Below, in pieces: positions 1-64,000 of a stretch of DNA of 64,000 nucleotides. Positions within the stretch are counted from its first letter, which is position 1. Each line of letters opens with the position of its first letter. Below the pieces are notes generated by a model. It made no database searches. It was not told the origin of the DNA and was given only the letters and a program-made list of their open reading frames with translations. This DNA comes from Alphaproteobacteria bacterium. GTDB taxonomy: Bacteria > Pseudomonadota > Alphaproteobacteria > UBA828. The stretch lies in contig OZ243972.1 in the NCBI GenBank assembly GCA_965214705.1, positions 1,984,001 to 2,048,000 on the forward strand, read 5' to 3'. The position numbers and the translations under genes were made by a program.

Positions 1-78
1 GGCGTCTCGGACATCGCGCACCTTGCGGCGGGGCCGAAGGGCATCGACGCGGCGCTGGGTGAGGCGGATGGTTGGCAT
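1..78 (-). CDS. N-terminus of a tyrosine integrase (arm-binding domain); runs off the window
   Basis: ATG at 78 with GGAG upstream gives MPTIRLTQRRVDALRPRRKVRDVRDA, typical of the 'LTxRxVDALxP' start of phage/ICE integrases. Not in the ORF track. Confidence 0.65.
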   Translation of the reverse strand, partial: MPTIRLTQRRVDALRPRRKVRDVRDA

Positions 79-611
79 GATCGCGCGTCTCCGATCTGTT
101 GCAGCGGGGTGCGGAATGGGCTTGCATTCCGCGCCCGGTGGCACTAGAAACGGATGACTATCGCAATCGAATCAGTCACTTAGCACCGAAGGTGCGTGAG
201 CACGTGTGACACAATGGGACATCACGTCGGTGGCGCCTTTAACTCCCCCCAAGCGGCGCCAGCCGCTTCGCGGCCGAGGACGGGAGCGCAGACCGCGAGC
301 GCGCCGGAGCGGAGGGCCGGGAAGTGGTGCGGCCCGCAGCGAAGCGAGGACACGGTTCCCGGCCTGGAGCGGACAGCGCGTTGCCGAAGGCCGAGCGGTC
401 GAGCACCCGCCCGCAAGGCCGCGACCGCCGGAGGCGGTGGCAAGCGCAGCGCGCAAGGAGCGCAGCGACTGGAGGCGCGAGGGATAGGAGCGGTTATCGG
501 AGCGAGCGCCAGCGAGTGGAGATTCGAGCGGATAGCCCGGTCGCGAAGCGACGCGCCCAGAGTCCCCCACCGCACTCGATGGGCTGCCGATCGGAACTCT
601 GGCATGGCCAC

Positions 612-839
612 TCAACCCCATAGCGGATGCGAGAGGACCAGGCGCTCGGTCACCTCCCGGATCCGGTTGCGGTCATGGACGCGGCAGGGACCGCGCGGGT
701 CTTCGTCGAGATGCACCACGAAATACCGCGCGCCCTCGCGCAGCGGATCGTCGAGCGCGTAGACGTCGCCGACAGGGTCGCCGTCCTGGTAGATGCGGGA
801 TTCGTCCGGAGCGATGCGTCGGAAGGCGATGGCGCTCAT
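612..839 (-). CDS. small hypothetical protein (75 aa)
   Basis: MSAIAFRRIAPDES...; ATG overlaps the upstream stop (ATGA coupling at 836-839). Confidence 0.6.
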   Translation of the reverse strand: MSAIAFRRIAPDESRIYQDGDPVGDVYALDDPLREGARYFVVHLDEDPRGPCRVHDRNRIREVTERLVLSHPLWG

Positions 840-1180
840 GACGCGCCCCCGTCGACCCGCTCCGCCAGTTGCTGCGAGGCCCAGGCCGCCGCCCGCGCGA
901 GCACATCCCCATGACAGGGGAGCGGTTCGCACCAGCAGGCGAGCCAGCAACCGTCGAGCTCGGCGAGCTCCTCCAACGCGATGTCGCCCGCCTGGATGTG
1001 GCGCCACAGGTGCGCGCGGTAGCGGGCGATCACCTCATCCCTCGAACCGTCCTCGCCGATTCTGAACGGATTGCCCCACTTCGTGCGGCGGTCGACCAGC
1101 ACTGTGTTGTTCACGACATGCGCATATTGAAACTCGTCGCGCAGCTCCGGCGCGTGCTTCAGGTTGATGACGGCTCTCAT
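836..1180 (-). CDS. DUF4326 family protein
   Basis: DRRTKWGNPF...LACWCEPLPCHGDVL motifs; GGAGG RBS before ATG 1180. Confidence 0.85.
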   Translation of the reverse strand: MRAVINLKHAPELRDEFQYAHVVNNTVLVDRRTKWGNPFRIGEDGSRDEVIARYRAHLWRHIQAGDIALEELAELDGCWLACWCEPLPCHGDVLARAAAWASQQLAERVDGGAS

Positions 1181-1365
1181 GGACTCCCTCCTCCTTCCGG
1201 GTCGGCTCGCCCGACCCTCCGCTCTTCTCTTCCTCCCCCGATGTCGCGGTCGAGGCAGCGGGGGTTGTCGCACCAGGGCTCCATGCCGAGCGCATCGGCG
1301 GTTTCGCAGTCGTGGCAGTAGTCGTCGCCGGGACCGGGAACCGGGGCGGGTTCGGGTACGTGCAT
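1177..1365 (-). CDS. small Cys-rich hypothetical protein (62 aa)
   Basis: AAAGGAG RBS, CHDC...WCDNPRC, stop overlaps DUF4326 start. Confidence 0.5.
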   Translation of the reverse strand: MHVPEPAPVPGPGDDYCHDCETADALGMEPWCDNPRCLDRDIGGGREERRVGRADPEGGGSP

Positions 1366-1472
1366 CGCGTCGTCTCCTTTGCTGCGCCATTGCCGGGGTC
1401 TCCCGCGACCTCCGGCCTTCCACCCTTCCCCTTCTTTGCCTTGACTCCGGAGACGCGGAAGCGGACGCGCGG

Positions 1473-2274
1473 TTACGCGCGGCCGCGGAACAGCGGCGCG
1501 AAGCGGGCGCGGAGCGCCGCTGAGCCGAGTGCGACCAGATCGTCGTTGAAATCGTTGCCGGCGGGCACGATCACTGTCGCGCCGATGCCGAGCCGCGCGC
1601 AGCGCCGGGCGAGGCGTTCGGCCGCGAGTGCGCCGTCCTCGTCGTTGTCGCGGGCGATCACGAGGTGCGCGAGGTCGAAGGGAGGCGCGAACGCGCCCAG
1701 GCTCCCGGCGGAGAGCGCGGCGGCGGCCGTGATCTCGGGCACGGCGGTGACCAGCGAGAGCACCGTCTCGATGCCCTCGCCGGCGACGAGCGGAGCGAGG
1801 CCGGAAGGGGCGCCGAAGCGCACCGCGAGGCCGTGGATGCGGCCGAGCGCCTTGCGCGGCGCGGCGACGCCCGCCTTGGCGGGTGCGCGCGGATCGAGCC
1901 AGGTGCGCTGCACGCCGGTAATCGCGCCGTCGCCGCCGGTGACGGCGGCGACCAGCGCCGGGAAGCGGCGCACCGACGAGCCTTCGCGATAGCGAAGCTC
2001 GGGATGGAAGCGCAAGGCCGCGAAGCGGCAGCGCGACAGCCCCCGGGCGTGGAGATAACGCTCCGCGTGGCTGCCGTCGATGGCGCGGCAGCGCCGCCAC
2101 AGGCGGCGCGCCGCTTGCGCTCCGTCGTAAGGCGCGTCCGGCGCTGCCGCCGGCGAAGCCGGCAAGGCGAGGAACGAGCGCGCCTCGTCCTGCGCCGCGC
2201 GCAGCGTCGGCGCGTTGATGCGGTAGCGGATGAGGTCGAGCAGGTCGCCGTGCTCGCCCGTGGCCGCATCGGTC
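1473..2274 (-). pseudogene. toprim-domain primase of plasmid/ICE type, 5' end lost
   Basis: TDAATGEHGDLLDLI, AERYLHARG, GVQRTWL, AGEGIETVLS, ARDND, NDFNDDL motifs; the ORF upstream of ~2274 is element-end sequence. Confidence 0.8.
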
Positions 2275-2605
2275 TTATGTGCAGTTGAACATAATGAATT
2301 GGCCTGTATCGGTCGTGCGCAGCAGGACCGATACAGGCATTGAGCTGAGCCGCGCTGCACGGCCGTAGTGCCGGGCTATGGGGAAAGTAACCGCTGGGTG
2401 GGAGCCGATTAGGCCGAAGCGGTGCAACCTGTTGGTGTCGCTGGCGGCGCCGGCACTCTGAATCTCCACTTATCAGGTTGCGACGCGGCTGTGCAGGGGC
2501 TCGCGACGATGTTTCGCCGCCGGGCAGCACGAAGCGGGCGCAGGAGCGGTCGCGGCGCGGCGGCCGGGGGGACTGTTGTCGGACCTTGTCGGTTCTGACG
2601 CATCG

Positions 2606-3826
2606 TCACGGCGGTCGGGTATTCGTCGCCCGCATGGCTGCTTGGGGCTGCGGCTCAAGAATGACGGTTTGCCGCAGCGTTGCCTCGCCGCACTGGCGGC
2701 ACACGGTGATGTCGATCCCCGTCAGTCGCAGCATCATCTGCTGCGTCGTTTCCGGCTCCCGCGGTTCAGGGGCAGGCTGGCCGAGCAGGTCTCGGCAGCG
2801 GGCGAGCTTGCGAGCCCGGCAGCGATTGGCGAGCAAGCCGTAGTGGCGCAGGCGGGTGAAGCCGCGCGGGAGGACGTGCAGGAGGAAGCGGCGGATGAAC
2901 TCGTCGACGTCGAGACGCATCACCTTGACCTTGTTGCCGTCAGCGTAGTCGCGCCAACGGAAGCGAACGTGCTCGCCGTCGAAGTCGACGAGGCGATGAT
3001 TGGCGATGGCAGCCTTGTGGGTGTAGCGCCCGAGATAGGCCAGAACGTGCCCGGCGCCGGCGAACGGGGCCTTGGTGTAGACCACCCAGTCGTTCGACCG
3101 CAGCGCGGTCTTCAGACACTCGAACTCGCGGCTGTCGTCACCACCGCCGACGACCTTGAGCCGGAGTTCGCCGTCGCGGTGCGCGGCGCCGAGGAAGTCG
3201 AGATACTTGCCGCGGAAGACCTTCGAGAGCGCGACCGTGGGGAACAGGAAGCCCTTGCGCGCGGGAGTGAGCCAGCGCTCTCTGTCCGGGCTCAGACCGC
3301 CGTCGGTGACGATACAGTGGACATGGATGTGCTGTCCCAGATTCTGCCCCCAAGTGTGCAGCACCATGGTGATGCCGAGCTCGCCGCCGAGCCAGCGGGG
3401 ATTGCGGCCGAACTCGAGCAGGGTCTGGGAGGCGGCCTTGAAGAGCAGCCTGTAGATGAGCGCGGCATTGCCCTGGGCCACGGGGTTGAGCTCGTGGGGC
3501 AGGGTGAACACGACATGCCAGTAGTCGATGTCGAGCAGATCGGCGCACTGACGCTCAACCCACCTGGTCTGCGAGAGGGTCTGGCACTTGGGGCAATGAC
3601 GGTTCCGGCACGAGGCGTACTGGATCGTCACCGCCCCGCAGTGATCGCATTCTGCCTTGAACCCGCCGAGCACAGCGGTGCGGCAGTTCACCAGCGCGTC
3701 GACGACCCTCTGCTGCTGGGCCGAGAGCAGATGTGTCTCGCCATAGGCGTCGCCGCGCTCGCGCAGGATGTCCGCGACCTCCAGCGCCGGCCGTGTGGCT
3801 GGCGCCGCGTGGCCGACATGAGCCAC
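2606..3826 (-). CDS. IS91-family transposase
   Basis: CRTAVLGG, SCRNRHCPKCQ Zn domain, HIHVH HUH motif, YLGRY (YxxxY), RLRHYGLLAN. Confidence 0.95.
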   Translation of the reverse strand: MAHVGHAAPATRPALEVADILRERGDAYGETHLLSAQQQRVVDALVNCRTAVLGGFKAECDHCGAVTIQYASCRNRHCPKCQTLSQTRWVERQCADLLDIDYWHVVFTLPHELNPVAQGNAALIYRLLFKAASQTLLEFGRNPRWLGGELGITMVLHTWGQNLGQHIHVHCIVTDGGLSPDRERWLTPARKGFLFPTVALSKVFRGKYLDFLGAAHRDGELRLKVVGGGDDSREFECLKTALRSNDWVVYTKAPFAGAGHVLAYLGRYTHKAAIANHRLVDFDGEHVRFRWRDYADGNKVKVMRLDVDEFIRRFLLHVLPRGFTRLRHYGLLANRCRARKLARCRDLLGQPAPEPREPETTQQMMLRLTGIDITVCRQCGEATLRQTVILEPQPQAAMRATNTRPP

Positions 3827-3829
3827 CGG

Positions 3830-4684
3830 TCAGGCCTGGGCAGGACGCGGAAACTCCAGCAGGTCCAGGGGCGACGGCGTGGCGGACGTCTTGTCGTGAG
3901 CAAGGTGAAGGTAGCGCATGGTCGAGCGGATTGAGGTGTGCCCGAGGCGGCGTTGGATGACATGCAGCTCGACGCCGGCCTCGAGGAGCCCGGTGGCGTA
4001 GCAATGGCGCAGCGTGTGGATCCCGCCGGGCTTGGCGATCCCGGCTTTGTCCTTGGCTCGATCGTAAACGTGTGCTGGCCCATGGCGCGTCATCGGCCGG
4101 CCGGGAATCCGACCGGGGAACAGCCAGTGCTCGGGCCGTACCCGCTGCCAGTACTCGCGCAGCTCGTCGAGCAGCCGGGGCGAGAGCGGGACGTAGCGGT
4201 CCTTGTTGCCCTTGCCCTGATCGACGCGCAGGCACATCCGCTGTGAGTCGATATCGCTGATCTGCAACCGGCCGAGCTCGCTCGCCCGAAGCCCCGCTGC
4301 ATAGGCCGTCATCAGCAAGGCGCGGTGCTTGCGGTTGATGGTGACGCTGAACAGCCGCACCAGTTCGTCTTGGTTGAGCAGTACGGGCAGGGTGGAAGGC
4401 GTCTTGGCGAAGGGCAGATAGAAGTGCGGCTCGGGCAAGCCCAGCGTGATGCGATAGAGGAAGCGGATCCCTTGGCGAGCGCTGTTGCAGCTCTGCCAAG
4501 CCAGCCCCCGCTCTTCGTGAAGAAAGATGAGGTACTCCTGGACTTCCTCCGCTGAGATGTGCTCGGGGCTGCGACCGTAGTGAACCGCGAGCCCGGAGAC
4601 CGAGTTGAGGTAGGACTTCCTGGTGTTCTCGGCGAAGCCGCGAACCGTCATGTCGTTGATCATGCGCTGGCGAAGTGCCGTCAT
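3830..4684 (-). CDS. tyrosine recombinase/integrase
   Basis: GLRASE, GKGNKDR, HTLRH, LGH, TMRY catalytic residues. Confidence 0.95.
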   Translation of the reverse strand: MTALRQRMINDMTVRGFAENTRKSYLNSVSGLAVHYGRSPEHISAEEVQEYLIFLHEERGLAWQSCNSARQGIRFLYRITLGLPEPHFYLPFAKTPSTLPVLLNQDELVRLFSVTINRKHRALLMTAYAAGLRASELGRLQISDIDSQRMCLRVDQGKGNKDRYVPLSPRLLDELREYWQRVRPEHWLFPGRIPGRPMTRHGPAHVYDRAKDKAGIAKPGGIHTLRHCYATGLLEAGVELHVIQRRLGHTSIRSTMRYLHLAHDKTSATPSPLDLLEFPRPAQA

Positions 4685-4890
4685 GGGGCGTCTCCCTCTG
4701 GGTTTGGTCTGTCACGAAGACACGCCCATGCTCTTGCTCGCCGGCTTGGCGGTCGACGACCATCGATCAACGAGGGAGAAACAGGATTCGACCCTGCGCC
4801 CAGACGCTGGAGCGAACGGCCACACTCAACTTACGCGCGGCAAGGAGATCACTCTGGGCACCCGGCGGCCGAGGCGCCCCGCCGCGGAAC

Positions 4891-4964
4891 GCGGCTCAGT
4901 TCAAGGTTAAGGGTTGGGCAGGCTCTCTCTCGAGAGCCTGCCCAACCCTTTTGAACGAAGCCGC
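4891..4964. repeat. long imperfect palindrome at the junction of elements A and B
   Basis: 19-bp perfect stem 4909-4927/4932-4950 with TCTC loop, extended by GCGGCTCAGTTCAA/TTGAACGAAGCCGC. Confidence 0.9.
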
Positions 4965-5212
4965 GGGCCACGAGAGGCGAAGTTGAGCTATGTGGAAAGT
5001 GCGCTGATGTCAGCGTCAGGCGGCATCCACCGGCAGCAGAGTTGCGCATAAAATCGACGCTCGCGCCGGTCTTTCGGCAGGCATGCGGGCGCACGCTGCG
5101 AGGACTGAGCGGGGTGTGAGCCGAGGGCTGTCAGCCCGGCTCAAGCGGAGACAGGTTCGGTCGTGCGTCGGCGCTTTGGCGCCGTTGCGCGGGGCCGAAG
5201 CGAGCGGGCGTC

Positions 5213-6454
5213 TCACGGTTTCCCCCTGTGGGTCGGCGGCAGCGCCGGCGGGCCGCGCGTCGAGCGGGGCTCATGGCGGCGGCGGATTTCGCGGACGAGG
5301 CGCATGACGCCGCCGCAGTGGGGGCAGGCCACGGGCGCGGTGCCGATCTCGGGCTCTTCGTCGGGCTCGGCCTGAGCGCCGTCCACGCTTCCCTCGGGGG
5401 CGGCGCAGCCGAGGGCGCCGAGAGCCTGGCGTGCTCTCTCCAGCGTGCTGGCGCGGCAGCCGTTGGCGAGGATGCCGAAGTAGCGAATGCGGTGCATGCC
5501 GTCCGGCAGGACGTGCCTCAGGAAGCGGCGGATGAACTCGTCGGCGCTCACGGTGGCGATGCCGTAGCGCGGCTTTCTCTGCCCCGGCGCCTTGGGCTTT
5601 CGGTGGCGGAAGGAGACCGTCTCGCCGTCGAAGGAGACGATGCGGCTGTCGGAGATGGCGATCCTGTGCGTGTAGTGCGAGAGGTACCGGAAGACCTGCT
5701 CAGGCCCGCGGAAGGGCCGCTTGGCGTAGACCACCCAGTCCCTGGCCCGGGCGGCGGCAAGCGTGGCGTGGAACTCGCCGGGATTGGCGAGGTGGGCGAG
5801 GGTGCCGTGGAACTCCAGGTCCCCCCGGCCGTGGGCGCGGGCGAGCTCCTCGAGGAAGAGGCGGCGGAACAGGCTGCCGAGGACCTTGACGGGGGCGAGG
5901 AAGGTGGTGCTCCCCGTCTTCCACTCGCCACTGTCTACGTCGAAGCCCGCGTTGGGCACGACCACGTGCAGGTGCGGGTGGAAGCGGAGCTTCTGATCCC
6001 AGGTATGGAGGACCGCGGTGCCGCCGATGCGCATGCCGCCGTGGCGGGGATCGGCGGCGATGGTGCGCAGGGTCTCGGCGACGGCCCGGAAGAGGATGTC
6101 GAACACCACCCTGCGGTTGCAGAAGGCAATGGCGGCAACCTCCTTGGGCAGGGTGAAGACCACATGGAAGTAGGGCACCGGCAGGATGTCCCCGGCGCGC
6201 TCCTCGCTCCAGAGGTTGGCGGCGAGACCCTGGCAGGTGGGGCAGTGGCGGTTGCGGCAGGAGTTGAAGAGCGGATGCTCGCGCCCGCAGCCCTCGCAGG
6301 CGTACATGTGGCCGCCGAGCACGGCGGTGCGGCACGCCTCGATGGCGCCCATGACCTTGAGCCGGGCGGCGTCGATGCGCCCTTTGTGGCGCTCACGGAA
6401 AGCGGCGCCGGCGCGGCGGAAGATCTCCGCCACGCCCGCGCGTTCGGCCTCCAC
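5213..6454 (-). CDS. IS91-family transposase
   Basis: SCRNRHCPTCQ, HPHLH, YLSHY, RIRYFGILAN, C-terminal CPHC. Confidence 0.95.
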   Translation of the reverse strand: MEAERAGVAEIFRRAGAAFRERHKGRIDAARLKVMGAIEACRTAVLGGHMYACEGCGREHPLFNSCRNRHCPTCQGLAANLWSEERAGDILPVPYFHVVFTLPKEVAAIAFCNRRVVFDILFRAVAETLRTIAADPRHGGMRIGGTAVLHTWDQKLRFHPHLHVVVPNAGFDVDSGEWKTGSTTFLAPVKVLGSLFRRLFLEELARAHGRGDLEFHGTLAHLANPGEFHATLAAARARDWVVYAKRPFRGPEQVFRYLSHYTHRIAISDSRIVSFDGETVSFRHRKPKAPGQRKPRYGIATVSADEFIRRFLRHVLPDGMHRIRYFGILANGCRASTLERARQALGALGCAAPEGSVDGAQAEPDEEPEIGTAPVACPHCGGVMRLVREIRRRHEPRSTRGPPALPPTHRGKP

Positions 6455-6460
6455 GCGCCG

Positions 6461-7339
6461 TCAGTTGCGCAACGCTGCGAAGCCTGAGATCGGGTGGTCG
6501 AGGCCCTCGAACATCTTGCCGGTGACGCGGGCGTAGTGACGGGTCGTGTTCGCGCTTCGATGGCCGAGCATGTCCCGGATCACCTCGATATCGCCGCCGC
6601 GCTCGAGGAGATGGGTCGCCGCCGAATGGCGCAGGCAATGGAAGGTGTAGCTGCGGTCGAGCTCGGCAATGTCGCGCGCCCTCCTGAAGGCGGCCTGCAA
6701 GGTCTCCGTTGCGATGGGCCTGTCGAGCGAGACGCCGTAGAAGAGCCAGCTCGTCGGACGCGGCCAGATGTTCCTGTAGTAGACGCGCAAGTAGTGGATG
6801 ACGATGTCCGGCAACGGTGCCATTCTCTCGGTGCCGCCTTTGCCGGAGGGGATGTGCAGCAGCTTCTTCTCCGACAGGATGTCGCCGACCTTGATGGCCA
6901 AGGTCTCGGAGATGCGGAGCCCGCCGCCATAGCCGGTGACAATGGCAGCACGGTGGCGGAGGTCGGGTGTCGCAAGGATGAGGTGCTCGACCTCCTGCTC
7001 CGACATGTAGCGCGGCAGCTTGCCGGGCTTCTTGCGGGAGCGCAGGCCGGCGACATGGTCAGGCCAGCCGAGTGTGTCGATGTAGAGGAAGTTCAGCGCG
7101 GCGAAGGAGACGTTGGTCGTGCCCGGACTGAGCCCCTTGTCGATCCGCCCCAGGTACCACTGGCGCACCTGCTCGGCGTCGAGCTCGTCCGGCGAGGCGT
7201 CGTAGTACCTGGCCAGGTTCTTGATCTCGCAGATGTAGGCCTTGGACGTGCTCGCGGCCAGATTGGCGATGCGGAGCTGCTCCTCCATGCGCTGGCGAAG
7301 AGGGGTGACGGTGTTCGTGTCGCACGCGGTCCCGGTCAT
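6461..7339 (-). CDS. tyrosine recombinase/integrase
   Basis: TPLRQRM start, GLRISE, GKGGTER, HCLRH, LGH, TRHY; GGAG RBS before ATG 7339. Confidence 0.93.
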   Translation of the reverse strand: MTGTACDTNTVTPLRQRMEEQLRIANLAASTSKAYICEIKNLARYYDASPDELDAEQVRQWYLGRIDKGLSPGTTNVSFAALNFLYIDTLGWPDHVAGLRSRKKPGKLPRYMSEQEVEHLILATPDLRHRAAIVTGYGGGLRISETLAIKVGDILSEKKLLHIPSGKGGTERMAPLPDIVIHYLRVYYRNIWPRPTSWLFYGVSLDRPIATETLQAAFRRARDIAELDRSYTFHCLRHSAATHLLERGGDIEVIRDMLGHRSANTTRHYARVTGKMFEGLDHPISGFAALRN

Positions 7340-7570
7340 TATCGATCTCCCTGGATCGCGACGGCGCGCCGCCGGACCGATCCGGCGACGGTCCGTCGCA
7401 GGGGTCGATGCTAACCACTGGTGATCGGGAGGCTGCTGGGGATCCGCCACCCGACGGGCGGAGCGCCACTGACGCAACCGGGAAGCGAACGCACAGAACA
7501 AACGGCACCCGCGACGCCTCGGAAATGAATGAACTCTACGCCGCTAACTCCGCGTAGCGGCTTCGTTCAA

Positions 7571-8134
7571 ATCTCCGATGGTCAGCGGCGGCGTCCCGCC
7601 ATCGCCCTCTTGTCGCGCCACGAACCAACTCAGCTGGCTCTCCTGTGGGTAGGTCGGAAACCAGAACGAGTCGGCCAACACGTTTGCCCGCCAATACTGC
7701 AGTTCGAAGCCGTCTGCGCAGGGCTGCAAGTGAAGCCCATCCGCCTTTCGCGCGTAGAACACCGTCTCGGGCAGCGTTCGAAGACGTGCCGAGATGCGCG
7801 CTCGTGCTTTTGGAAACAGCGTGGAGAAGCGCTCGCGGGCCGACGCGATCTTGTCATTGTCCCAGAACCAAACCATGGCCACGCCGCCGGACCACACGGC
7901 GTGATGGCCGGTGTGCTCGAAGGGACTCCAGACCGGAAGCTTGAACTCCAGTGCCGCGCGGCGCCGGCTGCGGGGAACGGCACTGAAGTCCTCGCAGCGA
8001 AACATGCAAAGCCCCCGGCCCACGATCCAGTTGGGCGTGGACGACCGCAAGGGCAGCCGGCGGGCGCCGGCCTGGGTCTGGATCGCGTTCGGTCTACCGA
8101 AGAAGAGGCGTCGCAGCTTCGAGAGGAGGATCAC
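7571..8134 (-). pseudogene. GspL-like T2SS accessory protein, 3'-truncated by element B
   Basis: Directly follows gspK; reading frame runs into the element-B terminal repeat at 7570; no TM segment reached. Confidence 0.55.
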
Positions 8135-9134
8135 TGGGAATGCCTGAATCTTCGCGCTGGGGAGCAGGTTCCGAATACCGGTAATCTTTTCGCCACGGGG
8201 CTATGTCGCCGAACGGCGTCAATTCGATGCCGACAACCGAGCGCGGGCCCACGGTCTCATGCCAGACCGCCAACTTCATGAAATTCGACGGTAACACGGC
8301 CACTTCCATTTCGTCGATGTCCAGATGTTTCCCGCTCAGCATCGCAAGCTGGGTCCGCCGAGACAGCGGCCCCTTTTTCCGTTCCTCCAGAACGCCGCGA
8401 ACGCCGTACGCGTCAAGCTCAAGTACAGCCGCCAGGATCTCGGGATGCATCGTGTTGAAATTGTAGTTGGACACGGGACGCATCGTGAGCAACGGCCGCA
8501 GCTGCGGCCAGCTTTGAGGAGGAATCAAATCCTCGACACCAAGAACCTCACCCAGCTCCATTGGGCTCGACATGATCCAATTGAGCGGTGGCGCTTTGCC
8601 TTGGCGCCGGTAATCGTGATGTTCCGCGCCACCCACATTGATGGCGTCGTCGGTGTCGATGTAGTCGTCGATCCGGGCGATGACCTGGCGTGTATCCTCT
8701 TCGGCAAGCCCGATGCGTTCCAGAAAGGCCGCGAATGGTGGAAAGCGTGGCGCGTTGACCGAAATCAGTCCGCCCTCGTCCTGGATGGAGAAGCGGGTTT
8801 CTCCAAGGCCGGCATAGGCGGCGCCGGTGACCTGCAACTCTCCTCGAACGTTGAAAGGAGACGGCGTCTGGTTGCGCCTCGGATCGAAGAACTGCTGCTC
8901 CTCTTCCAGGATCAGAGCGTGATGGTTCATGCGTCCGGTGGCGAGAAGGTAGATCAACGTCGACTCCGTACTGCGCCGTTCGAGTTCGGCCTGGAAGGCA
9001 CGCTTTTCTTCGATGGCGTGGTCGACGTCGGTCGCCACCACATGGTTGATATAGGTGGCGAGCAGCCCGAGCGCTGCCAGCGCCCATAGCGTGACGACCA
9101 GCACGAAACCGTTCGCGTTTGCGCGACCGACCAT
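8094..9134 (-). CDS. gspK: type II secretion minor pseudopilin GspK
   Basis: GFVLVVTLW, IQDEGGLISVN, DYIDTDD, ELGEVLG. Confidence 0.9.
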   Translation of the reverse strand: MVGRANANGFVLVVTLWALAALGLLATYINHVVATDVDHAIEEKRAFQAELERRSTESTLIYLLATGRMNHHALILEEEQQFFDPRRNQTPSPFNVRGELQVTGAAYAGLGETRFSIQDEGGLISVNAPRFPPFAAFLERIGLAEEDTRQVIARIDDYIDTDDAINVGGAEHHDYRRQGKAPPLNWIMSSPMELGEVLGVEDLIPPQSWPQLRPLLTMRPVSNYNFNTMHPEILAAVLELDAYGVRGVLEERKKGPLSRRTQLAMLSGKHLDIDEMEVAVLPSNFMKLAVWHETVGPRSVVGIELTPFGDIAPWRKDYRYSEPAPQREDSGIPSDPPLEAATPLLR

Positions 9135-9721
9135 CAGAATTCCTCCCGGTAGTTGGGGACCGGCTCGGGGTAGAGGTCGAAGTGCGCGAGCCAGAGGGTC
9201 CGGCCGTCGGCCGACAACAGGCGGACCATGCGCGGGATGTGCTCCCGGCTCCCCTCTATCGGCCACCGCTCGAGCCACTGCCTCGATGAATCGGCATACT
9301 GAAAGCTGAGCCCGCTGCCTTGCTCGCCGAGAATGGTCCAGGGCTCCGCGCCGTATTCGCTATAGAGGACGCGGCCGCCCTCGATGGACCAGCGAACGTG
9401 CAGCGGCCGGCCGGCCGCGGCGGCCAGCGGCTGCAGAGTGACGCCCTCGAAGAACGTGCCGTCGCCGACGAAGCGTCTCGCTTCCTGTCGGGATGGCAGG
9501 ATGGCCTCGACGGTCGAGGCGAACCAATGATCTCGGAGATCGGCATGGGCCGCCTCGCGGTGAACGCGCTTCACCGTTGCGAACTGGCCGAGGAAGAAAC
9601 CCGTACCTTGGATCACGAGAGTGCCCAGGAGCGAGACCAGAACCAGGACGACGAGCATTTCCACCATGGTCAGCCCCCGGGGCGCAGCCTGGGTTGTCCT
9701 CCTTCGGCGGCGACGCGTCAC
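9134..9721 (-). CDS. gspJ: pseudopilin GspJ-like
   Basis: GLTMVEMLVVL prepilin motif; position between gspI and gspK. Confidence 0.75.
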   Translation of the reverse strand: MTRRRRRRTTQAAPRGLTMVEMLVVLVLVSLLGTLVIQGTGFFLGQFATVKRVHREAAHADLRDHWFASTVEAILPSRQEARRFVGDGTFFEGVTLQPLAAAAGRPLHVRWSIEGGRVLYSEYGAEPWTILGEQGSGLSFQYADSSRQWLERWPIEGSREHIPRMVRLLSADGRTLWLAHFDLYPEPVPNYREEF

Positions 9722-10152
9722 GGCACCGGCTCCCGCACTTTCCTGTAACCGGGGACCCGCAATCGCCAGGTGCCCAGCGACCGTCCGTCTTCACGCGGCT
9801 CGAACAAGATCTCGTAGAGGCCAACCTCGAAGTACCCGCGCTCTGCGGTCACGGTCTGGCTCTGGCGCACCGGCTCCAGCAGCGTCGCGGACCAGACGAT
9901 GTCGATCCCATCCACGCTTATCTGCCCCGCGCGCTCCTCATGCGGATTGATGCCGGCGAGGTATTCGACCGCATGATGGGCCGCCGACATCTGTCGCGAC
10001 GCGTCGTGAGCGCGTCCCAGCGCGATCAGGTTGGTGTTGAAGAGGCCGTAGAGCGCCGTTGCGGCGCCGGCGAAGATCACCATCGCAACCATGGTCTCCA
10101 GGATCGAGAAGCCTGCAGACAGTGACCCTGCCGAGGAAGGCTGGCTAGGCAT
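9718..10152 (-). CDS. gspI: pseudopilin GspI-like
   Basis: GFSILETMVAMVIF prepilin motif; synteny. Confidence 0.75.
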   Translation of the reverse strand: MPSQPSSAGSLSAGFSILETMVAMVIFAGAATALYGLFNTNLIALGRAHDASRQMSAAHHAVEYLAGINPHEERAGQISVDGIDIVWSATLLEPVRQSQTVTAERGYFEVGLYEILFEPREDGRSLGTWRLRVPGYRKVREPVP

Positions 10153-10669
10153 GCGCCGCGACGTGGCAGTAGGGCGCTTCGAGAGCGAGACGCGCTTCGA
10201 TCCTGCCTTCGTGAAGCAGGGTGACCTCGGCCCCGAAGCAGACACCGTTCGCACCGATCACGAGGGGCCGGTCAAGGTCGATGGTCCAACCCTCCGGCAG
10301 GTCGATGACATAGGGCTTGGTATCCGCGTGGAACGGCGGGGCGGCGCGCGCTGCCGATGAGGCTGCGGCCGCCTCCGGCCCATCGGGTGCGGGGGGAGAG
10401 ACCACATAGGCCTGACCGTGACGTAGGGCTATTCGGCCGAGGCTCGCGAACTGGTCCAGGATGTATTCGCGGTCCGTCTTGCCTGCGATGCTTGCGTAAA
10501 GGCGCTCCGTATTGGGCGCCACCAGCGCGGTGATCATCGCCACGAGAAACAGGACGAACAGCATCTCTATCAACGTGAAGCCGCCCGCTGCACGAGTGCG
10601 GCTCGATCGGCCGGAGCGGTGGCGGTCGTGCGCAGTCTCCGCCGCATCACCACCGTCATGCCCGAACAT
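10145..10669 (-). CDS. gspH: pseudopilin GspH-like (start uncertain)
   Basis: GFTLIEMLFVLFLVAM prepilin motif; follows gspG. Confidence 0.7.
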   Translation of the reverse strand: MFGHDGGDAAETAHDRHRSGRSSRTRAAGGFTLIEMLFVLFLVAMITALVAPNTERLYASIAGKTDREYILDQFASLGRIALRHGQAYVVSPPAPDGPEAAAASSAARAAPPFHADTKPYVIDLPEGWTIDLDRPLVIGANGVCFGAEVTLLHEGRIEARLALEAPYCHVAAHA

Positions 10670-10762
10670 GCCCGGACCCGTTCCGGGTATCCGGGCATCC
10701 ACGTTCTTTGTACCGACCGCAAAAATAACCCGCGGGTGGCCGGGACAAGTCCGGTCATGACG
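10654..10762. repeat. REP/RIME-like palindromic element
   Basis: CGTCATG...CCGGGCATCCAC...GGTGGCCGGGACAAGTCCGGTCATGACG; resembles alphaproteobacterial GTCATG-type REP doublets. Confidence 0.6.
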
Positions 10763-10806
10763 TGTGGAGTGCGGCGCAAACGGATAGAAACGTCTCGAAC
10801 GGGTCA

Positions 10807-11349
10807 CTAGCGCGACTGCGGCTCTGTCGGAAGGTAGCCGACATCGGCATCGGTGCCGTCTCCACCATCCTGCGAGTCGGCGCCGAGCGAATAGAGAGCG
10901 AAGCCCTGAAGGTTGTCTGCCGGATAAAGGTATCGATAGGGCGCGTTCCACGGGTCTTCCGGCACCTCGCCGTCGAGATAGGGTCCGCTCCAGAAGTCTG
11001 TGGCCTCCGGCGGGGGGCGGACCAGGGCGGCGAGCCCTTCCGCAGTGGTGGGATATCTGCCCACGTCCAGGCGAAACGCCTGCAGGGCGCCACGCAGCAT
11101 TTTGACTTGAGTCTCGGCCGTCTTCACCTTCGACGTGTCGATCCTGCCGAAGAGTTGTGGTCCGACCAGCCCCGCCAGCAGGCCGAGTATGACGAGAACC
11201 ACCATGAGCTCGATGAGGGTGAATCCTGCATTGGGGGAACCTGCGACCGCCGCCTTGGATGCCCGGCGTCCCTTGCCCGGGCGCGGCCGGCGCGGCGTTG
11301 CTTTCCGGGTCCCCCGCTTGCGCGTTGACTGCGGTTCTGTGCCGGGCAT
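10807..11349 (-). CDS. gspG: major pseudopilin GspG
   Basis: GFTLIELMVVLVILGLLAG, GRYPTTAEGLAALV, GPYL, DPW, SLGAD. Confidence 0.95.
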   Translation of the reverse strand: MPGTEPQSTRKRGTRKATPRRPRPGKGRRASKAAVAGSPNAGFTLIELMVVLVILGLLAGLVGPQLFGRIDTSKVKTAETQVKMLRGALQAFRLDVGRYPTTAEGLAALVRPPPEATDFWSGPYLDGEVPEDPWNAPYRYLYPADNLQGFALYSLGADSQDGGDGTDADVGYLPTEPQSR

Positions 11350-11368
11350 CGCGGATCTCTCCGTCCGG

Positions 11369-12565
11369 TCAAAACGCGATATCGTTGACACTGGTGATCG
11401 CAAGAATGATTCCGATCATGATGACACCGAGGAATCCACCGACCAGCACGACGGCCAGCGGTTCGATCAGGGTGAGGAACCGCTTCATGCGCCGGCGGCT
11501 GTTCTCGTCATAGAGCGTCGCGAGCGCCCTCAGCATCTCGGCAAGCTGCCCCGATTGCTCGCCGACGCGAAGCAGGCTGTAACCGGTGGGCGTGAGCGCG
11601 CGGCGCTTCTCTAGTGCCGCCGAAAGCGAGGCGCCGCTGCGGACGTCGCTCGTCGCCTGCTCCAGCATTGCCTTGCGTCGGGTGATTCGCACGCTGCTTG
11701 CGGCAAGGCCCAGCGCGTCCAGGAGACCCACCCGACTCGCCAGCATGGCGCTCATGAGTGAAGCCCACTTTGCGGTATCCGTCTCGGTAAACCAGTCGGA
11801 AAGGATCGGCAGCGTGGAGAGGCTGTCCCGGACTCGCTGACGGACACCTTCGCGCCGTACGAGCAGAGCAATGGCAAGGGTGATGACGGCAAGAGCTGCT
11901 GCCAGCTGCCAGCCGTTGGCATTGAACCAGAGACCGGTGTGCATGACGGCTTCCGCCAGCACGGGCAGTTCATTTCCGGTCTCGAGCAAATTGGCGAATT
12001 GAGGGATCACGAAGACAAAGACGAGGAGCACTGCCGCGCAGCCGGCGACGATCAGGATCGACGGGTAGAGCAGCGCGCCGCGCATCTCCGTGGCGACCCG
12101 TTGATCGTACTGCATCTGATCGACGGCCTGGCGCAAAGCCCCCGCGAGCTGACCGTTCAATTCGCCGGCCTCCACCAGGCGATAAACGTAGTCCGGAAGA
12201 GCCAACTGTCCGGCGCGCAGGGCTTCGAGAAAGCTCTCTCCGCGCATGAGCCCCCTGGACATGGCCTCGAAGGCCTGGGCCAGCGAGGGATGCCGGGTGC
12301 CGCTGACTTGAGCCTGCACCGCATTGCCGAGCGAGACACCCGATTCAAGCAGTGTCGCCAATTCGTGAAGTGCCATCATCTGGTCTTGGGCGCCGAGCCG
12401 GCGGCGCAACAGCGGAGGCCGCGTTGCGCGGGGCTCCGTCACCTCGACCACGGTATGGCCCTCGGCACTCAGCTCGCGAACCAGGTCGGAAACAGAGGCG
12501 GCCTCAGCGACTCCCTTCACCACTCGACCGCTGCGATCGACGATCTCGTACTGATACTCCCGCAT
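11369..12565 (-). CDS. gspF: T2SS inner-membrane platform GspF
   Basis: ELATLLESGV, AGELNGQL, LLYP, VGEQSGQL, LIEP. Confidence 0.95.
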   Translation of the reverse strand: MREYQYEIVDRSGRVVKGVAEAASVSDLVRELSAEGHTVVEVTEPRATRPPLLRRRLGAQDQMMALHELATLLESGVSLGNAVQAQVSGTRHPSLAQAFEAMSRGLMRGESFLEALRAGQLALPDYVYRLVEAGELNGQLAGALRQAVDQMQYDQRVATEMRGALLYPSILIVAGCAAVLLVFVFVIPQFANLLETGNELPVLAEAVMHTGLWFNANGWQLAAALAVITLAIALLVRREGVRQRVRDSLSTLPILSDWFTETDTAKWASLMSAMLASRVGLLDALGLAASSVRITRRKAMLEQATSDVRSGASLSAALEKRRALTPTGYSLLRVGEQSGQLAEMLRALATLYDENSRRRMKRFLTLIEPLAVVLVGGFLGVIMIGIILAITSVNDIAF

Positions 12566-12571
12566 CGTGGA

Positions 12572-14287
12572 TCACTCCTCGAGCGTGAGGCGGGTCACTT
12601 CTTCCGCAGTGGTGCGACCATGGGAAGCCTTGAGCAGGCCGTCTTCCAGCAGGGTTCGATGACCCTGCTGCAAGGCCAGCGTCTTCAGTTCATTGAGTTT
12701 CGCCCCTGAAACGATGAGCTCCTGGAGTTCGCCGGTCACCGGAACGAGTTCGTAGATGCCGGTCCTGCCGGTGTAGCCGGTCCGTTCGCAGGCGTCGCAG
12801 CCGTGGACCGTCACCCAGCGGTCGCCGAGCAAGTCCGGAGGGATTCGCTCGAGGCTCTCGCCGAATGCGGAGGGCGGATCGATGGGCTCCGAGCAACGCG
12901 GACATGCCCTGCGCACGAGCCGCTGCGCCTGGACCCCGCGCACCGATGCAGCGACCAGAAACGGCTCCACGCCCATGTCGATCAGTCGCGTGAAGCTGGA
13001 CAGCGCGTCGTTGGTGTGGGCCGTGGACAGCACCAGGTGGCCAGTCATGGCCGAACGGATGGCGATTTCCGCCGTCTCCAGGTCGCGGATCTCGCCGATC
13101 ATGATGACGTCCGGATCCTGACGCAGAATGGCGCGCAAGGCGCGGGCGAAGGTATAGCCGATCTCCGCGTGCGTCTGAATCTGGGTGATGTTGGGCATCT
13201 GGTGCTCGACCGGGTCCTCCACCGTGATGAGCTTCTTGACGCCGTCGTCGATCTCCGTGAGCGCCGAGGCAAGCGTCGTGGATTTCCCCGACCCCGTTGG
13301 TCCGGTCACCAGAATGATGCCGCTGCTGGTCTGGAACCAGCGCCGGAACTGGGAGAGATGATCCGCCTCCATGCCCAGATTCGTCAGGACAAGGTCCGCC
13401 CGCTCCTTCGCCAGCATCCGCAAGACCACGGACTCCCCGAAGGCGCAGGGCACCGTCGACACACGGATGTCCATCTCCTGGCCGGCAATCCGGGTCGAGA
13501 TCCGCCCGTCCTGGGGCAGCCGCCGTTCCGCAATGTCGAGGCCCGATACGAGCTTGATGCGGGATGCGACGGCCGGAAACCGCTCGACCGGTTGCGTCTG
13601 CTTGGTTTGCAGCACGCCGTCGACGCGCATGCGAACCAGGAAATGCTCCTCCGTCGGTTCGATGTGGATGTCCGAGGCCTTCACGTAGACGGCCTGCGCA
13701 AGAAGATTGTTCACGAACTCGATGATCGGCGCCTCTTCGGCCATTTCCGTCAGCTGCCTGGTATCGTCGCCGGAGTAGGGAGCCTGGCTCGCCCGCTCCT
13801 TCTTCACGAACTCGAGAAGATGGTCGATCTGGTGGCCGGTAGCGAGACAATACTTGACCGTTTCGTCCGGATAAAAGTAGCTGAGAACGGCCAGAACGCC
13901 ATGATCCATGATGTCCCGCGCGATACAAAAGAGCTGGCCGTTGCGGCGCCACATCAGCACGCCATTGTCGAGAAACCACTCCTTCTTGATCGGTGCCTCG
14001 GAAATGAACTCATAGACGTCTTTCTTTCCGGGAAGCTCCTCCGCGTTGCGGAGATATTCCGCTCCCTGTATTTCGGCGATTCTTTGAAGAAGAAGGTCTT
14101 CGGAAATGGTGCCGGTCCGCAGAAGTACGGCGTCGAGCCTGCCGCCGATCGAGCGTTGTATCTGCAGGGCTTTGTCCATGTCGGCCTGCTGAACATCGTT
14201 TCTCTCAACCAGCAGTTCGGCAAGGCGCTGCCCGGAATACCCGCCCGATGTTGCGGCGTCCGACACGCGTTCCGGCGACTTGGGCAT
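12572..14287 (-). CDS. gspE: T2SS ATPase GspE (start may be as far up as 14389)
   Basis: ASDIHIEP, GPTGSGKST, TVEDPVE, LRQDPDVIMIGEIRD, Cys motif. Confidence 0.95.
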   Translation of the reverse strand: MPKSPERVSDAATSGGYSGQRLAELLVERNDVQQADMDKALQIQRSIGGRLDAVLLRTGTISEDLLLQRIAEIQGAEYLRNAEELPGKKDVYEFISEAPIKKEWFLDNGVLMWRRNGQLFCIARDIMDHGVLAVLSYFYPDETVKYCLATGHQIDHLLEFVKKERASQAPYSGDDTRQLTEMAEEAPIIEFVNNLLAQAVYVKASDIHIEPTEEHFLVRMRVDGVLQTKQTQPVERFPAVASRIKLVSGLDIAERRLPQDGRISTRIAGQEMDIRVSTVPCAFGESVVLRMLAKERADLVLTNLGMEADHLSQFRRWFQTSSGIILVTGPTGSGKSTTLASALTEIDDGVKKLITVEDPVEHQMPNITQIQTHAEIGYTFARALRAILRQDPDVIMIGEIRDLETAEIAIRSAMTGHLVLSTAHTNDALSSFTRLIDMGVEPFLVAASVRGVQAQRLVRRACPRCSEPIDPPSAFGESLERIPPDLLGDRWVTVHGCDACERTGYTGRTGIYELVPVTGELQELIVSGAKLNELKTLALQQGHRTLLEDGLLKASHGRTTAEEVTRLTLEE

Positions 14288-14389
14288 TGGCGGTTGGACT
14301 CCAGCGTCTGGTGTCGGTTCACATACCGTAGCAATTACGCCTGCGTCTGACGAGAGGCGCGCGCTCGGACGGCACGGGGATTCAAGCAT

Positions 14390-15088
14390 CTACCACTCCC
14401 ACACACCCGTCGATTTTAGGCCCCAGAGCAGCAGGGCCACACCGCCGAGATAGGCGCCGAAGGCGACCCTGCTCGTCGCGGGAACCCCGGTTCCCCGGCG
14501 CCAGGACTGCAGCAGAACGACCATGAGTCCAGCCACGGCAGCGATGAGGACCAGGGGCGGCAGCCAAGCCGGGCCGAGCCAGGCGCCCAGTCCGGCCATC
14601 AACTTCACATCGCCCAGGCCGAGCCCCTCGATGCCGCGGTAGCGGAAATAGAGGAAGCGCAGCAAGAAGAAGCTACCGCCGCCGATCGCCGCTCCGATCA
14701 GCGCCTCGGTGAAGCCCGGTGACGGCAGGAACAGCGCCGCCAGCAAGCCGCTCGCCAGCACTGTTGCCGTCAGGCTGTCTGGTAGAATTTGGTGCCGCAA
14801 ATCGGCGATCACCAGCAGAACGAGCAGCCATCCCAGGAAGCATCCTGCCGCGGCTTGTGCATCGTCTCGCACCAGCACAGCGGTGACGATCACCACAGCG
14901 ATCATCGCGAATTCCAGAACCGGAACGACGGGCGAGATTTTCGCGCCACAATGAGGGCATCGGCCGCGACGCATAAGCCACGGGATCAGAGGCACCAAGT
15001 CAGGGGATACGAGCCTGAAGCCCGAGTCCTGGCAGCAATAGCGCGCGCTAATCACGGCGGTTGTTCCGCCACACGGCACAGCCGGCAT
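14390..15088 (-). CDS. gspO: prepilin peptidase (N-terminus degenerate)
   Basis: RGRCPHCG, ADLRHQILPD, GLGLGDVKL, AFGAYL; first TM and first CxxC missing or altered. Confidence 0.85.
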   Translation of the reverse strand: MPAVPCGGTTAVISARYCCQDSGFRLVSPDLVPLIPWLMRRGRCPHCGAKISPVVPVLEFAMIAVVIVTAVLVRDDAQAAAGCFLGWLLVLLVIADLRHQILPDSLTATVLASGLLAALFLPSPGFTEALIGAAIGGGSFFLLRFLYFRYRGIEGLGLGDVKLMAGLGAWLGPAWLPPLVLIAAVAGLMVVLLQSWRRGTGVPATSRVAFGAYLGGVALLLWGLKSTGVWEW

Positions 15089-15297
15089 CCGACCTTCGGG
15101 CTTACGGTCGGCTCACTGCTCGGGCTCTGAATACCCCTTGTCATCCGGAGCATTCCTCGAGCATAGAGCCGTGTCTGGCGGAGCCCATCGATCACCGGCT
15201 CGGAGGCACAACGTACGGCGAGAGGCCAACACTCTCAGCAAATAGAATTTGCGCACCAGGAAAATGCGTCGCACCTACCACACGTCCGAAGCGGAAA

Positions 15298-17406
15298 TTA
15301 CTGACCACCAGGCAGGAGCGGCGGTCCAGGATCGTCGGCGATAAACGAATGCAGGTCCAGACGGTCTCGGATCTGCCGCGTCAGCTCCCAGCCCTCTTCG
15401 TGATTGGTGATCACGTACGGCGTCACCATGATCAGCAATTCCGTTCGATCTTCCTGAATGGAGTCGGCACGAAATAGCTGGCCAATCCCTGGCAGTTGCC
15501 CGAGGATGGGAACGCCAGTTTCGCCTGCACTTTGGCTGCCGGAAATGAGGCCGCCGAGCAGCAACGATCCGCCGTCCTTGAGCGTCAGGCTGGTGCTGAT
15601 CTGACGGTTCAGGATTGTGGGAGTGCCCGCTAGGCTCGTCGCTGCGGTCGGCCGCGCTTCGCTGAGTTGCTGCGAAATCTGCAGGTCGACTAGCCCGTTG
15701 GCCTGTACAACCGGCTTGATCTCAAGTTGCACGCCGGTCTTGCGGTAGGTGACGTCCTGCAGGATGTTGACTGAATCGACGGTCTGACGATCCTCTTCCG
15801 AAATTCGTGTGATTATAGGGATCTCGTTGCCGACATCGATCGTTGCAGTCTCACCGCTCTTGACGAGAAGGCGCGGCCGAGACCGGATTACGACCCGGTC
15901 GTCCCTGTAGAACAGGTTCAACGCCGCGCGCGTCTCTCCGGCATTGTCCAGAGTCACCGTCAAGCCTGAGCCGCCAAGACCCAGGCCGCCCAGCGTGCCG
16001 GCAAGACCATAGTCATCGACGCTGCCCCTCAAGAGAAACTCGATACCCGATTTCTCCTGATCGGACAGCGTGACTTCCGCAATCAGCACTTCGATCAACG
16101 CCGACGGCACGGACCTGTCGAGTTTTTCGATCACGCTTCGAATCTCGGCCCACTCCTTGCCGGAGCCCCGGAAGAGCAGCATGTTGCGATTCTTGTCGAC
16201 GACGATTCTGGCGCTGGCCGGTTGCGCCTCGGTGGGCCGGGACCCCCGTTCGCCTTCGCCTGCGGCCATCGCGTCCGGCTGAGGTTCGCCGGCCAGACCG
16301 GAGCCGAACATGCGGTTCAGGGTATCGGTCAGCTCTTCTGCCTGGGTATTGAGAACCTCGTACGCAAAAACCGCCGAATCGATCGACTCCTTGCGGCGGG
16401 AATCCAGAAGACGCGCCCATTGCTCGACGTGGTCGAGCGTGGCCTGGTCTGCCGCGAAGGCGACCATCTTGTCCACCTCCGTCAAGGCGAGAAGTATAAT
16501 CGAACCGCCAACTCCGCCGGTGCCGATGCTCGCCTGATACCCTTCGGCGTTGAGAACTTCGTTCAGCGCCCGTGCCAAGTCCTGGGACCGCATGAAGACG
16601 GGTTCGATAATGACGCCGTAGCGCCCGCGCAGTAACGGCTGGTCGAGCACCTCGATCATGGCGAGAGCACGCGCAAGCATGTCGCTGTTGCCCTTGAGCA
16701 GCAGGGCATTGCGATCGGGGTCCTCGATGACTTCCAGGTCCTGGCGGTCGAATGCCGCACTCAACCATCCCCGGACTTGCGGACCGCGAACCACCTTGAG
16801 CTGCACCAACTGGAAAATCACGCGATGGCTGGGCGGAACATCCGGCAACGCACGACCGCTGACGAACAGGGGAACATCGCGCGAGGCGATGTCCTGGCTC
16901 GGAACGAAGGTTAGGATACCTTCCTCTGCCGCTACGATGTCGACGCCGTACTCGCGCAGAACCCGACGGGCCGTCGCAAAGAGCTGGCGCGGCGGCAGTG
17001 GCTCCGTCAACTTGAGAGTCACGAGATCCGACTTGCGTCGCAAGCCCGGTGAAATCAAGAACGACATCCCCAGCTCTTCACCAAAAATTTCGTTGATGAA
17101 GGGCACAAGAGGAATGTTGTGAAAGCTGACACGGATGGGATTTCCGGAGAGATCTTCGCCCAGCCGGTCGGTAATGCCCTCAGCCACCGAACGCTGGATC
17201 ACCACCCCCGGGGTTCGGGACGTGCGCAACTCCTGCTCCACCGGTGTCTCCGCCGGCACTGGCTCCTCCTGCGCCGCGGACACATATTCCTTTGGCGGGC
17301 GGATCGGTTCCGGTAACGGGTCAACCCGAAGTTCCGCACATGCCGACAGTAGCCCCATCACCACCACCAGCATGGCCGAAAAAATGGCGGGACTAGGAAT
17401 TCTCAC
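15298..17406 (-). CDS. gspD: secretin GspD with lipoprotein signal
   Basis: LLSAC lipobox, N domains, LIEVLIAEV, GVPILGQLPGIGQLF, RTELLIMVTP. Confidence 0.95.
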   Translation of the reverse strand: MRIPSPAIFSAMLVVVMGLLSACAELRVDPLPEPIRPPKEYVSAAQEEPVPAETPVEQELRTSRTPGVVIQRSVAEGITDRLGEDLSGNPIRVSFHNIPLVPFINEIFGEELGMSFLISPGLRRKSDLVTLKLTEPLPPRQLFATARRVLREYGVDIVAAEEGILTFVPSQDIASRDVPLFVSGRALPDVPPSHRVIFQLVQLKVVRGPQVRGWLSAAFDRQDLEVIEDPDRNALLLKGNSDMLARALAMIEVLDQPLLRGRYGVIIEPVFMRSQDLARALNEVLNAEGYQASIGTGGVGGSIILLALTEVDKMVAFAADQATLDHVEQWARLLDSRRKESIDSAVFAYEVLNTQAEELTDTLNRMFGSGLAGEPQPDAMAAGEGERGSRPTEAQPASARIVVDKNRNMLLFRGSGKEWAEIRSVIEKLDRSVPSALIEVLIAEVTLSDQEKSGIEFLLRGSVDDYGLAGTLGGLGLGGSGLTVTLDNAGETRAALNLFYRDDRVVIRSRPRLLVKSGETATIDVGNEIPIITRISEEDRQTVDSVNILQDVTYRKTGVQLEIKPVVQANGLVDLQISQQLSEARPTAATSLAGTPTILNRQISTSLTLKDGGSLLLGGLISGSQSAGETGVPILGQLPGIGQLFRADSIQEDRTELLIMVTPYVITNHEEGWELTRQIRDRLDLHSFIADDPGPPLLPGGQ

Positions 17407-17960
17407 CTCGCCTCCCCAACATCTTGGTCATGTGCCTCGGTTCTCCCAGCCCGCTGTGCGTCATTCGCGATGGAGGGGAACAACAACAGCTCCTCTTCCG
17501 GAAGATCCTCCGCTTTGATCGTGAGACTGTTGTCCGTAACGGAGACCAGAACGCGGCCATCCGGCAGTGTATCGCCGGCGACAAATCTCTCAATTCCGAC
17601 GTTCGGAACGGCAAGCAACACTGTGCGCTGATCCTGCACGGTAATCAACCCAACAAAGTTCATCTTCAGGAGTTCGGGATTGATCCTCGGAGCAGATTGC
17701 GGGTTCGACGTGCTCGGTTCGACGGGCTCTTTCGATGACGGCTGAACATTGCCCCAGCGCCGGCTCGCGAGCAGGGACCCAAGATCTTCTCCGGCTGCCA
17801 GAGCGGCAACGTGGCTGGACAACGCGTCGACGGGCGCCGAGCGAACCGTCACATCGACTTCCGGCACGTGAACGGGCGTAGCGTACGCCGCCGCGATGGT
17901 GGCGCAGCAGGCCAAACCCGCAAGAAGCCAGCGCCGCCAGCCCGATAGTAGCCAGTTCAT
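17403..17960 (-). CDS. GspC/PilP-like T2SS protein
   Basis: N-terminal TM, FVGLI...VAGDTLPDG...VSVT pattern; stop overlaps gspD start. Confidence 0.6.
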   Translation of the reverse strand: MNWLLSGWRRWLLAGLACCATIAAAYATPVHVPEVDVTVRSAPVDALSSHVAALAAGEDLGSLLASRRWGNVQPSSKEPVEPSTSNPQSAPRINPELLKMNFVGLITVQDQRTVLLAVPNVGIERFVAGDTLPDGRVLVSVTDNSLTIKAEDLPEEELLLFPSIANDAQRAGRTEAHDQDVGEAR

Positions 17961-18039
17961 TGTACTCCCCGCGGCGGCGATGAGATCCGGGACAGCCGTC
18001 GCATGTACGCCACGGCGATCGGCAGAGTTGCCTGTGCTT

Positions 18040-18828
18040 AAGTTTTGCCGCAAGTATAGACGACACTTCAACGACGGGAAGCAATTACTTGGCTCAACGG
18101 TCGGCCAACTGATCAATTCGCAGGCGTCTTCGCGGCCCTCCCTCCTAAAATACGCAGCGGTTTGCTACGACCAAAGCAATGGGGCTTTCGATATCACGTC
18201 GGGTGTGTTTCGTCGCGTATGGCACGCAGCCCGGCAAACCCTGCCGTCACACGGGGAAATCGACGCTTGTTTGACCAAAGTTGGTTGGGACAAGGTTCAA
18301 CATTCCGATGGAAAGGTATACCTGTCTGTGCCGGGTATGGAACTGGATTTCGGAGGCGTTGTGAAGGAATACGCCGCCGATGCGGCCGCCGTTCTCGCCA
18401 GACAACTCGGTATTCGCCATGGTCTGATCAATCTCGGCGGCGACATCTGTATCGTCGGTCCGCAGGCGAGTGACGAGCCTTGGCCGATCGGCATCGTTCA
18501 TCCGCTGAAGACGAACTCTCCAATTGCCACGGTTTGGCTCTTGGAAGGTGCGCTCGCGACCTCGGGCGGATATGAGCGATTCATGGAAATAGAAGGACGA
18601 CGGTACAGTCACCTGATCGATCCCCGGACCGGCTGGCCCATCGACGGGCTGTTGAGCGTCAGTGTTGTTGCGGCCCAGGCGGTTGTCGCAGGTTCCATTG
18701 CTTCGGTGGCGTTGCTGCAACAGCAAGGGAACGGCTTGGAATGGCTTGAGCGATGCGACACGCCCTATCTTGCCATCGACTCGGAGCTCTCTTGCCATGG
18801 CCACCTGGTTGACAGAGTGACGACATGA
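18040..18828 (+). pseudogene. apbE: FAD:protein FMN transferase ApbE, N-terminus eroded
   Basis: GAFDITSG, LDFGGVVKEYAAD, INLGGDI, ATSGGYER, HLIDPRTG; no recognisable N-terminal part or start; lower GC. Confidence 0.75.
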
Positions 18829-18941
18829 GACGGCATTACCTGGGGAACGTTGAGAATATGTTCAGTTGACGATGACTGCCAACGTGCCTACTCGCCAACG
18901 GGATTACACAGCTTATTTGACTGTCAGGCGCCCACGACTAA

Positions 18942-20207
18942 TCAGACGAAGAACGCAAAGTCTTCGGTATTGTTGAGTGGGAAGCGCACGGCACCCGCCG
19001 AGTGCTCGACGCCGAGGTAGCGGCGCAGCGCCTTGTGCACGTGCTTCGGGTAGATGATCGTGCCGTAGGTGTCGTCGCGGCGGAGCGTCGCCGGGTCGAT
19101 CTTGTAGGCGAAGTGCAGGCCGTCCGTCTCGCCCACCGCGCGCCCGGTCCATGACCGGTTCTTCTCCATGACCGCGTAGCTGCCGATCGGCCAGTGATCC
19201 TTGCCGTTCACCGAGTTGTAGAAGTTGGTGCGCCCGAAGTCCGAGCCGATCACCACCACCATGCGGTCGGCCACGCCGTGCTCCTCGGCGTAGTCCCAGA
19301 GGTAATCCACCGCATCGGTGAGGTTCTCGAACAGCCATTCGTGGAGGGGATCATGATTGGAGTGGGTGTCGAAGCCACCGAGCCACAGGTCTGCGCTGAC
19401 CGCGACCCCGGTCTTGAAGGCCAGCACCGTGAGCTGCGCCTGCCGGCGCAGGGAGCTGCGGTTGTCCTGCGTTTCCACCGGCTGCTCGAGTTGGTCTTCC
19501 GGCGGGATGGCATCGGCATAGGCCTTCAGGCCCTCGGCAGCAAAGGACGAGCCATAGAAGCCGAGATGCATCTCGTCCCCCGGCAGCAGGTCCGGGGCCG
19601 CAGAAAGACGTGCCACCGTCGCCGCCCGGTGCGATGCCATCGCCTCCCAGTCCTCGTCGCTGAAGAACGACCCCATGTCGTCGATGGGAGAGGCGATCTC
19701 GTGCAGCAGACGCGGATCGTCGAGGCGGGTGAAGCGTGTAAGCCCCGCGGTGTTCGAGAAGCCGCCGAAGCTCAGATAGGGCACCGGAAGCGTCGGCGCA
19801 TAATGGGCGGCGCAGAGTGCGCCCAGCGTCGGATAGCCCTCGGAGTTCCGCCCGCTCCAGTTGTGGACGATGCCGACCGAGTGCGCGTTCGTCTGGGCGT
19901 CGACGCCGTTGATGACCAGCATCATGCGGTGATACTTCTCGAAGAACACTTGGTTGCCGGCGAAGGGGGCATAGGGGATGTTGCCGGCTTGGCGGATCTC
20001 GTCGGTCTCCGCCCAGTGGTTGATGACCTTCTCGCCCGGTGTATTGGCCTTGGGGTCGCAGAAGCTGGTGGGGTCCCAGCCGCCATCGGCCTGCACGAAG
20101 ACGAAGAGCTTGCCGGAATGGTCTGCGGCATGGACCAGCGGCAGGCGGAAGCCCGGCGCCGCAGCTGCGAGGGCCAGCAGACCCTTGAGCACGGAGCGTC
20201 GGTTCAT
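18942..20207 (-). CDS. Tat-exported DUF1501-family protein
   Basis: MNRRSVLK twin-Arg signal, GGWD, GGFDTH, SDFGRT, GKDHW. Confidence 0.85.
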   Translation of the reverse strand: MNRRSVLKGLLALAAAAPGFRLPLVHAADHSGKLFVFVQADGGWDPTSFCDPKANTPGEKVINHWAETDEIRQAGNIPYAPFAGNQVFFEKYHRMMLVINGVDAQTNAHSVGIVHNWSGRNSEGYPTLGALCAAHYAPTLPVPYLSFGGFSNTAGLTRFTRLDDPRLLHEIASPIDDMGSFFSDEDWEAMASHRAATVARLSAAPDLLPGDEMHLGFYGSSFAAEGLKAYADAIPPEDQLEQPVETQDNRSSLRRQAQLTVLAFKTGVAVSADLWLGGFDTHSNHDPLHEWLFENLTDAVDYLWDYAEEHGVADRMVVVIGSDFGRTNFYNSVNGKDHWPIGSYAVMEKNRSWTGRAVGETDGLHFAYKIDPATLRRDDTYGTIIYPKHVHKALRRYLGVEHSAGAVRFPLNNTEDFAFFV

Positions 20208-20217
20208 CCCCGGCCTC

Positions 20218-23200
20218 CTACAGATAGAGATACCGGTAATCCATCAACAGATACGCCAGAACCACGACCCACGAGTAGGCGGTATAGTGAGTATCCTCGA
20301 AGTCGGTACTCTGCATGAAGGAATCTTCACGATCCCAATCTAGTTCATAGTAGAGGTTCCCGTTTTCATCAAATTTCTCCAATATGATATCATCCAATAT
20401 TCCGTCAAAGAAATGTATGTCGTCATATCCACATTCCCACCAAAGAAAGTAATTCATTTCTGAATCTTGTCTACGTTCAGCGATATCAAGAAAGAGCTCG
20501 AATGCGGCGTCTACGTCCGGGGAGTAAGGCGTAACTTCAATGCCCAAGAGTTTGTCATACAACTCAACCATCTTGCCCCTGATCGCCTGGGCGCCGCTGC
20601 CGGAATTCGTTGCATTCAGCACGACTATATCCAGCCGGGGAAGTTCATCTCCGGCCTGATTGGCCCATGCGACGACCTCGATCGTGTATCGTCCTGCCGT
20701 CGGCACGCTGATCGGGACATCCAACGAGCCTTCACAGTGAAGCGAGAAAGTTTCATCGAGTGGACGGTTGCAGTCATCTATCGGCTCCATTGTTTCGAGC
20801 TCGTAACTGGCAACGATTCGGCCCGCTGCGTTGCGCAGATCGAGGCGATCGAGATGAACACTGCGATCCGTCGCAGAACTAACGCCATAATAGTCGTTCA
20901 GGTAGCTCAATCTCACCGTGTGAGAACCTTCGGCGAGCGAGCCTTCGAGCGACAAGGTCTCTCTCCCCGTATGGGAGGCAGCCTCGATCTCGAACGATGC
21001 ACCAAAATTCAGGTCCGGTCTGGTAGAGCGGTCGATGCCCCCAAACAGGCGGCGCCCCTTATCTGGCAACAGATAAAGCTCGCGCAGTACGACTGGACAA
21101 CTGGTCTTCGCAGCGTGTCTCTTAGCCACACCGGCCATGACCGACGTCGCGTTCCGCGCGCGTTCAGTGATCCCGTCCGAGTCGATACCGCCATAAAGTA
21201 ACTTGAATTCTCTATCGAGGCGGCGGGACTGAGCAGCACAATCTTCCCTGCAATCGGTTCTGATATACCGGCCCCACTGATAGCCGGTCAGGGCGGCGGT
21301 CTTGCTCGCCAACTCTTCTGGCGTCAGCAGCCGGCGTGCACCGGCATCGCGCAGCGCAACCCCGCGCACAGGATCGGCGAGGCCGAGCGCATCCGCCCTG
21401 AACCACTTTGAGAGCACCATCTCGACCAGCAGGTCCTTGAGGTTGTAGCGCGCTCCAAAACGGAAGCCCTGCCGGAACCCGTCCGCCAGCCGCCTCACCT
21501 CGGCGCCCTGGGCATTGGCAGCGAGAAGCTGGCCATCGAAATCGGCGTCGCCTTCTTCCGCCGGCGGCTCCGCCACCTCGCTCCCCATGACCGCCGGCCA
21601 CCAGAACTTGACCGTCGCCTCGGCGAAGCGCGGGTCAGCGACGATCTTCCGCGCCAACCACTGCAGACTGTCCTCGCCCTCCGGCGCCTGCTCGCCGCCG
21701 AAGCCGGGGATTCGCATGTCACGATACCACGTGTCGCCCTGTTCATACGGATTGGCGATGAGCGCCAGCCTGGCATACCCATCGTCGCCGTACCGCACAT
21801 CATGCCCGGTCGACCAGGCAACCACTTCGGCGCTGAAAACACCCGACTCCGGAACATTGATGTCGATACGCAGCGCGCACTCGTCGCCACCCCAATTCAG
21901 TCTGAGGTATTCCCCGTGCCCGGTGGCAGAATTATTCGGCTTATCCGCACAATGGGCCTCCCAATCCTCCCCTGGTGGGAGCGGCGGATCCAAGTCCTCG
22001 AACTCCACGCTTGTAACCCGTCGTCCCTGATCATCGAGCACGTCAAGACGGTCGAGATATACGTGACCTCGGTAGTGGGCTTCTCCGTCGTCGTAGTACC
22101 AAGGGTTCGTGTAAGTCGCCTTTATCGACTGGGTGCCGGCCGACAGCGCCAGCGGCCAAGTCAGCGTCTCCCTATCTTGCCAGGATGTGGCTTCGACATT
22201 CTGTTGGGTTCCAAAATCATTCTTGTAGAGTTCATGAAGCGAATCCACGCCGCCACGCTGATCCTTGTAAAGTCCTTCGTCGCCATAGTCCTGGAACGCC
22301 CCTGCGACGGGATCCATGACGGTGTGGCAGACGGTGCAGGCCGGGTTGCGCATGGTTGGATTGTTCGTGTCCGCCAGTGCGACCGCGTCCATGGTCCGCG
22401 AGGCGGAGTTCTCGATATCCACGCCGAGAAAGTGATAGTAGGTCCAGCGCGCCCGCGCCCGGTTGCGGTTGGTGGCCGTCGTGGGATAGCGCTTGAGGAA
22501 CGTCGTCGTATTGAGAATACCGGCGTGTGGATAATTTGTGCGCAGGGAACCCGGATCAGTAATGAGTGTTGCGCCAATTATGGGATCATATTCATGTATG
22601 AAATCCTCACCTTCCCGATAGTAAGAGACTATTTTTGACGGCTTGAACTCTCGGGGATCATCAGCATCGTCGAACGTCGTCGAGGCACCGTAGGCTTTCG
22701 CCGAATACGGGTTGGCCATGATGTAGTCGGCTGTCAGGATTTCCGTGTAGGGACGGTCGTTCTCTACTACATACGCAATCAACTCCAGAGGCGCTCGGCG
22801 CGCACCATGCTGCACTCTTCGCGCCCAGTGGCCAAAAATGTCATCGTTTCCACTCGCTTGAGCTGCCTTCTTTTGACGATATTCTTCTCTGATATAATCG
22901 ACGAACTGGATGCCGCCGATGATTCCCCCGTCGTCTCTATCAGTGAGCAGCCTGTCGTTCGCACCTCTGATGATGAACTCGTGGAACTCGGGCCCTGTCA
23001 TGAGGTTGCGGATGGTTCTGCGCAGCGCCGTGGGGCCGGTGTAGATCGAGGCGTACTCCGCCTCCGTCGGGATGCGGCCCGCGAATATCAGCGCCGCCCG
23101 GCGCAGCGTCTTGCGCAACGACGCCATCCGCACGGGATCGAACAGCGTCTCAACCGTGATCGCCGCAGGTACGACGTCCGCATCCAGCTTCCCCAGGAAG

Positions 23201-25461
23201 CGCTCCATCTGCGCGAACTCCGCGCTGTCTGCCGGCACCTGTGCCCCGCCTCCGTGCGACACCCCCTGGATCTTGCTCAGGATGAGAGACGCCCCGCTCT
23301 CGACCTCCGACAGGTAGGTCTCGAAGGCCGCAAGGTTCAGCGCCTCGTGGTCCGCAGTCGTGGACGGCGCGAACACCAGGCGCGTGTTGCCCGACACGCC
23401 GCCTTCCACATGGCAGGCGATGCACTTCGACTGCACCACCGCCTCCGAGATGTGCTGGCCGAACAGCGCCGACGGGCCGTCAAGCTTCCCGAGGAAGCGC
23501 TCCACCTCCGCAAATGCCGCGCTCCCCGCCGGAACCGGCGCCCCACCCCCGTGCGACACACCCTGGATCTTGTTCAGGATGACAGAGGTCCCGCCGTCCA
23601 CCTCCGACAGGAAAGTCGAAAAGGCCGCAAGGTTCAGCGCCTCGTGGTCCGCCGTCGAGGAACGCTCGAACACCAGGCGGGTATTGCCCGACACGCCCCC
23701 TTCCACGTGGCAGGCGATACAGAGCGACTGAACCACCGGCCCCGAGATTTGCTCACCGAACACCGCCGCCGCCGTCGCCGTGTCCCCGGACCCTCCCGAC
23801 GCATCCGCCAGTGCGCCAAGGCTGGCGTTCGGTGCCGTGGAGAGATTGGCAAGATGCCCGCTCGGGCCGGACAGCAGGCTCATCACCTGCAGACGCCGGT
23901 TCGCCGTCACCCCCAGGTGCCATTCACCCTCGCCATCGCCGAACGAGCCCGAAAGCCCCGTCCCCGTGCCCTCCTCAAGCTCCGATACCGTCACCTCGCG
24001 CGACGCGCCTGCCGCCAGCGTCATCTGCACCGCGCCGCCAGCCATCGCGCCCGTGCCGTCAACGCCCCGGATGGTGATCCCAGCCTCCGTCGCCGACGGA
24101 TTGATCAGCCGGAGCGTCCCCGTCTGCCCCGGTGTCTCCGCCGCGTCCAGAAGCGTCACCTGGTGACCCCACGCCCGGCGCGGCACCAGGTCGTGCATCG
24201 CCGACAGAAGACCGTCCTGAACACCCAGCGGGTGGACATAGGAGAGAACCGCAATGTCGAGCGAGGTGCTCAGCCGCAGCCGCCAGTCCCCGCTGCCCGC
24301 GCCGGTGCCCACGGAAAGACCCTTCGCCGCACTGCCCTCCTCGAGCTTGCCGGAGTTGATGACGAGGCTTTCCAGCGCGCCGATCCAAAGCGTCACCGGC
24401 CCGTACGACGTCCCCGTGTCGTCGATCGCCTCGATGCTCACACTGCCGAACTGGTTCGTGCGGTTGACGATGCGCAGCACGCCTTCGAGGTCCGTGCGCG
24501 AGGCCGAGGGGAACAGGCCCACCGTGTGGATCGTCGTCGCCCCGTCGCCGCCGTCCACCGCAGCAACCGGACCGCTCGACAGGTTGCTCATCGCCCCGCT
24601 GCTCGAACTCGCCAGCAGGTTCATCACCGCGATCGGCCGGTCCGCCGTCACCACCAGACGCCACCGCCCCGATCCATCGCCGAGCGACCCGCTCAGACCA
24701 TCGCCGTCCCCCGTCTCAAGCTCGGACGCCGTGACCATCCGCGACGCCCGTGCCGGTAGAGACAGGCGCACGGCTCCACCCGGCGAGGCGCCCTCATCAT
24801 CGATCCCCTCGACGGTCACCGCCGCCGCCATAGCGCCGGGGTTGATCAGGCGCAACCGGCTCACCTGCCCGGTGGCGCTCGCGGGATTGAACAGGGCGAT
24901 CCGGTAGCCCGAGCCCCCCTGCCGCACAACGTCCTGCATCCCGCTCACCAGACCGGCCTCGGTCCGGGCGTAGGAGAGGACCTCGATATCCAGCGTGCTG
25001 CTCAGCTCCAGGCGCCAGGCACCTGTGCCTGCGCCGGTGCCTGAGCGGAAGCCCGTCTCCGTATCCCCTTCCTCGAGATCGCCCGCATCGAAATGCACCG
25101 TCTCGCCGGCGCCGATGGCCAGCGTCACCGGCCCATGGCGCAAGCCCGTATCGTCGTAGGCCACAATGCTGACCGTGCCTGCCGCCATCGCGTGATTGAT
25201 GACACGCACATGGCCGACGCTGCCCGTCGCCGTCGACTGCGTGAGAAGCGGCACCGTGAGCGTAGAGGACGCACCGGTCGAGGTCGTCGCCGTGCGATCA
25301 ACCGCGCCATAAACAAACGCAGCGGACACGCAAAAAACTCCGGCGAACACCACAGGAATCGCCAGAGACTTGCGCAGGCCTCGTATCAGTCGCCGCGGAT
25401 ATAGCCCCGCGACCGCAGCCAGCCATGTTCTTGCCAGCATCCTAACCTGCCAGAATCTCAA
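20218..25461 (-). CDS. large exported repeat protein with three CxxCH motifs and DUF1588/1592-like core
   Basis: Signal-like N-terminus, 4 beta-rich repeats, CIACH x2, CTVCH, HAGILNT...RYPTTATNRNRARA; coupled to DUF1501 gene. Confidence 0.8.
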   Translation of the reverse strand: MRFWQVRMLARTWLAAVAGLYPRRLIRGLRKSLAIPVVFAGVFCVSAAFVYGAVDRTATTSTGASSTLTVPLLTQSTATGSVGHVRVINHAMAAGTVSIVAYDDTGLRHGPVTLAIGAGETVHFDAGDLEEGDTETGFRSGTGAGTGAWRLELSSTLDIEVLSYARTEAGLVSGMQDVVRQGGSGYRIALFNPASATGQVSRLRLINPGAMAAAVTVEGIDDEGASPGGAVRLSLPARASRMVTASELETGDGDGLSGSLGDGSGRWRLVVTADRPIAVMNLLASSSSGAMSNLSSGPVAAVDGGDGATTIHTVGLFPSASRTDLEGVLRIVNRTNQFGSVSIEAIDDTGTSYGPVTLWIGALESLVINSGKLEEGSAAKGLSVGTGAGSGDWRLRLSTSLDIAVLSYVHPLGVQDGLLSAMHDLVPRRAWGHQVTLLDAAETPGQTGTLRLINPSATEAGITIRGVDGTGAMAGGAVQMTLAAGASREVTVSELEEGTGTGLSGSFGDGEGEWHLGVTANRRLQVMSLLSGPSGHLANLSTAPNASLGALADASGGSGDTATAAAVFGEQISGPVVQSLCIACHVEGGVSGNTRLVFERSSTADHEALNLAAFSTFLSEVDGGTSVILNKIQGVSHGGGAPVPAGSAAFAEVERFLGKLDGPSALFGQHISEAVVQSKCIACHVEGGVSGNTRLVFAPSTTADHEALNLAAFETYLSEVESGASLILSKIQGVSHGGGAQVPADSAEFAQMERFLGKLDADVVPAAITVETLFDPVRMASLRKTLRRAALIFAGRIPTEAEYASIYTGPTALRRTIRNLMTGPEFHEFIIRGANDRLLTDRDDGGIIGGIQFVDYIREEYRQKKAAQASGNDDIFGHWARRVQHGARRAPLELIAYVVENDRPYTEILTADYIMANPYSAKAYGASTTFDDADDPREFKPSKIVSYYREGEDFIHEYDPIIGATLITDPGSLRTNYPHAGILNTTTFLKRYPTTATNRNRARARWTYYHFLGVDIENSASRTMDAVALADTNNPTMRNPACTVCHTVMDPVAGAFQDYGDEGLYKDQRGGVDSLHELYKNDFGTQQNVEATSWQDRETLTWPLALSAGTQSIKATYTNPWYYDDGEAHYRGHVYLDRLDVLDDQGRRVTSVEFEDLDPPLPPGEDWEAHCADKPNNSATGHGEYLRLNWGGDECALRIDINVPESGVFSAEVVAWSTGHDVRYGDDGYARLALIANPYEQGDTWYRDMRIPGFGGEQAPEGEDSLQWLARKIVADPRFAEATVKFWWPAVMGSEVAEPPAEEGDADFDGQLLAANAQGAEVRRLADGFRQGFRFGARYNLKDLLVEMVLSKWFRADALGLADPVRGVALRDAGARRLLTPEELASKTAALTGYQWGRYIRTDCREDCAAQSRRLDREFKLLYGGIDSDGITERARNATSVMAGVAKRHAAKTSCPVVLRELYLLPDKGRRLFGGIDRSTRPDLNFGASFEIEAASHTGRETLSLEGSLAEGSHTVRLSYLNDYYGVSSATDRSVHLDRLDLRNAAGRIVASYELETMEPIDDCNRPLDETFSLHCEGSLDVPISVPTAGRYTIEVVAWANQAGDELPRLDIVVLNATNSGSGAQAIRGKMVELYDKLLGIEVTPYSPDVDAAFELFLDIAERRQDSEMNYFLWWECGYDDIHFFDGILDDIILEKFDENGNLYYELDWDREDSFMQSTDFEDTHYTAYSWVVVLAYLLMDYRYLYL
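23182..23760 (-). repeat. 297-bp tandem duplication encoding a 99-aa CxxCH domain
   Basis: FGEQISGPVVQSLCIACH...GKLD / FGQHISEAVVQSKCIACH...GKLD. Confidence 0.9.
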
Positions 25462-25487
25462 CCGACCCGGCCCATAAAACCACTAGA

Positions 25488-27647
25488 CCCAAGTTGGCAC
25501 TTTTTCCGGTTGCTCAATGCCGGTCTGCCCATATTTTGCGGACCGAAGTACCACATATTGGGGTAGCTCCGAGATGATGCCACTATATGTGTAATTGAGG
25601 CGCTGGAAGCGCGTTGTAGTGCCAGGAGTTGTTAGGTATTGACGATTTTCCCTTGACCCCAGACCCCAAGCCGACAAATCTTGGCCCCTCGCAACAATCT
25701 CGCGACGGGCGACATGTTCATCAGGGCAACCAAGACCCACACCACCGACGGCAAGCCCGTCCGAAGCCATCGCCTCGTGCTTTCCCAGCGCATCGGCGAC
25801 AAGGTCAGGCAGCGCACGCTCCTCAACCTCGGCACCGACTATCCGGTGCCGAAGGAGAAATGGCGCGAAGTGGCCGAACTCGCCGAGGCGCTGCTGCACG
25901 GCCGCCCGCCGCTGCTCCAAGCCGTCCCGGACGTGCAGGCCGCAGCCGAGGACATCGTCGCCAAGCTCAGGGCCAGGGGGTTCCGCGTCGAGGCGATGCA
26001 GGAAGAGGCGCGCAAGCCCGAGATCGCCACCGTCGACCTCGATACCCTGGAGCACGAGAACCCGCGCACCGTCGGCTGCGAGCGCCTGTGCCTCAAGGCC
26101 CTCGACGACCTTGGCTTCGCCGACATCCTCCACGGCCTTGGCATCAAAGGCCGAGACGGGCGCATCGCGAGCGCGCTGATCGTCGCCAGGATGGTCCATC
26201 CCGCCAGCGAGCGTGATACCAGCCGCTGGCTCCGCCACGACAGCGCGGCCGCCGAGCTCCTGGGCCTGGAGGGCGACCGCAAGGCGCTGCGGCGCAAGAC
26301 GCTCTACCGCATCGGCGACCTGCTCTGGCGCCACCGGGCCGCCATCCAGAGGGAACTGTTCAACCGTGAGCGCGCGCTGCTCGACCTGCCCGAGACGATC
26401 GCCTTCTACGATCTCACCAACGTCCACTACCACGGCCACACCCACGGCGAGCTTCCCAGGTTCGGGCGCTCCAAGCAGAAGCGCGACGACTGTCCCCTCA
26501 TCACGCTGGCGCTGGCGCTCGACGGCGCGGGCTTCCCGCGCAGTTGCGAGATCCTGCCGGGCAACGTGAGCGAGCCGGGCACGCTGCACGAGGCGCTGGC
26601 GCGGCTCGAGGCGGTGTGCGGCGGCACGGCGGCGAAGCCCACGGTGGTCATGGATGCGGGCATCGCCACCGAGGAAAACATCGTCTGGCTGGGCGAGCAG
26701 GGCTACGACTGGATCGCGGTCAGCCGCGGTGCCAGGCCTGCGCCGCCCGAGGGCGGACCCGAGGCCCTGCTGATCACCAGCGCGCGCCACGAGGTGCGGG
26801 CCTGGCGGCTTGCCAGCGAGGACGGCGAGGCGCGGCTCTACGTCGTCAGCGAGGGCAAGAAGAAGGCCGAGAACGCGATCATCGGCCTGAGGCGGAACCG
26901 CTTCGAGGCGGCGCTGGAAAGGCTCCACAGCGGCCTCCCGGTCAAGCGCCGCCTCAAGCGCTACGACAAGGTGCTGGAGAGCATAGGCCGCCTCAAGCAG
27001 CGCTTCTCCGCCGTCGCCAGGCACTACGAGATCACGGTCGAGAAGGCGAAAACCGGCCCCAATGCCACCGCCGTGCGCTTCAAGCGCAGGCCGCGATACG
27101 ACGAGGCCGATGAGGGCGCCGGCGCCTATGTGCTGCGCACCAGCCACGTCGACTGGGATATCGAGACGGTCCTGCGGACGTACTGGCGGATCACGGATAT
27201 CGAGGCGACATTCAAGAGCCTAAAATCCGAGCTCGGCCTTCGCCCGATCTGGCACCAGCTCGACCGGCGCATCGCGGCCCACCTGCTGATCGCCGTGCTG
27301 GCCTACCACGCCGTGCATCTGATCCGTACCCGGCTGGCCGCGCGCGGCATCCACAAGTGCTGGGCATCGATCCGCGAGAGCATGCGGACCTGGGTGCGGA
27401 TCACCACGCGCCTGCGCCAGACCGACGGCACGTTGATCGTCAATCGACAGGACACGCGCCCGGCCGCTGAGGTAGCCGCAATCTCCTCGGCGGCGGGCGT
27501 GGAACCCGCCATCCACCGCACGAGGACCCGCCTGCCGAACTGACAGAATCCAACAAAATGTAGTGCCATGTTGGAATCGGCCGAGAGAAATATCGCGTTA
27601 CATCAACATGATAAAGGACATGGGTAGGACAAAAGTGCCAACCTGGG
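25488..27647 (+). mobile_element. IS1634-family element, copy 1 (2160 bp)
   Basis: IRs CCCAAGTTGGCACTTTT / AAAAGTGCCAACCTGGG; 4-bp flanking duplication TAGA. Confidence 0.92.
25714..27543 (+). CDS. IS1634-family DDE transposase
   Basis: MFIR...RQRTLLNLG, FYDLTN, FGRSKQKRDD, VMDAG, IEATFKSLKSELGLRPIWH. Confidence 0.93.
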   Translation: MFIRATKTHTTDGKPVRSHRLVLSQRIGDKVRQRTLLNLGTDYPVPKEKWREVAELAEALLHGRPPLLQAVPDVQAAAEDIVAKLRARGFRVEAMQEEARKPEIATVDLDTLEHENPRTVGCERLCLKALDDLGFADILHGLGIKGRDGRIASALIVARMVHPASERDTSRWLRHDSAAAELLGLEGDRKALRRKTLYRIGDLLWRHRAAIQRELFNRERALLDLPETIAFYDLTNVHYHGHTHGELPRFGRSKQKRDDCPLITLALALDGAGFPRSCEILPGNVSEPGTLHEALARLEAVCGGTAAKPTVVMDAGIATEENIVWLGEQGYDWIAVSRGARPAPPEGGPEALLITSARHEVRAWRLASEDGEARLYVVSEGKKKAENAIIGLRRNRFEAALERLHSGLPVKRRLKRYDKVLESIGRLKQRFSAVARHYEITVEKAKTGPNATAVRFKRRPRYDEADEGAGAYVLRTSHVDWDIETVLRTYWRITDIEATFKSLKSELGLRPIWHQLDRRIAAHLLIAVLAYHAVHLIRTRLAARGIHKCWASIRESMRTWVRITTRLRQTDGTLIVNRQDTRPAAEVAAISSAAGVEPAIHRTRTRLPN

Positions 27648-27664
27648 TAGAGAAGAGCCACTTG

Positions 27665-28111
27665 CAAGGTTAAGGGTTGCGCAGGTTCTCGAGAGAGAGC
27701 CTGCGCAACCCTTTTGAACGGAGGCGCGGGCCACGAGAGGCGAAGTTGAGCTAAGTGGAAAGAGCGCTGATGTCAGCGTCAGGCGGCATCCACCGGCAGC
27801 AGGGTTGCGCATGAGATCGCGCTCGCGCCCGTCTTTCGGCAGGCATGCGGGCGCACGCTGCGAGGACTGAGCGGAGTGTGAGCCGAGGGCTGTCACCCCG
27901 GCTCAAGCGGAGACAGGTTCGGTCGTGCGTCGGCGCTTTGGCGCCGTTGCGCGGGGCCGAAGTGAGCGGCCGTCTCACGGTTTCCCCCTGTGGTTCGGCG
28001 GCAGCGCCGGCGGGCCGCACGTCGAGCGGGGCTCATGGCGGCGGTGGATTTCGCGGACGAGGCGCATGACGCCGCCGCAGTGGGGGCAGGCCACGGGCGC
28101 GGCGTCGATCT
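27665..28111 (-). mobile_element. remnant of the downstream end of an element-B-like IS91 element
   Basis: Aligns with 4902-5349, including hairpin, 14-mer and the last transposase codons (ACPHCGGVMR). Confidence 0.9.
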
Positions 28112-28128
28112 AGTCACCTGAATCTAAA

Positions 28129-28892
28129 CCCAAGTTGGCACTTTTCCGCTGTCTGTGTTCCCTATTGGTTTGATTCAACGCGATATATTTCTCGGCTGAA
28201 TCCAACATGGCCCCACATTTTGTGAGATTCTGTCAGCTTGGCAGGCGGGTCCTCGTGCGGTGGATGGCGGGGTCCACGCCCGCCGCCGAGGAGATTGCGG
28301 CAACCTCGGCGGCCGGGCGCGTGTCCTGGCGGTTGACGATCAAGGTGCCGTCGGTCTGGCGCAGGCGCGTGGTGATCCGCACCCAGGTCCGCATGCTCTC
28401 GCGGATCGATGCCCAGCACTTGTGGATGCCGCGCGCGGCCAGCCGGGTGCGGATCAGATGCACGGCGTGGTAGGCCAGGACGGCGATCAGCAGGTGGGCC
28501 GCGATGCGCCGGTCGAGCTGGTGCCAGATCGTGCGAAGGCCGAGCTCGGATTTCAAGCTTCGGAATGTCGCCTCGATATCCGTGATCCGCCAGTACGTCC
28601 GCAGGACCGTCTCGATGTCCCAGCCGACGTGGCTGGTGCGCAGCACATAGGCGCCCGCGCCCTCGTCGGCCTCGTCGTATTGCGGCCTGCGCTTGAAGCG
28701 CACGGCAGTGGCGTTGGGGCCGGTTTTCGCCTTCTCGACCGTGATCTCGTAGTGCCTGGCGACGGCGGAGAAGCGCTGCTTGAGGCGGCCTATGCTCTCC
28801 AGGACCTTGTCGTAGCGCTTGAGGCGGCCCTTGACCGGGAGGCCGCCGAGGAGCCTTTCCAGCGCCGCCTCGAAGCGGTTCCGCCGCAGGCC
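28129..28892 (-). mobile_element. 3' fragment of a divergent IS1634 isoform
   Basis: IR CCCAAGTTGGCAC at 28129; transposase C-terminus GLRRNRFE...RTRLPS fused to intron sequence. Confidence 0.9.
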
Positions 28893-29059
28893 CAGGTTCC
28901 CTTTGTACAAACTGCCGTATCCGGTCAGCCGCTTGTGACACGCTCTCCCGGTCCTGCGTCCGGCGCGTGCTTTGGCTTTCCAGATTCCCCTTGGGCTCGG
29001 CCCTTGGCTCCACCGGCTCCGCCGGGGCAGGTGCCCCATTGTTCGCCGGCTTCATCGCT

Positions 29060-31067
29060 GTCGGGTCGGAGGAGGCGCCCCGCGAGGCTAGCCTCCGTCC
29101 GCCGCTCAAACGGCCCGTACGGTTTTCCCGTAAGCCGCTTTCACAAAGGTGTCTCAACGAAGGTTCAAGGACGGAACCAGTGAAATCAGGCGAACAAGCC
29201 CGTATTCGTCGATCAGCTTGCGCTCCGGCAACTGTTTCCAGCCAGCGTTGCGCCAGCGCTTGCGACGATGCGACCAGAGCCGCCGCACGATCCAGCCGTC
29301 AAGCTGGTGGAAGAGCCCGCGGACGTGGGCCTTGCAATAGTATTGGCCCCATCCCCGAATGATCGGGTTGATCTCGTCAATCAGCCCCTGCGTGCTGACA
29401 GGAGCCTTGCGCCGGGTACGCTGGCGAATCTGGTTCTTGAAGTGCCGGATGGATTTCTCACGCGGAACCGCGTAGCGCGCTCCCCCGCGAACCCCGCTCT
29501 TGATCTTGGAGGACGACAGCCGGAGAGGCCGCTCGCCCTGCTTGATCTTGTAGCCGAGGAACTCAAACCCGTGCCTGACATGGACAATGCGGGTCTTCCC
29601 GGCGTTGAGGGACACACCCAGCTTTGCCAGAATCCGCCTGGCCGTCTCCAGTGCTGCGCGGGCTTCCCCGCGTGTGCGGCACGTGATCAGCCAATCATCG
29701 GCGTATCGCGTTAGTCGATAGCCGCGACGACGCATTTCCCAATCGAACGGGGTCAGCAAGATATTGCTGAGCAGCGGTGAAACGATGCCGCCCTGCGGAG
29801 TGCCCTGTTCGGTCGGCAGCCTCTTACCGTCGGCCACCACCCCGGCCGTGAGCATCTGCCTGAGCAGACCTAATACCCGGCCATCCGAGACTCGCTGGTT
29901 GACGAGTTCGAGGAGCTTTTCGTGGTCCACGGACCCGAAGAAGTCTTTCAAATCCGCATCGAGAACCCACTCGTTGCCCTCGTCCAGTTCCCTCCATATC
30001 TTGCGTAACGCTCCATGGGCAGACCTTCCTTGCCGGTACCCGTAGTTGGCATCGTCGAACACCGGCTCGAAGATCGGTTCCAGCCGGTTCAGCAGCGCCT
30101 GCTGGCACACCCGGTCGTAGATTGTCGGGATGCCGAGCGGGCGGAACTTCCCCGGCTGGCCCGCCTTGGGGATCAGGCATTGGAGAACCGGCTGCGGGTG
30201 ATACTCACCGTCCCGCAACTCCCGGTGCAGGCGATCGAGATTTGCATCCAGCGATGCCTCGAACGCCGCCAAATCCTCTCCGTCCACGCCACCGGCACCC
30301 CGGTTGCGCTTCACCTTTTCCCAGGCCACCTCAAGGTTCTTCCGCTTGTACACCTTGTCCACCAGTGAGTGGACCTTCCTGTCACCCGCCGGGTTGATCC
30401 AGTCGATGAGTCTCCTCGGGCCATGATGTCCGAACTTGTCCGCGTCATGGTCCTTACTCACTCATCGCTGTCTCTCGCCGACCACCTCTGCCAACCGACT
30501 TCCCCGGCCCACACGGCCGCCGCTCGCGCGGTCACCCGGCTTTCGCCGGGCTTCAGGTACTATTCGGTTGTCCGATTGCTCGCCGCGCATCCTTTCCCAT
30601 TTCGCCTTTCGGCTTATAGGGTCCGTTATCCCGGTGCCACCCGAGAACGCGGCGAGCCCTCCTGGGGTCACGTCCAGATCTTCCGTACCGTGCCGCTCGC
30701 AAACACCTTGGTGCGACGGGTGGGTAAGAACGCCTTCGCCGCCATAGTGCCGGCTCGACCTTGCCCCGTCTTTGGCCGACCGATTCATCATGGGGTGGCC
30801 CCCTCGATTACGGCCCGGTACTTCTCCGCAAGCCCTTCAGATTCCACCTCGCGGTGGACACCCTGCCTTCCGGTTGTCTTTCGACAGTGGACCAACTTAG
30901 CTCCTCCCTTGGCTGTCTCCGCCGTTTCCGGCTTCGTGCCCGTTTAGAGTTTCGCTTATCGGCTCACTCCGGCCAGTGAGGAATTACCCCCACTTTTGGA
31001 TATGGCGCCCCTTACCCGAGCGCCAGTGGGACTTGAACCCACCTGATCTGGGCGCTGCCCAGCACAC
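29060..31067 (-). mobile_element. inner, complete group II intron
   Basis: GTGTG 5' end, domain V hairpin 29108-29141, 3' end CCGACCCGAC; EBS1 ACTATGG complementary to the exon end. Confidence 0.88.
29154..30461 (-). CDS. ltrA: group II intron reverse transcriptase/maturase (no endonuclease domain)
   Basis: GAGGVDG, RPLGIPTIYDR, GTPQGG, RYADD, FLGY, GWGQYY. Confidence 0.95.
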   Translation of the reverse strand: MSKDHDADKFGHHGPRRLIDWINPAGDRKVHSLVDKVYKRKNLEVAWEKVKRNRGAGGVDGEDLAAFEASLDANLDRLHRELRDGEYHPQPVLQCLIPKAGQPGKFRPLGIPTIYDRVCQQALLNRLEPIFEPVFDDANYGYRQGRSAHGALRKIWRELDEGNEWVLDADLKDFFGSVDHEKLLELVNQRVSDGRVLGLLRQMLTAGVVADGKRLPTEQGTPQGGIVSPLLSNILLTPFDWEMRRRGYRLTRYADDWLITCRTRGEARAALETARRILAKLGVSLNAGKTRIVHVRHGFEFLGYKIKQGERPLRLSSSKIKSGVRGGARYAVPREKSIRHFKNQIRQRTRRKAPVSTQGLIDEINPIIRGWGQYYCKAHVRGLFHQLDGWIVRRLWSHRRKRWRNAGWKQLPERKLIDEYGLVRLISLVPSLNLR

Positions 31068-31463
31068 ACTATGGCCGAGTCTGATTTCTCCATGTCGTTC
31101 ATCTTCGGTTACGGACTCCTCCTTTCCTCAGCGTTCCCGCCACGACTCAGCGGGATGACATGGAGACCTCCCAGGTCCCGGTGCAGTGCGTACGTACGTG
31201 CGTGGGTTCTCTGACACCGCGGGATTCAGACCCCCCTCGCCATATCGGTGGGCCAGATGCGACCTTCGGCCAACGAAAGAGCCTCGGCATCCCGGATGAT
31301 GTTTCTTTCGGTGCTCAATAGCCCCGCCCACACGCGCCCCTGTCAACGCTTGACCCTCGCCCTCGCGAGCGACGGCCCATGACTCGGGGTGGAAGTGGTG
31401 GCTCACCTTCTCCTTCCTGTTGGACTTTCACCAACTGCACTCGCACCAGTTCGCCTGGCGCAC

Positions 31464-31539
31464 CCCGCTCCCACTCCGCATCGGTGGCCATGACCGCGCG
31501 CTGGCGCCGTCCGCCGGCGTCCTCCCTCATCGTGGCCAA
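31464..31539 (-). pseudogene. 5' fragment of a MobC/RHH-like gene interrupted by the outer intron
   Basis: RRQRAVMATDAEWER resembles the 'V..T..EW..I' start of MobC-like proteins. Confidence 0.35.
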
Positions 31540-31789
31540 CCGCCCGTAGGGACCTGCTGCAACCGCGACACGCGGCTACCCCTGAATGTAGAATAGATCG
31601 CAAAACTCCTATGTTATTCCTCGTGCCTGATATTATATGCCATTCGTGTGTCCTGATCAAGTGATCCGCTTCCGCCACAACAGCCATGTCCCCTCTCCAC
31701 AGGACAATCCACATCCCGGCTTCCCCAAATGCAACTCCTTAAAGACACAAGATCAGCCGATGTGTCCTCCACCCCCGCTCCATTCGCCC

Positions 31790-31818
31790 TTGACGTCAGC
31801 CATAACTCATTGTAACAT
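31790..31818 (+). promoter_or_regulatory. sigma70-like promoter for the ABC-hydA operon
   Basis: TTGACG-N17-TAACAT, then AGGAGG at 31830. Confidence 0.55.
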
Positions 31819-31897
31819 AGCTCTAGTACAGGAGGAAGCTGCAACCCTACGTCACGGTGCGCTCGCCAGATATTCGCCACTGTAAGTGCACACCTGA

Positions 31898-33196
31898 CGC
31901 TCCGCTGCCGTTGCTGCGGCATTCGCCGGCGCATTCGCGCTGCTCCTTACGACAGGCGCGCCATCCGCAACCGCCGCGGACGTCTACACCCCGGCGCCGC
32001 CCGAGCCCGGAACGGACATTCCGACGGCGGAGGTCAACTTCGGCATGCGCCCCTATGCCGACAACACCTTCTACGTCATCGCGATGAAGAAGGGCTGGTT
32101 CGCGGACGCCGGCATCACCATCGGGCCCGAAGAGCTCGGCCTGAAGGTCACCGATACCAACGTCAACGCGCTGCTCCTCAACGGCCAGCTCGACATCTCG
32201 AGCCAGTACTGCCCGTTGATGCTGCCGACCTACAAGAGCGCGAACACGCTGAAGTGCATCGCGTTCACCGACAACTTCCTCGGCACCGCGCTGCTCGCCA
32301 ACCCCGAGCTCGGGCTGAAGAGCTTCAAGGAGTACATCGCCGAGGGCATGGGCTTCGAGGAGGCAATCACGGCCTCGTTGGCGCCGATGAACGGCAAGAC
32401 CCTCGTGGGCTCGCCGGTGCTGAGCAAGCGGCCGTTCGAGGAGGCCGTCTCGGCGTTCTCAGGCGCGACGTGGGATCTCGACCTGATGGACGATGCCAAG
32501 TCGCTCGTGCTGGCCAAGGCCGGCCGCATCGACTTCGTCAATCCCGAAGGCGCGCCGATCGTCTACACCCTGATGAAGGCGGGATGGACCAACCTCATCG
32601 ATGTGGGCGATCTCTACAACTACGGGCCCGGCGGCCTGGATTCGCCGATGCAGAAGCTGGTGACCATCGTCGGCATCGCGTCGAACTCGAACTACATAAA
32701 CGAGAACCAGAACACGATCCTGCGCTTCCTCTCCGTGGCGTGGCGCACGCTCGCCGCGGTCGACGAGGATCCCTCGCTCTACGAGCTCCAGGCGCCCTAT
32801 CTGAACAGCGTCGCGGGAACCGACCTGGATGCCAAGGGAGTGGAAGAGACGGTCGCCATCCTGCATCCCTACTCGTCGTTCGAGTACAACGAGAAGTACT
32901 ACCGCGACGAGTCGAGCCTGCTCTACTACCTGAACGCCTGGCCCGCGATCATCGCGGATTGGGCCGAGAAGGGCCTGCTGCCTGCGGATGCGGTCACGGC
33001 CGAGCAGTTCGTCTGGGGCGCGGCGATCTGGGAGCAGATGAAGGACTACCAGGCGAAGTCGGCGGCGATGATCGCCGACCTCGAAGGCCAGTCCCTCGAT
33101 GCCGACAAGCAGGTGTTGCTCGGCCGCGCGAAGCAGTACTTCGAGTGGTTCAACTACCTGGATGCCTACCGCATGGCCACTGCCGCGTCGTCGTAG
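31898..33196 (+). CDS. SsuA/TauA/NMT1-type ABC substrate-binding protein; 5' end disrupted
   Basis: In-frame signal peptide (AAVAAAFAGAFALLLTTGAPSATA-AD) lies upstream of ATG 32045 but is preceded by TGA 31895; KKGWFADAG motif. Confidence 0.75.
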   Translation, partial: RSAAVAAAFAGAFALLLTTGAPSATAADVYTPAPPEPGTDIPTAEVNFGMRPYADNTFYVIAMKKGWFADAGITIGPEELGLKVTDTNVNALLLNGQLDISSQYCPLMLPTYKSANTLKCIAFTDNFLGTALLANPELGLKSFKEYIAEGMGFEEAITASLAPMNGKTLVGSPVLSKRPFEEAVSAFSGATWDLDLMDDAKSLVLAKAGRIDFVNPEGAPIVYTLMKAGWTNLIDVGDLYNYGPGGLDSPMQKLVTIVGIASNSNYINENQNTILRFLSVAWRTLAAVDEDPSLYELQAPYLNSVAGTDLDAKGVEETVAILHPYSSFEYNEKYYRDESSLLYYLNAWPAIIADWAEKGLLPADAVTAEQFVWGAAIWEQMKDYQAKSAAMIADLEGQSLDADKQVLLGRAKQYFEWFNYLDAYRMATAASS

Positions 33197-33353
33197 GCAC
33201 GGGCGTTTGACCCTCGCCTGACGAGAGGCGCAGGGAATCAATTCAAGGCCGGCCGGCGCGCAACGTCAGCCACGACTCGCGCGCCGGCCGTGCCGTCCCC
33301 GCCGGGGGCGGTGCAACGGTCTGGAAGGCCCATAATGAAGCCGGCATAGTTCG

Positions 33354-34154
33354 GTGATGGCGCAGCGGTTCGACGTTCTCGGCCTGATCGGCCTCGTGCT
33401 CCTGGTGGCCGTCTGGCAGTTGCTGACGTTCGCCATCCCGCTCATAGCGCTGCCGCATCCGGCCAACGTGGCCGAGCGCATCGGCGAGGACTTTATCGTC
33501 GCAGACTATCTGCTGTTCTACGGGCTGCCCGAGACGGGCCTCCTCGACAGCATGATCTACACGACCCAGAACGTCCTGATCGCGGTCGCCCTCGGGGCCA
33601 CCGTCGGCACCGTGTGCGGCCTGGTGACGGCGCGCTTCGATCTGATCCGAGCGGTCATCGATCCGGTGCTCTTGGTGCTGGGGACAATCCCCATCCTCGT
33701 GCTGGCGCCGTTCTTCCTGATCTGGTTCGGCACTGGCAGGACCAGCGCGGTGCTGCTGGTGGCCATCTACGTGGCCGTGATCCTCTATATCTATGCCCAG
33801 CGCGCCGCGAGCACGCTGAATCCGGTCTACGAAGACGCCGCCTACACGTTGGGCGCAAGCCGCCGGCGTGTCGTCTGGGACGTGCTCATCAAGGGCACGG
33901 TGCCGCAGATTCTCGGCGGCATCCGGATCGCGCTTGCCGGCGCCTGGGGCCTGGAGGCCATCGCCGAGCTGCTCGGCGCACAGCAGGGCATCGGCAAGAT
34001 CGTCCAGGTCCTCGCCGGCTCGACTGACATGGAGGGCATCTTCGCCGCTCTCCTGGTGCTCGGTATCCTGGCGGTTGTGTTCGATGCCTTCACCGCCCGA
34101 TTCTTCTCCTACGTCTCGGCGTGGAGCGTCGAGGCCCGCACCGGCGGAGGGTGA
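33354..34154 (+). CDS. ABC permease (SsuC/TauC type)
   Basis: TM helices, IPILVLAP, EAA-like DAAYTLGASR. Confidence 0.9.
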   Translation: MMAQRFDVLGLIGLVLLVAVWQLLTFAIPLIALPHPANVAERIGEDFIVADYLLFYGLPETGLLDSMIYTTQNVLIAVALGATVGTVCGLVTARFDLIRAVIDPVLLVLGTIPILVLAPFFLIWFGTGRTSAVLLVAIYVAVILYIYAQRAASTLNPVYEDAAYTLGASRRRVVWDVLIKGTVPQILGGIRIALAGAWGLEAIAELLGAQQGIGKIVQVLAGSTDMEGIFAALLVLGILAVVFDAFTARFFSYVSAWSVEARTGGG

Positions 34155-34158
34155 ACCA

Positions 34159-34995
34159 GTGGCAAGGGCGGCAGACGGCAGAGACGTCATCGTGGCCAGC
34201 AATCTGTCGCGAACCTTCCGGCGCGCGGACCGGCAGATGGTGACGGCGCTCGACGACGTGACCTTCGGGATCGACCGGGGCCAGTTCGTCTGCCTGGTCG
34301 GGCCGTCCGGCTGCGGCAAGTCGACGCTGCTCAAGCTTATCGCCGGGCTCATGCTGCCGTCGTCCGGCGCGCTCGAAGTGGAAGGGGAGAGCGTCACCCA
34401 GCCGGGCCCCGAGCGCGGCATGGTATTCCAGCAGGACAGCGTCTTCCCCTGGCTGCGCGTGATCGACAACGTCGAGTACGGGCTGAGGTGCCGGGGCGTC
34501 GGCAGGGCCGAGCGGCGCAAGAGCGCCGAGTTCTACCTGGAGCGTGTGGGTCTCTCGCACGTGGCGCGGGCGTGGCCGCGCGAGCTCTCCGGCGGCATGC
34601 TGAAGCGGGTCGCCGTGGCGACGGTCTTCGCCAACGGCGCGAACGTGCTGCTGCTCGACGAGCCCTTCGGCGCGGTCGACTACGTCACCAAGCGCAATCT
34701 CCACGACGTGCTGCTCGCGCTGTGGACCGAGGCGGGCTCGACCGAGCGGCGCACCGTGGTTTTCGTGACCCACGACGTGGACGAGGCGCTGATCCTGGCG
34801 GACCGCATTCTGGTCATGCACAGCGGCCGCATCGTCGACGATCTCGCGGTCACGGCACCCAGACCGCGCACGACCGACGGGCTCATGGAGCCCACCATGG
34901 TGCGGCACAAGCACGTCCTGCTCGCGCACCTCGGCCTCGAGAACCGGCAGGGCGCCGCAGAGACGCCGGCGGGCGGGGAGGGGACTGAGCCATGA
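34159..34995 (+). CDS. ABC ATP-binding protein (SsuB/TauB type)
   Basis: GPSGCGKST, LSGGM, LLLDEPF, THDVDEA. Confidence 0.93.
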   Translation: MARAADGRDVIVASNLSRTFRRADRQMVTALDDVTFGIDRGQFVCLVGPSGCGKSTLLKLIAGLMLPSSGALEVEGESVTQPGPERGMVFQQDSVFPWLRVIDNVEYGLRCRGVGRAERRKSAEFYLERVGLSHVARAWPRELSGGMLKRVAVATVFANGANVLLLDEPFGAVDYVTKRNLHDVLLALWTEAGSTERRTVVFVTHDVDEALILADRILVMHSGRIVDDLAVTAPRPRTTDGLMEPTMVRHKHVLLAHLGLENRQGAAETPAGGEGTEP

Positions 34996-35864
34996 CGTGG
35001 CTGATCGCACAGCTCCGCCGCCGCCTCGTCTCGATCCTGGTGCTGCTCGCGATGGCCGGAATCTGGCAAATTCTGTCGACGATCTACACTGTGGAGGCGG
35101 TTCCGGGCGAGCCCATGGTGCCGGGCTGGCAGATCGTGTTCAGCCGCACGCTGCTCTCGCTCTCGGACTACTGGCAGGGCGGCCTTGGCGTCCCGTCGGT
35201 CGCCGAGGGCGCACCGCAGAGCTACCTCGCCGCACTCCTCTCCATCCTGGACCACTCGGTCGACACCATCGTCCGGCTCTACGTCGGCCTTCTGATCGGC
35301 GGCCTCGTCGGCTCGCTGCTCGGCATGGCGGTGTCGTGGTCGCCGTGGACCCGCCGGATCGTCGACCTGCCGGTCCAGCTCCTGCGCACCCTGCCGCTGC
35401 TCGCCATGGTGCCGATGTTCCAGCTCTGGTTCGGCATCGACTTCGTCGGCAAGATCGCCTTCGTCGGCTACGGGGTCGGCGTCATCTTCTTCGCGGGCGT
35501 GGTGAACGCGGTGAAGAACGTGCCGCAGATCTACATCGACAATGCGCGGACGCTCGGCGCCTCGCGCCTGCAGATCTATCGCACCGTGGTTCTGCCGGCG
35601 ATCTTTCCCGAGATGCGGGGGACCATCCTGCTCAGCCTCGGCATCGGCTGGGCGGCGGTGCTCGGCGCGGAATACCTGGGCGCCCAGTCCGGGCTCGGCT
35701 ACGTGATCATCTACTCCGAGCAGTTCGCCTATCTGGACAGGATGTTCGTGGTGGCGCTGATCTTCGTGTTCTACGCCTCGATCAGCTACGCCATCTTCGA
35801 CCGGCTATCGAGACGGCTGCTGCAGTGGACGCCGCAGGCGGGGCGCGTGGTCGCCCACGGCTGA
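34992..35864 (+). CDS. ABC permease (SsuC/TauC type)
   Basis: LPLLAMVP, NARTLGASR, AEYLGAQSGLG. Confidence 0.9.
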   Translation: MTWLIAQLRRRLVSILVLLAMAGIWQILSTIYTVEAVPGEPMVPGWQIVFSRTLLSLSDYWQGGLGVPSVAEGAPQSYLAALLSILDHSVDTIVRLYVGLLIGGLVGSLLGMAVSWSPWTRRIVDLPVQLLRTLPLLAMVPMFQLWFGIDFVGKIAFVGYGVGVIFFAGVVNAVKNVPQIYIDNARTLGASRLQIYRTVVLPAIFPEMRGTILLSLGIGWAAVLGAEYLGAQSGLGYVIIYSEQFAYLDRMFVVALIFVFYASISYAIFDRLSRRLLQWTPQAGRVVAHG

Positions 35865-35921
35865 CGCCGTCGCGGAACTTGCGAAACAGCCAGCGGCGAC
35901 ATCGAAGGGAGTGAAGGCATC

Positions 35922-37364
35922 GTGAGCGAATTCGATCTGGTGATCCGCAACGGCAGGATCGCGACGGCAGCGGACGTCTTCACTGGCGACATCGGCATCG
36001 TGGACGGCAGGATCGAGGCCATGGCGTCCACCCTCAGCCGGGGGCACAAGGAGATCGACGCCGCGGGCCGGACCATCACCCCCGGCGGCATCGACGGGCA
36101 CATCCACCTGGAGCAACGCCTGCCCGACGGCGCTGAGATCGCCGACAACTTCTATACCGGCTCGCGCTCGGCCGCATGCGGGGGCACGACGACCATCATC
36201 CCCTTCGCCTTCCAGGACCACGGCGCATCGTTGAGCCAAGTGCTCGCCGATTACCGCGAGAGCGCCGAGGGGCGCTGCTTCATCGACTACGCCTTCCACG
36301 CCATCATCACCGACCCCACCGCGCAGGTGCTGAACCAGGAGCTGCCCTCGCTCGTGCGCGAGGGCTACACCTCCTACAAGCTCTACATGACCTACGAGGG
36401 CCTGCAGCTCACCGACCGACAGGTGCTCGATGTGCTGACCGCGATGCGCCGGGAGCAGGCGATCAGTATGGTGCACGCCGAGAACACCGAGTTCATCGAG
36501 TGGCTGACCGAGCGGCTGGTGGAGAAGGGCCTGACCGCGCCCAAGTACCACACCAGGGCGCACCCCGTGATCGGCGAGCGCGAGGCCACGCACCGCGCGA
36601 TGTCCATGTCCGAGCTTGTGGGCGTGCCCATCGTGCTCGTGCACGTGTCCGCGCGCGAGGTGGTGGAGCAGATCGACTGGGCCCGTGCCAGGGGCCTCGC
36701 GATCCATGCCGAGACCTGCCCCCAATATCTGCTGCTGACCGAGGATGCCTATGACGTGGAGGGCTTCGAGGGGGCGAAGTTCATCTGCACGCCGCCGCCC
36801 CGCACCGCCGACGATCAGGAGGCGATCTGGGCCGCGCTCGCCCGCGATGTCTTCGATATCGTCTCCTCGGACCACTCACCGTTCCGCTACGCCGACCCCA
36901 AGGGCAAGCAGATCGCCGGAACCAACGCGGGCTTTCACAAGGTGCCGAACGGCGTCCCCGGCGTGGAGACGCGGATGCCGCTGCTCTACTCAGAAGGCGT
37001 GCTCAAGGGCAGGATCGACGTCAACCAGTTCGTCAGGATGACGTCCACCAACGTCGCCAAGCTCTACGGGCTCTACCCGCGCAAGGGGGCGATTGCCCTC
37101 GGCGCCGACGCCGACTTGGTGATCTGGGATGAGGACACGCCGGTCACCGTCACCAACGACCGGCTGCACCATGACTGCGACTACACGCCCTACGAGGGAA
37201 TGACGCTCCGAGCATGGCCTGCCATCACGTTGTCACGGGGCCAGCCGGTATGGCGCGACGGCGCGCTCTGCGTGGACGCCGGGCACGGAGAGTTTCAGGC
37301 CTGCGAGCGCCCCGCCGTCGCGCGCGCGCCGCGCCCGACCCGGATCCCTGAACTCATTCAGTAG
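35922..37364 (+). CDS. hydA: dihydropyrimidinase/D-hydantoinase
   Basis: PGGIDGHIH, GGTTT, SYKLYMTY, HAEN, AETCPQYL, SSDHSPF, PNGVPGVETR. Confidence 0.93.
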   Translation: MSEFDLVIRNGRIATAADVFTGDIGIVDGRIEAMASTLSRGHKEIDAAGRTITPGGIDGHIHLEQRLPDGAEIADNFYTGSRSAACGGTTTIIPFAFQDHGASLSQVLADYRESAEGRCFIDYAFHAIITDPTAQVLNQELPSLVREGYTSYKLYMTYEGLQLTDRQVLDVLTAMRREQAISMVHAENTEFIEWLTERLVEKGLTAPKYHTRAHPVIGEREATHRAMSMSELVGVPIVLVHVSAREVVEQIDWARARGLAIHAETCPQYLLLTEDAYDVEGFEGAKFICTPPPRTADDQEAIWAALARDVFDIVSSDHSPFRYADPKGKQIAGTNAGFHKVPNGVPGVETRMPLLYSEGVLKGRIDVNQFVRMTSTNVAKLYGLYPRKGAIALGADADLVIWDEDTPVTVTNDRLHHDCDYTPYEGMTLRAWPAITLSRGQPVWRDGALCVDAGHGEFQACERPAVARAPRPTRIPELIQ

Positions 37365-37445
37365 GCAGCCTTCAGCAGGGCCAGGCGACTCTGCGAGCAT
37401 CACTCGCCCGCCCAGAATCGTCCGATCGGAATTCGCGTATCTCAA

Positions 37446-39605
37446 CCCAAGTTGGCACTTTTTCCGGTTGCTCAATGCCGGTCTGCCCATATTTTGCGGA
37501 CCGAAGTACCACATATTGGGGTAGCTCCGAGATGATGCCACTATATGTGTAATTGAGGCGCTGGAAGCGCGTTGTAGTGCCAGGAGTTGTTAGGTATTGA
37601 CGATTTTCCCTTGACCCCAGACCCCAAGCCGACAAATCTTGGCCCCTCGCAACAATCTCGCGACGGGCGACATGTTCATCAGGGCAACCAAGACCCACAC
37701 CACCGACGGCAAGCCCGTCCGAAGCCATCGCCTCGTGCTTTCCCAGCGCATCGGCGACAAGGTCAGGCAGCGCACGCTCCTCAACCTCGGCACCGACTAT
37801 CCGGTGCCGAAGGAGAAATGGCGCGAAGTGGCCGAACTCGCCGAGGCGCTGCTGCACGGCCGCCCGCCGCTGCTCCAAGCCGTCCCGGACGTGCAGGCCG
37901 CAGCCGAGGACATCGTCGCCAAGCTCAGGGCCAGGGGGTTCCGCGTCGAGGCGATGCAGGAAGAGGCGCGCAAGCCCGAGATCGCCACCGTCGACCTCGA
38001 TACCCTGGAGCACGAGAACCCGCGCACCGTCGGCTGCGAGCGCCTGTGCCTCAAGGCCCTCGACGACCTTGGCTTCGCCGACATCCTCCACGGCCTTGGC
38101 ATCAAAGGCCGAGACGGGCGCATCGCGAGCGCGCTGATCGTCGCCAGGATGGTCCATCCCGCCAGCGAGCGTGATACCAGCCGCTGGCTCCGCCACGACA
38201 GCGCGGCCGCCGAGCTCCTGGGCCTGGAGGGCGACCGCAAGGCGCTGCGGCGCAAGACGCTCTACCGCATCGGCGACCTGCTCTGGCGCCACCGGGCCGC
38301 CATCCAGAGGGAACTGTTCAACCGTGAGCGCGCGCTGCTCGACCTGCCCGAGACGATCGCCTTCTACGATCTCACCAACGTCCACTACCACGGCCACACG
38401 GGCGGCGAGCTTCCCAGGTTCGGGCGCTCCAAGCAGAAGCGCGACGACTGTCCCCTCATCACGCTGGCGCTGGCGCTCGACGGCGCGGGCTTCCCGCGCA
38501 GTTGCGAGATCCTGCCGGGCAACGTGAGCGAGCCGGGCACGCTGCACGAGGCGCTGGCGCGGCTCGAGGCGGTGTGCGGCGGCACGGCGCCGAAGCCCAC
38601 GGTGGTCATGGACGCGGGCATCGCCACCGAGAAAAACATCGCGTGGCTGGGCGAGCAGGGCTACGACTGGATCGCGGTCAGCCGCGGTGCCAGGCCTGCG
38701 CCGCCCGAGGGCGGACCCGAGGCCCTGCTGATCACCAGCGCGCGCCACGAGGTGCGGGCCTGGCGGCTTGCCAGCGAGGACGGCGAGGCGCGGCTCTACG
38801 TCGTCAGCGAGGGCAAGAAGAAGGCCGAGAACGCGATCATCGGCCTGAGGCGGAACCGCTTCGAGGCGGCGCTGGAAAGGCTCCACAGCGGCCTCCCGGT
38901 CAAGCGCCGCCTCAAGCGCTACGACAAGGTGCTGGAGAGCATAGGCCGCCTCAAGCAGCGCTTCTCCGCCGTCGCCAGGCACTACGAGATCACGGTCGAG
39001 AAGGCGAAAACCGGCCCCAATGCCACCGCCGTGCGCTTCAAGCGCAGGCCGCGATACGACGAGGCCGATGAGGGCGCCGGCGCCTATGTGCTGCGCACCA
39101 GCCACGTCGACTGGGATATCGAGACGGTCCTGCGGACGTACTGGCGGATCACGGATATCGAGGCGACATTCAAGAGCCTAAAATCCGAGCTCGGCCTTCG
39201 CCCGATCTGGCACCAGCTCGACCGGCGCATCGCGGCCCACCTGCTGATCGCCGTGCTGGCCTACCACGCCGTGCATCTGATCCGTACCCGGCTGGCCGCG
39301 CGCGGCATCCACAAGTGCTGGGCATCGATCCGCGAGAGCATGCGGACCTGGGTGCGGATCACCACGCGCCTGCGCCAGACCGACGGCACGTTGATCGTCA
39401 ATCGACAGGACACGCGCCCGGCCGCTGAGGTAGCCGCAATCTCCTCGGCGGCGGGCGTGGAACCCGCCATCCACCGCACGAGGACCCGCCTGCCGAACTG
39501 ACAGAATCCAACAAAATGTAGTGCCATGTTGGAATCGGCCGAGAGAAATATCGCGTTACATCAACATGATAAAGGACATGGGTAGGACAAAAGTGCCAAC
39601 CTGGG
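37446..39605 (+). mobile_element. IS1634-family element, copy 2 (2160 bp)
   Basis: Same IRs as copy 1; 4-bp flanking duplication TCAA. Confidence 0.92.
37672..39501 (+). CDS. IS1634-family DDE transposase
   Basis: Near-identical to 25714-27543. Confidence 0.93.
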   Translation: MFIRATKTHTTDGKPVRSHRLVLSQRIGDKVRQRTLLNLGTDYPVPKEKWREVAELAEALLHGRPPLLQAVPDVQAAAEDIVAKLRARGFRVEAMQEEARKPEIATVDLDTLEHENPRTVGCERLCLKALDDLGFADILHGLGIKGRDGRIASALIVARMVHPASERDTSRWLRHDSAAAELLGLEGDRKALRRKTLYRIGDLLWRHRAAIQRELFNRERALLDLPETIAFYDLTNVHYHGHTGGELPRFGRSKQKRDDCPLITLALALDGAGFPRSCEILPGNVSEPGTLHEALARLEAVCGGTAPKPTVVMDAGIATEKNIAWLGEQGYDWIAVSRGARPAPPEGGPEALLITSARHEVRAWRLASEDGEARLYVVSEGKKKAENAIIGLRRNRFEAALERLHSGLPVKRRLKRYDKVLESIGRLKQRFSAVARHYEITVEKAKTGPNATAVRFKRRPRYDEADEGAGAYVLRTSHVDWDIETVLRTYWRITDIEATFKSLKSELGLRPIWHQLDRRIAAHLLIAVLAYHAVHLIRTRLAARGIHKCWASIRESMRTWVRITTRLRQTDGTLIVNRQDTRPAAEVAAISSAAGVEPAIHRTRTRLPN

Positions 39606-39670
39606 TCAAGGCAGTTCGCATCAGCCGCCCGGTGCTAAGGGAAAGGGCAGGAATGAACGCGTACGGGTGA

Positions 39671-39907
39671 GCCAGGCAACACGGCTGCTCTGCGGACGCG
39701 TTCGCCGCCGGTGCACGCCGGCATCTCGCTCGCAACGGCCGCTACTCCCACGACTACAAATTCACCGAGGCTGCCCTGGAGAACTGCAGGGAAATGGCGC
39801 CCACCGCATGGCGGGACCGGAATTTCGCCGCTTCGGTGGCATACTTCACAGGGTCCGCAACGGCGCCGAGCCCCGTTGCTCAAGAGGCGCTGCAGTTGCT
39901 GGGGTAA
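39671..39907 (+). pseudogene. start-less C-terminal gene fragment
   Basis: Open frame ...ARRHLARNGRYSHDYKFTEAALEN...WRDRNFAAS...LLG* looks protein-like; bounded by TGA upstream. Confidence 0.4.
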
Positions 39908-40056
39908 GGAGAACCGACACTGAAGGGCGGCTGCGCCTGCGAAGCCTGAGGCGAAGACCTGCGGCGCCGGCCACTAGACGAGCAAGGTCCAGAGGCGGCG
40001 CCGCAGCCAACCCGTGCGATAGTGTCGCGAGCTCACCCGCCGGAGGACCGCCGCCA

Positions 40057-40611
40057 ATGTCCCGATTGCCGCTCGCCGATCCGCAAGACCTGCCGCCCTT
40101 CCTCAAGGCCATGCACGACGGTGCTGGTGCGGAGGACTGGTCGACGCGCCATTGCGCGCGCGCCTTCGCAGCGCACCCGGACATCCTGGAGCGTTATCTC
40201 GCCTTCTACTATCCCTTCCACGCGAGCGAGCCGGGAAGCCTTCTCGATGGGCGCATCAAGGAGCTGGTGCGGCTGCGTATCGCAACTCTCAACGGCTGCA
40301 AGACCTGCAAGGCCGCTCGGCTCGCGCCGAGCGACGTGAGCGAGCGGGAAGCGGCAATCGGGGTCGACGACCCGGCCGAAGCAGAGTTCTCCCCGAGGGA
40401 GCGCGCCGCGCTCACCCTCGCTGAGCAGATGGCGCTCGATCACCACGGCTTCGACGACGGGGCGATGCGCGCGTTACGTCAGCACTTCTCGCAGGCCGAG
40501 ACGCTGGAGCTCATGATGATGATCGGCCAGTACATCGGCTTCGGTCGGATGCTGGCGATGCTCCAGCTTGAGGAGACCCAGTGCCCCATCGGCCCGGAGG
40601 GCAATGCTTAG
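40057..40611 (+). CDS. carboxymuconolactone decarboxylase/AhpD family protein
   Basis: KELVRLRIATLNGCKTC, FSPRERAAL, LRQHFS; GGAGG RBS. Confidence 0.85.
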   Translation: MSRLPLADPQDLPPFLKAMHDGAGAEDWSTRHCARAFAAHPDILERYLAFYYPFHASEPGSLLDGRIKELVRLRIATLNGCKTCKAARLAPSDVSEREAAIGVDDPAEAEFSPRERAALTLAEQMALDHHGFDDGAMRALRQHFSQAETLELMMMIGQYIGFGRMLAMLQLEETQCPIGPEGNA

Positions 40612-41396
40612 CCCCAGACCGCGGGGTCCTTGAGGTAGTCATGCACTACGCGGCCGAAGTTCAGGTCGAAGTCGACCACGGCGAAGAAGCCGCCGAGGAT
40701 GCGCACGGGCGCCAGTTGATGCCATGAATCGGCGGCGGTGCTCGAGAGCGTGAGCGCGGCGCGTCCGGCATAGAGCTCGGGGCTGCCATCCCCGCTCTTG
40801 CGCAACGCGCCCGTCACATCGAGGCGCACCAGCTCCGAGACGCTGGGCCGCTCGGCCGTCTCCGCACTCGGGATGTGGCGGTAGGAAAGCACGGGCGATT
40901 CGGCAAGCTCCTCGGGCGATGCCTTGCGGTCGCACACCATCGAGGCCGTCATCAGCCGCTGCCCGCGCGGCCGCTCCACCGTAAGCAACAGTTGCTCCAT
41001 ATAGGGCATCACGTCGCCGCCCCAGTTGTGCTCGATCACGGCGATCTTCTTGGCGTAGCCCCAAATCTCGCGGCCGGCGCCGAGGGGGATGTCGTTATCG
41101 ACCAGGATCGACGGCTGATACATGTAGCGCGTGCCGTGCAGCATCACGTCGACCATGACGAAGGCCTCGTGATAGGGCCCGAACGCCGAGAACGGGACCC
41201 AGCGCGCCCACGAGGTGCAGATTACCGGATCGTCTGCCGGCTCCACGTGGGGCGGCAGCAGCTCCATCACTGCGGCGCTGTCAGCCTCGTAGCGGATCAT
41301 TAGGTCCTGTACGCCGCGGAAGGGGTATGGCGGGGCCTCATACATCGGGCCACCGAGCGGCATGCTGAAGTGGCGCTTGAATGTGGCGATGTCCAT
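40608..41396 (-). CDS. acetoacetate decarboxylase family protein
   Basis: FSMP, GPYHEA, GREIWGYAKK (Schiff-base Lys). Confidence 0.88.
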   Translation of the reverse strand: MDIATFKRHFSMPLGGPMYEAPPYPFRGVQDLMIRYEADSAAVMELLPPHVEPADDPVICTSWARWVPFSAFGPYHEAFVMVDVMLHGTRYMYQPSILVDNDIPLGAGREIWGYAKKIAVIEHNWGGDVMPYMEQLLLTVERPRGQRLMTASMVCDRKASPEELAESPVLSYRHIPSAETAERPSVSELVRLDVTGALRKSGDGSPELYAGRAALTLSSTAADSWHQLAPVRILGGFFAVVDFDLNFGRVVHDYLKDPAVWG

Positions 41397-41420
41397 GGTG
41401 GATCTCCCTAGCGCGCGAGC

Positions 41421-42194
41421 CTAGCCGCTCTCCGTATCGAGCGCGGACCAATCGTCGAGGCGGCCGTAGAGGTAGGGCACGAATTCATCGGCCGGCAGGC
41501 GGGCCAACGGGCGGCAGGTGGAGAGCAGATCGCCCTCGATGTAGGAGGCGCCGCGCACCTCGCAGACCTCGATGTCGGCCAGCGGATCGTGCGCTGTCGA
41601 GCGCAGCGCGAGCGTGCCGGTCCCCTCGCGTCGCACCGTCAGATGATTGTCGAACTCGGCGAGCGTCAGCACGGGATCGTCCTCAAGGCCTGTACCGGTG
41701 CAGGACGGCAACGCCTTGATGTTGAAGTTGGCGCCCGTCTCGCGGCCAGCCTCACGCTCATGCGGCAGCGTCGCCTCGATCTCGATCACGCGTGTACCGA
41801 GCCGCTCGATATAGCCGTGCATGGCATTGCCGCGGCGCTGCAGGCGCGTCGTGGCTTGCTTCTTCGGCTCGCCGAAGAGGTCGCGCCCGAAGATGATCGC
41901 GTGGTCCTGATCCATAAACATCGAGAGCACGTAGGGCGCCTCGATCTCCCCGTGCCGGGCCATGACGTAGATCGCGCCACCAGTGAAGTCAGCAACACAG
42001 TTGGAGCGCCAGCGGCCCACCATCGCGATCACCAGCGGCTCCGCCACGGGCTCCAGCCCCGGCGGCAGGACCTCGGCCACGATCTCAGTCCGCGTGAGGA
42101 AATCGATCATCAGCATCTCGGCACCGACGAAGCGCGGCCGCTTCATCACTGCCTCGATGCGCTTTACCTCCTCGGGCGTTTTCACGAAGCCCAT
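41421..42194 (-). CDS. acetoacetate decarboxylase family protein
   Basis: VLPPGLEP, GRDLFGEPKK. Confidence 0.88.
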   Translation of the reverse strand: MGFVKTPEEVKRIEAVMKRPRFVGAEMLMIDFLTRTEIVAEVLPPGLEPVAEPLVIAMVGRWRSNCVADFTGGAIYVMARHGEIEAPYVLSMFMDQDHAIIFGRDLFGEPKKQATTRLQRRGNAMHGYIERLGTRVIEIEATLPHEREAGRETGANFNIKALPSCTGTGLEDDPVLTLAEFDNHLTVRREGTGTLALRSTAHDPLADIEVCEVRGASYIEGDLLSTCRPLARLPADEFVPYLYGRLDDWSALDTESG

Positions 42195-42229
42195 GGCGCG
42201 ATCCTCCTGTTTCGGCCGGCGAGCGTCCC

Positions 42230-42937
42230 TCAGGCGCCCAGATAGGCGCGGCGCAGCCGCTCCGAATCCCTGAGCGCGTCGACGGTGCCGCTGAAGCTGA
42301 CCTCACCGCCGGAGATGACGGTCCCGTTGTCGGCGACCCGGAGCGCGAAGTCCGCGTTCTGTTCAGCGACGACAATGGTGAGGCCCAGAGATTTGAGCGC
42401 GCGGAAGGTGTCGACCAACGTGTTGATGATGGCGGGCGCGAGGCCCAGCGTCGGCTCGTCCACCATGAGTAGCCTGGGCTGCGCCATCAAGCCGCGCGCA
42501 ATGGTGAGTTGCTGCTGCTCTCCGCCCGAGAGCGTGCCGCCTGCCTGCCGGGCGCGCTCCTTGAGGATGGGGAACATCGCGTAGTTACGCTCGATCAGCT
42601 CGCGCGTCTTCGCCCGTTCGCGGATGTGCACCGTGGCGCCCACCAGCAGATTGTCGAGCACGCTCATCTCCGGGAAGATGCGCCGCCCCTCGGGCACATG
42701 GGCGATCCCGTCCAGCACGATCCGGTCCGGCGATCGCCGGAGAAGCGACTTCCCTTCGAAGTCGATCTGCCCTGCAAGCGGGCGCATGAGGCCGCTGATC
42801 GCCCGCAGGATCGACGTCTTGCCCGCGCCGTTGGGGCCGAGCAATGCGCAGACTTCCCCCTGATCCACCGACAGGTTGAAACCGCGCACCACGCGGTTCA
42901 CACCGTAGGCGAGCGTCAGGTCGTCGATCGCCAACAT
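42230..42937 (-). CDS. livF: Liv-type ABC ATP-binding protein
   Basis: GPNGAGKT, VPEGRRIF, LSGGEQQ, DEPTLGLAP. Confidence 0.92.
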   Translation of the reverse strand: MLAIDDLTLAYGVNRVVRGFNLSVDQGEVCALLGPNGAGKTSILRAISGLMRPLAGQIDFEGKSLLRRSPDRIVLDGIAHVPEGRRIFPEMSVLDNLLVGATVHIRERAKTRELIERNYAMFPILKERARQAGGTLSGGEQQQLTIARGLMAQPRLLMVDEPTLGLAPAIINTLVDTFRALKSLGLTIVVAEQNADFALRVADNGTVISGGEVSFSGTVDALRDSERLRRAYLGA

Positions 42938-42938
42938 C

Positions 42939-43688
42939 TCAGTGCTCGCCGCCGAGATAGATGCTGACCACCTGCTCGTTTGAGCGGATTTCGTCAGGTG
43001 TGCCCGAGACCAGCAGCGCGCCGTGATGCATGACGAACAGGTACTCGCACACGTCCATGACCACTTCCATGTTGTGGTCGATCAAGAGCGTGGTGAGCCC
43101 GCCTCGCTGGCATTCGCGCAGGTGCTCGATCAGGTCGAAGGACTCCTCCCGGCTGAAGCCGGCGAAGGGCTCGTCCAGCAGGAGCACCTTGGGGCCGAGC
43201 GCAAGCGCCTGCGCAATCTCGGCGCGCCGGCGCAGCAGGTGGCTGAGATCGGTCGGCAGGTCGCCGCGCACGGCTTCCAGTTCGAAGAACTCGAGCAGCG
43301 CGTCGCAGCGCACGTCCTCGTCGCCGGTGCAGCCGGGGTAGCTCAAGTCGCGGCCGCCGTGCCGGCCGCCCCAGATCATTGCTGTCCTGATGTTTTCCTT
43401 CACCGACTCTTCGGTGAAGAGGCGGTTCTTCTGGTAGGTGCGGCTGAGGCCGCTGCGCGCGACCTTGTAAGACGGCAGGCGGTGGATCGGCTTCGAGTCC
43501 AGCGTCACCGTGCCCGCATCGGGCGCCGCATGCTTGGTGACGAGGTTGACGAAGGTGGTCTTGCCGGCGCCGTTGGGCCCGATCAGGCCGACCAGCGCGC
43601 CGCGCGGCACGTCGAAGCTCACGTCGCGCACGGCTTCGACGCCGCCGAAGCGCTTGCTCAAGTTGCGGACCTCGAGGATCGCGTCCAT
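42939..43688 (-). CDS. livG: Liv-type ABC ATP-binding protein
   Basis: KRFGGV, GPNGAGKTT, LLLDEP, YLG end. Confidence 0.92.
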   Translation of the reverse strand: MDAILEVRNLSKRFGGVEAVRDVSFDVPRGALVGLIGPNGAGKTTFVNLVTKHAAPDAGTVTLDSKPIHRLPSYKVARSGLSRTYQKNRLFTEESVKENIRTAMIWGGRHGGRDLSYPGCTGDEDVRCDALLEFFELEAVRGDLPTDLSHLLRRRAEIAQALALGPKVLLLDEPFAGFSREESFDLIEHLRECQRGGLTTLLIDHNMEVVMDVCEYLFVMHHGALLVSGTPDEIRSNEQVVSIYLGGEH

Positions 43689-43694
43689 CGGCCG

Positions 43695-44732
43695 CTACTG
43701 TCCCCTCGCGCCGCCGCCGAGCGCCTCGGCCACTCTCTGCCTGATGCCGGCGGACTCGAGGGCGAAGCGCCAGAGCAGATTGGCGCCGCCCCAGAGGCCA
43801 CCGCGGAAGAACAACACCGTGACCACAATCAGGCCGCCGAGGACGATTTGGTTCCACTTGCCGAAATCCTGGATGAACTGATCGAGAACCACCAGGAAGA
43901 CGACTCCGATGGCGGGTCCCAACAGCGTGCCGGAGCCGCCGATGATGACGTAAATCACGTACTGAAAAGAGCTCCAGATGGTGAACGAGCTCGGATCGAT
44001 GGCGATCTGCATGGAGGCATAGAGTGCGCCGGAGAGGCCTGCGAAGCCGGCGGCGAAGACGAAGACAAGCTGCTTGTAGCGGAAGACGTCGAGGCCGCGC
44101 GCAGCCGCAAGGTCCTCGTCCTGGCGGATCGCGCTGAGGGCGCGCCCCACATGGCCGCGCGCGAGCCACCACGAGGAGAACGCCGCGATCACGAGGAAGA
44201 AAAGCACCACGATGAGGAAGCGCGCATTGGTGACGAAGGCGTAGTCGCCGAGCGCGGGCCGCGCAATGCCGGCTGTGCCGTGCGGGCCGCCGGTGAACCA
44301 CTCCCAGCTGTCGAACATGATGTAGAGAAGCTGGCCTACGGCGAGCGTGCCGATGGCGAAGTGGTAGCCGCGCAGCCGGAACAGCGGATAGCTCAGCAGA
44401 TACGCGAGCGCGCAGGTGATGATGATGGCGCAGGGCAGCGCGGCCCAGAAATCGAACTCGAACTGCTGCACCGTAAGCACGCCCACGACATAGGCGCCGA
44501 CGCCGACGAAGCCGCCCTGGCCCATGGCGAGGTAGCCCATGTGGCCCATGAGCAGCCCGAAGGGGATGACCGCGATCATCGCCGTGCCCGCCCCCACGAG
44601 CAGGCGCAGGTGGTAGTTGTTGTCGACCGTCGCCCAGAGGACGCCGAGGAAGGCGAGCAGGACGAGCCAGCCGATCACGGCTCGCGTGCGGCGGTCTCGA
44701 AGCGATATCTGCGGGGCTCGCAAGATCGTCAT
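43695..44732 (-). CDS. livM: Liv-type ABC permease
   Basis: RLRGYHFAIGTL, TGGPHG, IIGGSGTLLGP. Confidence 0.9.
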   Translation of the reverse strand: MTILRAPQISLRDRRTRAVIGWLVLLAFLGVLWATVDNNYHLRLLVGAGTAMIAVIPFGLLMGHMGYLAMGQGGFVGVGAYVVGVLTVQQFEFDFWAALPCAIIITCALAYLLSYPLFRLRGYHFAIGTLAVGQLLYIMFDSWEWFTGGPHGTAGIARPALGDYAFVTNARFLIVVLFFLVIAAFSSWWLARGHVGRALSAIRQDEDLAAARGLDVFRYKQLVFVFAAGFAGLSGALYASMQIAIDPSSFTIWSSFQYVIYVIIGGSGTLLGPAIGVVFLVVLDQFIQDFGKWNQIVLGGLIVVTVLFFRGGLWGGANLLWRFALESAGIRQRVAEALGGGARGQ

Positions 44733-45604
44733 GCGTTGCGGTCCGGCAGACCGAAGAGCCCCTGCGGGCGGATCATCAGAATCGCGAGCAGCACCAGGAA
44801 GGGCACCAAATCGCCGAGCTTGGAGCCGACGTAGAAGACCGTGAGGTTGTAGAGAATACCGAGGATGAGGCCGGCGACGATAGAGCCCGCGATGCTGCCC
44901 ATCCCGCCGAAGATGATGATGACCAGCGCCATGAGCAGGGGCTGGAAGCCCATGTCCGGCCGCACGTTGAACAGCGCGCCGAGCATGGCACCGGCAGCAC
45001 CGCCGAGCGCGCCGCCGAGGAAGAACACGATCGCCGCCACCCGACGCTTCTTGATGCCCATCAGGGCGGCGGTCTCCTCGCCCTGGGCAGTGGCGCGCAT
45101 TGTGCGTCCGAGGTGAGTGCGGTAGACGACGAAATAGAGCAACGCGAACAAGACGAGCGTGATGGCGATGGTGACCAGTCGCGCGCCGTCGATACGGATG
45201 TCGCCTGCCGTCAGCGCCCAGTCCTCTCCCGGCATGGCGATCGGCCGCGCCTCGAAGTCGCCCCAGATGCGGAGCGCCGTGGTACCGAGAACCATGTAGA
45301 GGCCGAGCGATGCCAGCAGCTGGTCGGTCAGCGGGCGGCGCTGGAGGAAGCGGAAGACCGCGTTCTCCAGCACGATGCTGAGCAGCCCCATGACGATCAT
45401 GGCGGCGAAGAAGCCGACGAAGAAATGGGTACCGAGCTGCGTCGCGACCACGTAGGCCACGAAGCCGCCCAGCATGATGAGCTGGCCGTGGGCGAGGTTG
45501 ATGACCCTGTAGACGCCGAAGATGAGGGCGAGGCCCGCCGCCGCGACGGCAAGGTTCATGCCATAGGAGGCGCCGTAGATCAGCTGCTGGGCGAACGCGG
45601 TCAC
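44729..45604 (-). CDS. livH: Liv-type ABC permease
   Basis: GLALIFGV..VINLAHG, GRTMRA, GGMGSIAG, RPQGLFG. Confidence 0.92.
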   Translation of the reverse strand: MTAFAQQLIYGASYGMNLAVAAAGLALIFGVYRVINLAHGQLIMLGGFVAYVVATQLGTHFFVGFFAAMIVMGLLSIVLENAVFRFLQRRPLTDQLLASLGLYMVLGTTALRIWGDFEARPIAMPGEDWALTAGDIRIDGARLVTIAITLVLFALLYFVVYRTHLGRTMRATAQGEETAALMGIKKRRVAAIVFFLGGALGGAAGAMLGALFNVRPDMGFQPLLMALVIIIFGGMGSIAGSIVAGLILGILYNLTVFYVGSKLGDLVPFLVLLAILMIRPQGLFGLPDRNA

Positions 45605-45742
45605 AGCCGAGGCCGCTCCGGCTGCGCGTCAGCGCCCAGCGATTGAGGGCAAAAGAGAGGCGGCGCGCACCCTCCCGGGCAGGTGCCGCCCCAGCGTCTG
45701 CTCAACCTGCGGAATCCGGCCTAAACCGTCCCCGCGGCGGAG

Positions 45743-47122
45743 TTATTTCGGCAACTTGTCGCCGTACACGTACGGCCCGTAGAAGAGCTCGTCGCGATAA
45801 CTGATGCCGGTGTACCAGACCTTCTCGTCTGCGACGCCGATGATGTACTCGGTCGCGAAGAGCTGGCCGGTTTTCTCGCCGGTATCGGGCCGGGTGAAGA
45901 ACTCGTTTGTCGGACCGCGCAGGCCGTTGATCTTCAGGTTGCGCCAGGCTTCCACGATCTTGTCGTTGTCGGTGTGGTCGCCCGAGGCCTGCACGCCGTA
46001 GAGGAACCAGATGGCGGCGTCGTAGGCGCCGCGATCGAACGGGCTCGAGTTCCCGACCTCAGTCTCGCCGTACTTCGCGTTGTAGATCGGCACGTATTTC
46101 TCGACGCGCGCTAGCGTGGCTTCGTCCTGCGCCGGGTTGTGCTCTTGCCAGCCCCAGACGTAACCTGACGACATGTTGATGCCTTGATCCTTGGCCACGT
46201 CGACGAAGATCTGGAGCATCAGCACGTCGTTGCCCAGCAGGATGATCTCGCCGGTCTCGTAGTTGAGCCCCTGCTTCTTCATCTCATTCATGATCGCCAG
46301 CATGTCGGGGAAGATGTAGGCGTCCATCAGGACGATGTCGGGGTCCTGTTCCGCGAGCTTGGCGACGTGGGGCGCGAAGTCCGTGGTGCCGAAGGGATAG
46401 AGCACCGCCCAGTCGTGCTGGTACTCGTACCGGCCGCCGCCCTTCTCCACCGCTTCCTGCCAGCCGATGGAGCCGTGCACGGTGTAGAGCTCGTTGCGGC
46501 CGATGAAGCCGAGCTTCTTGCGCCCATCGAAGAGGGCGGGATCGATACCGTGCTCCGCCAGCCTCTCGGGCGATTCGTGAATGAACTCGCCCATGGCGTG
46601 CTTCTCGATCACGCCGGTGTCGGTGATGTCGTGGCCGTACTTGCGGCCTACGGTCATCGCCGGGCTCGAGCAGATCGCGCAGATGCTGATGATCCCTTGC
46701 GGATCGAGGATCGACGCGGCCGACAGCAGCGCCGAATTCATCCGGGGGCCCCAGATGGCGCGGGCTTCGTCCTGCTCGACCAGGCGGATGACGGCGTCGA
46801 TCGACTTCTTGTCTTCGGAGACGTCGTCATAGGCCGTCCACTCGATGGGGATGACCTTGTCGCCGATCTTGAGGCCGCCGCCCTCGCACGGCTGCGGTGG
46901 TACGGCTTCGACGATGCAGTCGCCCTTCATGAACTGCTCGACGGCGAGCCTCACGGCTGCTTCCTCGAAGAGCCCCAGGAACGAAGCCGGACCCGACAGC
47001 GTGAAGACGCCGCCAAACTTGAAGGTGTCTTCCGCCTTGGCCAGTTGCGGGCCGGCCACGAGCCCCGCACAGAGCGCCGCACCCAGCAGCCCTGCCCGAA
47101 TTACGCCAAAGGATGATGCCAT
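45743..47122 (-). CDS. Liv-type substrate-binding protein (divergent)
   Basis: Signal peptide, FKFGGVFTLSGPASFLG, TDF, GLRG. Confidence 0.85.
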   Translation of the reverse strand: MASSFGVIRAGLLGAALCAGLVAGPQLAKAEDTFKFGGVFTLSGPASFLGLFEEAAVRLAVEQFMKGDCIVEAVPPQPCEGGGLKIGDKVIPIEWTAYDDVSEDKKSIDAVIRLVEQDEARAIWGPRMNSALLSAASILDPQGIISICAICSSPAMTVGRKYGHDITDTGVIEKHAMGEFIHESPERLAEHGIDPALFDGRKKLGFIGRNELYTVHGSIGWQEAVEKGGGRYEYQHDWAVLYPFGTTDFAPHVAKLAEQDPDIVLMDAYIFPDMLAIMNEMKKQGLNYETGEIILLGNDVLMLQIFVDVAKDQGINMSSGYVWGWQEHNPAQDEATLARVEKYVPIYNAKYGETEVGNSSPFDRGAYDAAIWFLYGVQASGDHTDNDKIVEAWRNLKINGLRGPTNEFFTRPDTGEKTGQLFATEYIIGVADEKVWYTGISYRDELFYGPYVYGDKLPK

Positions 47123-47183
47123 CTCCCTCTCCCTAAGTTCCGCGCTGTGCGCGCCACGATAAACCGCTCAAATTCGGTTCCGG

Positions 47184-47212
47184 AGTATGGTGAGCGCCCC
47201 AAATGGTGTCAA
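47184..47212 (-). promoter_or_regulatory. sigma70-like promoter of the liv-adc operon
   Basis: TTGACA-N17-CATACT; inverted repeat AACCG-N8-CGGTT at 47162-47179 just downstream (possible operator). Confidence 0.6.
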
Positions 47213-47224
47213 ACGACGCTCCGG

Positions 47225-48013
47225 TCACAAGCCGAACGCCTCGGTCAGGGGACCGCGCCACCCGTGATTGGTCATGTCCAGTTGGATCGGAGTCACCGAT
47301 ATGGCGTTCTCGTGGATCGCATGGAGATCGGTCCCGGGGTGTTTGCCCCCGTCCTTGTAGCTGATCTCGACCCAGAAATAGGGCACGTGGCGCGTGTCGA
47401 TCCGCCCGTCGATGGTGAAGGAGCCCGGCGGACGCTGCCCCTGCGTCGTGATATGGACACCGCTCACCGCTTCCGGTGGCGCATCCGGGAAGTTGACGTT
47501 GACCAGCGTGCCCGAGGGCCAGTCCGGCAGGCGCACGAGGGTCTCGATCACGTCAGGCGCGAAGGCTTCCGCCGTGGCCCAGAGCGCTTCGCCCCCCATG
47601 GTGAACACTTGGCTGAGCGCGATCGAGGGGATGCCGAGCAGAGTTCCCTCCATCGCCGCGGCGATGGTGCCCGAATAGGTCATATCCTCCGCGAGGTTCG
47701 CGCCGCGATTGACGCCGGAGAGCAGGACCGTGGGCGGGCTTTCGGTCATCAGTTCGTGGATCGCCATCAGCGCGCAGTCGGTGGGCGTGCCGTGCACCGC
47801 ATAGCGCTTCTCCCCGATCTGGCGCAGGCGGATCGGCGTGTGCATCGAAATGGAATGGCCGGCGCCGCTCCGCTCGTGATCCGGGGCGACGACCCAGACG
47901 TCGTCCGTCAGGCTTCGCGCGGTCGCCTCGAGTATCTTGAGTCCCCTGGCGTGGATGCCGTCGTCGTTGGTGACGAGGATGCGGTGGTGGGAGAGATCGC
48001 TCTCCGCTGCCAT
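47225..48013 (-). CDS. surE: SurE 5'/3'-nucleotidase/phosphatase (start may be 48118)
   Basis: ILVTNDDGI, VVAP..ERSG, GTPTDC, SGVNRGANL, YSGTIAAA. Confidence 0.93.
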   Translation of the reverse strand: MAAESDLSHHRILVTNDDGIHARGLKILEATARSLTDDVWVVAPDHERSGAGHSISMHTPIRLRQIGEKRYAVHGTPTDCALMAIHELMTESPPTVLLSGVNRGANLAEDMTYSGTIAAAMEGTLLGIPSIALSQVFTMGGEALWATAEAFAPDVIETLVRLPDWPSGTLVNVNFPDAPPEAVSGVHITTQGQRPPGSFTIDGRIDTRHVPYFWVEISYKDGGKHPGTDLHAIHENAISVTPIQLDMTNHGWRGPLTEAFGL

Positions 48014-48159
48014 GGCGGGGGTCCTTTGGGCGCTCGTGTCAGGGGCCGCAGTCTCTTCGGGGCGTCCGTCGGGTGCAAGATCGATAGCCAGATTGACAGC
48101 CGAGAGGCCAATCCGCATGTTGGCGCCTCCGTTCCGGCGAGCCTGCCCTGGGGGAAAGT

Positions 48160-48912
48160 GTGGCCAAGCTTTACGTGGACACGGACAAGTACGGCGACCA
48201 GGCACACTCGCCCACCGTCGAGGCCTTCCACAGCGCGATCAAAGACCTGGTAAGGCGCCGCCTCGACGAGAGCGGGGTCGACTGGAACAGCTTCGTCTTC
48301 GACAAGTCCTACGATCTCATCACCGCGGCCGATTTCGAGGAAATCGAGAGGAAACTGCTCGACGCCGGGCACCGCTACGACTTCTCGGCCGTGATCTCGG
48401 TGAACGAGCGGCCCGAGGCCTACAAGCCCGCCGAAGGCATCCTGGGCGACGACCCTGACTGGACCATGGAGCATCCGGACGCGCCCTCCGGCGAAGCCGA
48501 TGCGGAGGGCCGCGCGCTCTGCGGCGTCGGTGACAACGTGATGCGCGTCTCCGAGAATACCGTGGGCACCGCGCGCTACGTCCGTTCCAGCAGCCAGGTC
48601 ATGCACTACCTCGGCGACGGCGTGCCGCCGGAGACCATCGCCATCATCGACGACTCCGGCGGCACACTGACGGCGCCGATCCTGGAGCAATTCACCGGCA
48701 TCATCTGCATGGGCGGTACCGTGCGCTCCCATCTCGGCATCTTGTCGCGGGAATACGGCATTCCCTGCTTCATGAACGCCAAGATCACCGGGATCAAAGA
48801 GGGCCAGCGGGTGGAGATGGAAACGGCGGCGGCGGCCAAGACGGCTGAGGCCTACCAGAAGGGCGAGGAGATGACCGCCAACATCTGGAAGCTGGTCCGG
48901 GAGGCTTCGTGA
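48160..48912 (+). CDS. stand-alone PEP-utilising phospho-His swivel domain protein
   Basis: GIICMGGTVRSHLGILSREYGIPC; unknown ~110-aa N-terminus. Confidence 0.8.
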   Translation: MAKLYVDTDKYGDQAHSPTVEAFHSAIKDLVRRRLDESGVDWNSFVFDKSYDLITAADFEEIERKLLDAGHRYDFSAVISVNERPEAYKPAEGILGDDPDWTMEHPDAPSGEADAEGRALCGVGDNVMRVSENTVGTARYVRSSSQVMHYLGDGVPPETIAIIDDSGGTLTAPILEQFTGIICMGGTVRSHLGILSREYGIPCFMNAKITGIKEGQRVEMETAAAAKTAEAYQKGEEMTANIWKLVREAS

Positions 48913-50465
48913 TGGTCGGCGCGCCTCGCCTCTCCTACGCCCAGCTGCTGGAAACCAACAACCTCCTGCAAACCTTCACGGACGAGACCTACTGGCTCTG
49001 CGTCACGCGCACCGTGCAGGAATCGAAGCTCTTCCCGGTGCCGCCCTACATGCTGCTCTCGTACCTCAACGCGTTCTACCGCTATCCCTCGCTCTTGCGG
49101 AAAGTGGAGAGCGTGATGACGGCGGAAGAGATCGGCGACCGCGCCCGAGCAGGGCGCCCGCCCGGCAAGAGCGCCATGGGCTGGGGGATGCCGGGCTTCT
49201 ACCTGCTCGGCCGCGAGTGGCTCATCAACATGGGCCTGCTGCGCCCGCAGGACGCTGCCGAGGACGTCGTCTACCTGATGGATTTCTGGAAGCGCCTGCA
49301 GCTTTCCTGGCACCGCAACGACGGCCACATCACCAACAAGGAGTTCGGCCACCGCTGCCAGGTCCTGCCTGAGCGCAGGCTTCAGGTGTTTGAGTCCGAC
49401 GCCTACGGCTGCGAGGCAGGCGATCCGCTGCACAGCGCGGCGACGCAGTTCATGGCTTCTGCGGCGCAATACGGATTTCTCGTGAGCTGCGAGAGCCGCA
49501 TCAGCCTGCTCAATACCGGGCCCTACAAGCTGGCCGACGGCAACGAGATGATCGTCCGCGAATTCATGGACCTCGGCGAAGGCGACTTTCCCTGGCTCGA
49601 CGACGTGGCGGCCGACATCCCCTACAACAATCTCACCGTCCCGATGCTGGTGAAGGACTGCCACTTCTACTTGGTCGACGACTGGGGAAGCTTCGAATCC
49701 GAGCCCGAGTTCCGGGCCGAAAACATCGTCGGCGTCGGCCTCTACACCTCCGACCCGCTCACCGACGGGCACATTCCGGTGGGAATGGAGAGTCGTGAGG
49801 CCCTGACCGAGACCTTCCGCACGCTGGACGGGCTCTTCAAGGAGGCGACGGCGCGGCTCTGGAAGCGCATCGCGGGCTGGAGCCGCGACCAGATGCTCGA
49901 CGCGGGCGCGCTCACCTATTTCGGCATCTGCAAGGACCTCGCCCACGTCGCGGGCGTCTACGCCCAAGAGGACTGGATGCTGATCGACGAGCGCGCCGAG
50001 CGCTTCCGCCCCCTGCTCAACGACGAGTTCAGCCGCGACTGCCTGGGCGAGCTGGTCGGGCTGCTGACGCTGCCCAGCCATCGTCTGTCCTCCTACAGCA
50101 TGATGCAGCATGGCAATGGCCCAACCCGCATGTACACACCGATCCCCTACGCGGTCCTGGACGGCGAGGATTACGTGCCCACCTGCGGCCCGGTCTATCC
50201 AGGTGCCACCACGCTTCCGGCCAAGGCCGACCGCTACTGCACCAGCCAGGGCGTGTTGACGCTGGAGGAGTACAACGCGCGGGTTCGCGCCTTCACACCC
50301 CAATCCGGCCGGTATCGTTTCCTGGACGAGACCTGGCTCAAGTACAACCACGACACAGCGCGGGCGGACGAGATGTACCGGCACGAGCAGGAGCGAGCGC
50401 GGAAGCTCCAGGGTCGCGGGGCCTCGCTCGGCGCTGCGGAGCTGGCGGCGCTCCCCCGCGACTAG
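48912..50465 (+). CDS. hypothetical protein (517 aa), unknown family
   Basis: Long ORF with host-like codon use, translationally coupled to the upstream gene; no motif recognised. Confidence 0.85.
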   Translation: MVGAPRLSYAQLLETNNLLQTFTDETYWLCVTRTVQESKLFPVPPYMLLSYLNAFYRYPSLLRKVESVMTAEEIGDRARAGRPPGKSAMGWGMPGFYLLGREWLINMGLLRPQDAAEDVVYLMDFWKRLQLSWHRNDGHITNKEFGHRCQVLPERRLQVFESDAYGCEAGDPLHSAATQFMASAAQYGFLVSCESRISLLNTGPYKLADGNEMIVREFMDLGEGDFPWLDDVAADIPYNNLTVPMLVKDCHFYLVDDWGSFESEPEFRAENIVGVGLYTSDPLTDGHIPVGMESREALTETFRTLDGLFKEATARLWKRIAGWSRDQMLDAGALTYFGICKDLAHVAGVYAQEDWMLIDERAERFRPLLNDEFSRDCLGELVGLLTLPSHRLSSYSMMQHGNGPTRMYTPIPYAVLDGEDYVPTCGPVYPGATTLPAKADRYCTSQGVLTLEEYNARVRAFTPQSGRYRFLDETWLKYNHDTARADEMYRHEQERARKLQGRGASLGAAELAALPRD

Positions 50466-50506
50466 GCGCGCGCGCCTCTCCCCACGCATCCGGACGACCT
50501 GACCTC

Positions 50507-52000
50507 ATGCAGATCGGTGAGTACATCCGGCGCGCAGCGCAGATGTTCGGCCAGGCGCCGGCGCTGACAGAGGGCACACGCACGCTGAGCTTCCGCGAGT
50601 TCGATGCGGCGACGGACCGGCTCGGCAACGCGCTGCTGGCGCAAGGCTTCGAGCCGGGTGACCGCGTCGGCGTGCTGCTGCCCAACGGGATCGATTGCCT
50701 GATCGCATACTACGCCCTCGCCAAGTCGGACCTCGTGCGGGTCTCGCTCAACGTCCGCGAGACAGCGGCGGATCACCGCTACAAGCTCGGCGACAGCGGT
50801 GCGCGCGGCCTCATCCACGACGATGTCGACGGCGCCGAGGGCTTCGGCGCGCCGATGGTCTACGGCACCCATGCGTTGCGCCGTCTCATCGACGACGGGC
50901 CGGCCGGTGCCTGCCGCGTGGACCGCGACCTTGAGGCCCCCTTTCGCCTGGGCTTTACCGGCGGAACCACCGGCGCGCCCAAGGCGGTCACGCTGACCAC
51001 GCTGGGCGAGACCGCGGAGCTCGCGGCCTTTCTCATGGACCTGGTGCCTGATCTCGCACCGGGCGACCGCTTCCTCCACGCCGCTCCCATCGCGCACGCA
51101 TCAGGCGCCTTCTTCCTGCCCTCCCTGGTGCGGGGCGTGCACCAGCTAATCATGCCGCACTTCAACGCCGCCGGCCTCATCGCCATGGCGGCGCAGGCGC
51201 GCGCGACCCACACGTTTCTGGTGCCGACCATGCTGGCCATGATCATGGAGGAGCCCGCGCTGGAGACCGCCGACCTCGGCTTCAAGCGCATCTGCTACGG
51301 CGCCTCGCCGATCGCGCCGAGCCTCTTGGAGCGTGCCATGGCTCGTTTTGGACCGGTCTTCGCCCAGACTTACGGCCAGGCGGAATCCCCCATGGTGATC
51401 ACCTTCCTCCGGCCGGAAGACCACGACCGCGTGGGCTCGTGCGGGCGGCCCTATACCACCGTCGACGTGGCAATCTTCGACGATGACGACAGGCCGGTGC
51501 CCGCCGGCGAGCAGGGCGAGATCGTCTGCCGCGGCACCCAGCTCATGGCCCGTTACTGGAACCGCCCGGAAGAGACCGCCAAGGCTTTCCGCAACGGTTG
51601 GCTCCATACCGGCGACATCGGTCGCATGGACCAGGACGGCTTCGTCTACATACTTGATCGCAAGAACGACATGCTCATCAGCGGCGGCTACAACGTCTAT
51701 CCCCGCGAGATCGAGGATGTGCTGCTGGCCCACGAAGGCGTCGTCGAGGCTGCGGTCGTAGGCTTGCCGGACGAAAAATGGGGCGACCGCGTCCACGCCG
51801 TGGTCGCCGGACGGCCCGGCCTGGACCCGGAGACGGTGCGGCAGTTCTGCCGCGAGAGACTCGCCGGCTACAAGTGCCCGAAGAGCGTCGAGATCTGGAA
51901 CGCGCTGCCCAAGAGCGGGGCCGGCAAGCTCCTGCGTCGCGCGGTGCGCGACCGCGTTATCGCCTCCGCCGACGCAACGCCTGAGCGGCAGAGTGCCTGA
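50507..52000 (+). CDS. acyl/aryl-CoA ligase (AMP-binding)
   Basis: FTGGTTGAPK, YGQAE, WLHTGD, GGYNVYPREIE, PKSGAGK. Confidence 0.93.
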   Translation: MQIGEYIRRAAQMFGQAPALTEGTRTLSFREFDAATDRLGNALLAQGFEPGDRVGVLLPNGIDCLIAYYALAKSDLVRVSLNVRETAADHRYKLGDSGARGLIHDDVDGAEGFGAPMVYGTHALRRLIDDGPAGACRVDRDLEAPFRLGFTGGTTGAPKAVTLTTLGETAELAAFLMDLVPDLAPGDRFLHAAPIAHASGAFFLPSLVRGVHQLIMPHFNAAGLIAMAAQARATHTFLVPTMLAMIMEEPALETADLGFKRICYGASPIAPSLLERAMARFGPVFAQTYGQAESPMVITFLRPEDHDRVGSCGRPYTTVDVAIFDDDDRPVPAGEQGEIVCRGTQLMARYWNRPEETAKAFRNGWLHTGDIGRMDQDGFVYILDRKNDMLISGGYNVYPREIEDVLLAHEGVVEAAVVGLPDEKWGDRVHAVVAGRPGLDPETVRQFCRERLAGYKCPKSVEIWNALPKSGAGKLLRRAVRDRVIASADATPERQSA

Positions 52001-52003
52001 GCA

Positions 52004-52606
52004 ATGACCGACGCCTATCTCGTCCTGCACGGCCTCGCGATCAAGAAGCACGCGGACGCCGCGGCGGTCGCCGCCGCGCTTGGACTCGCCGAAGACGAGG
52101 TGCGCGCCATGCTGGAGGATGCAGTGACGAAGGGCCGTGCAGCGTGCGCGGGCGAGGCATATTCGCTCACACCCGTCGCCCGTGTGGCGCTCGACGGGGC
52201 CTATTCCAGGCTGTTCGCCGCGCAACGGACCGATGCAGCCTTCGCCGCTGCCCACGAGCGCTTCGAGGCGATCAATCGAGAGCTCAAGGCACTGATGACC
52301 GCGTGGCAGACCATCGAAATCGATGGCGAGAGCGTGCTAAACGATCACTCCAACAAGGACTACGACGACAGACTGATCGATCGCCTCGGCGCCCTGCACG
52401 AGCGGGCCGAGGCGATCCTCCGGCAGCTCACCGCTGGTTTGCCGCGCCTCGCAATTTACGCCGAGAAGCTCGAGGCCGCGCTGGAGAGGGCCGAGGCCGG
52501 CGCTATCGAGTGGATCAGTGGCGCTAAGATCGAATCCTATCACACCGTGTGGTTCGAGCTTCACGAGGATCTGCTGCGGATCCTCGGCCGCACGCGGCAG
52601 GAGTAG
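52004..52606 (+). CDS. wHTH-containing protein resembling mycobacterial Rv1126c (PPDK partner)
   Basis: TAWQ, NDH...YD, SYHTVWFELHEDL; directly upstream of the truncated PPDK. Confidence 0.7.
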   Translation: MTDAYLVLHGLAIKKHADAAAVAAALGLAEDEVRAMLEDAVTKGRAACAGEAYSLTPVARVALDGAYSRLFAAQRTDAAFAAAHERFEAINRELKALMTAWQTIEIDGESVLNDHSNKDYDDRLIDRLGALHERAEAILRQLTAGLPRLAIYAEKLEAALERAEAGAIEWISGAKIESYHTVWFELHEDLLRILGRTRQE

Positions 52607-52608
52607 GC

Positions 52609-54369
52609 ATGGCTGACCTCGGCCGCTGGGTCCTTCCCCTCGATGGCGCCGCGCTGCCCGACCGCGCGCTCATCGGCGGCAAGGCGTGGGGTGTCGCCGT
52701 CATGCGCCACGCGGGCCTGCCGGTGCCGCCTGCCTTTGTGGCGACCACCGAGGCCTGCCGCGCCTACCTCGCCGAGGGCCAGTTGCCGGACGGCCTCCTC
52801 GACGAGCTTTACGCCGGCATCACCATGCTTGAGGCCGAGACCGGGCGTCGCTTCGGCGTGCTCGAGCGCCCGCTGCTGCTGGCCGTCCGCTCCGGCGCCG
52901 CCGTCAGCATGCCGGGCATGCTGGACACGGTGCTCAACCTGGGAATGAGCGAAGAGATCGAGGCGGCTCTAGCGCGGGAGAGCGGCGACACCGCCTTTGC
53001 CCGTGACACGCATCGGCGCTTCCACGAGATGTATTCGCGCATCGTGCTCAAGGCGGGGATCGACGGTCTGCCTCCCGAGGGGAGCGTGGAGACATGGCGG
53101 GCGGCGGTAGCGGAGGCGGGGGCTGCGGGAAGCGTGCCGACGGACCCGCGCGATCAGCTTCTGGGCGCGGTCCGTGCCGTGTTCGACTCGTGGAACGGGC
53201 GGCGCGCGAAACGTTATCGCCGGCATCACGGGCTCCCGGACGACGGGGGGACTGCGGTGACGATACAGGCCATGGTGTTCGGCAACCTCGGCGAGAACAG
53301 CGGGACCGGCGTCCTCTTCAGCCGCAATCCGCTCTGCGGGGCGCCCGAGCCATACGGCGAATACCTTGCCCGTGCCCAGGGGGAGGACGTGGTCTCCGGC
53401 CAGCGGACGCCGCAGGGACTGGATGCGCTGGCATCGACCCTGCCGGACGCGCACGACGCGCTGATCGACGCCGCCCGACGGCTCGAAGCGCTGAACCGGG
53501 ATGTGCAGGACATCGAGTTCTCGGTACAAGAAGGCGCGCTCTACCTGTTGCAGACCCGTGCCGCCGCGCGGGCTCCCGCCGCGGCCGTCCGCATCGCGGT
53601 CGATCTGGTGAACGAGGGAACGATCTCCACCGACGAAGCTCTCGCCCGCGTCAGTGCGAGCCAGGTCCGCACGCTGCTCATGCCTCGTCTCGCCGATGGC
53701 GCCGCCGAGACCGCCCCCCTTCTCGCGGAGGGAGAGGGCGCGAGCCCCGGCGTCGGCATCGGTGAGGTCGTGCTGGACGCCGATACAGCCGAGGCTCGCG
53801 GTGCAGCCGGCGAGGACGTGGTGCTGGTGCGGCCGACGACCAGCCCGGAGGATGTGCACGGCATAGTCGTCGCCCGCGCGGTCGTGACGGCGACCGGGGG
53901 TGCGACCTCCCATGCCGCCGTGGTCAGCCGCTCCCTCGGCGTCCCCTGCGTCGTCGGCTGCGGCGCCCGCGCGAGCGATGCCCTCGCAGGCAGGGAGGTG
54001 ACGGTGGATGGCAAGGCGGGACAAGTGTTCGACGGCGCATTGCCGGTGAGCGCACCCGCGGAGACGGACGATCCGCACCTGTGTCAGATCACGGACTGGG
54101 CTCGCGCGGCCGCGCCGCTCGCGGTCTACCGCGCAGATGAGGCAGCGCCCAGCGATGCGCTCGAACTCGACCGCCTGCCCGGCGGCGAAGACACCGAGAG
54201 GTTGCTGGGGCTGTTACGGGGGGTATCGGGTGCCAGCGGGGGCGCACTTGCCAGTGATGCGGGCGTCGCGGCCGCTGTTGCCGCCGGTCTCGACTTCATC
54301 GTCGTCCGCCACGCCCTGCCGGCACTGCTCGCGGCCTGTGGCGCTGCGCGCGCGGAGCCGCCCGCATGA
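52609..54369 (+). CDS. PPDK-like protein: ATP-grasp + His swivel, no pyruvate-binding barrel
   Basis: IGGKA, VRSGAAVSMPGMLDT, AQGEDVVSG, DIEF, LQTR, GGATSHAAVVSR; ends ~100 aa after the swivel domain. Confidence 0.88.
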   Translation: MADLGRWVLPLDGAALPDRALIGGKAWGVAVMRHAGLPVPPAFVATTEACRAYLAEGQLPDGLLDELYAGITMLEAETGRRFGVLERPLLLAVRSGAAVSMPGMLDTVLNLGMSEEIEAALARESGDTAFARDTHRRFHEMYSRIVLKAGIDGLPPEGSVETWRAAVAEAGAAGSVPTDPRDQLLGAVRAVFDSWNGRRAKRYRRHHGLPDDGGTAVTIQAMVFGNLGENSGTGVLFSRNPLCGAPEPYGEYLARAQGEDVVSGQRTPQGLDALASTLPDAHDALIDAARRLEALNRDVQDIEFSVQEGALYLLQTRAAARAPAAAVRIAVDLVNEGTISTDEALARVSASQVRTLLMPRLADGAAETAPLLAEGEGASPGVGIGEVVLDADTAEARGAAGEDVVLVRPTTSPEDVHGIVVARAVVTATGGATSHAAVVSRSLGVPCVVGCGARASDALAGREVTVDGKAGQVFDGALPVSAPAETDDPHLCQITDWARAAAPLAVYRADEAAPSDALELDRLPGGEDTERLLGLLRGVSGASGGALASDAGVAAAVAAGLDFIVVRHALPALLAACGAARAEPPA

Positions 54370-54836
54370 GCATCGACCGCAAGGAGGTCGAGGCGCTGGT
54401 CCGCCTCTTCGAGCGCTCGGACTGGCACGAGCTCCGGCTCGAGACCGACGGCTTGAAGCTGGTGCTGTCGAAGGACGCTGATGCGGCCCCGATCGACTTG
54501 GCGGCGGAGGCTGCAGGAGCTTCGGCGGAGCAAGCCCAGCCGGTGCCGGCGCCCGAGGAGGTGCCAGCCGACGGGCTTGTCCCGATCACGGCGCCTAATC
54601 TCGGCACCTTCTACCGCGCGCCGAAACCGGGAGTCGCGCCCTACGTGGAGGTCGGCCAGCAGATCGGCGAAGCGACCGAAGTATGCCTGATCGAGGTGAT
54701 GAAGCTGTTCACGCCGGTGCGGGCCGGGATCAGCGGCCGGATCGCCAAGGCCTGCGTCGAGGACGGTGAGATGGTGGAGTTCGGCGCGCCGCTGTTTCTG
54801 GTCGAGCCGGAGGCAGAGACGGCCGAGCCTGCGTGA
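54366..54836 (+). CDS. biotin carboxyl carrier protein
   Basis: GTFYRAP, IEVMKLF biotinylation motif. Confidence 0.93.
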   Translation: MSIDRKEVEALVRLFERSDWHELRLETDGLKLVLSKDADAAPIDLAAEAAGASAEQAQPVPAPEEVPADGLVPITAPNLGTFYRAPKPGVAPYVEVGQQIGEATEVCLIEVMKLFTPVRAGISGRIAKACVEDGEMVEFGAPLFLVEPEAETAEPA

Positions 54837-56194
54837 TGGCCCTCTCGCGGGTCTTCGTCGCCAACAGGGGCGAGATCGCCGTGCGCATCGTTCGCGCATG
54901 CCGCGCGCTCGGCCTTGAGAGCGTCGTCGGCGTCTCCGACGCGGACCGCGAGGGCTTGGCGGCGGAGCTCGCGGACCGAGCGGTCGTGCTGGGTCCGGCG
55001 CCGGCACGGGACAGCTATCTCAATGCCAATTTGGTGGTGCACGCGGCGAAGGCGACCGGGTGCGATGCATTGCATCCGGGCTACGGCTTCCTCTCCGAAT
55101 CGGCGGCGCTTGCCGGGCTGAGCGAGCGGGAGGAGATCGCGTTTGTGGGACCGCGGGCCGAGACCATCGAGCGGCTCGGCGACAAGCTCACCGCCCGCGC
55201 CATCGCTGCCGAGGCGGGCGTGCCCATCGTTGCCGGCTCGGGTGAAATCCGCTCGGCGGCAGACGCCCGCAGGTTCGCCGCGCAGGCCGGCTATCCGGTG
55301 CTGATGAAGGCCAGCGCCGGCGGCGGCGGGCGGGGCATGTTCGTTGCGCGGACGGAGGCGGACATCGACGACGGCTTCGAGCGCTCATCGGCGGAGGCCG
55401 AGGCTGCCTTCGGCGACGGGGCGCTCTTCGTCGAACGCTTCGTCGAGGACGCGCGCCACGTCGAGGTCCAGATCATGGGGGACGGCGCCGGCGCGGTCGT
55501 CCACTTCGGCGAGCGGGATTGCTCCGTGCAACGGCGTTTTCAGAAGATGGTGGAGGAAGCGCCGGCGGCCGCGCTGCCGGCCGAGGCGCGAACGCAGATT
55601 CACGACGCCGCCTGCCGGCTCGCGCGCCATCTCGACTACCGGAGCGCGGGCACGGTCGAGTTCCTCTACGACGTGGCGCGCGGCGAGGCCTACTTCATCG
55701 AAGCCAACGTGCGTATTCAGGTGGAGCATCCGGTGACAGAGGAAGTCACCGGCATCGACCTGATCGAGGAGCAGCTGCGCATCGCAAGCGGCGGCGGGCT
55801 CAGCGTCGCGCAGGAGGACATCGCGCTGAGCGGCCACGCCATCGAATGCCGGATCAACGCCGAGGCGCCGGAGCGGGACTTTGCGCCATCGCCCGGCCTG
55901 ATCGCCGCCTGGTGCGCGCCGAAGGGCCAGGGCATCCGTATCGACAGCCATTGCCGCGCCGGCGCCTTCGTTCCCCCTTTCTACGACAGCATGATCGCCA
56001 AGCTGATCGTGCGCGCCGACGATCGCGCCGAGGCGGTGACCCGCATGGGCGGTGCGTTGGAGAAATTTAGGATCGACGGGATCGACACGAACCTTGCCTT
56101 CCAGGCGCGCCTGGTGCGGCACCCTGATTTCGTGGCCAACAGGCTCAACACGCGCTGGCTGGAGGATGTCTTCATGCCCTCGCTGACGCACTGA
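54836..56194 (+). CDS. biotin carboxylase
   Basis: ANRGEIA, HPGYGFLSE, GGGGRGM, RDCSVQRR, RIQVEHPVTE, YDSMIAK. Confidence 0.95.
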   Translation: MALSRVFVANRGEIAVRIVRACRALGLESVVGVSDADREGLAAELADRAVVLGPAPARDSYLNANLVVHAAKATGCDALHPGYGFLSESAALAGLSEREEIAFVGPRAETIERLGDKLTARAIAAEAGVPIVAGSGEIRSAADARRFAAQAGYPVLMKASAGGGGRGMFVARTEADIDDGFERSSAEAEAAFGDGALFVERFVEDARHVEVQIMGDGAGAVVHFGERDCSVQRRFQKMVEEAPAAALPAEARTQIHDAACRLARHLDYRSAGTVEFLYDVARGEAYFIEANVRIQVEHPVTEEVTGIDLIEEQLRIASGGGLSVAQEDIALSGHAIECRINAEAPERDFAPSPGLIAAWCAPKGQGIRIDSHCRAGAFVPPFYDSMIAKLIVRADDRAEAVTRMGGALEKFRIDGIDTNLAFQARLVRHPDFVANRLNTRWLEDVFMPSLTH

Positions 56195-56205
56195 GCGGAG
56201 CACCG

Positions 56206-57666
56206 ATGGCGCACATCGAATTCCTCGACGAGACCATGCGGGACGGGCAGCAGAGCCTGTGGGGCATGCGCATGCAGGCCGGCATGGCGCTCCCCATTGC
56301 CCCGGTGATCGACCGGGTCGGCTACCGCGTGGTGGACCTCACCGGCTCCAGCCTCTTCGAGGTGCTGATCCGCCATTGCCGCGAGAACCCGTGGGAGGGC
56401 CTCGACCTCTTGGTCGACGCCATGCCCAACAGCACGATTCGCGGCGGCATGCGCAGCAACGCGAGCGTCACCTTTGGCGTAACGCCCGATGCGCTTATGG
56501 ACGTCTGGATGCGGCAGCTCTGCGTGCACGGCTGCCGCAGCTTCTGGATTTACGACGTGCTCTTCAACATCGACAAGACCCACCGCCTCGCCAAGGTGGC
56601 CAAGGAGTTCGGCGCGGAGGTGGCAGGCGCCATCATGTTCACGCTGAGCCCCGTGCATACCGACGACTACTACGCCGACAAGGCAGACAAGCTCTCAGCC
56701 TCGCCGGATATCGACACCATCCTGCTTTACGACACTGGCGGTGTGCTGGAGCCCGACCGCATGCACACGCTGGTGCCGGCCATTATGGCGAAGGCGCGCG
56801 GCAAGCCCATCGAGTTCCACTCGAATAATCTGCTGGGCGCCTCCGGCCGCGCCTACGTTGAGGCAATCGAGCTCGGCATCCACATTCTGCACACCGCCTG
56901 CGGGCCGATGGCGAACGGCCCGTCGGTCCCCTCGGTCGAGGTGATGACGCGGAACGTCGAACACCTTGGCCACACCCACAACATCGACTGCTCGCTGCTA
57001 CCCGAGATCGCCGAGCACTTCGAGCGCGTGGCCGGAGCTGCGGGTTTCTCTATCGGCGTGCCCCAGGAATACGATCTCTTCTCGGTGCGGCATCAGGTGC
57101 CGGGCGGGATGATGGGCACGCTCAAGGCGCAGCTCGTCCAGCACGAGATGGCGGACCGGCTCGACGACGTGCTGGAGGAGACCGGCCGCGTGCGCCGCGA
57201 GCTCGGCTACCCCGGTATGGCGACGCCCTTCTCCCAGCTCGTCGGCACCCTCGCTGTGCTCAACATCGTAAGCGGCGAGCGCTACGCCGTGATTCCCGAC
57301 GAGGTGATCCAGTATGCCGGCGGGCACTACGGTGAGCCGGTAGCGCCCATCGACGAAGACGTGCTGGACCGGATCATGGCCGCACCGCGTGCCAGGGAAG
57401 TGCTGGCCGAGCCGCCGGAGCAGCCCACGGTTGCCGAACTGCGCAGGCGCCACGGCACCGACGATGACGACGAGCTGATCCTGCGCGCTCTGGTGCCGGC
57501 GGCAGACCTCGAAAGGATGCGGGCCGCTGGCCCGGTGAAGCGGGACTTCCCGATCCTGTCCACGCCGGAGCTCGAGCACGTGCGCAAACTCATGATGCTG
57601 TCGACCTCGAAGTATGTCGAGGTGCAGACCGCGACGCTCTCGGTCTCGCTGCGACGGGCGGGCTGA
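56206..57666 (+). CDS. carboxyltransferase of the pyruvate carboxylase B / OadA type, without biotinyl domain
   Basis: DETMRDGQQSL, RENPWE, HQVPGGM, LGYP..TPFSQ. Confidence 0.88.
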   Translation: MAHIEFLDETMRDGQQSLWGMRMQAGMALPIAPVIDRVGYRVVDLTGSSLFEVLIRHCRENPWEGLDLLVDAMPNSTIRGGMRSNASVTFGVTPDALMDVWMRQLCVHGCRSFWIYDVLFNIDKTHRLAKVAKEFGAEVAGAIMFTLSPVHTDDYYADKADKLSASPDIDTILLYDTGGVLEPDRMHTLVPAIMAKARGKPIEFHSNNLLGASGRAYVEAIELGIHILHTACGPMANGPSVPSVEVMTRNVEHLGHTHNIDCSLLPEIAEHFERVAGAAGFSIGVPQEYDLFSVRHQVPGGMMGTLKAQLVQHEMADRLDDVLEETGRVRRELGYPGMATPFSQLVGTLAVLNIVSGERYAVIPDEVIQYAGGHYGEPVAPIDEDVLDRIMAAPRAREVLAEPPEQPTVAELRRRHGTDDDDELILRALVPAADLERMRAAGPVKRDFPILSTPELEHVRKLMMLSTSKYVEVQTATLSVSLRRAG

Positions 57667-57667
57667 C

Positions 57668-58837
<1,170 letters not shown>

Positions 58838-58846
58838 GGGCGCCGC

Positions 58847-59587
58847 CTACGCTGCCAGGTAGTGGCCGCCGTTGACGAAGATGGTCTGTCCCTGGACGAA
58901 CGCGGCCTCCGGGCGCGCGAGGAAGCGAATCACGCTGGTGTAGTCCTCGTCCTGTACGCCGCGCCCGCTCGGGTTGGTCTCGGCGGCGTGCTTCACGATC
59001 TCGTCCGCCCGATCGCCGAACAGCGCCCGCACCGCATCGGTATGGACCACGCCCGGCGCGACGCAGTTGATGCGGATGCCGCGCGGCGCGAGCTCGCTTG
59101 CGAGATAGCGCACCAGCGATTCCGCAAGTGCTTTGGCGACGCCGATGGCGGCGTAGTTGGGCACCACGGTGCGTCCGCCCCGGCTTGTGAGGAAGAAAAC
59201 GGTGCTGCCGCGCACGAGCAGCGGATCGGCCGCCTGCACGAGGTAGAGCAGCGCCGTGCCGTTGAGGTTGACGGCGGCGGTGAAGTCGTCCGCGTCGCAG
59301 TCGAGCGCAGGCTTGGGAATGGCTCGGACGGCGCAGTGCACGAGCTGGTCGAGCGTGTCCGTCCGCTCTGCCACCGCGGCGAGCACGGCACGGGCCCCCT
59401 CCGGCGTGCCGACATCCCGCTTGATTACATGACAGCGCGCGCCCGCCGATTCGACCAGGGACCGGGCCTCGCCCGCCGCATCGTCGTCGCCCGCATAGTT
59501 GAGAAACACGTCCACGCCCGGTTCGGCGAAGGCGAGCGCGATGGCGCGTCCGATGCCCTTGGTCCCGCCGGTAATCAGGATCGACAT
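58847..59587 (-). CDS. SDR, FabL-like enoyl reductase
   Basis: TGGTKGIG, YAAIGVAK, VRYLASELAPRGIRIN. Confidence 0.85.
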   Translation of the reverse strand: MSILITGGTKGIGRAIALAFAEPGVDVFLNYAGDDDAAGEARSLVESAGARCHVIKRDVGTPEGARAVLAAVAERTDTLDQLVHCAVRAIPKPALDCDADDFTAAVNLNGTALLYLVQAADPLLVRGSTVFFLTSRGGRTVVPNYAAIGVAKALAESLVRYLASELAPRGIRINCVAPGVVHTDAVRALFGDRADEIVKHAAETNPSGRGVQDEDYTSVIRFLARPEAAFVQGQTIFVNGGHYLAA

Positions 59588-59670
59588 GACGCCCTCACTC
59601 TACGCTGCACCTTCGGACAAGCCGCCCATAAGTGTTTGATGCTACCACGCAATAGTATCGACTGCGCTGC

Positions 59671-59698
59671 TTGACGGAGGCCCTTCCGTCGATAGACT
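59671..59698 (+). promoter_or_regulatory. possible sigma70 promoter
   Basis: TTGACG-N16-TAGACT in the divergent intergenic region. Confidence 0.35.
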
Positions 59699-59803
59699 GC
59701 CGCCCTCCCGGCGAGTCGCTCAAGACCATCCCGCTGGCGGCGCCCGGCATACTGATCGGGCGCGGCGTGCGCTGGCGCTGGACCGCGTGAGGGGATTCGA
59801 CAC

Positions 59804-60664
59804 ATGACCGTGAACACCATCGGCGTGGTCGGCGCCGGCATGATGGGCTCGGAGATCGCGCTCGTGATGGCGCTCGCCGGCAAGTCGGTGCTGCTGAGCG
59901 ACCGCGATCGGGCGCTTCTCGACAAGGCAGCGGCCAAGCTCGACGGCGTGCTCGACAAGGGCGTCGCGCGCGGCCTGTACAGCGCGGACGATAAGGCCCG
60001 CGCGCTGGCCAACCTGCGCACCACCCTCGATCTCGGCGACTTCGCCTCCTGCGACATGGTGATCGAGGCCGTGTTCGAGAACGAGGAGGTGAAGGCCGGC
60101 GTCTATCGGGCGCTTGGCGAGGCTCTGGCGCCGAAATGCCTGATCGCGAGCAACACGTCGAGCATCTCGATCAGCGTGCTCGCCTCCTACCTGGAGGAGG
60201 CGCGCAGGCCCTTCTTCCTCGGCACCCACTTCTTCTCTCCGGTCTCGCGCATGAAGCTTGTCGAGGTGATTCCGGGGCTGGAGACGGCGGACGAGACCGT
60301 CGCCGCCGTGACCGCCGTCTGCGAGGAGGCGGGCAAGACGCCGGTGCCGATCAAGGATGTCGTCGGCTTCGCGGTCAATCGGCTGATCCACATCTTCTGG
60401 ATCGAGGCGATTCGCTTGGTGGAGGAAGGGGTGGCGACGCCGGAAGATATCGACACCGCCTGCAAGCTCGGCATGGGACTCCCGGTCGGACCCTTTCGGC
60501 TTATGGACGCAGTGACCAACAACCTCAGCCTTGACGTGCAGGAGATCCTGCACGAGGCCTACGGGCCGCGCTTCATGCCCCGCCCCCTGCTGAAGCAAAT
60601 GGTAAAGGCGGGCTACAATGGGCGGAGCACAGGCAAAGGCTGGTATCGCTACGACGAGAGCTGA
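59804..60664 (+). CDS. 3-hydroxyacyl-CoA dehydrogenase
   Basis: GAGMMG, EAVFE, SNTSS, HFFSP, GFAVNR, GPFRLMD. Confidence 0.93.
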   Translation: MTVNTIGVVGAGMMGSEIALVMALAGKSVLLSDRDRALLDKAAAKLDGVLDKGVARGLYSADDKARALANLRTTLDLGDFASCDMVIEAVFENEEVKAGVYRALGEALAPKCLIASNTSSISISVLASYLEEARRPFFLGTHFFSPVSRMKLVEVIPGLETADETVAAVTAVCEEAGKTPVPIKDVVGFAVNRLIHIFWIEAIRLVEEGVATPEDIDTACKLGMGLPVGPFRLMDAVTNNLSLDVQEILHEAYGPRFMPRPLLKQMVKAGYNGRSTGKGWYRYDES

Positions 60665-60708
60665 GCCGGGGCAGCGTGCGCGCTCGACCGGATCGAGGAG
60701 GGAGAGGC

Positions 60709-61740
60709 ATGGAAGCAGCGGTGTTCAAGGGCGTCGGCAATCCGCTATCGATCGAGCAGGTGGATGAGCCGTCCGTCCGCCCCGGCGACCTCCTGATCAA
60801 GGTCGAGTTCTGCGGCATCTGCGGCTCCGACCTGCACGCGACCGAGGCGGGCGCGCTGGTGGTGCCGGACGGCCAGATCCTGGGCCATGAGTTTACCGGA
60901 ACCGTCGTGGAGACGGGTGCGGAAGTGGGCGGGGACTGGAAGGTCGGCGACCACGTGACAGCCGTGCCGGTCAACGCCTGTGCGGAGTGCGGGCGCCAGT
61001 GCAAGCTCGGCATGGGCATCCACTGCCCCAACAACATCATCACCGGCTTCGGTGCGCCGGGGGCTTATGCCGAGTACATCCGCGTCGATGCCGGCAACGC
61101 GCTCAGGCTGCCGCAGGGCCTCGGCTTCCGCGAGGGTGCGACGGCGGAGCCGCTCTCGGTCGGCCATCACGTGATCGACAAAGCCGGCATGCGGCCCGGC
61201 ACCAATGTACTGGTGATCGGTGCCGGCCCCATCGGCCTCTCGTGCACGACCTTCACCCGCTTCTCCGGCGCCCGCCACGTCGTGGTGAGCGAGTTCGCCG
61301 CGAACCGCCGTGAGCGCGCGCTCGCGATGGGCGCGACCGCGGTCATCGATCCCAACGCGGGCGACGTGGCCGAGCAGTATGCGGCGATCGCCGGCGGTCC
61401 GCCCGACCTCGTGATCGAGTGCGTGGGCGTCCCCGGCATGCTGGGGCTCTGCATCGACCTGGTGAAGCACCAGGGCAAAGTCATGGTCTGCGGCGTCTGC
61501 ACCAACGAGGAGAGCTTCATCCCGCTCGCCGCGCTGGCGAAGGAGGTGTGCCTGCAGTGGGCGCTCGGCTACAAGCCGCGGGACTTCGAGGTGGTGCTCG
61601 AGCTGCTCGCGAGCGGGCGGATCGACCCGGCGCCGCTCATCACCCATGTGATCGGCTTCGACGATCTCGCCGCGCGCTTCGAGAAGCTCAGGACGCCGAC
61701 CGAAGAGTGCAAGGTGCTGCTGCGCCCCCAGCGGGACTGA
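60709..61740 (+). CDS. Zn-dependent alcohol dehydrogenase (MDR)
   Basis: CGICGSDLH, GHEF, structural Cys cluster, GAGPIG. Confidence 0.93.
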   Translation: MEAAVFKGVGNPLSIEQVDEPSVRPGDLLIKVEFCGICGSDLHATEAGALVVPDGQILGHEFTGTVVETGAEVGGDWKVGDHVTAVPVNACAECGRQCKLGMGIHCPNNIITGFGAPGAYAEYIRVDAGNALRLPQGLGFREGATAEPLSVGHHVIDKAGMRPGTNVLVIGAGPIGLSCTTFTRFSGARHVVVSEFAANRRERALAMGATAVIDPNAGDVAEQYAAIAGGPPDLVIECVGVPGMLGLCIDLVKHQGKVMVCGVCTNEESFIPLAALAKEVCLQWALGYKPRDFEVVLELLASGRIDPAPLITHVIGFDDLAARFEKLRTPTEECKVLLRPQRD

Positions 61741-61753
61741 TGGGAGAGGACTC

Positions 61754-62539
61754 ATGACAGGACGGGTTGACGGCAAGATCGCGCTGATCTCGGGCGCCGG
61801 CACGGGCGTCGGGCGCGCCTGCATGGTCCTCTTCGGGCGCGAGGGCGCCAAGGTCGTCGGCTGCTCGCGCACCCAGGCGAACCTGGACGAGACGCTGCGG
61901 CTCACGAAGGAAGCGGGCGGCGACGGCTTCGTGGAGGCCCACGATCTGGCCCAACCGGAACGCGCGGAGGCCCTGATCCAGGCCACCATGGATGCCTACG
62001 GGCGCATCGACATCCTCGTGAACTGCGCGAGCGTCGGCTACAGCTGGCTGGAGAAGAGCCCGGACTCCATGGGCGACGTGGTCAACACCACGCCCGAGAA
62101 GTGGCAGGAGGTGATGGGGATCAACCTCGATTCCTATTTCTTCCTCTGCCGCGGCGTGATCCCCATCATGCAGAAGCAGGGCGGGGGCGCGATCGTCAAC
62201 GTGGCCAGCATCTCGGGCTTCCAGGGCCTTCCCGTCGCGCACACCTACACGGCGGCGAAAGGGGCGGCGATCAACCTGACGCGGTCGCTCTGCGTGACCT
62301 ATGCCAAGGACAATATCCGGGCCAATTGCGTCGCACCGGGCTTCATCGACACGCCGATGGTGGCGCCCGTCCTCAACCTCTTCGACGATCCGGACATGGC
62401 GGACCGCCTCACGCCGATGCTGCGCCCCGGCACGCCCGAGGAGATGGCCTACGGCTGCCTCTATCTCGGCTCCGACGAAGCGACCTACTGCAACGGCACC
62501 GTGCTGACCATCGACGGCGGCACCACGGCACGGCAATAG
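61754..62539 (+). CDS. SDR oxidoreductase
   Basis: SGAGTGVG, YTAAK, NCVAPG, IDGG. Confidence 0.93.
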   Translation: MTGRVDGKIALISGAGTGVGRACMVLFGREGAKVVGCSRTQANLDETLRLTKEAGGDGFVEAHDLAQPERAEALIQATMDAYGRIDILVNCASVGYSWLEKSPDSMGDVVNTTPEKWQEVMGINLDSYFFLCRGVIPIMQKQGGGAIVNVASISGFQGLPVAHTYTAAKGAAINLTRSLCVTYAKDNIRANCVAPGFIDTPMVAPVLNLFDDPDMADRLTPMLRPGTPEEMAYGCLYLGSDEATYCNGTVLTIDGGTTARQ

Positions 62540-63253
62540 GCGCTGGGGCCTATCCTTCGGCCACGGGCCGCCGGCCTTGCGGACTCGACGCCCTGGTCGA
62601 TTCGGTTCCACCCAACTGTCCGTCAACTGGGACCCCACGCCACACCTCGGGGAAATCCGGCCAGGCCGGGCAAGAGTCCGGACCACGAAGAGGCTCGGTG
62701 GCCTTGAACTGCGTTTCTCTCGCTATTTCAACGTATTGACGTGAAGGTGTCATCGCCGACCGCGCTGAGCCGGGCGGACGCGCGTCATTCAATCGTCAAG
62801 ATTCAAGATACGGTCATGCCACCGCAAGTCGTGCCTCCCACAATGCCGCGCAACAGCACGGGCGGCGGTCCCCGGCAGAAGTTGTTGTCCGCGACCTGAC
62901 GAAGACATTCGGCTAGGACCGGACGGCGCTTGCGCGGGCCGACATCGCCCGGCGTGCGAGCCAGCGGGCGGCTGCTCTTCCAGCCGAAGAGAGACATCTG
63001 GCTTCGACCACTCCGAAAAGATTGGTAGCGAACTCTCAACCGATGACATCATGCCTGTCCATCACGGCGTGACCGAACAGATTCCTCCCGCATGTGCTCT
63101 CCAATGGTCTGGAGTTTCCTTTTTTGTGCTTACTTGGTGTGTATTTTCCTCAATCCGGTGTCTCGGTCACGCTCGTGCGGTCTTCCAAGCTATTGAGTTG
63201 CAATGCATATTCGCGTCGGCGCAGTAGACCGTGCTAGTGGTGAGAAATGCGGG

Positions 63254-63988
63254 CTAAGGCGTGAGGTCCACAGGCCCGAGAGCGATCTGCGCCGGAGAGT
63301 CGGTCAGCGCTTCCATCACCTTCCTCTGGCTGCCGCGCAGCGCTTTCTCGGTCAGTTCCGCGGCCCGCTCGCCATCACCCTCGATCAGCGCGTCGACCAG
63401 ATCGTCGTGGAAGTGGTGGAACTCGTGCTCCCGCCGCTGCATGGCGAGCCCCAAGTGCACGATGCGCTCGTGCTGCTCCATGAGGCCGACGACCAGGGTG
63501 ACCAGGCGCTGGTTGCCGGTGCACTCCGCGACGTAGCGGTGGAACTCGCGGTTGGCCCGCAGATAGGCCGCCTGGCCGGCCCTGTCGCCTTCCGGATAGG
63601 TCGCGTGCGCGGCCTCGTTCAGCGCGCGCAGGCGGACCGCATCCACCTTGCCGGCGGCGAGCCTCACGGCGGTGACGTCAAGCACGAGGCGGAGCTGAAA
63701 GATCTCCTGAATGTCGCGCAGCGTGACGGGGGAGACAGCGTTGCCCTGCCGGCCGCGTGAGACGATCAGCCCTTCCTGGCGCAGGCGCATCATGGCGCTG
63801 CGGATGGGCGCCTTGCTCATGCCGTAGCGCGCGACCAGCAGGCCCTCGGAGATTTCCTCTCCCGGCTGAAGGGCGCAGGAGATGATCTCGTCCTTGATCG
63901 TCGCGTAGGCGGTGTCGTTCAGGTTCTGCACGCCCGCCTGCTGCGGATTGACGGAGGCCGGGACCTTACCAGGCTCGCTTGTTGGCAT
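63254..63988 (-). CDS. GntR/FCD transcriptional regulator
   Basis: LQPGEEISE, SKAPIRSA, NREFH, GNQRL. Confidence 0.92.
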   Translation of the reverse strand: MPTSEPGKVPASVNPQQAGVQNLNDTAYATIKDEIISCALQPGEEISEGLLVARYGMSKAPIRSAMMRLRQEGLIVSRGRQGNAVSPVTLRDIQEIFQLRLVLDVTAVRLAAGKVDAVRLRALNEAAHATYPEGDRAGQAAYLRANREFHRYVAECTGNQRLVTLVVGLMEQHERIVHLGLAMQRREHEFHHFHDDLVDALIEGDGERAAELTEKALRGSQRKVMEALTDSPAQIALGPVDLTP

Positions 63989-64000
63989 GGATGCTCGGGC

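Follow-up and report, generated by a model that had tools for sequence, protein, structure and literature searches.

Positions 4891–4964 of the window (the whole stretch of 64,000 nt analysed here) are the zero-spacer head-to-tail junction of two insertion sequences of the IS91 family, the terIS end of element A being joined directly to the oriIS end of element B. The resulting 74-nt sequence is an interrupted palindrome which folds into an exceptionally stable structure as single-stranded DNA. The underlying layout of a terminal arm at the ter end, a hairpin at the ori end and an inverted copy of the arm beside this hairpin is a conserved trait of the element family, with co-varying arms. In both elements the gene for a tyrosine recombinase is located directly upstream of that for a Y2 HUH transposase (tnpA) and in the same orientation. 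The most likely reading of the joint is that the transposase works on the folded form, the recombinase being an accessory for the recognition of ends and target. IS91-type elements move resistance and virulence genes by a mechanism that is still poorly known, and a large subgroup of them carries a tyrosine recombinase, for which the anatomy described here supplies a concrete substrate and a dyad-symmetric target.

Organization of the A/B joint

The order of segments in the joint (terminal 14-mer, GGTT, 19-bp stem with 4-nt loop, inverted 14-mer; Table 1) is exactly that given in the initial annotation. The inner stem is 100 % complementary over its 19 bp and the outer 14-nt arms pair at 12 of 14 positions, so that two duplex segments flank an unpaired stretch; the GGTT bulge is one-sided and 4 nt long. 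DNA folding of positions 4885–4970 as single strand yielded −40 kcal/mol (z −10.9), a stability reached by none of 200 shuffled sequences, and the 74-mer alone yielded −36.3 kcal/mol (z −11.3), confirming the bulged stem-loop that had been read from the letters.

The GGTT "bulge" belongs to B, because each of B's 94 exact-anchor ori ends in the genome begins with it. As contigs assembled from public sequencing runs (Logan) moreover break at 4903–4905, A and B abut without spacer. The element boundary CAA^GG (the caret marking the boundary) falls exactly where the outer stem meets the bulge. Of the 24 public runs listed, 20 contain all or part of the stretch, in every case as Logan contigs; none of the listed holders is recorded as RNA. 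Contig breaks at 2295, 4903–4905 and 7570 correspond to the element ends, and one contig spans exactly 2295–4904. The Logan contigs of four runs were compared; they yielded no joints, stop at the element ends and hence have no bearing on circles either way.

A pattern search in the window located the 14-mer at both ends of both elements. Each element thus possesses, as initially described, a terminal 14-mer and, inside its other end next to a hairpin, an inverted copy (one mismatch in A, identical in B). The terminal 14-mers of A and B differ at only 2 of 14 positions, despite the encoded proteins sharing only 41 % (transposases) and 33 % (recombinases) identity. When 3 mismatches were allowed, 8 matches were obtained versus 7.2 expected, which is not above chance; those with 0–2 mismatches comprise the four terminal copies and one match with 2 mismatches at 27714–27727 (− strand), inside a relic of B. 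The argument built on the 14-mers rests on their positions and on the genome copies, not on the count of this search.

Since the ter end recurs as its reverse complement in the arm beside the ori hairpin, any ter-ori joint, be it in a circle or in a tandem, forms one long interrupted palindrome. The A/B joint is laid out like the circle joint of B itself or like a B-B tandem, with the ter arm of A replacing that of B. Circle joints constructed in silico fold with −43.6 (B), −34.6 (A) and −35.9 kcal/mol (relative G002), and naturally occurring tandem joints with −52.1 (B-B on contig C2) and −28 to −33 kcal/mol (genome G004). The proposal that circularisation would create the same structure agrees with the in silico circle of B and the natural B-B tandem, and extends to the other elements folded.

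At the foot of the inner stem, the heptamer TTGGGCA is L-box-like, matching 4 of the 5 specified positions of the target consensus, which is not above chance given that several spacings were tried.

Table 1 Coordinates of elements A and B and of their joint in the window
Feature	Position	Strand	Basis or remark
Element A, IS91-family insertion sequence, 2610 bp, recombinase + transposase	2295..4904	-	genome copies share exact span
A ori leader TGAATTG	2295-2301		directly before oriIS hairpin
A oriIS hairpin, 17-bp arms, 94 % complementary, 3 nt between	2302..2338	.	inverted-repeat listing
A ori-proximal inverted terminal 14-mer, 13/14	2340..2353	-	single difference becomes a T.G pair on folding
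A Y2 HUH transposase gene, 406 aa	2606..3826	-	Pfam, NCBIfam
A tyrosine recombinase gene, 284 aa	3830..4684	-	Pfam, NCBIfam, PDB matches
A terIS end	4881..4904	+	palindrome GCCGCG-GAA-CGCGGC 4881-4895 overlaps 14-mer GCGGCTCAGTTCAA 4891-4904; copies end here
A-ter / B-ori joint, 74-nt interrupted palindrome	4891..4964	+	sequence reading and ssDNA folding
Parts of the joint	GCGGCTCAGTTCAA 4891-4904; GGTT 4905-4908; stem 4909-4927; loop TCTC 4928-4931; stem 4932-4950; TTGAACGAAGCCGC 4951-4964		
Element B, IS91-family insertion sequence, 2666 bp	4905..7570	-	genome copies
B oriIS: leader GGTT + perfect 19-bp hairpin, loop TCTC	4905..4950	.	
B ori-proximal inverted terminal 14-mer, 14/14	4951..4964	-	
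B Y2 HUH transposase gene, 413 aa	5213..6454	-	
B tyrosine recombinase gene	6461..7339	-	ORF open to 7501; 7339 start picked by alignment to A protein
B terIS end	7540..7570	+	palindrome GCCGCTA-N8-TAGCGGC 7540-7561 overlaps terminal 14-mer 7557-7570; flanks vary past 7570

Copies of A and B in the genome

Overall, B is represented in the genome by 94 ori and 100 ter ends and by 65 uninterrupted copies, with an identity of about 99.9 %. On the + strand every copy begins GGTTAAGGG... and nearly every copy terminates ...GCGGCTTCGTTCAA, the ter ends reading ...GTTCA in 99 and ...GTTCAA in 96 of 100 cases. At two genomic places A is followed by a full B, at a third by a perfected hairpin only; A and B may have moved jointly, through read-through of A's terminus. 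One natural B-B tandem was found, on contig C2.

Two loop forms, inverted relative to each other, exist for the ori hairpin of B in copies that are otherwise near-identical: TCTC in most and GAGA in about 10 of the listed ori ends. Two "perfected" palindromes carry a gained AACC that complements the GGTT leader from across the hairpin: one is the joint of the B-B tandem (C2:~646565-646646; 82 nt, −52 kcal/mol), the other a solo hairpin following an A copy without a B body (C1:3505986-3506040). The window itself harbours the relic of a diverged B (27665–28111), which retains a flop-form ori hairpin, the arm TTGAACGGAGGCGC and, up to the cut at ~28111, the 3' part of tnpA. Insertion sequences are very abundant in the genome, with about 100 ends contributed by B alone; other insertions interrupt many of the B copies, and additional relatives sharing about 80 % identity with B are present.

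For A, a paralogous empty site is located at C1:4094758. An ORF on the − strand (1473–2360; DUF7146 and Toprim) has its listed start inside the ori end of A, and a paralogous copy of its flank, together with another A copy, is found at C1:3503384; the 5' end of this ORF may have been cut, or newly defined, by A.

Transposases and recombinases

The transposases of A and B match the Pfam families Y2_Tnp (6.3e-59 and 2.7e-54, respectively) and Zn_Tnp_IS91 as well as NCBIfam NF033538 for IS91 family transposases (432 and 383 bits; cut-off 125), and the columns H159/H161/H163 and Y257/Y261 are invariant between them. The initial classification of both units as recombinase plus HUH (IS91-family) elements is thereby corroborated. 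Both elements combine the Y2 HUH domain and the Zn-binding N-terminal domain with distinct oriIS and terIS ends bearing palindromes, and B displays oriented insertion at a CTTG-type tetranucleotide without duplication (CAA, AAA or GAA before GGTT in 71 of 94 ends).

In the available portion of the account by PMC13181058, the oriIS of IS91 carries one or more subterminal palindromes beside the target and terIS a small palindrome at the cleavage site; single- and double-stranded circles with the ori-ter joint are formed, in accordance with the ssDNA circles invoked at the outset. TnpA alone inserts the joint of the bottom-strand ssDNA circle, an upstream Orf121 raises the precision at terIS, and the target is CTTG (CTTG/GTTC type) without target duplication (PMC13181058, same portion). 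There, canonical members are also described as devoid of terminal inverted repeats; the 14-bp arms are thus particular to the recombinase-carrying group. The presence of 14-bp inverted arms in A (13/14) and B (14/14) is a difference within the IS91 family and not an exclusion from it.

The recombinase of A matches Pfam Phage_integrase (1.5e-37) and Phage_int_SAM_4. Its top NCBIfam match is TIGR02249 (integron integrase) with 158.5 bits, the second recombinase scoring 129.1 bits, and its best PDB match is VchIntIA (2a3v; E 7e-31). The latter alignment falls into two stretches, query residues 179–207 facing residues 181–251 of the 2a3v chain, and the IntI-specific insertion (about 40 aa net) is therefore missing. 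The function of this insertion in IntI is to read extrahelical bases. With TIGR02249 scores below the cut-off of 265 and the insertion absent, the recombinases are not IntI proteins in the strict sense. The RxxE, GKG, HxLRH and LGH...Y stretches align to VchIntIA with the conserved-motif residues present; judged by sequence, the protein is integron-integrase/Xer-like and probably does something catalytic. The kinship with integron integrases agrees with the accessible part of bioRxiv 10.1101/542381, which names IS91 recombinases as the nearest homologues of IntI and describes them as lacking the IntI insertion.

Conservation of the layout among relatives

A scan of one genome per species yielded 79 loci, in 77 of which the recombinase gene is located directly upstream of tnpA; the two exceptions are due to a contig end (L029) and a truncated copy (L074). 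L074 and L016, considered as integrase-less relatives within the clade, are truncated copies with recombinase remnants rather than natural forms.

Arms were compared in the 54 loci that have a 5' arm and enough downstream DNA (threshold 12/16, or 11/12 where the arm was shortened). An inverted arm was present in 49 of them, mostly 220–350 nt after tnpA and in a few cases up to ~510 nt. Hairpins of at least 16 pairs starting at most 5 nt from the arm were found in 33 of 44 unique ori regions versus 92 of 440 random windows of the same loci. The sequence of the hairpin varies between subfamilies while its position is kept, and the tail following it is conserved across relatives. The ori hairpins of relatives contain symmetric 1x1 mismatches, and ter palindromes are likewise present. 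At arm positions 6, 9 and 12, with 2–3 types of Watson-Crick pairs each, the two arms are complementary in 36–40 of 40 elements; at position 8, 17 of the 40 have a C.C mismatch, and arm mismatches are not wobble pairs. Both the paired 14-mer/hairpin layout and the covariation of its arms thus held when homologues were inspected. A consensus fold with RNAalifold (MAFFT alignment of 28 ori regions) returned 0 pairs since the variable loops misalign, and was replaced by per-sequence folds. The G003 family was excluded from the analysis of ends, its 3' boundary being wrong with all flanks still alike.

In two families of relatives, G002 (L094–L104) and G004 (L122–L141), the ori end and the ter arm are separated by two bases that vary from copy to copy (..CA-NN-GAAC.. 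and ..GT-NN-GGAC.., respectively), the rest of the element being identical. Two G002 copies carry the dinucleotide found after the 3' end of a sister copy, which suggests, for this small sample, that two flank bases travel with the element. The G004 relative resides in a family of ~80-nt dyad-symmetric repeats (..ATGTCCGGACTCGACGT-NN / NN-AGCGG..CAT..) and also forms a direct head-to-tail tandem (L128/L129).

Insertion sites

No target duplication was found in the flanks of the genome copies of B. The three bases preceding GGTT (n = 94) are CAA (45), AAA (15), GAA (11) or others (23), and on the gene strand, past a C that never varies (76/76), B is followed by TTG in 38, TTT in 14 and TTC in 10 of 76 cases. 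B inserts after NAA, mostly CAA, i.e. 5' of (C)TTG, which is an IS91-like rule. Across 73 distinct non-tandem sites, the left half of the target is marked by C at −7 (43 sites), G at −6 (52), C at −3 (37), A at −2 (68) and A at −1 (60), and it matches the final 7 nt of the ter arm (CGTTCAA). The ter end of A (...CGTTCAA) is such a target, which would explain why B sits on the end of A.

A second, weaker half is indicated by T at +7 and T at +8, each present in 34 of the 73 sites (p ~1e-11), making the target pattern of B dyad-symmetric (CGNNCAA^N6TT), as is that of A (ACATAA^N6-TTATGT). In the ter flanks of A, YTATGT follows exactly 6 nt past the end in 6 of 8 cases (pattern ACATAA^N6-YTATGT), and these ..CATAA^N6-TTATG.. 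flanks resemble an Xer-type core site. A tyrosine recombinase core site typically has its insertion point at one border of a 6-nt spacer that is flanked by inverted half-sites.

A hairpin formed by the B target was rejected, the per-site complementarity of the halves (2.29 pairs) not exceeding that of permuted halves (2.46). That the halves do not pair site by site points to a reading of the target by protein and not to a target hairpin. Simple base-pairing between ori arm and target as a guide is weakened by positions −4 and −5 of the B target, which are not T.

Directly outside the ori end, 9 of 10 genomic A copies have an exact or near palindrome (2275–2294 for the copy in the window). It is exact in six copies (YTAYGT-N8-ACRTAR), with arms that change compensatingly and a centre that is inverted between copies; the genome contains only 9 palindromes of this type, 8 of which touch an A copy.

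Function of the folded joint

If, as appears most likely, the transposase works on the folded joint, B would have arrived on A since the insertion machinery cuts after ...CAA and the ...CGTTCAA of A offers the best possible such site. By the precedent of IS91, the folded ssDNA joint would be the substrate of the HUH transposase; the recombinase would take the position of Orf121 in IS91 as an accessory factor, its likeliest role being to recognise the ter arm as well as target half-sites that resemble ter. The boundary between outer stem and bulge, CAA^GG, is a typical place for an HUH nick. The + strand of the window, opposite to the genes of A and B, would by rolling-circle logic be the displaced strand, its match to the published "bottom strand" being assumed. 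The joint of an integrase-less, IS1294-like element likewise has a 12-bp outer stem around the ter hairpin, with a weak fold (z −2.6; one locus, ends inferred). Several observations run against the preferred reading. The 14-bp arms, being particular to the recombinase-carrying group, could be sites of the recombinase; the dyad-symmetric target halves of B and A fit the core site of a dimeric tyrosine recombinase and not a monomeric ssDNA nuclease; arm-target base-pairing does not explain target choice, as −4/−5 are not T; and the recombinase, by its sequence equipped with the conserved-motif residues, is kept in 77 of 79 loci.

In a tentative alternative, the 14-mers are candidate double-strand sites for an accessory recombinase engaged in ter termination, ori marking, target steering or the resolution of tandems or co-integrates; the long fold would then be a by-product of the same site being inverted at both ends. 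Such a role is consistent with the recombinase gene occupying the place of orf121 in IS91, tight to tnpA (gaps of 3 nt in A and 6 nt in B), and with the improved terIS precision ascribed to Orf121 in the part of PMC13181058 available. The arms co-vary as identical sequences without wobble pairs, the target half-site equals the arm end, and the target halves, at 2.29 versus 2.46 permuted pairs, favour protein reading; canonical members without recombinase are, moreover, said to lack inverted repeats (PMC13181058, in the same part). The same sites could, however, be read by the Zn-binding N-terminal domain of TnpA, and the persistence of unresolved tandems in the genome of B and in G004 is unlike an efficient resolvase. 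A more far-reaching role for the recombinase, put forward in the initial annotation, appears unlikely: the HUH enzyme peels off a single-stranded circle, whose folded ter-ori joint is recognised attC-like by the recombinase, and single-strand exchange integrates or resolves the element. If true, integron-type ssDNA recombination would be tied to rolling-circle transposition; if the recombinase does not act on the joint, the latter is an ordinary tandem IS junction. The affiliation of the recombinases with integron integrases (VchIntIA, TIGR02249 and, as far as its accessible part goes, bioRxiv 10.1101/542381), the retention of the gene in 77 of 79 loci and the two duplex segments around an unpaired stretch speak for recombination at the joint, as do insertion at the edge of a 6-nt spacer between dyad half-sites (CGNNCAA^N6TT in B; ACATAA^N6-YTATGT in A, 6/8) and the occurrence of the G004 relative in a dyad-symmetric repeat family. 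The claim is nevertheless not supported: the ~40-aa IntI-specific insertion is missing, the 19-bp stem of B is free of extrahelical bases and relatives show symmetric 1x1 mismatches, arm mismatches are C.C and not wobble, and the integrase-less IS1294-like joint folds too. Furthermore, the IS91-like signature of B (no duplication, CTTG-like target) is the outcome obtained with TnpA alone, which inserts the joint in IS91 (PMC13181058, as far as available).

A strict division of labour, in which the HUH enzyme would only make the single-stranded circle and the recombinase would insert the folded joint by a single-strand exchange at the 6-nt-spacer edge of dyad or hairpin targets (CGNNCAA^N6TT in B, ..CATAA^N6-TTATG.. 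in A, attC-like repeats in relatives), is judged quite unlikely; if true, such a two-enzyme transposon would represent an extant connection from rolling-circle transposons to integron cassettes. Very improbable is a housekeeping function of the hairpin, either as terminator of the recombinase-tnpA unit or as single-strand origin priming the second strand on the ssDNA circle. Rolling-circle plasmids need single-strand origins, the transcribed strand bears the hairpin 260 nt downstream of tnpA, and the flip/flop of the loop together with the two perfected palindromes shows that the hairpin is extruded or copied across in vivo. Set against this, the element boundary 4 nt from the stem in 94 of 94 copies and the tail of the hairpin conserved across relatives fit a nuclease site, and the inverted ter arm is left unexplained. 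The terminator variant was rejected, as the gene strand reads AACCTTG after the stem, with no T run.

Comparison with known systems

In the CTX phage, ssDNA is made by a rolling-circle Rep protein and a folded region (attP) mimics the Xer core, allowing XerCD to integrate it at dif by a single-strand exchange at one edge of a 6–7 bp central region. The ..CATAA^N6-TTATG.. flanks of A are similarly Xer-core-like, whereas CTX employs host recombinases and chromosomal dif in place of an element-encoded putative recombinase. The Y1 HUH enzyme TnpA of IS200/IS605 elements uses subterminal hairpins and short foot sequences to define cleavage and target sites on ssDNA. Comparably, complementarity to the arm TTGAACG is found in the ter end and in the preferred target alike; in contrast, positions −4/−5 of the B target break the base-pairing rule, and enzyme family and rolling-circle mode differ as well.

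An AAC triplet forms part of the attC consensus of integrons, whose folded form places an unpaired central spacer between R and L boxes and carries a variable terminal structure on top. Like attC, the joint is an imperfect palindrome whose ssDNA form comprises two duplex segments separated by an unpaired stretch, its recombinase has IntI as nearest relative, and its boundary follows AA, as in the AAC triplet (consensus taken partly from PMC2727003). Folded attC sites carry two or three extrahelical bases on one arm of the stem, according to the portion of PMC2727003 available. The joint differs in having none of these and in possessing a 14-bp outer stem and a one-sided 4-nt bulge; the designation "attC-like" hence holds only in a loose structural sense and fails with respect to extrahelical bases in the stem of B. 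From the IntI system A and B are further distinguished by a recombinase without the IntI insertion and by an HUH nuclease of their own.

IS91-family members with an upstream tyrosine recombinase are presumably listed in ISfinder and TnPedia, and those known have the same gene pair and order as A and B. In the literature searched (ISfinder, TnPedia and supplements excluded), no description of ends, joint fold or target rule was found for this recombinase-carrying group. The "Integron-like" recombinase subgroup of Smyshlyaev et al. (bioRxiv 10.1101/542381, accessible part) agrees with A and B in having an IntI-like recombinase without the IntI insertion. With canonical members (IS91, IS801, IS1294, IS1294b) the two elements share the Y2 HUH transposase with Zn-binding N-terminus, oriIS/terIS palindromes, lack of target duplication and the placing of the ori end next to a CTTG/GTTC-type target (PMC13181058, portion available). 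IS91 also has a gene in the corresponding position, a small accessory gene upstream of tnpA, instead of which A and B carry a full tyrosine recombinase. They differ from canonical IS91 in repeating the ter end in inverted orientation beside the ori hairpin (14 bp, 40 distinct pairs co-varying), and B additionally in the extension of its target to CGNNCAA^N6TT. In an E. coli plasmid record (L092, 2849–3010), the ori end of a canonical IS91 without recombinase is followed immediately by a second terIS and 146 nt of a second copy, which makes this a head-to-tail joint.
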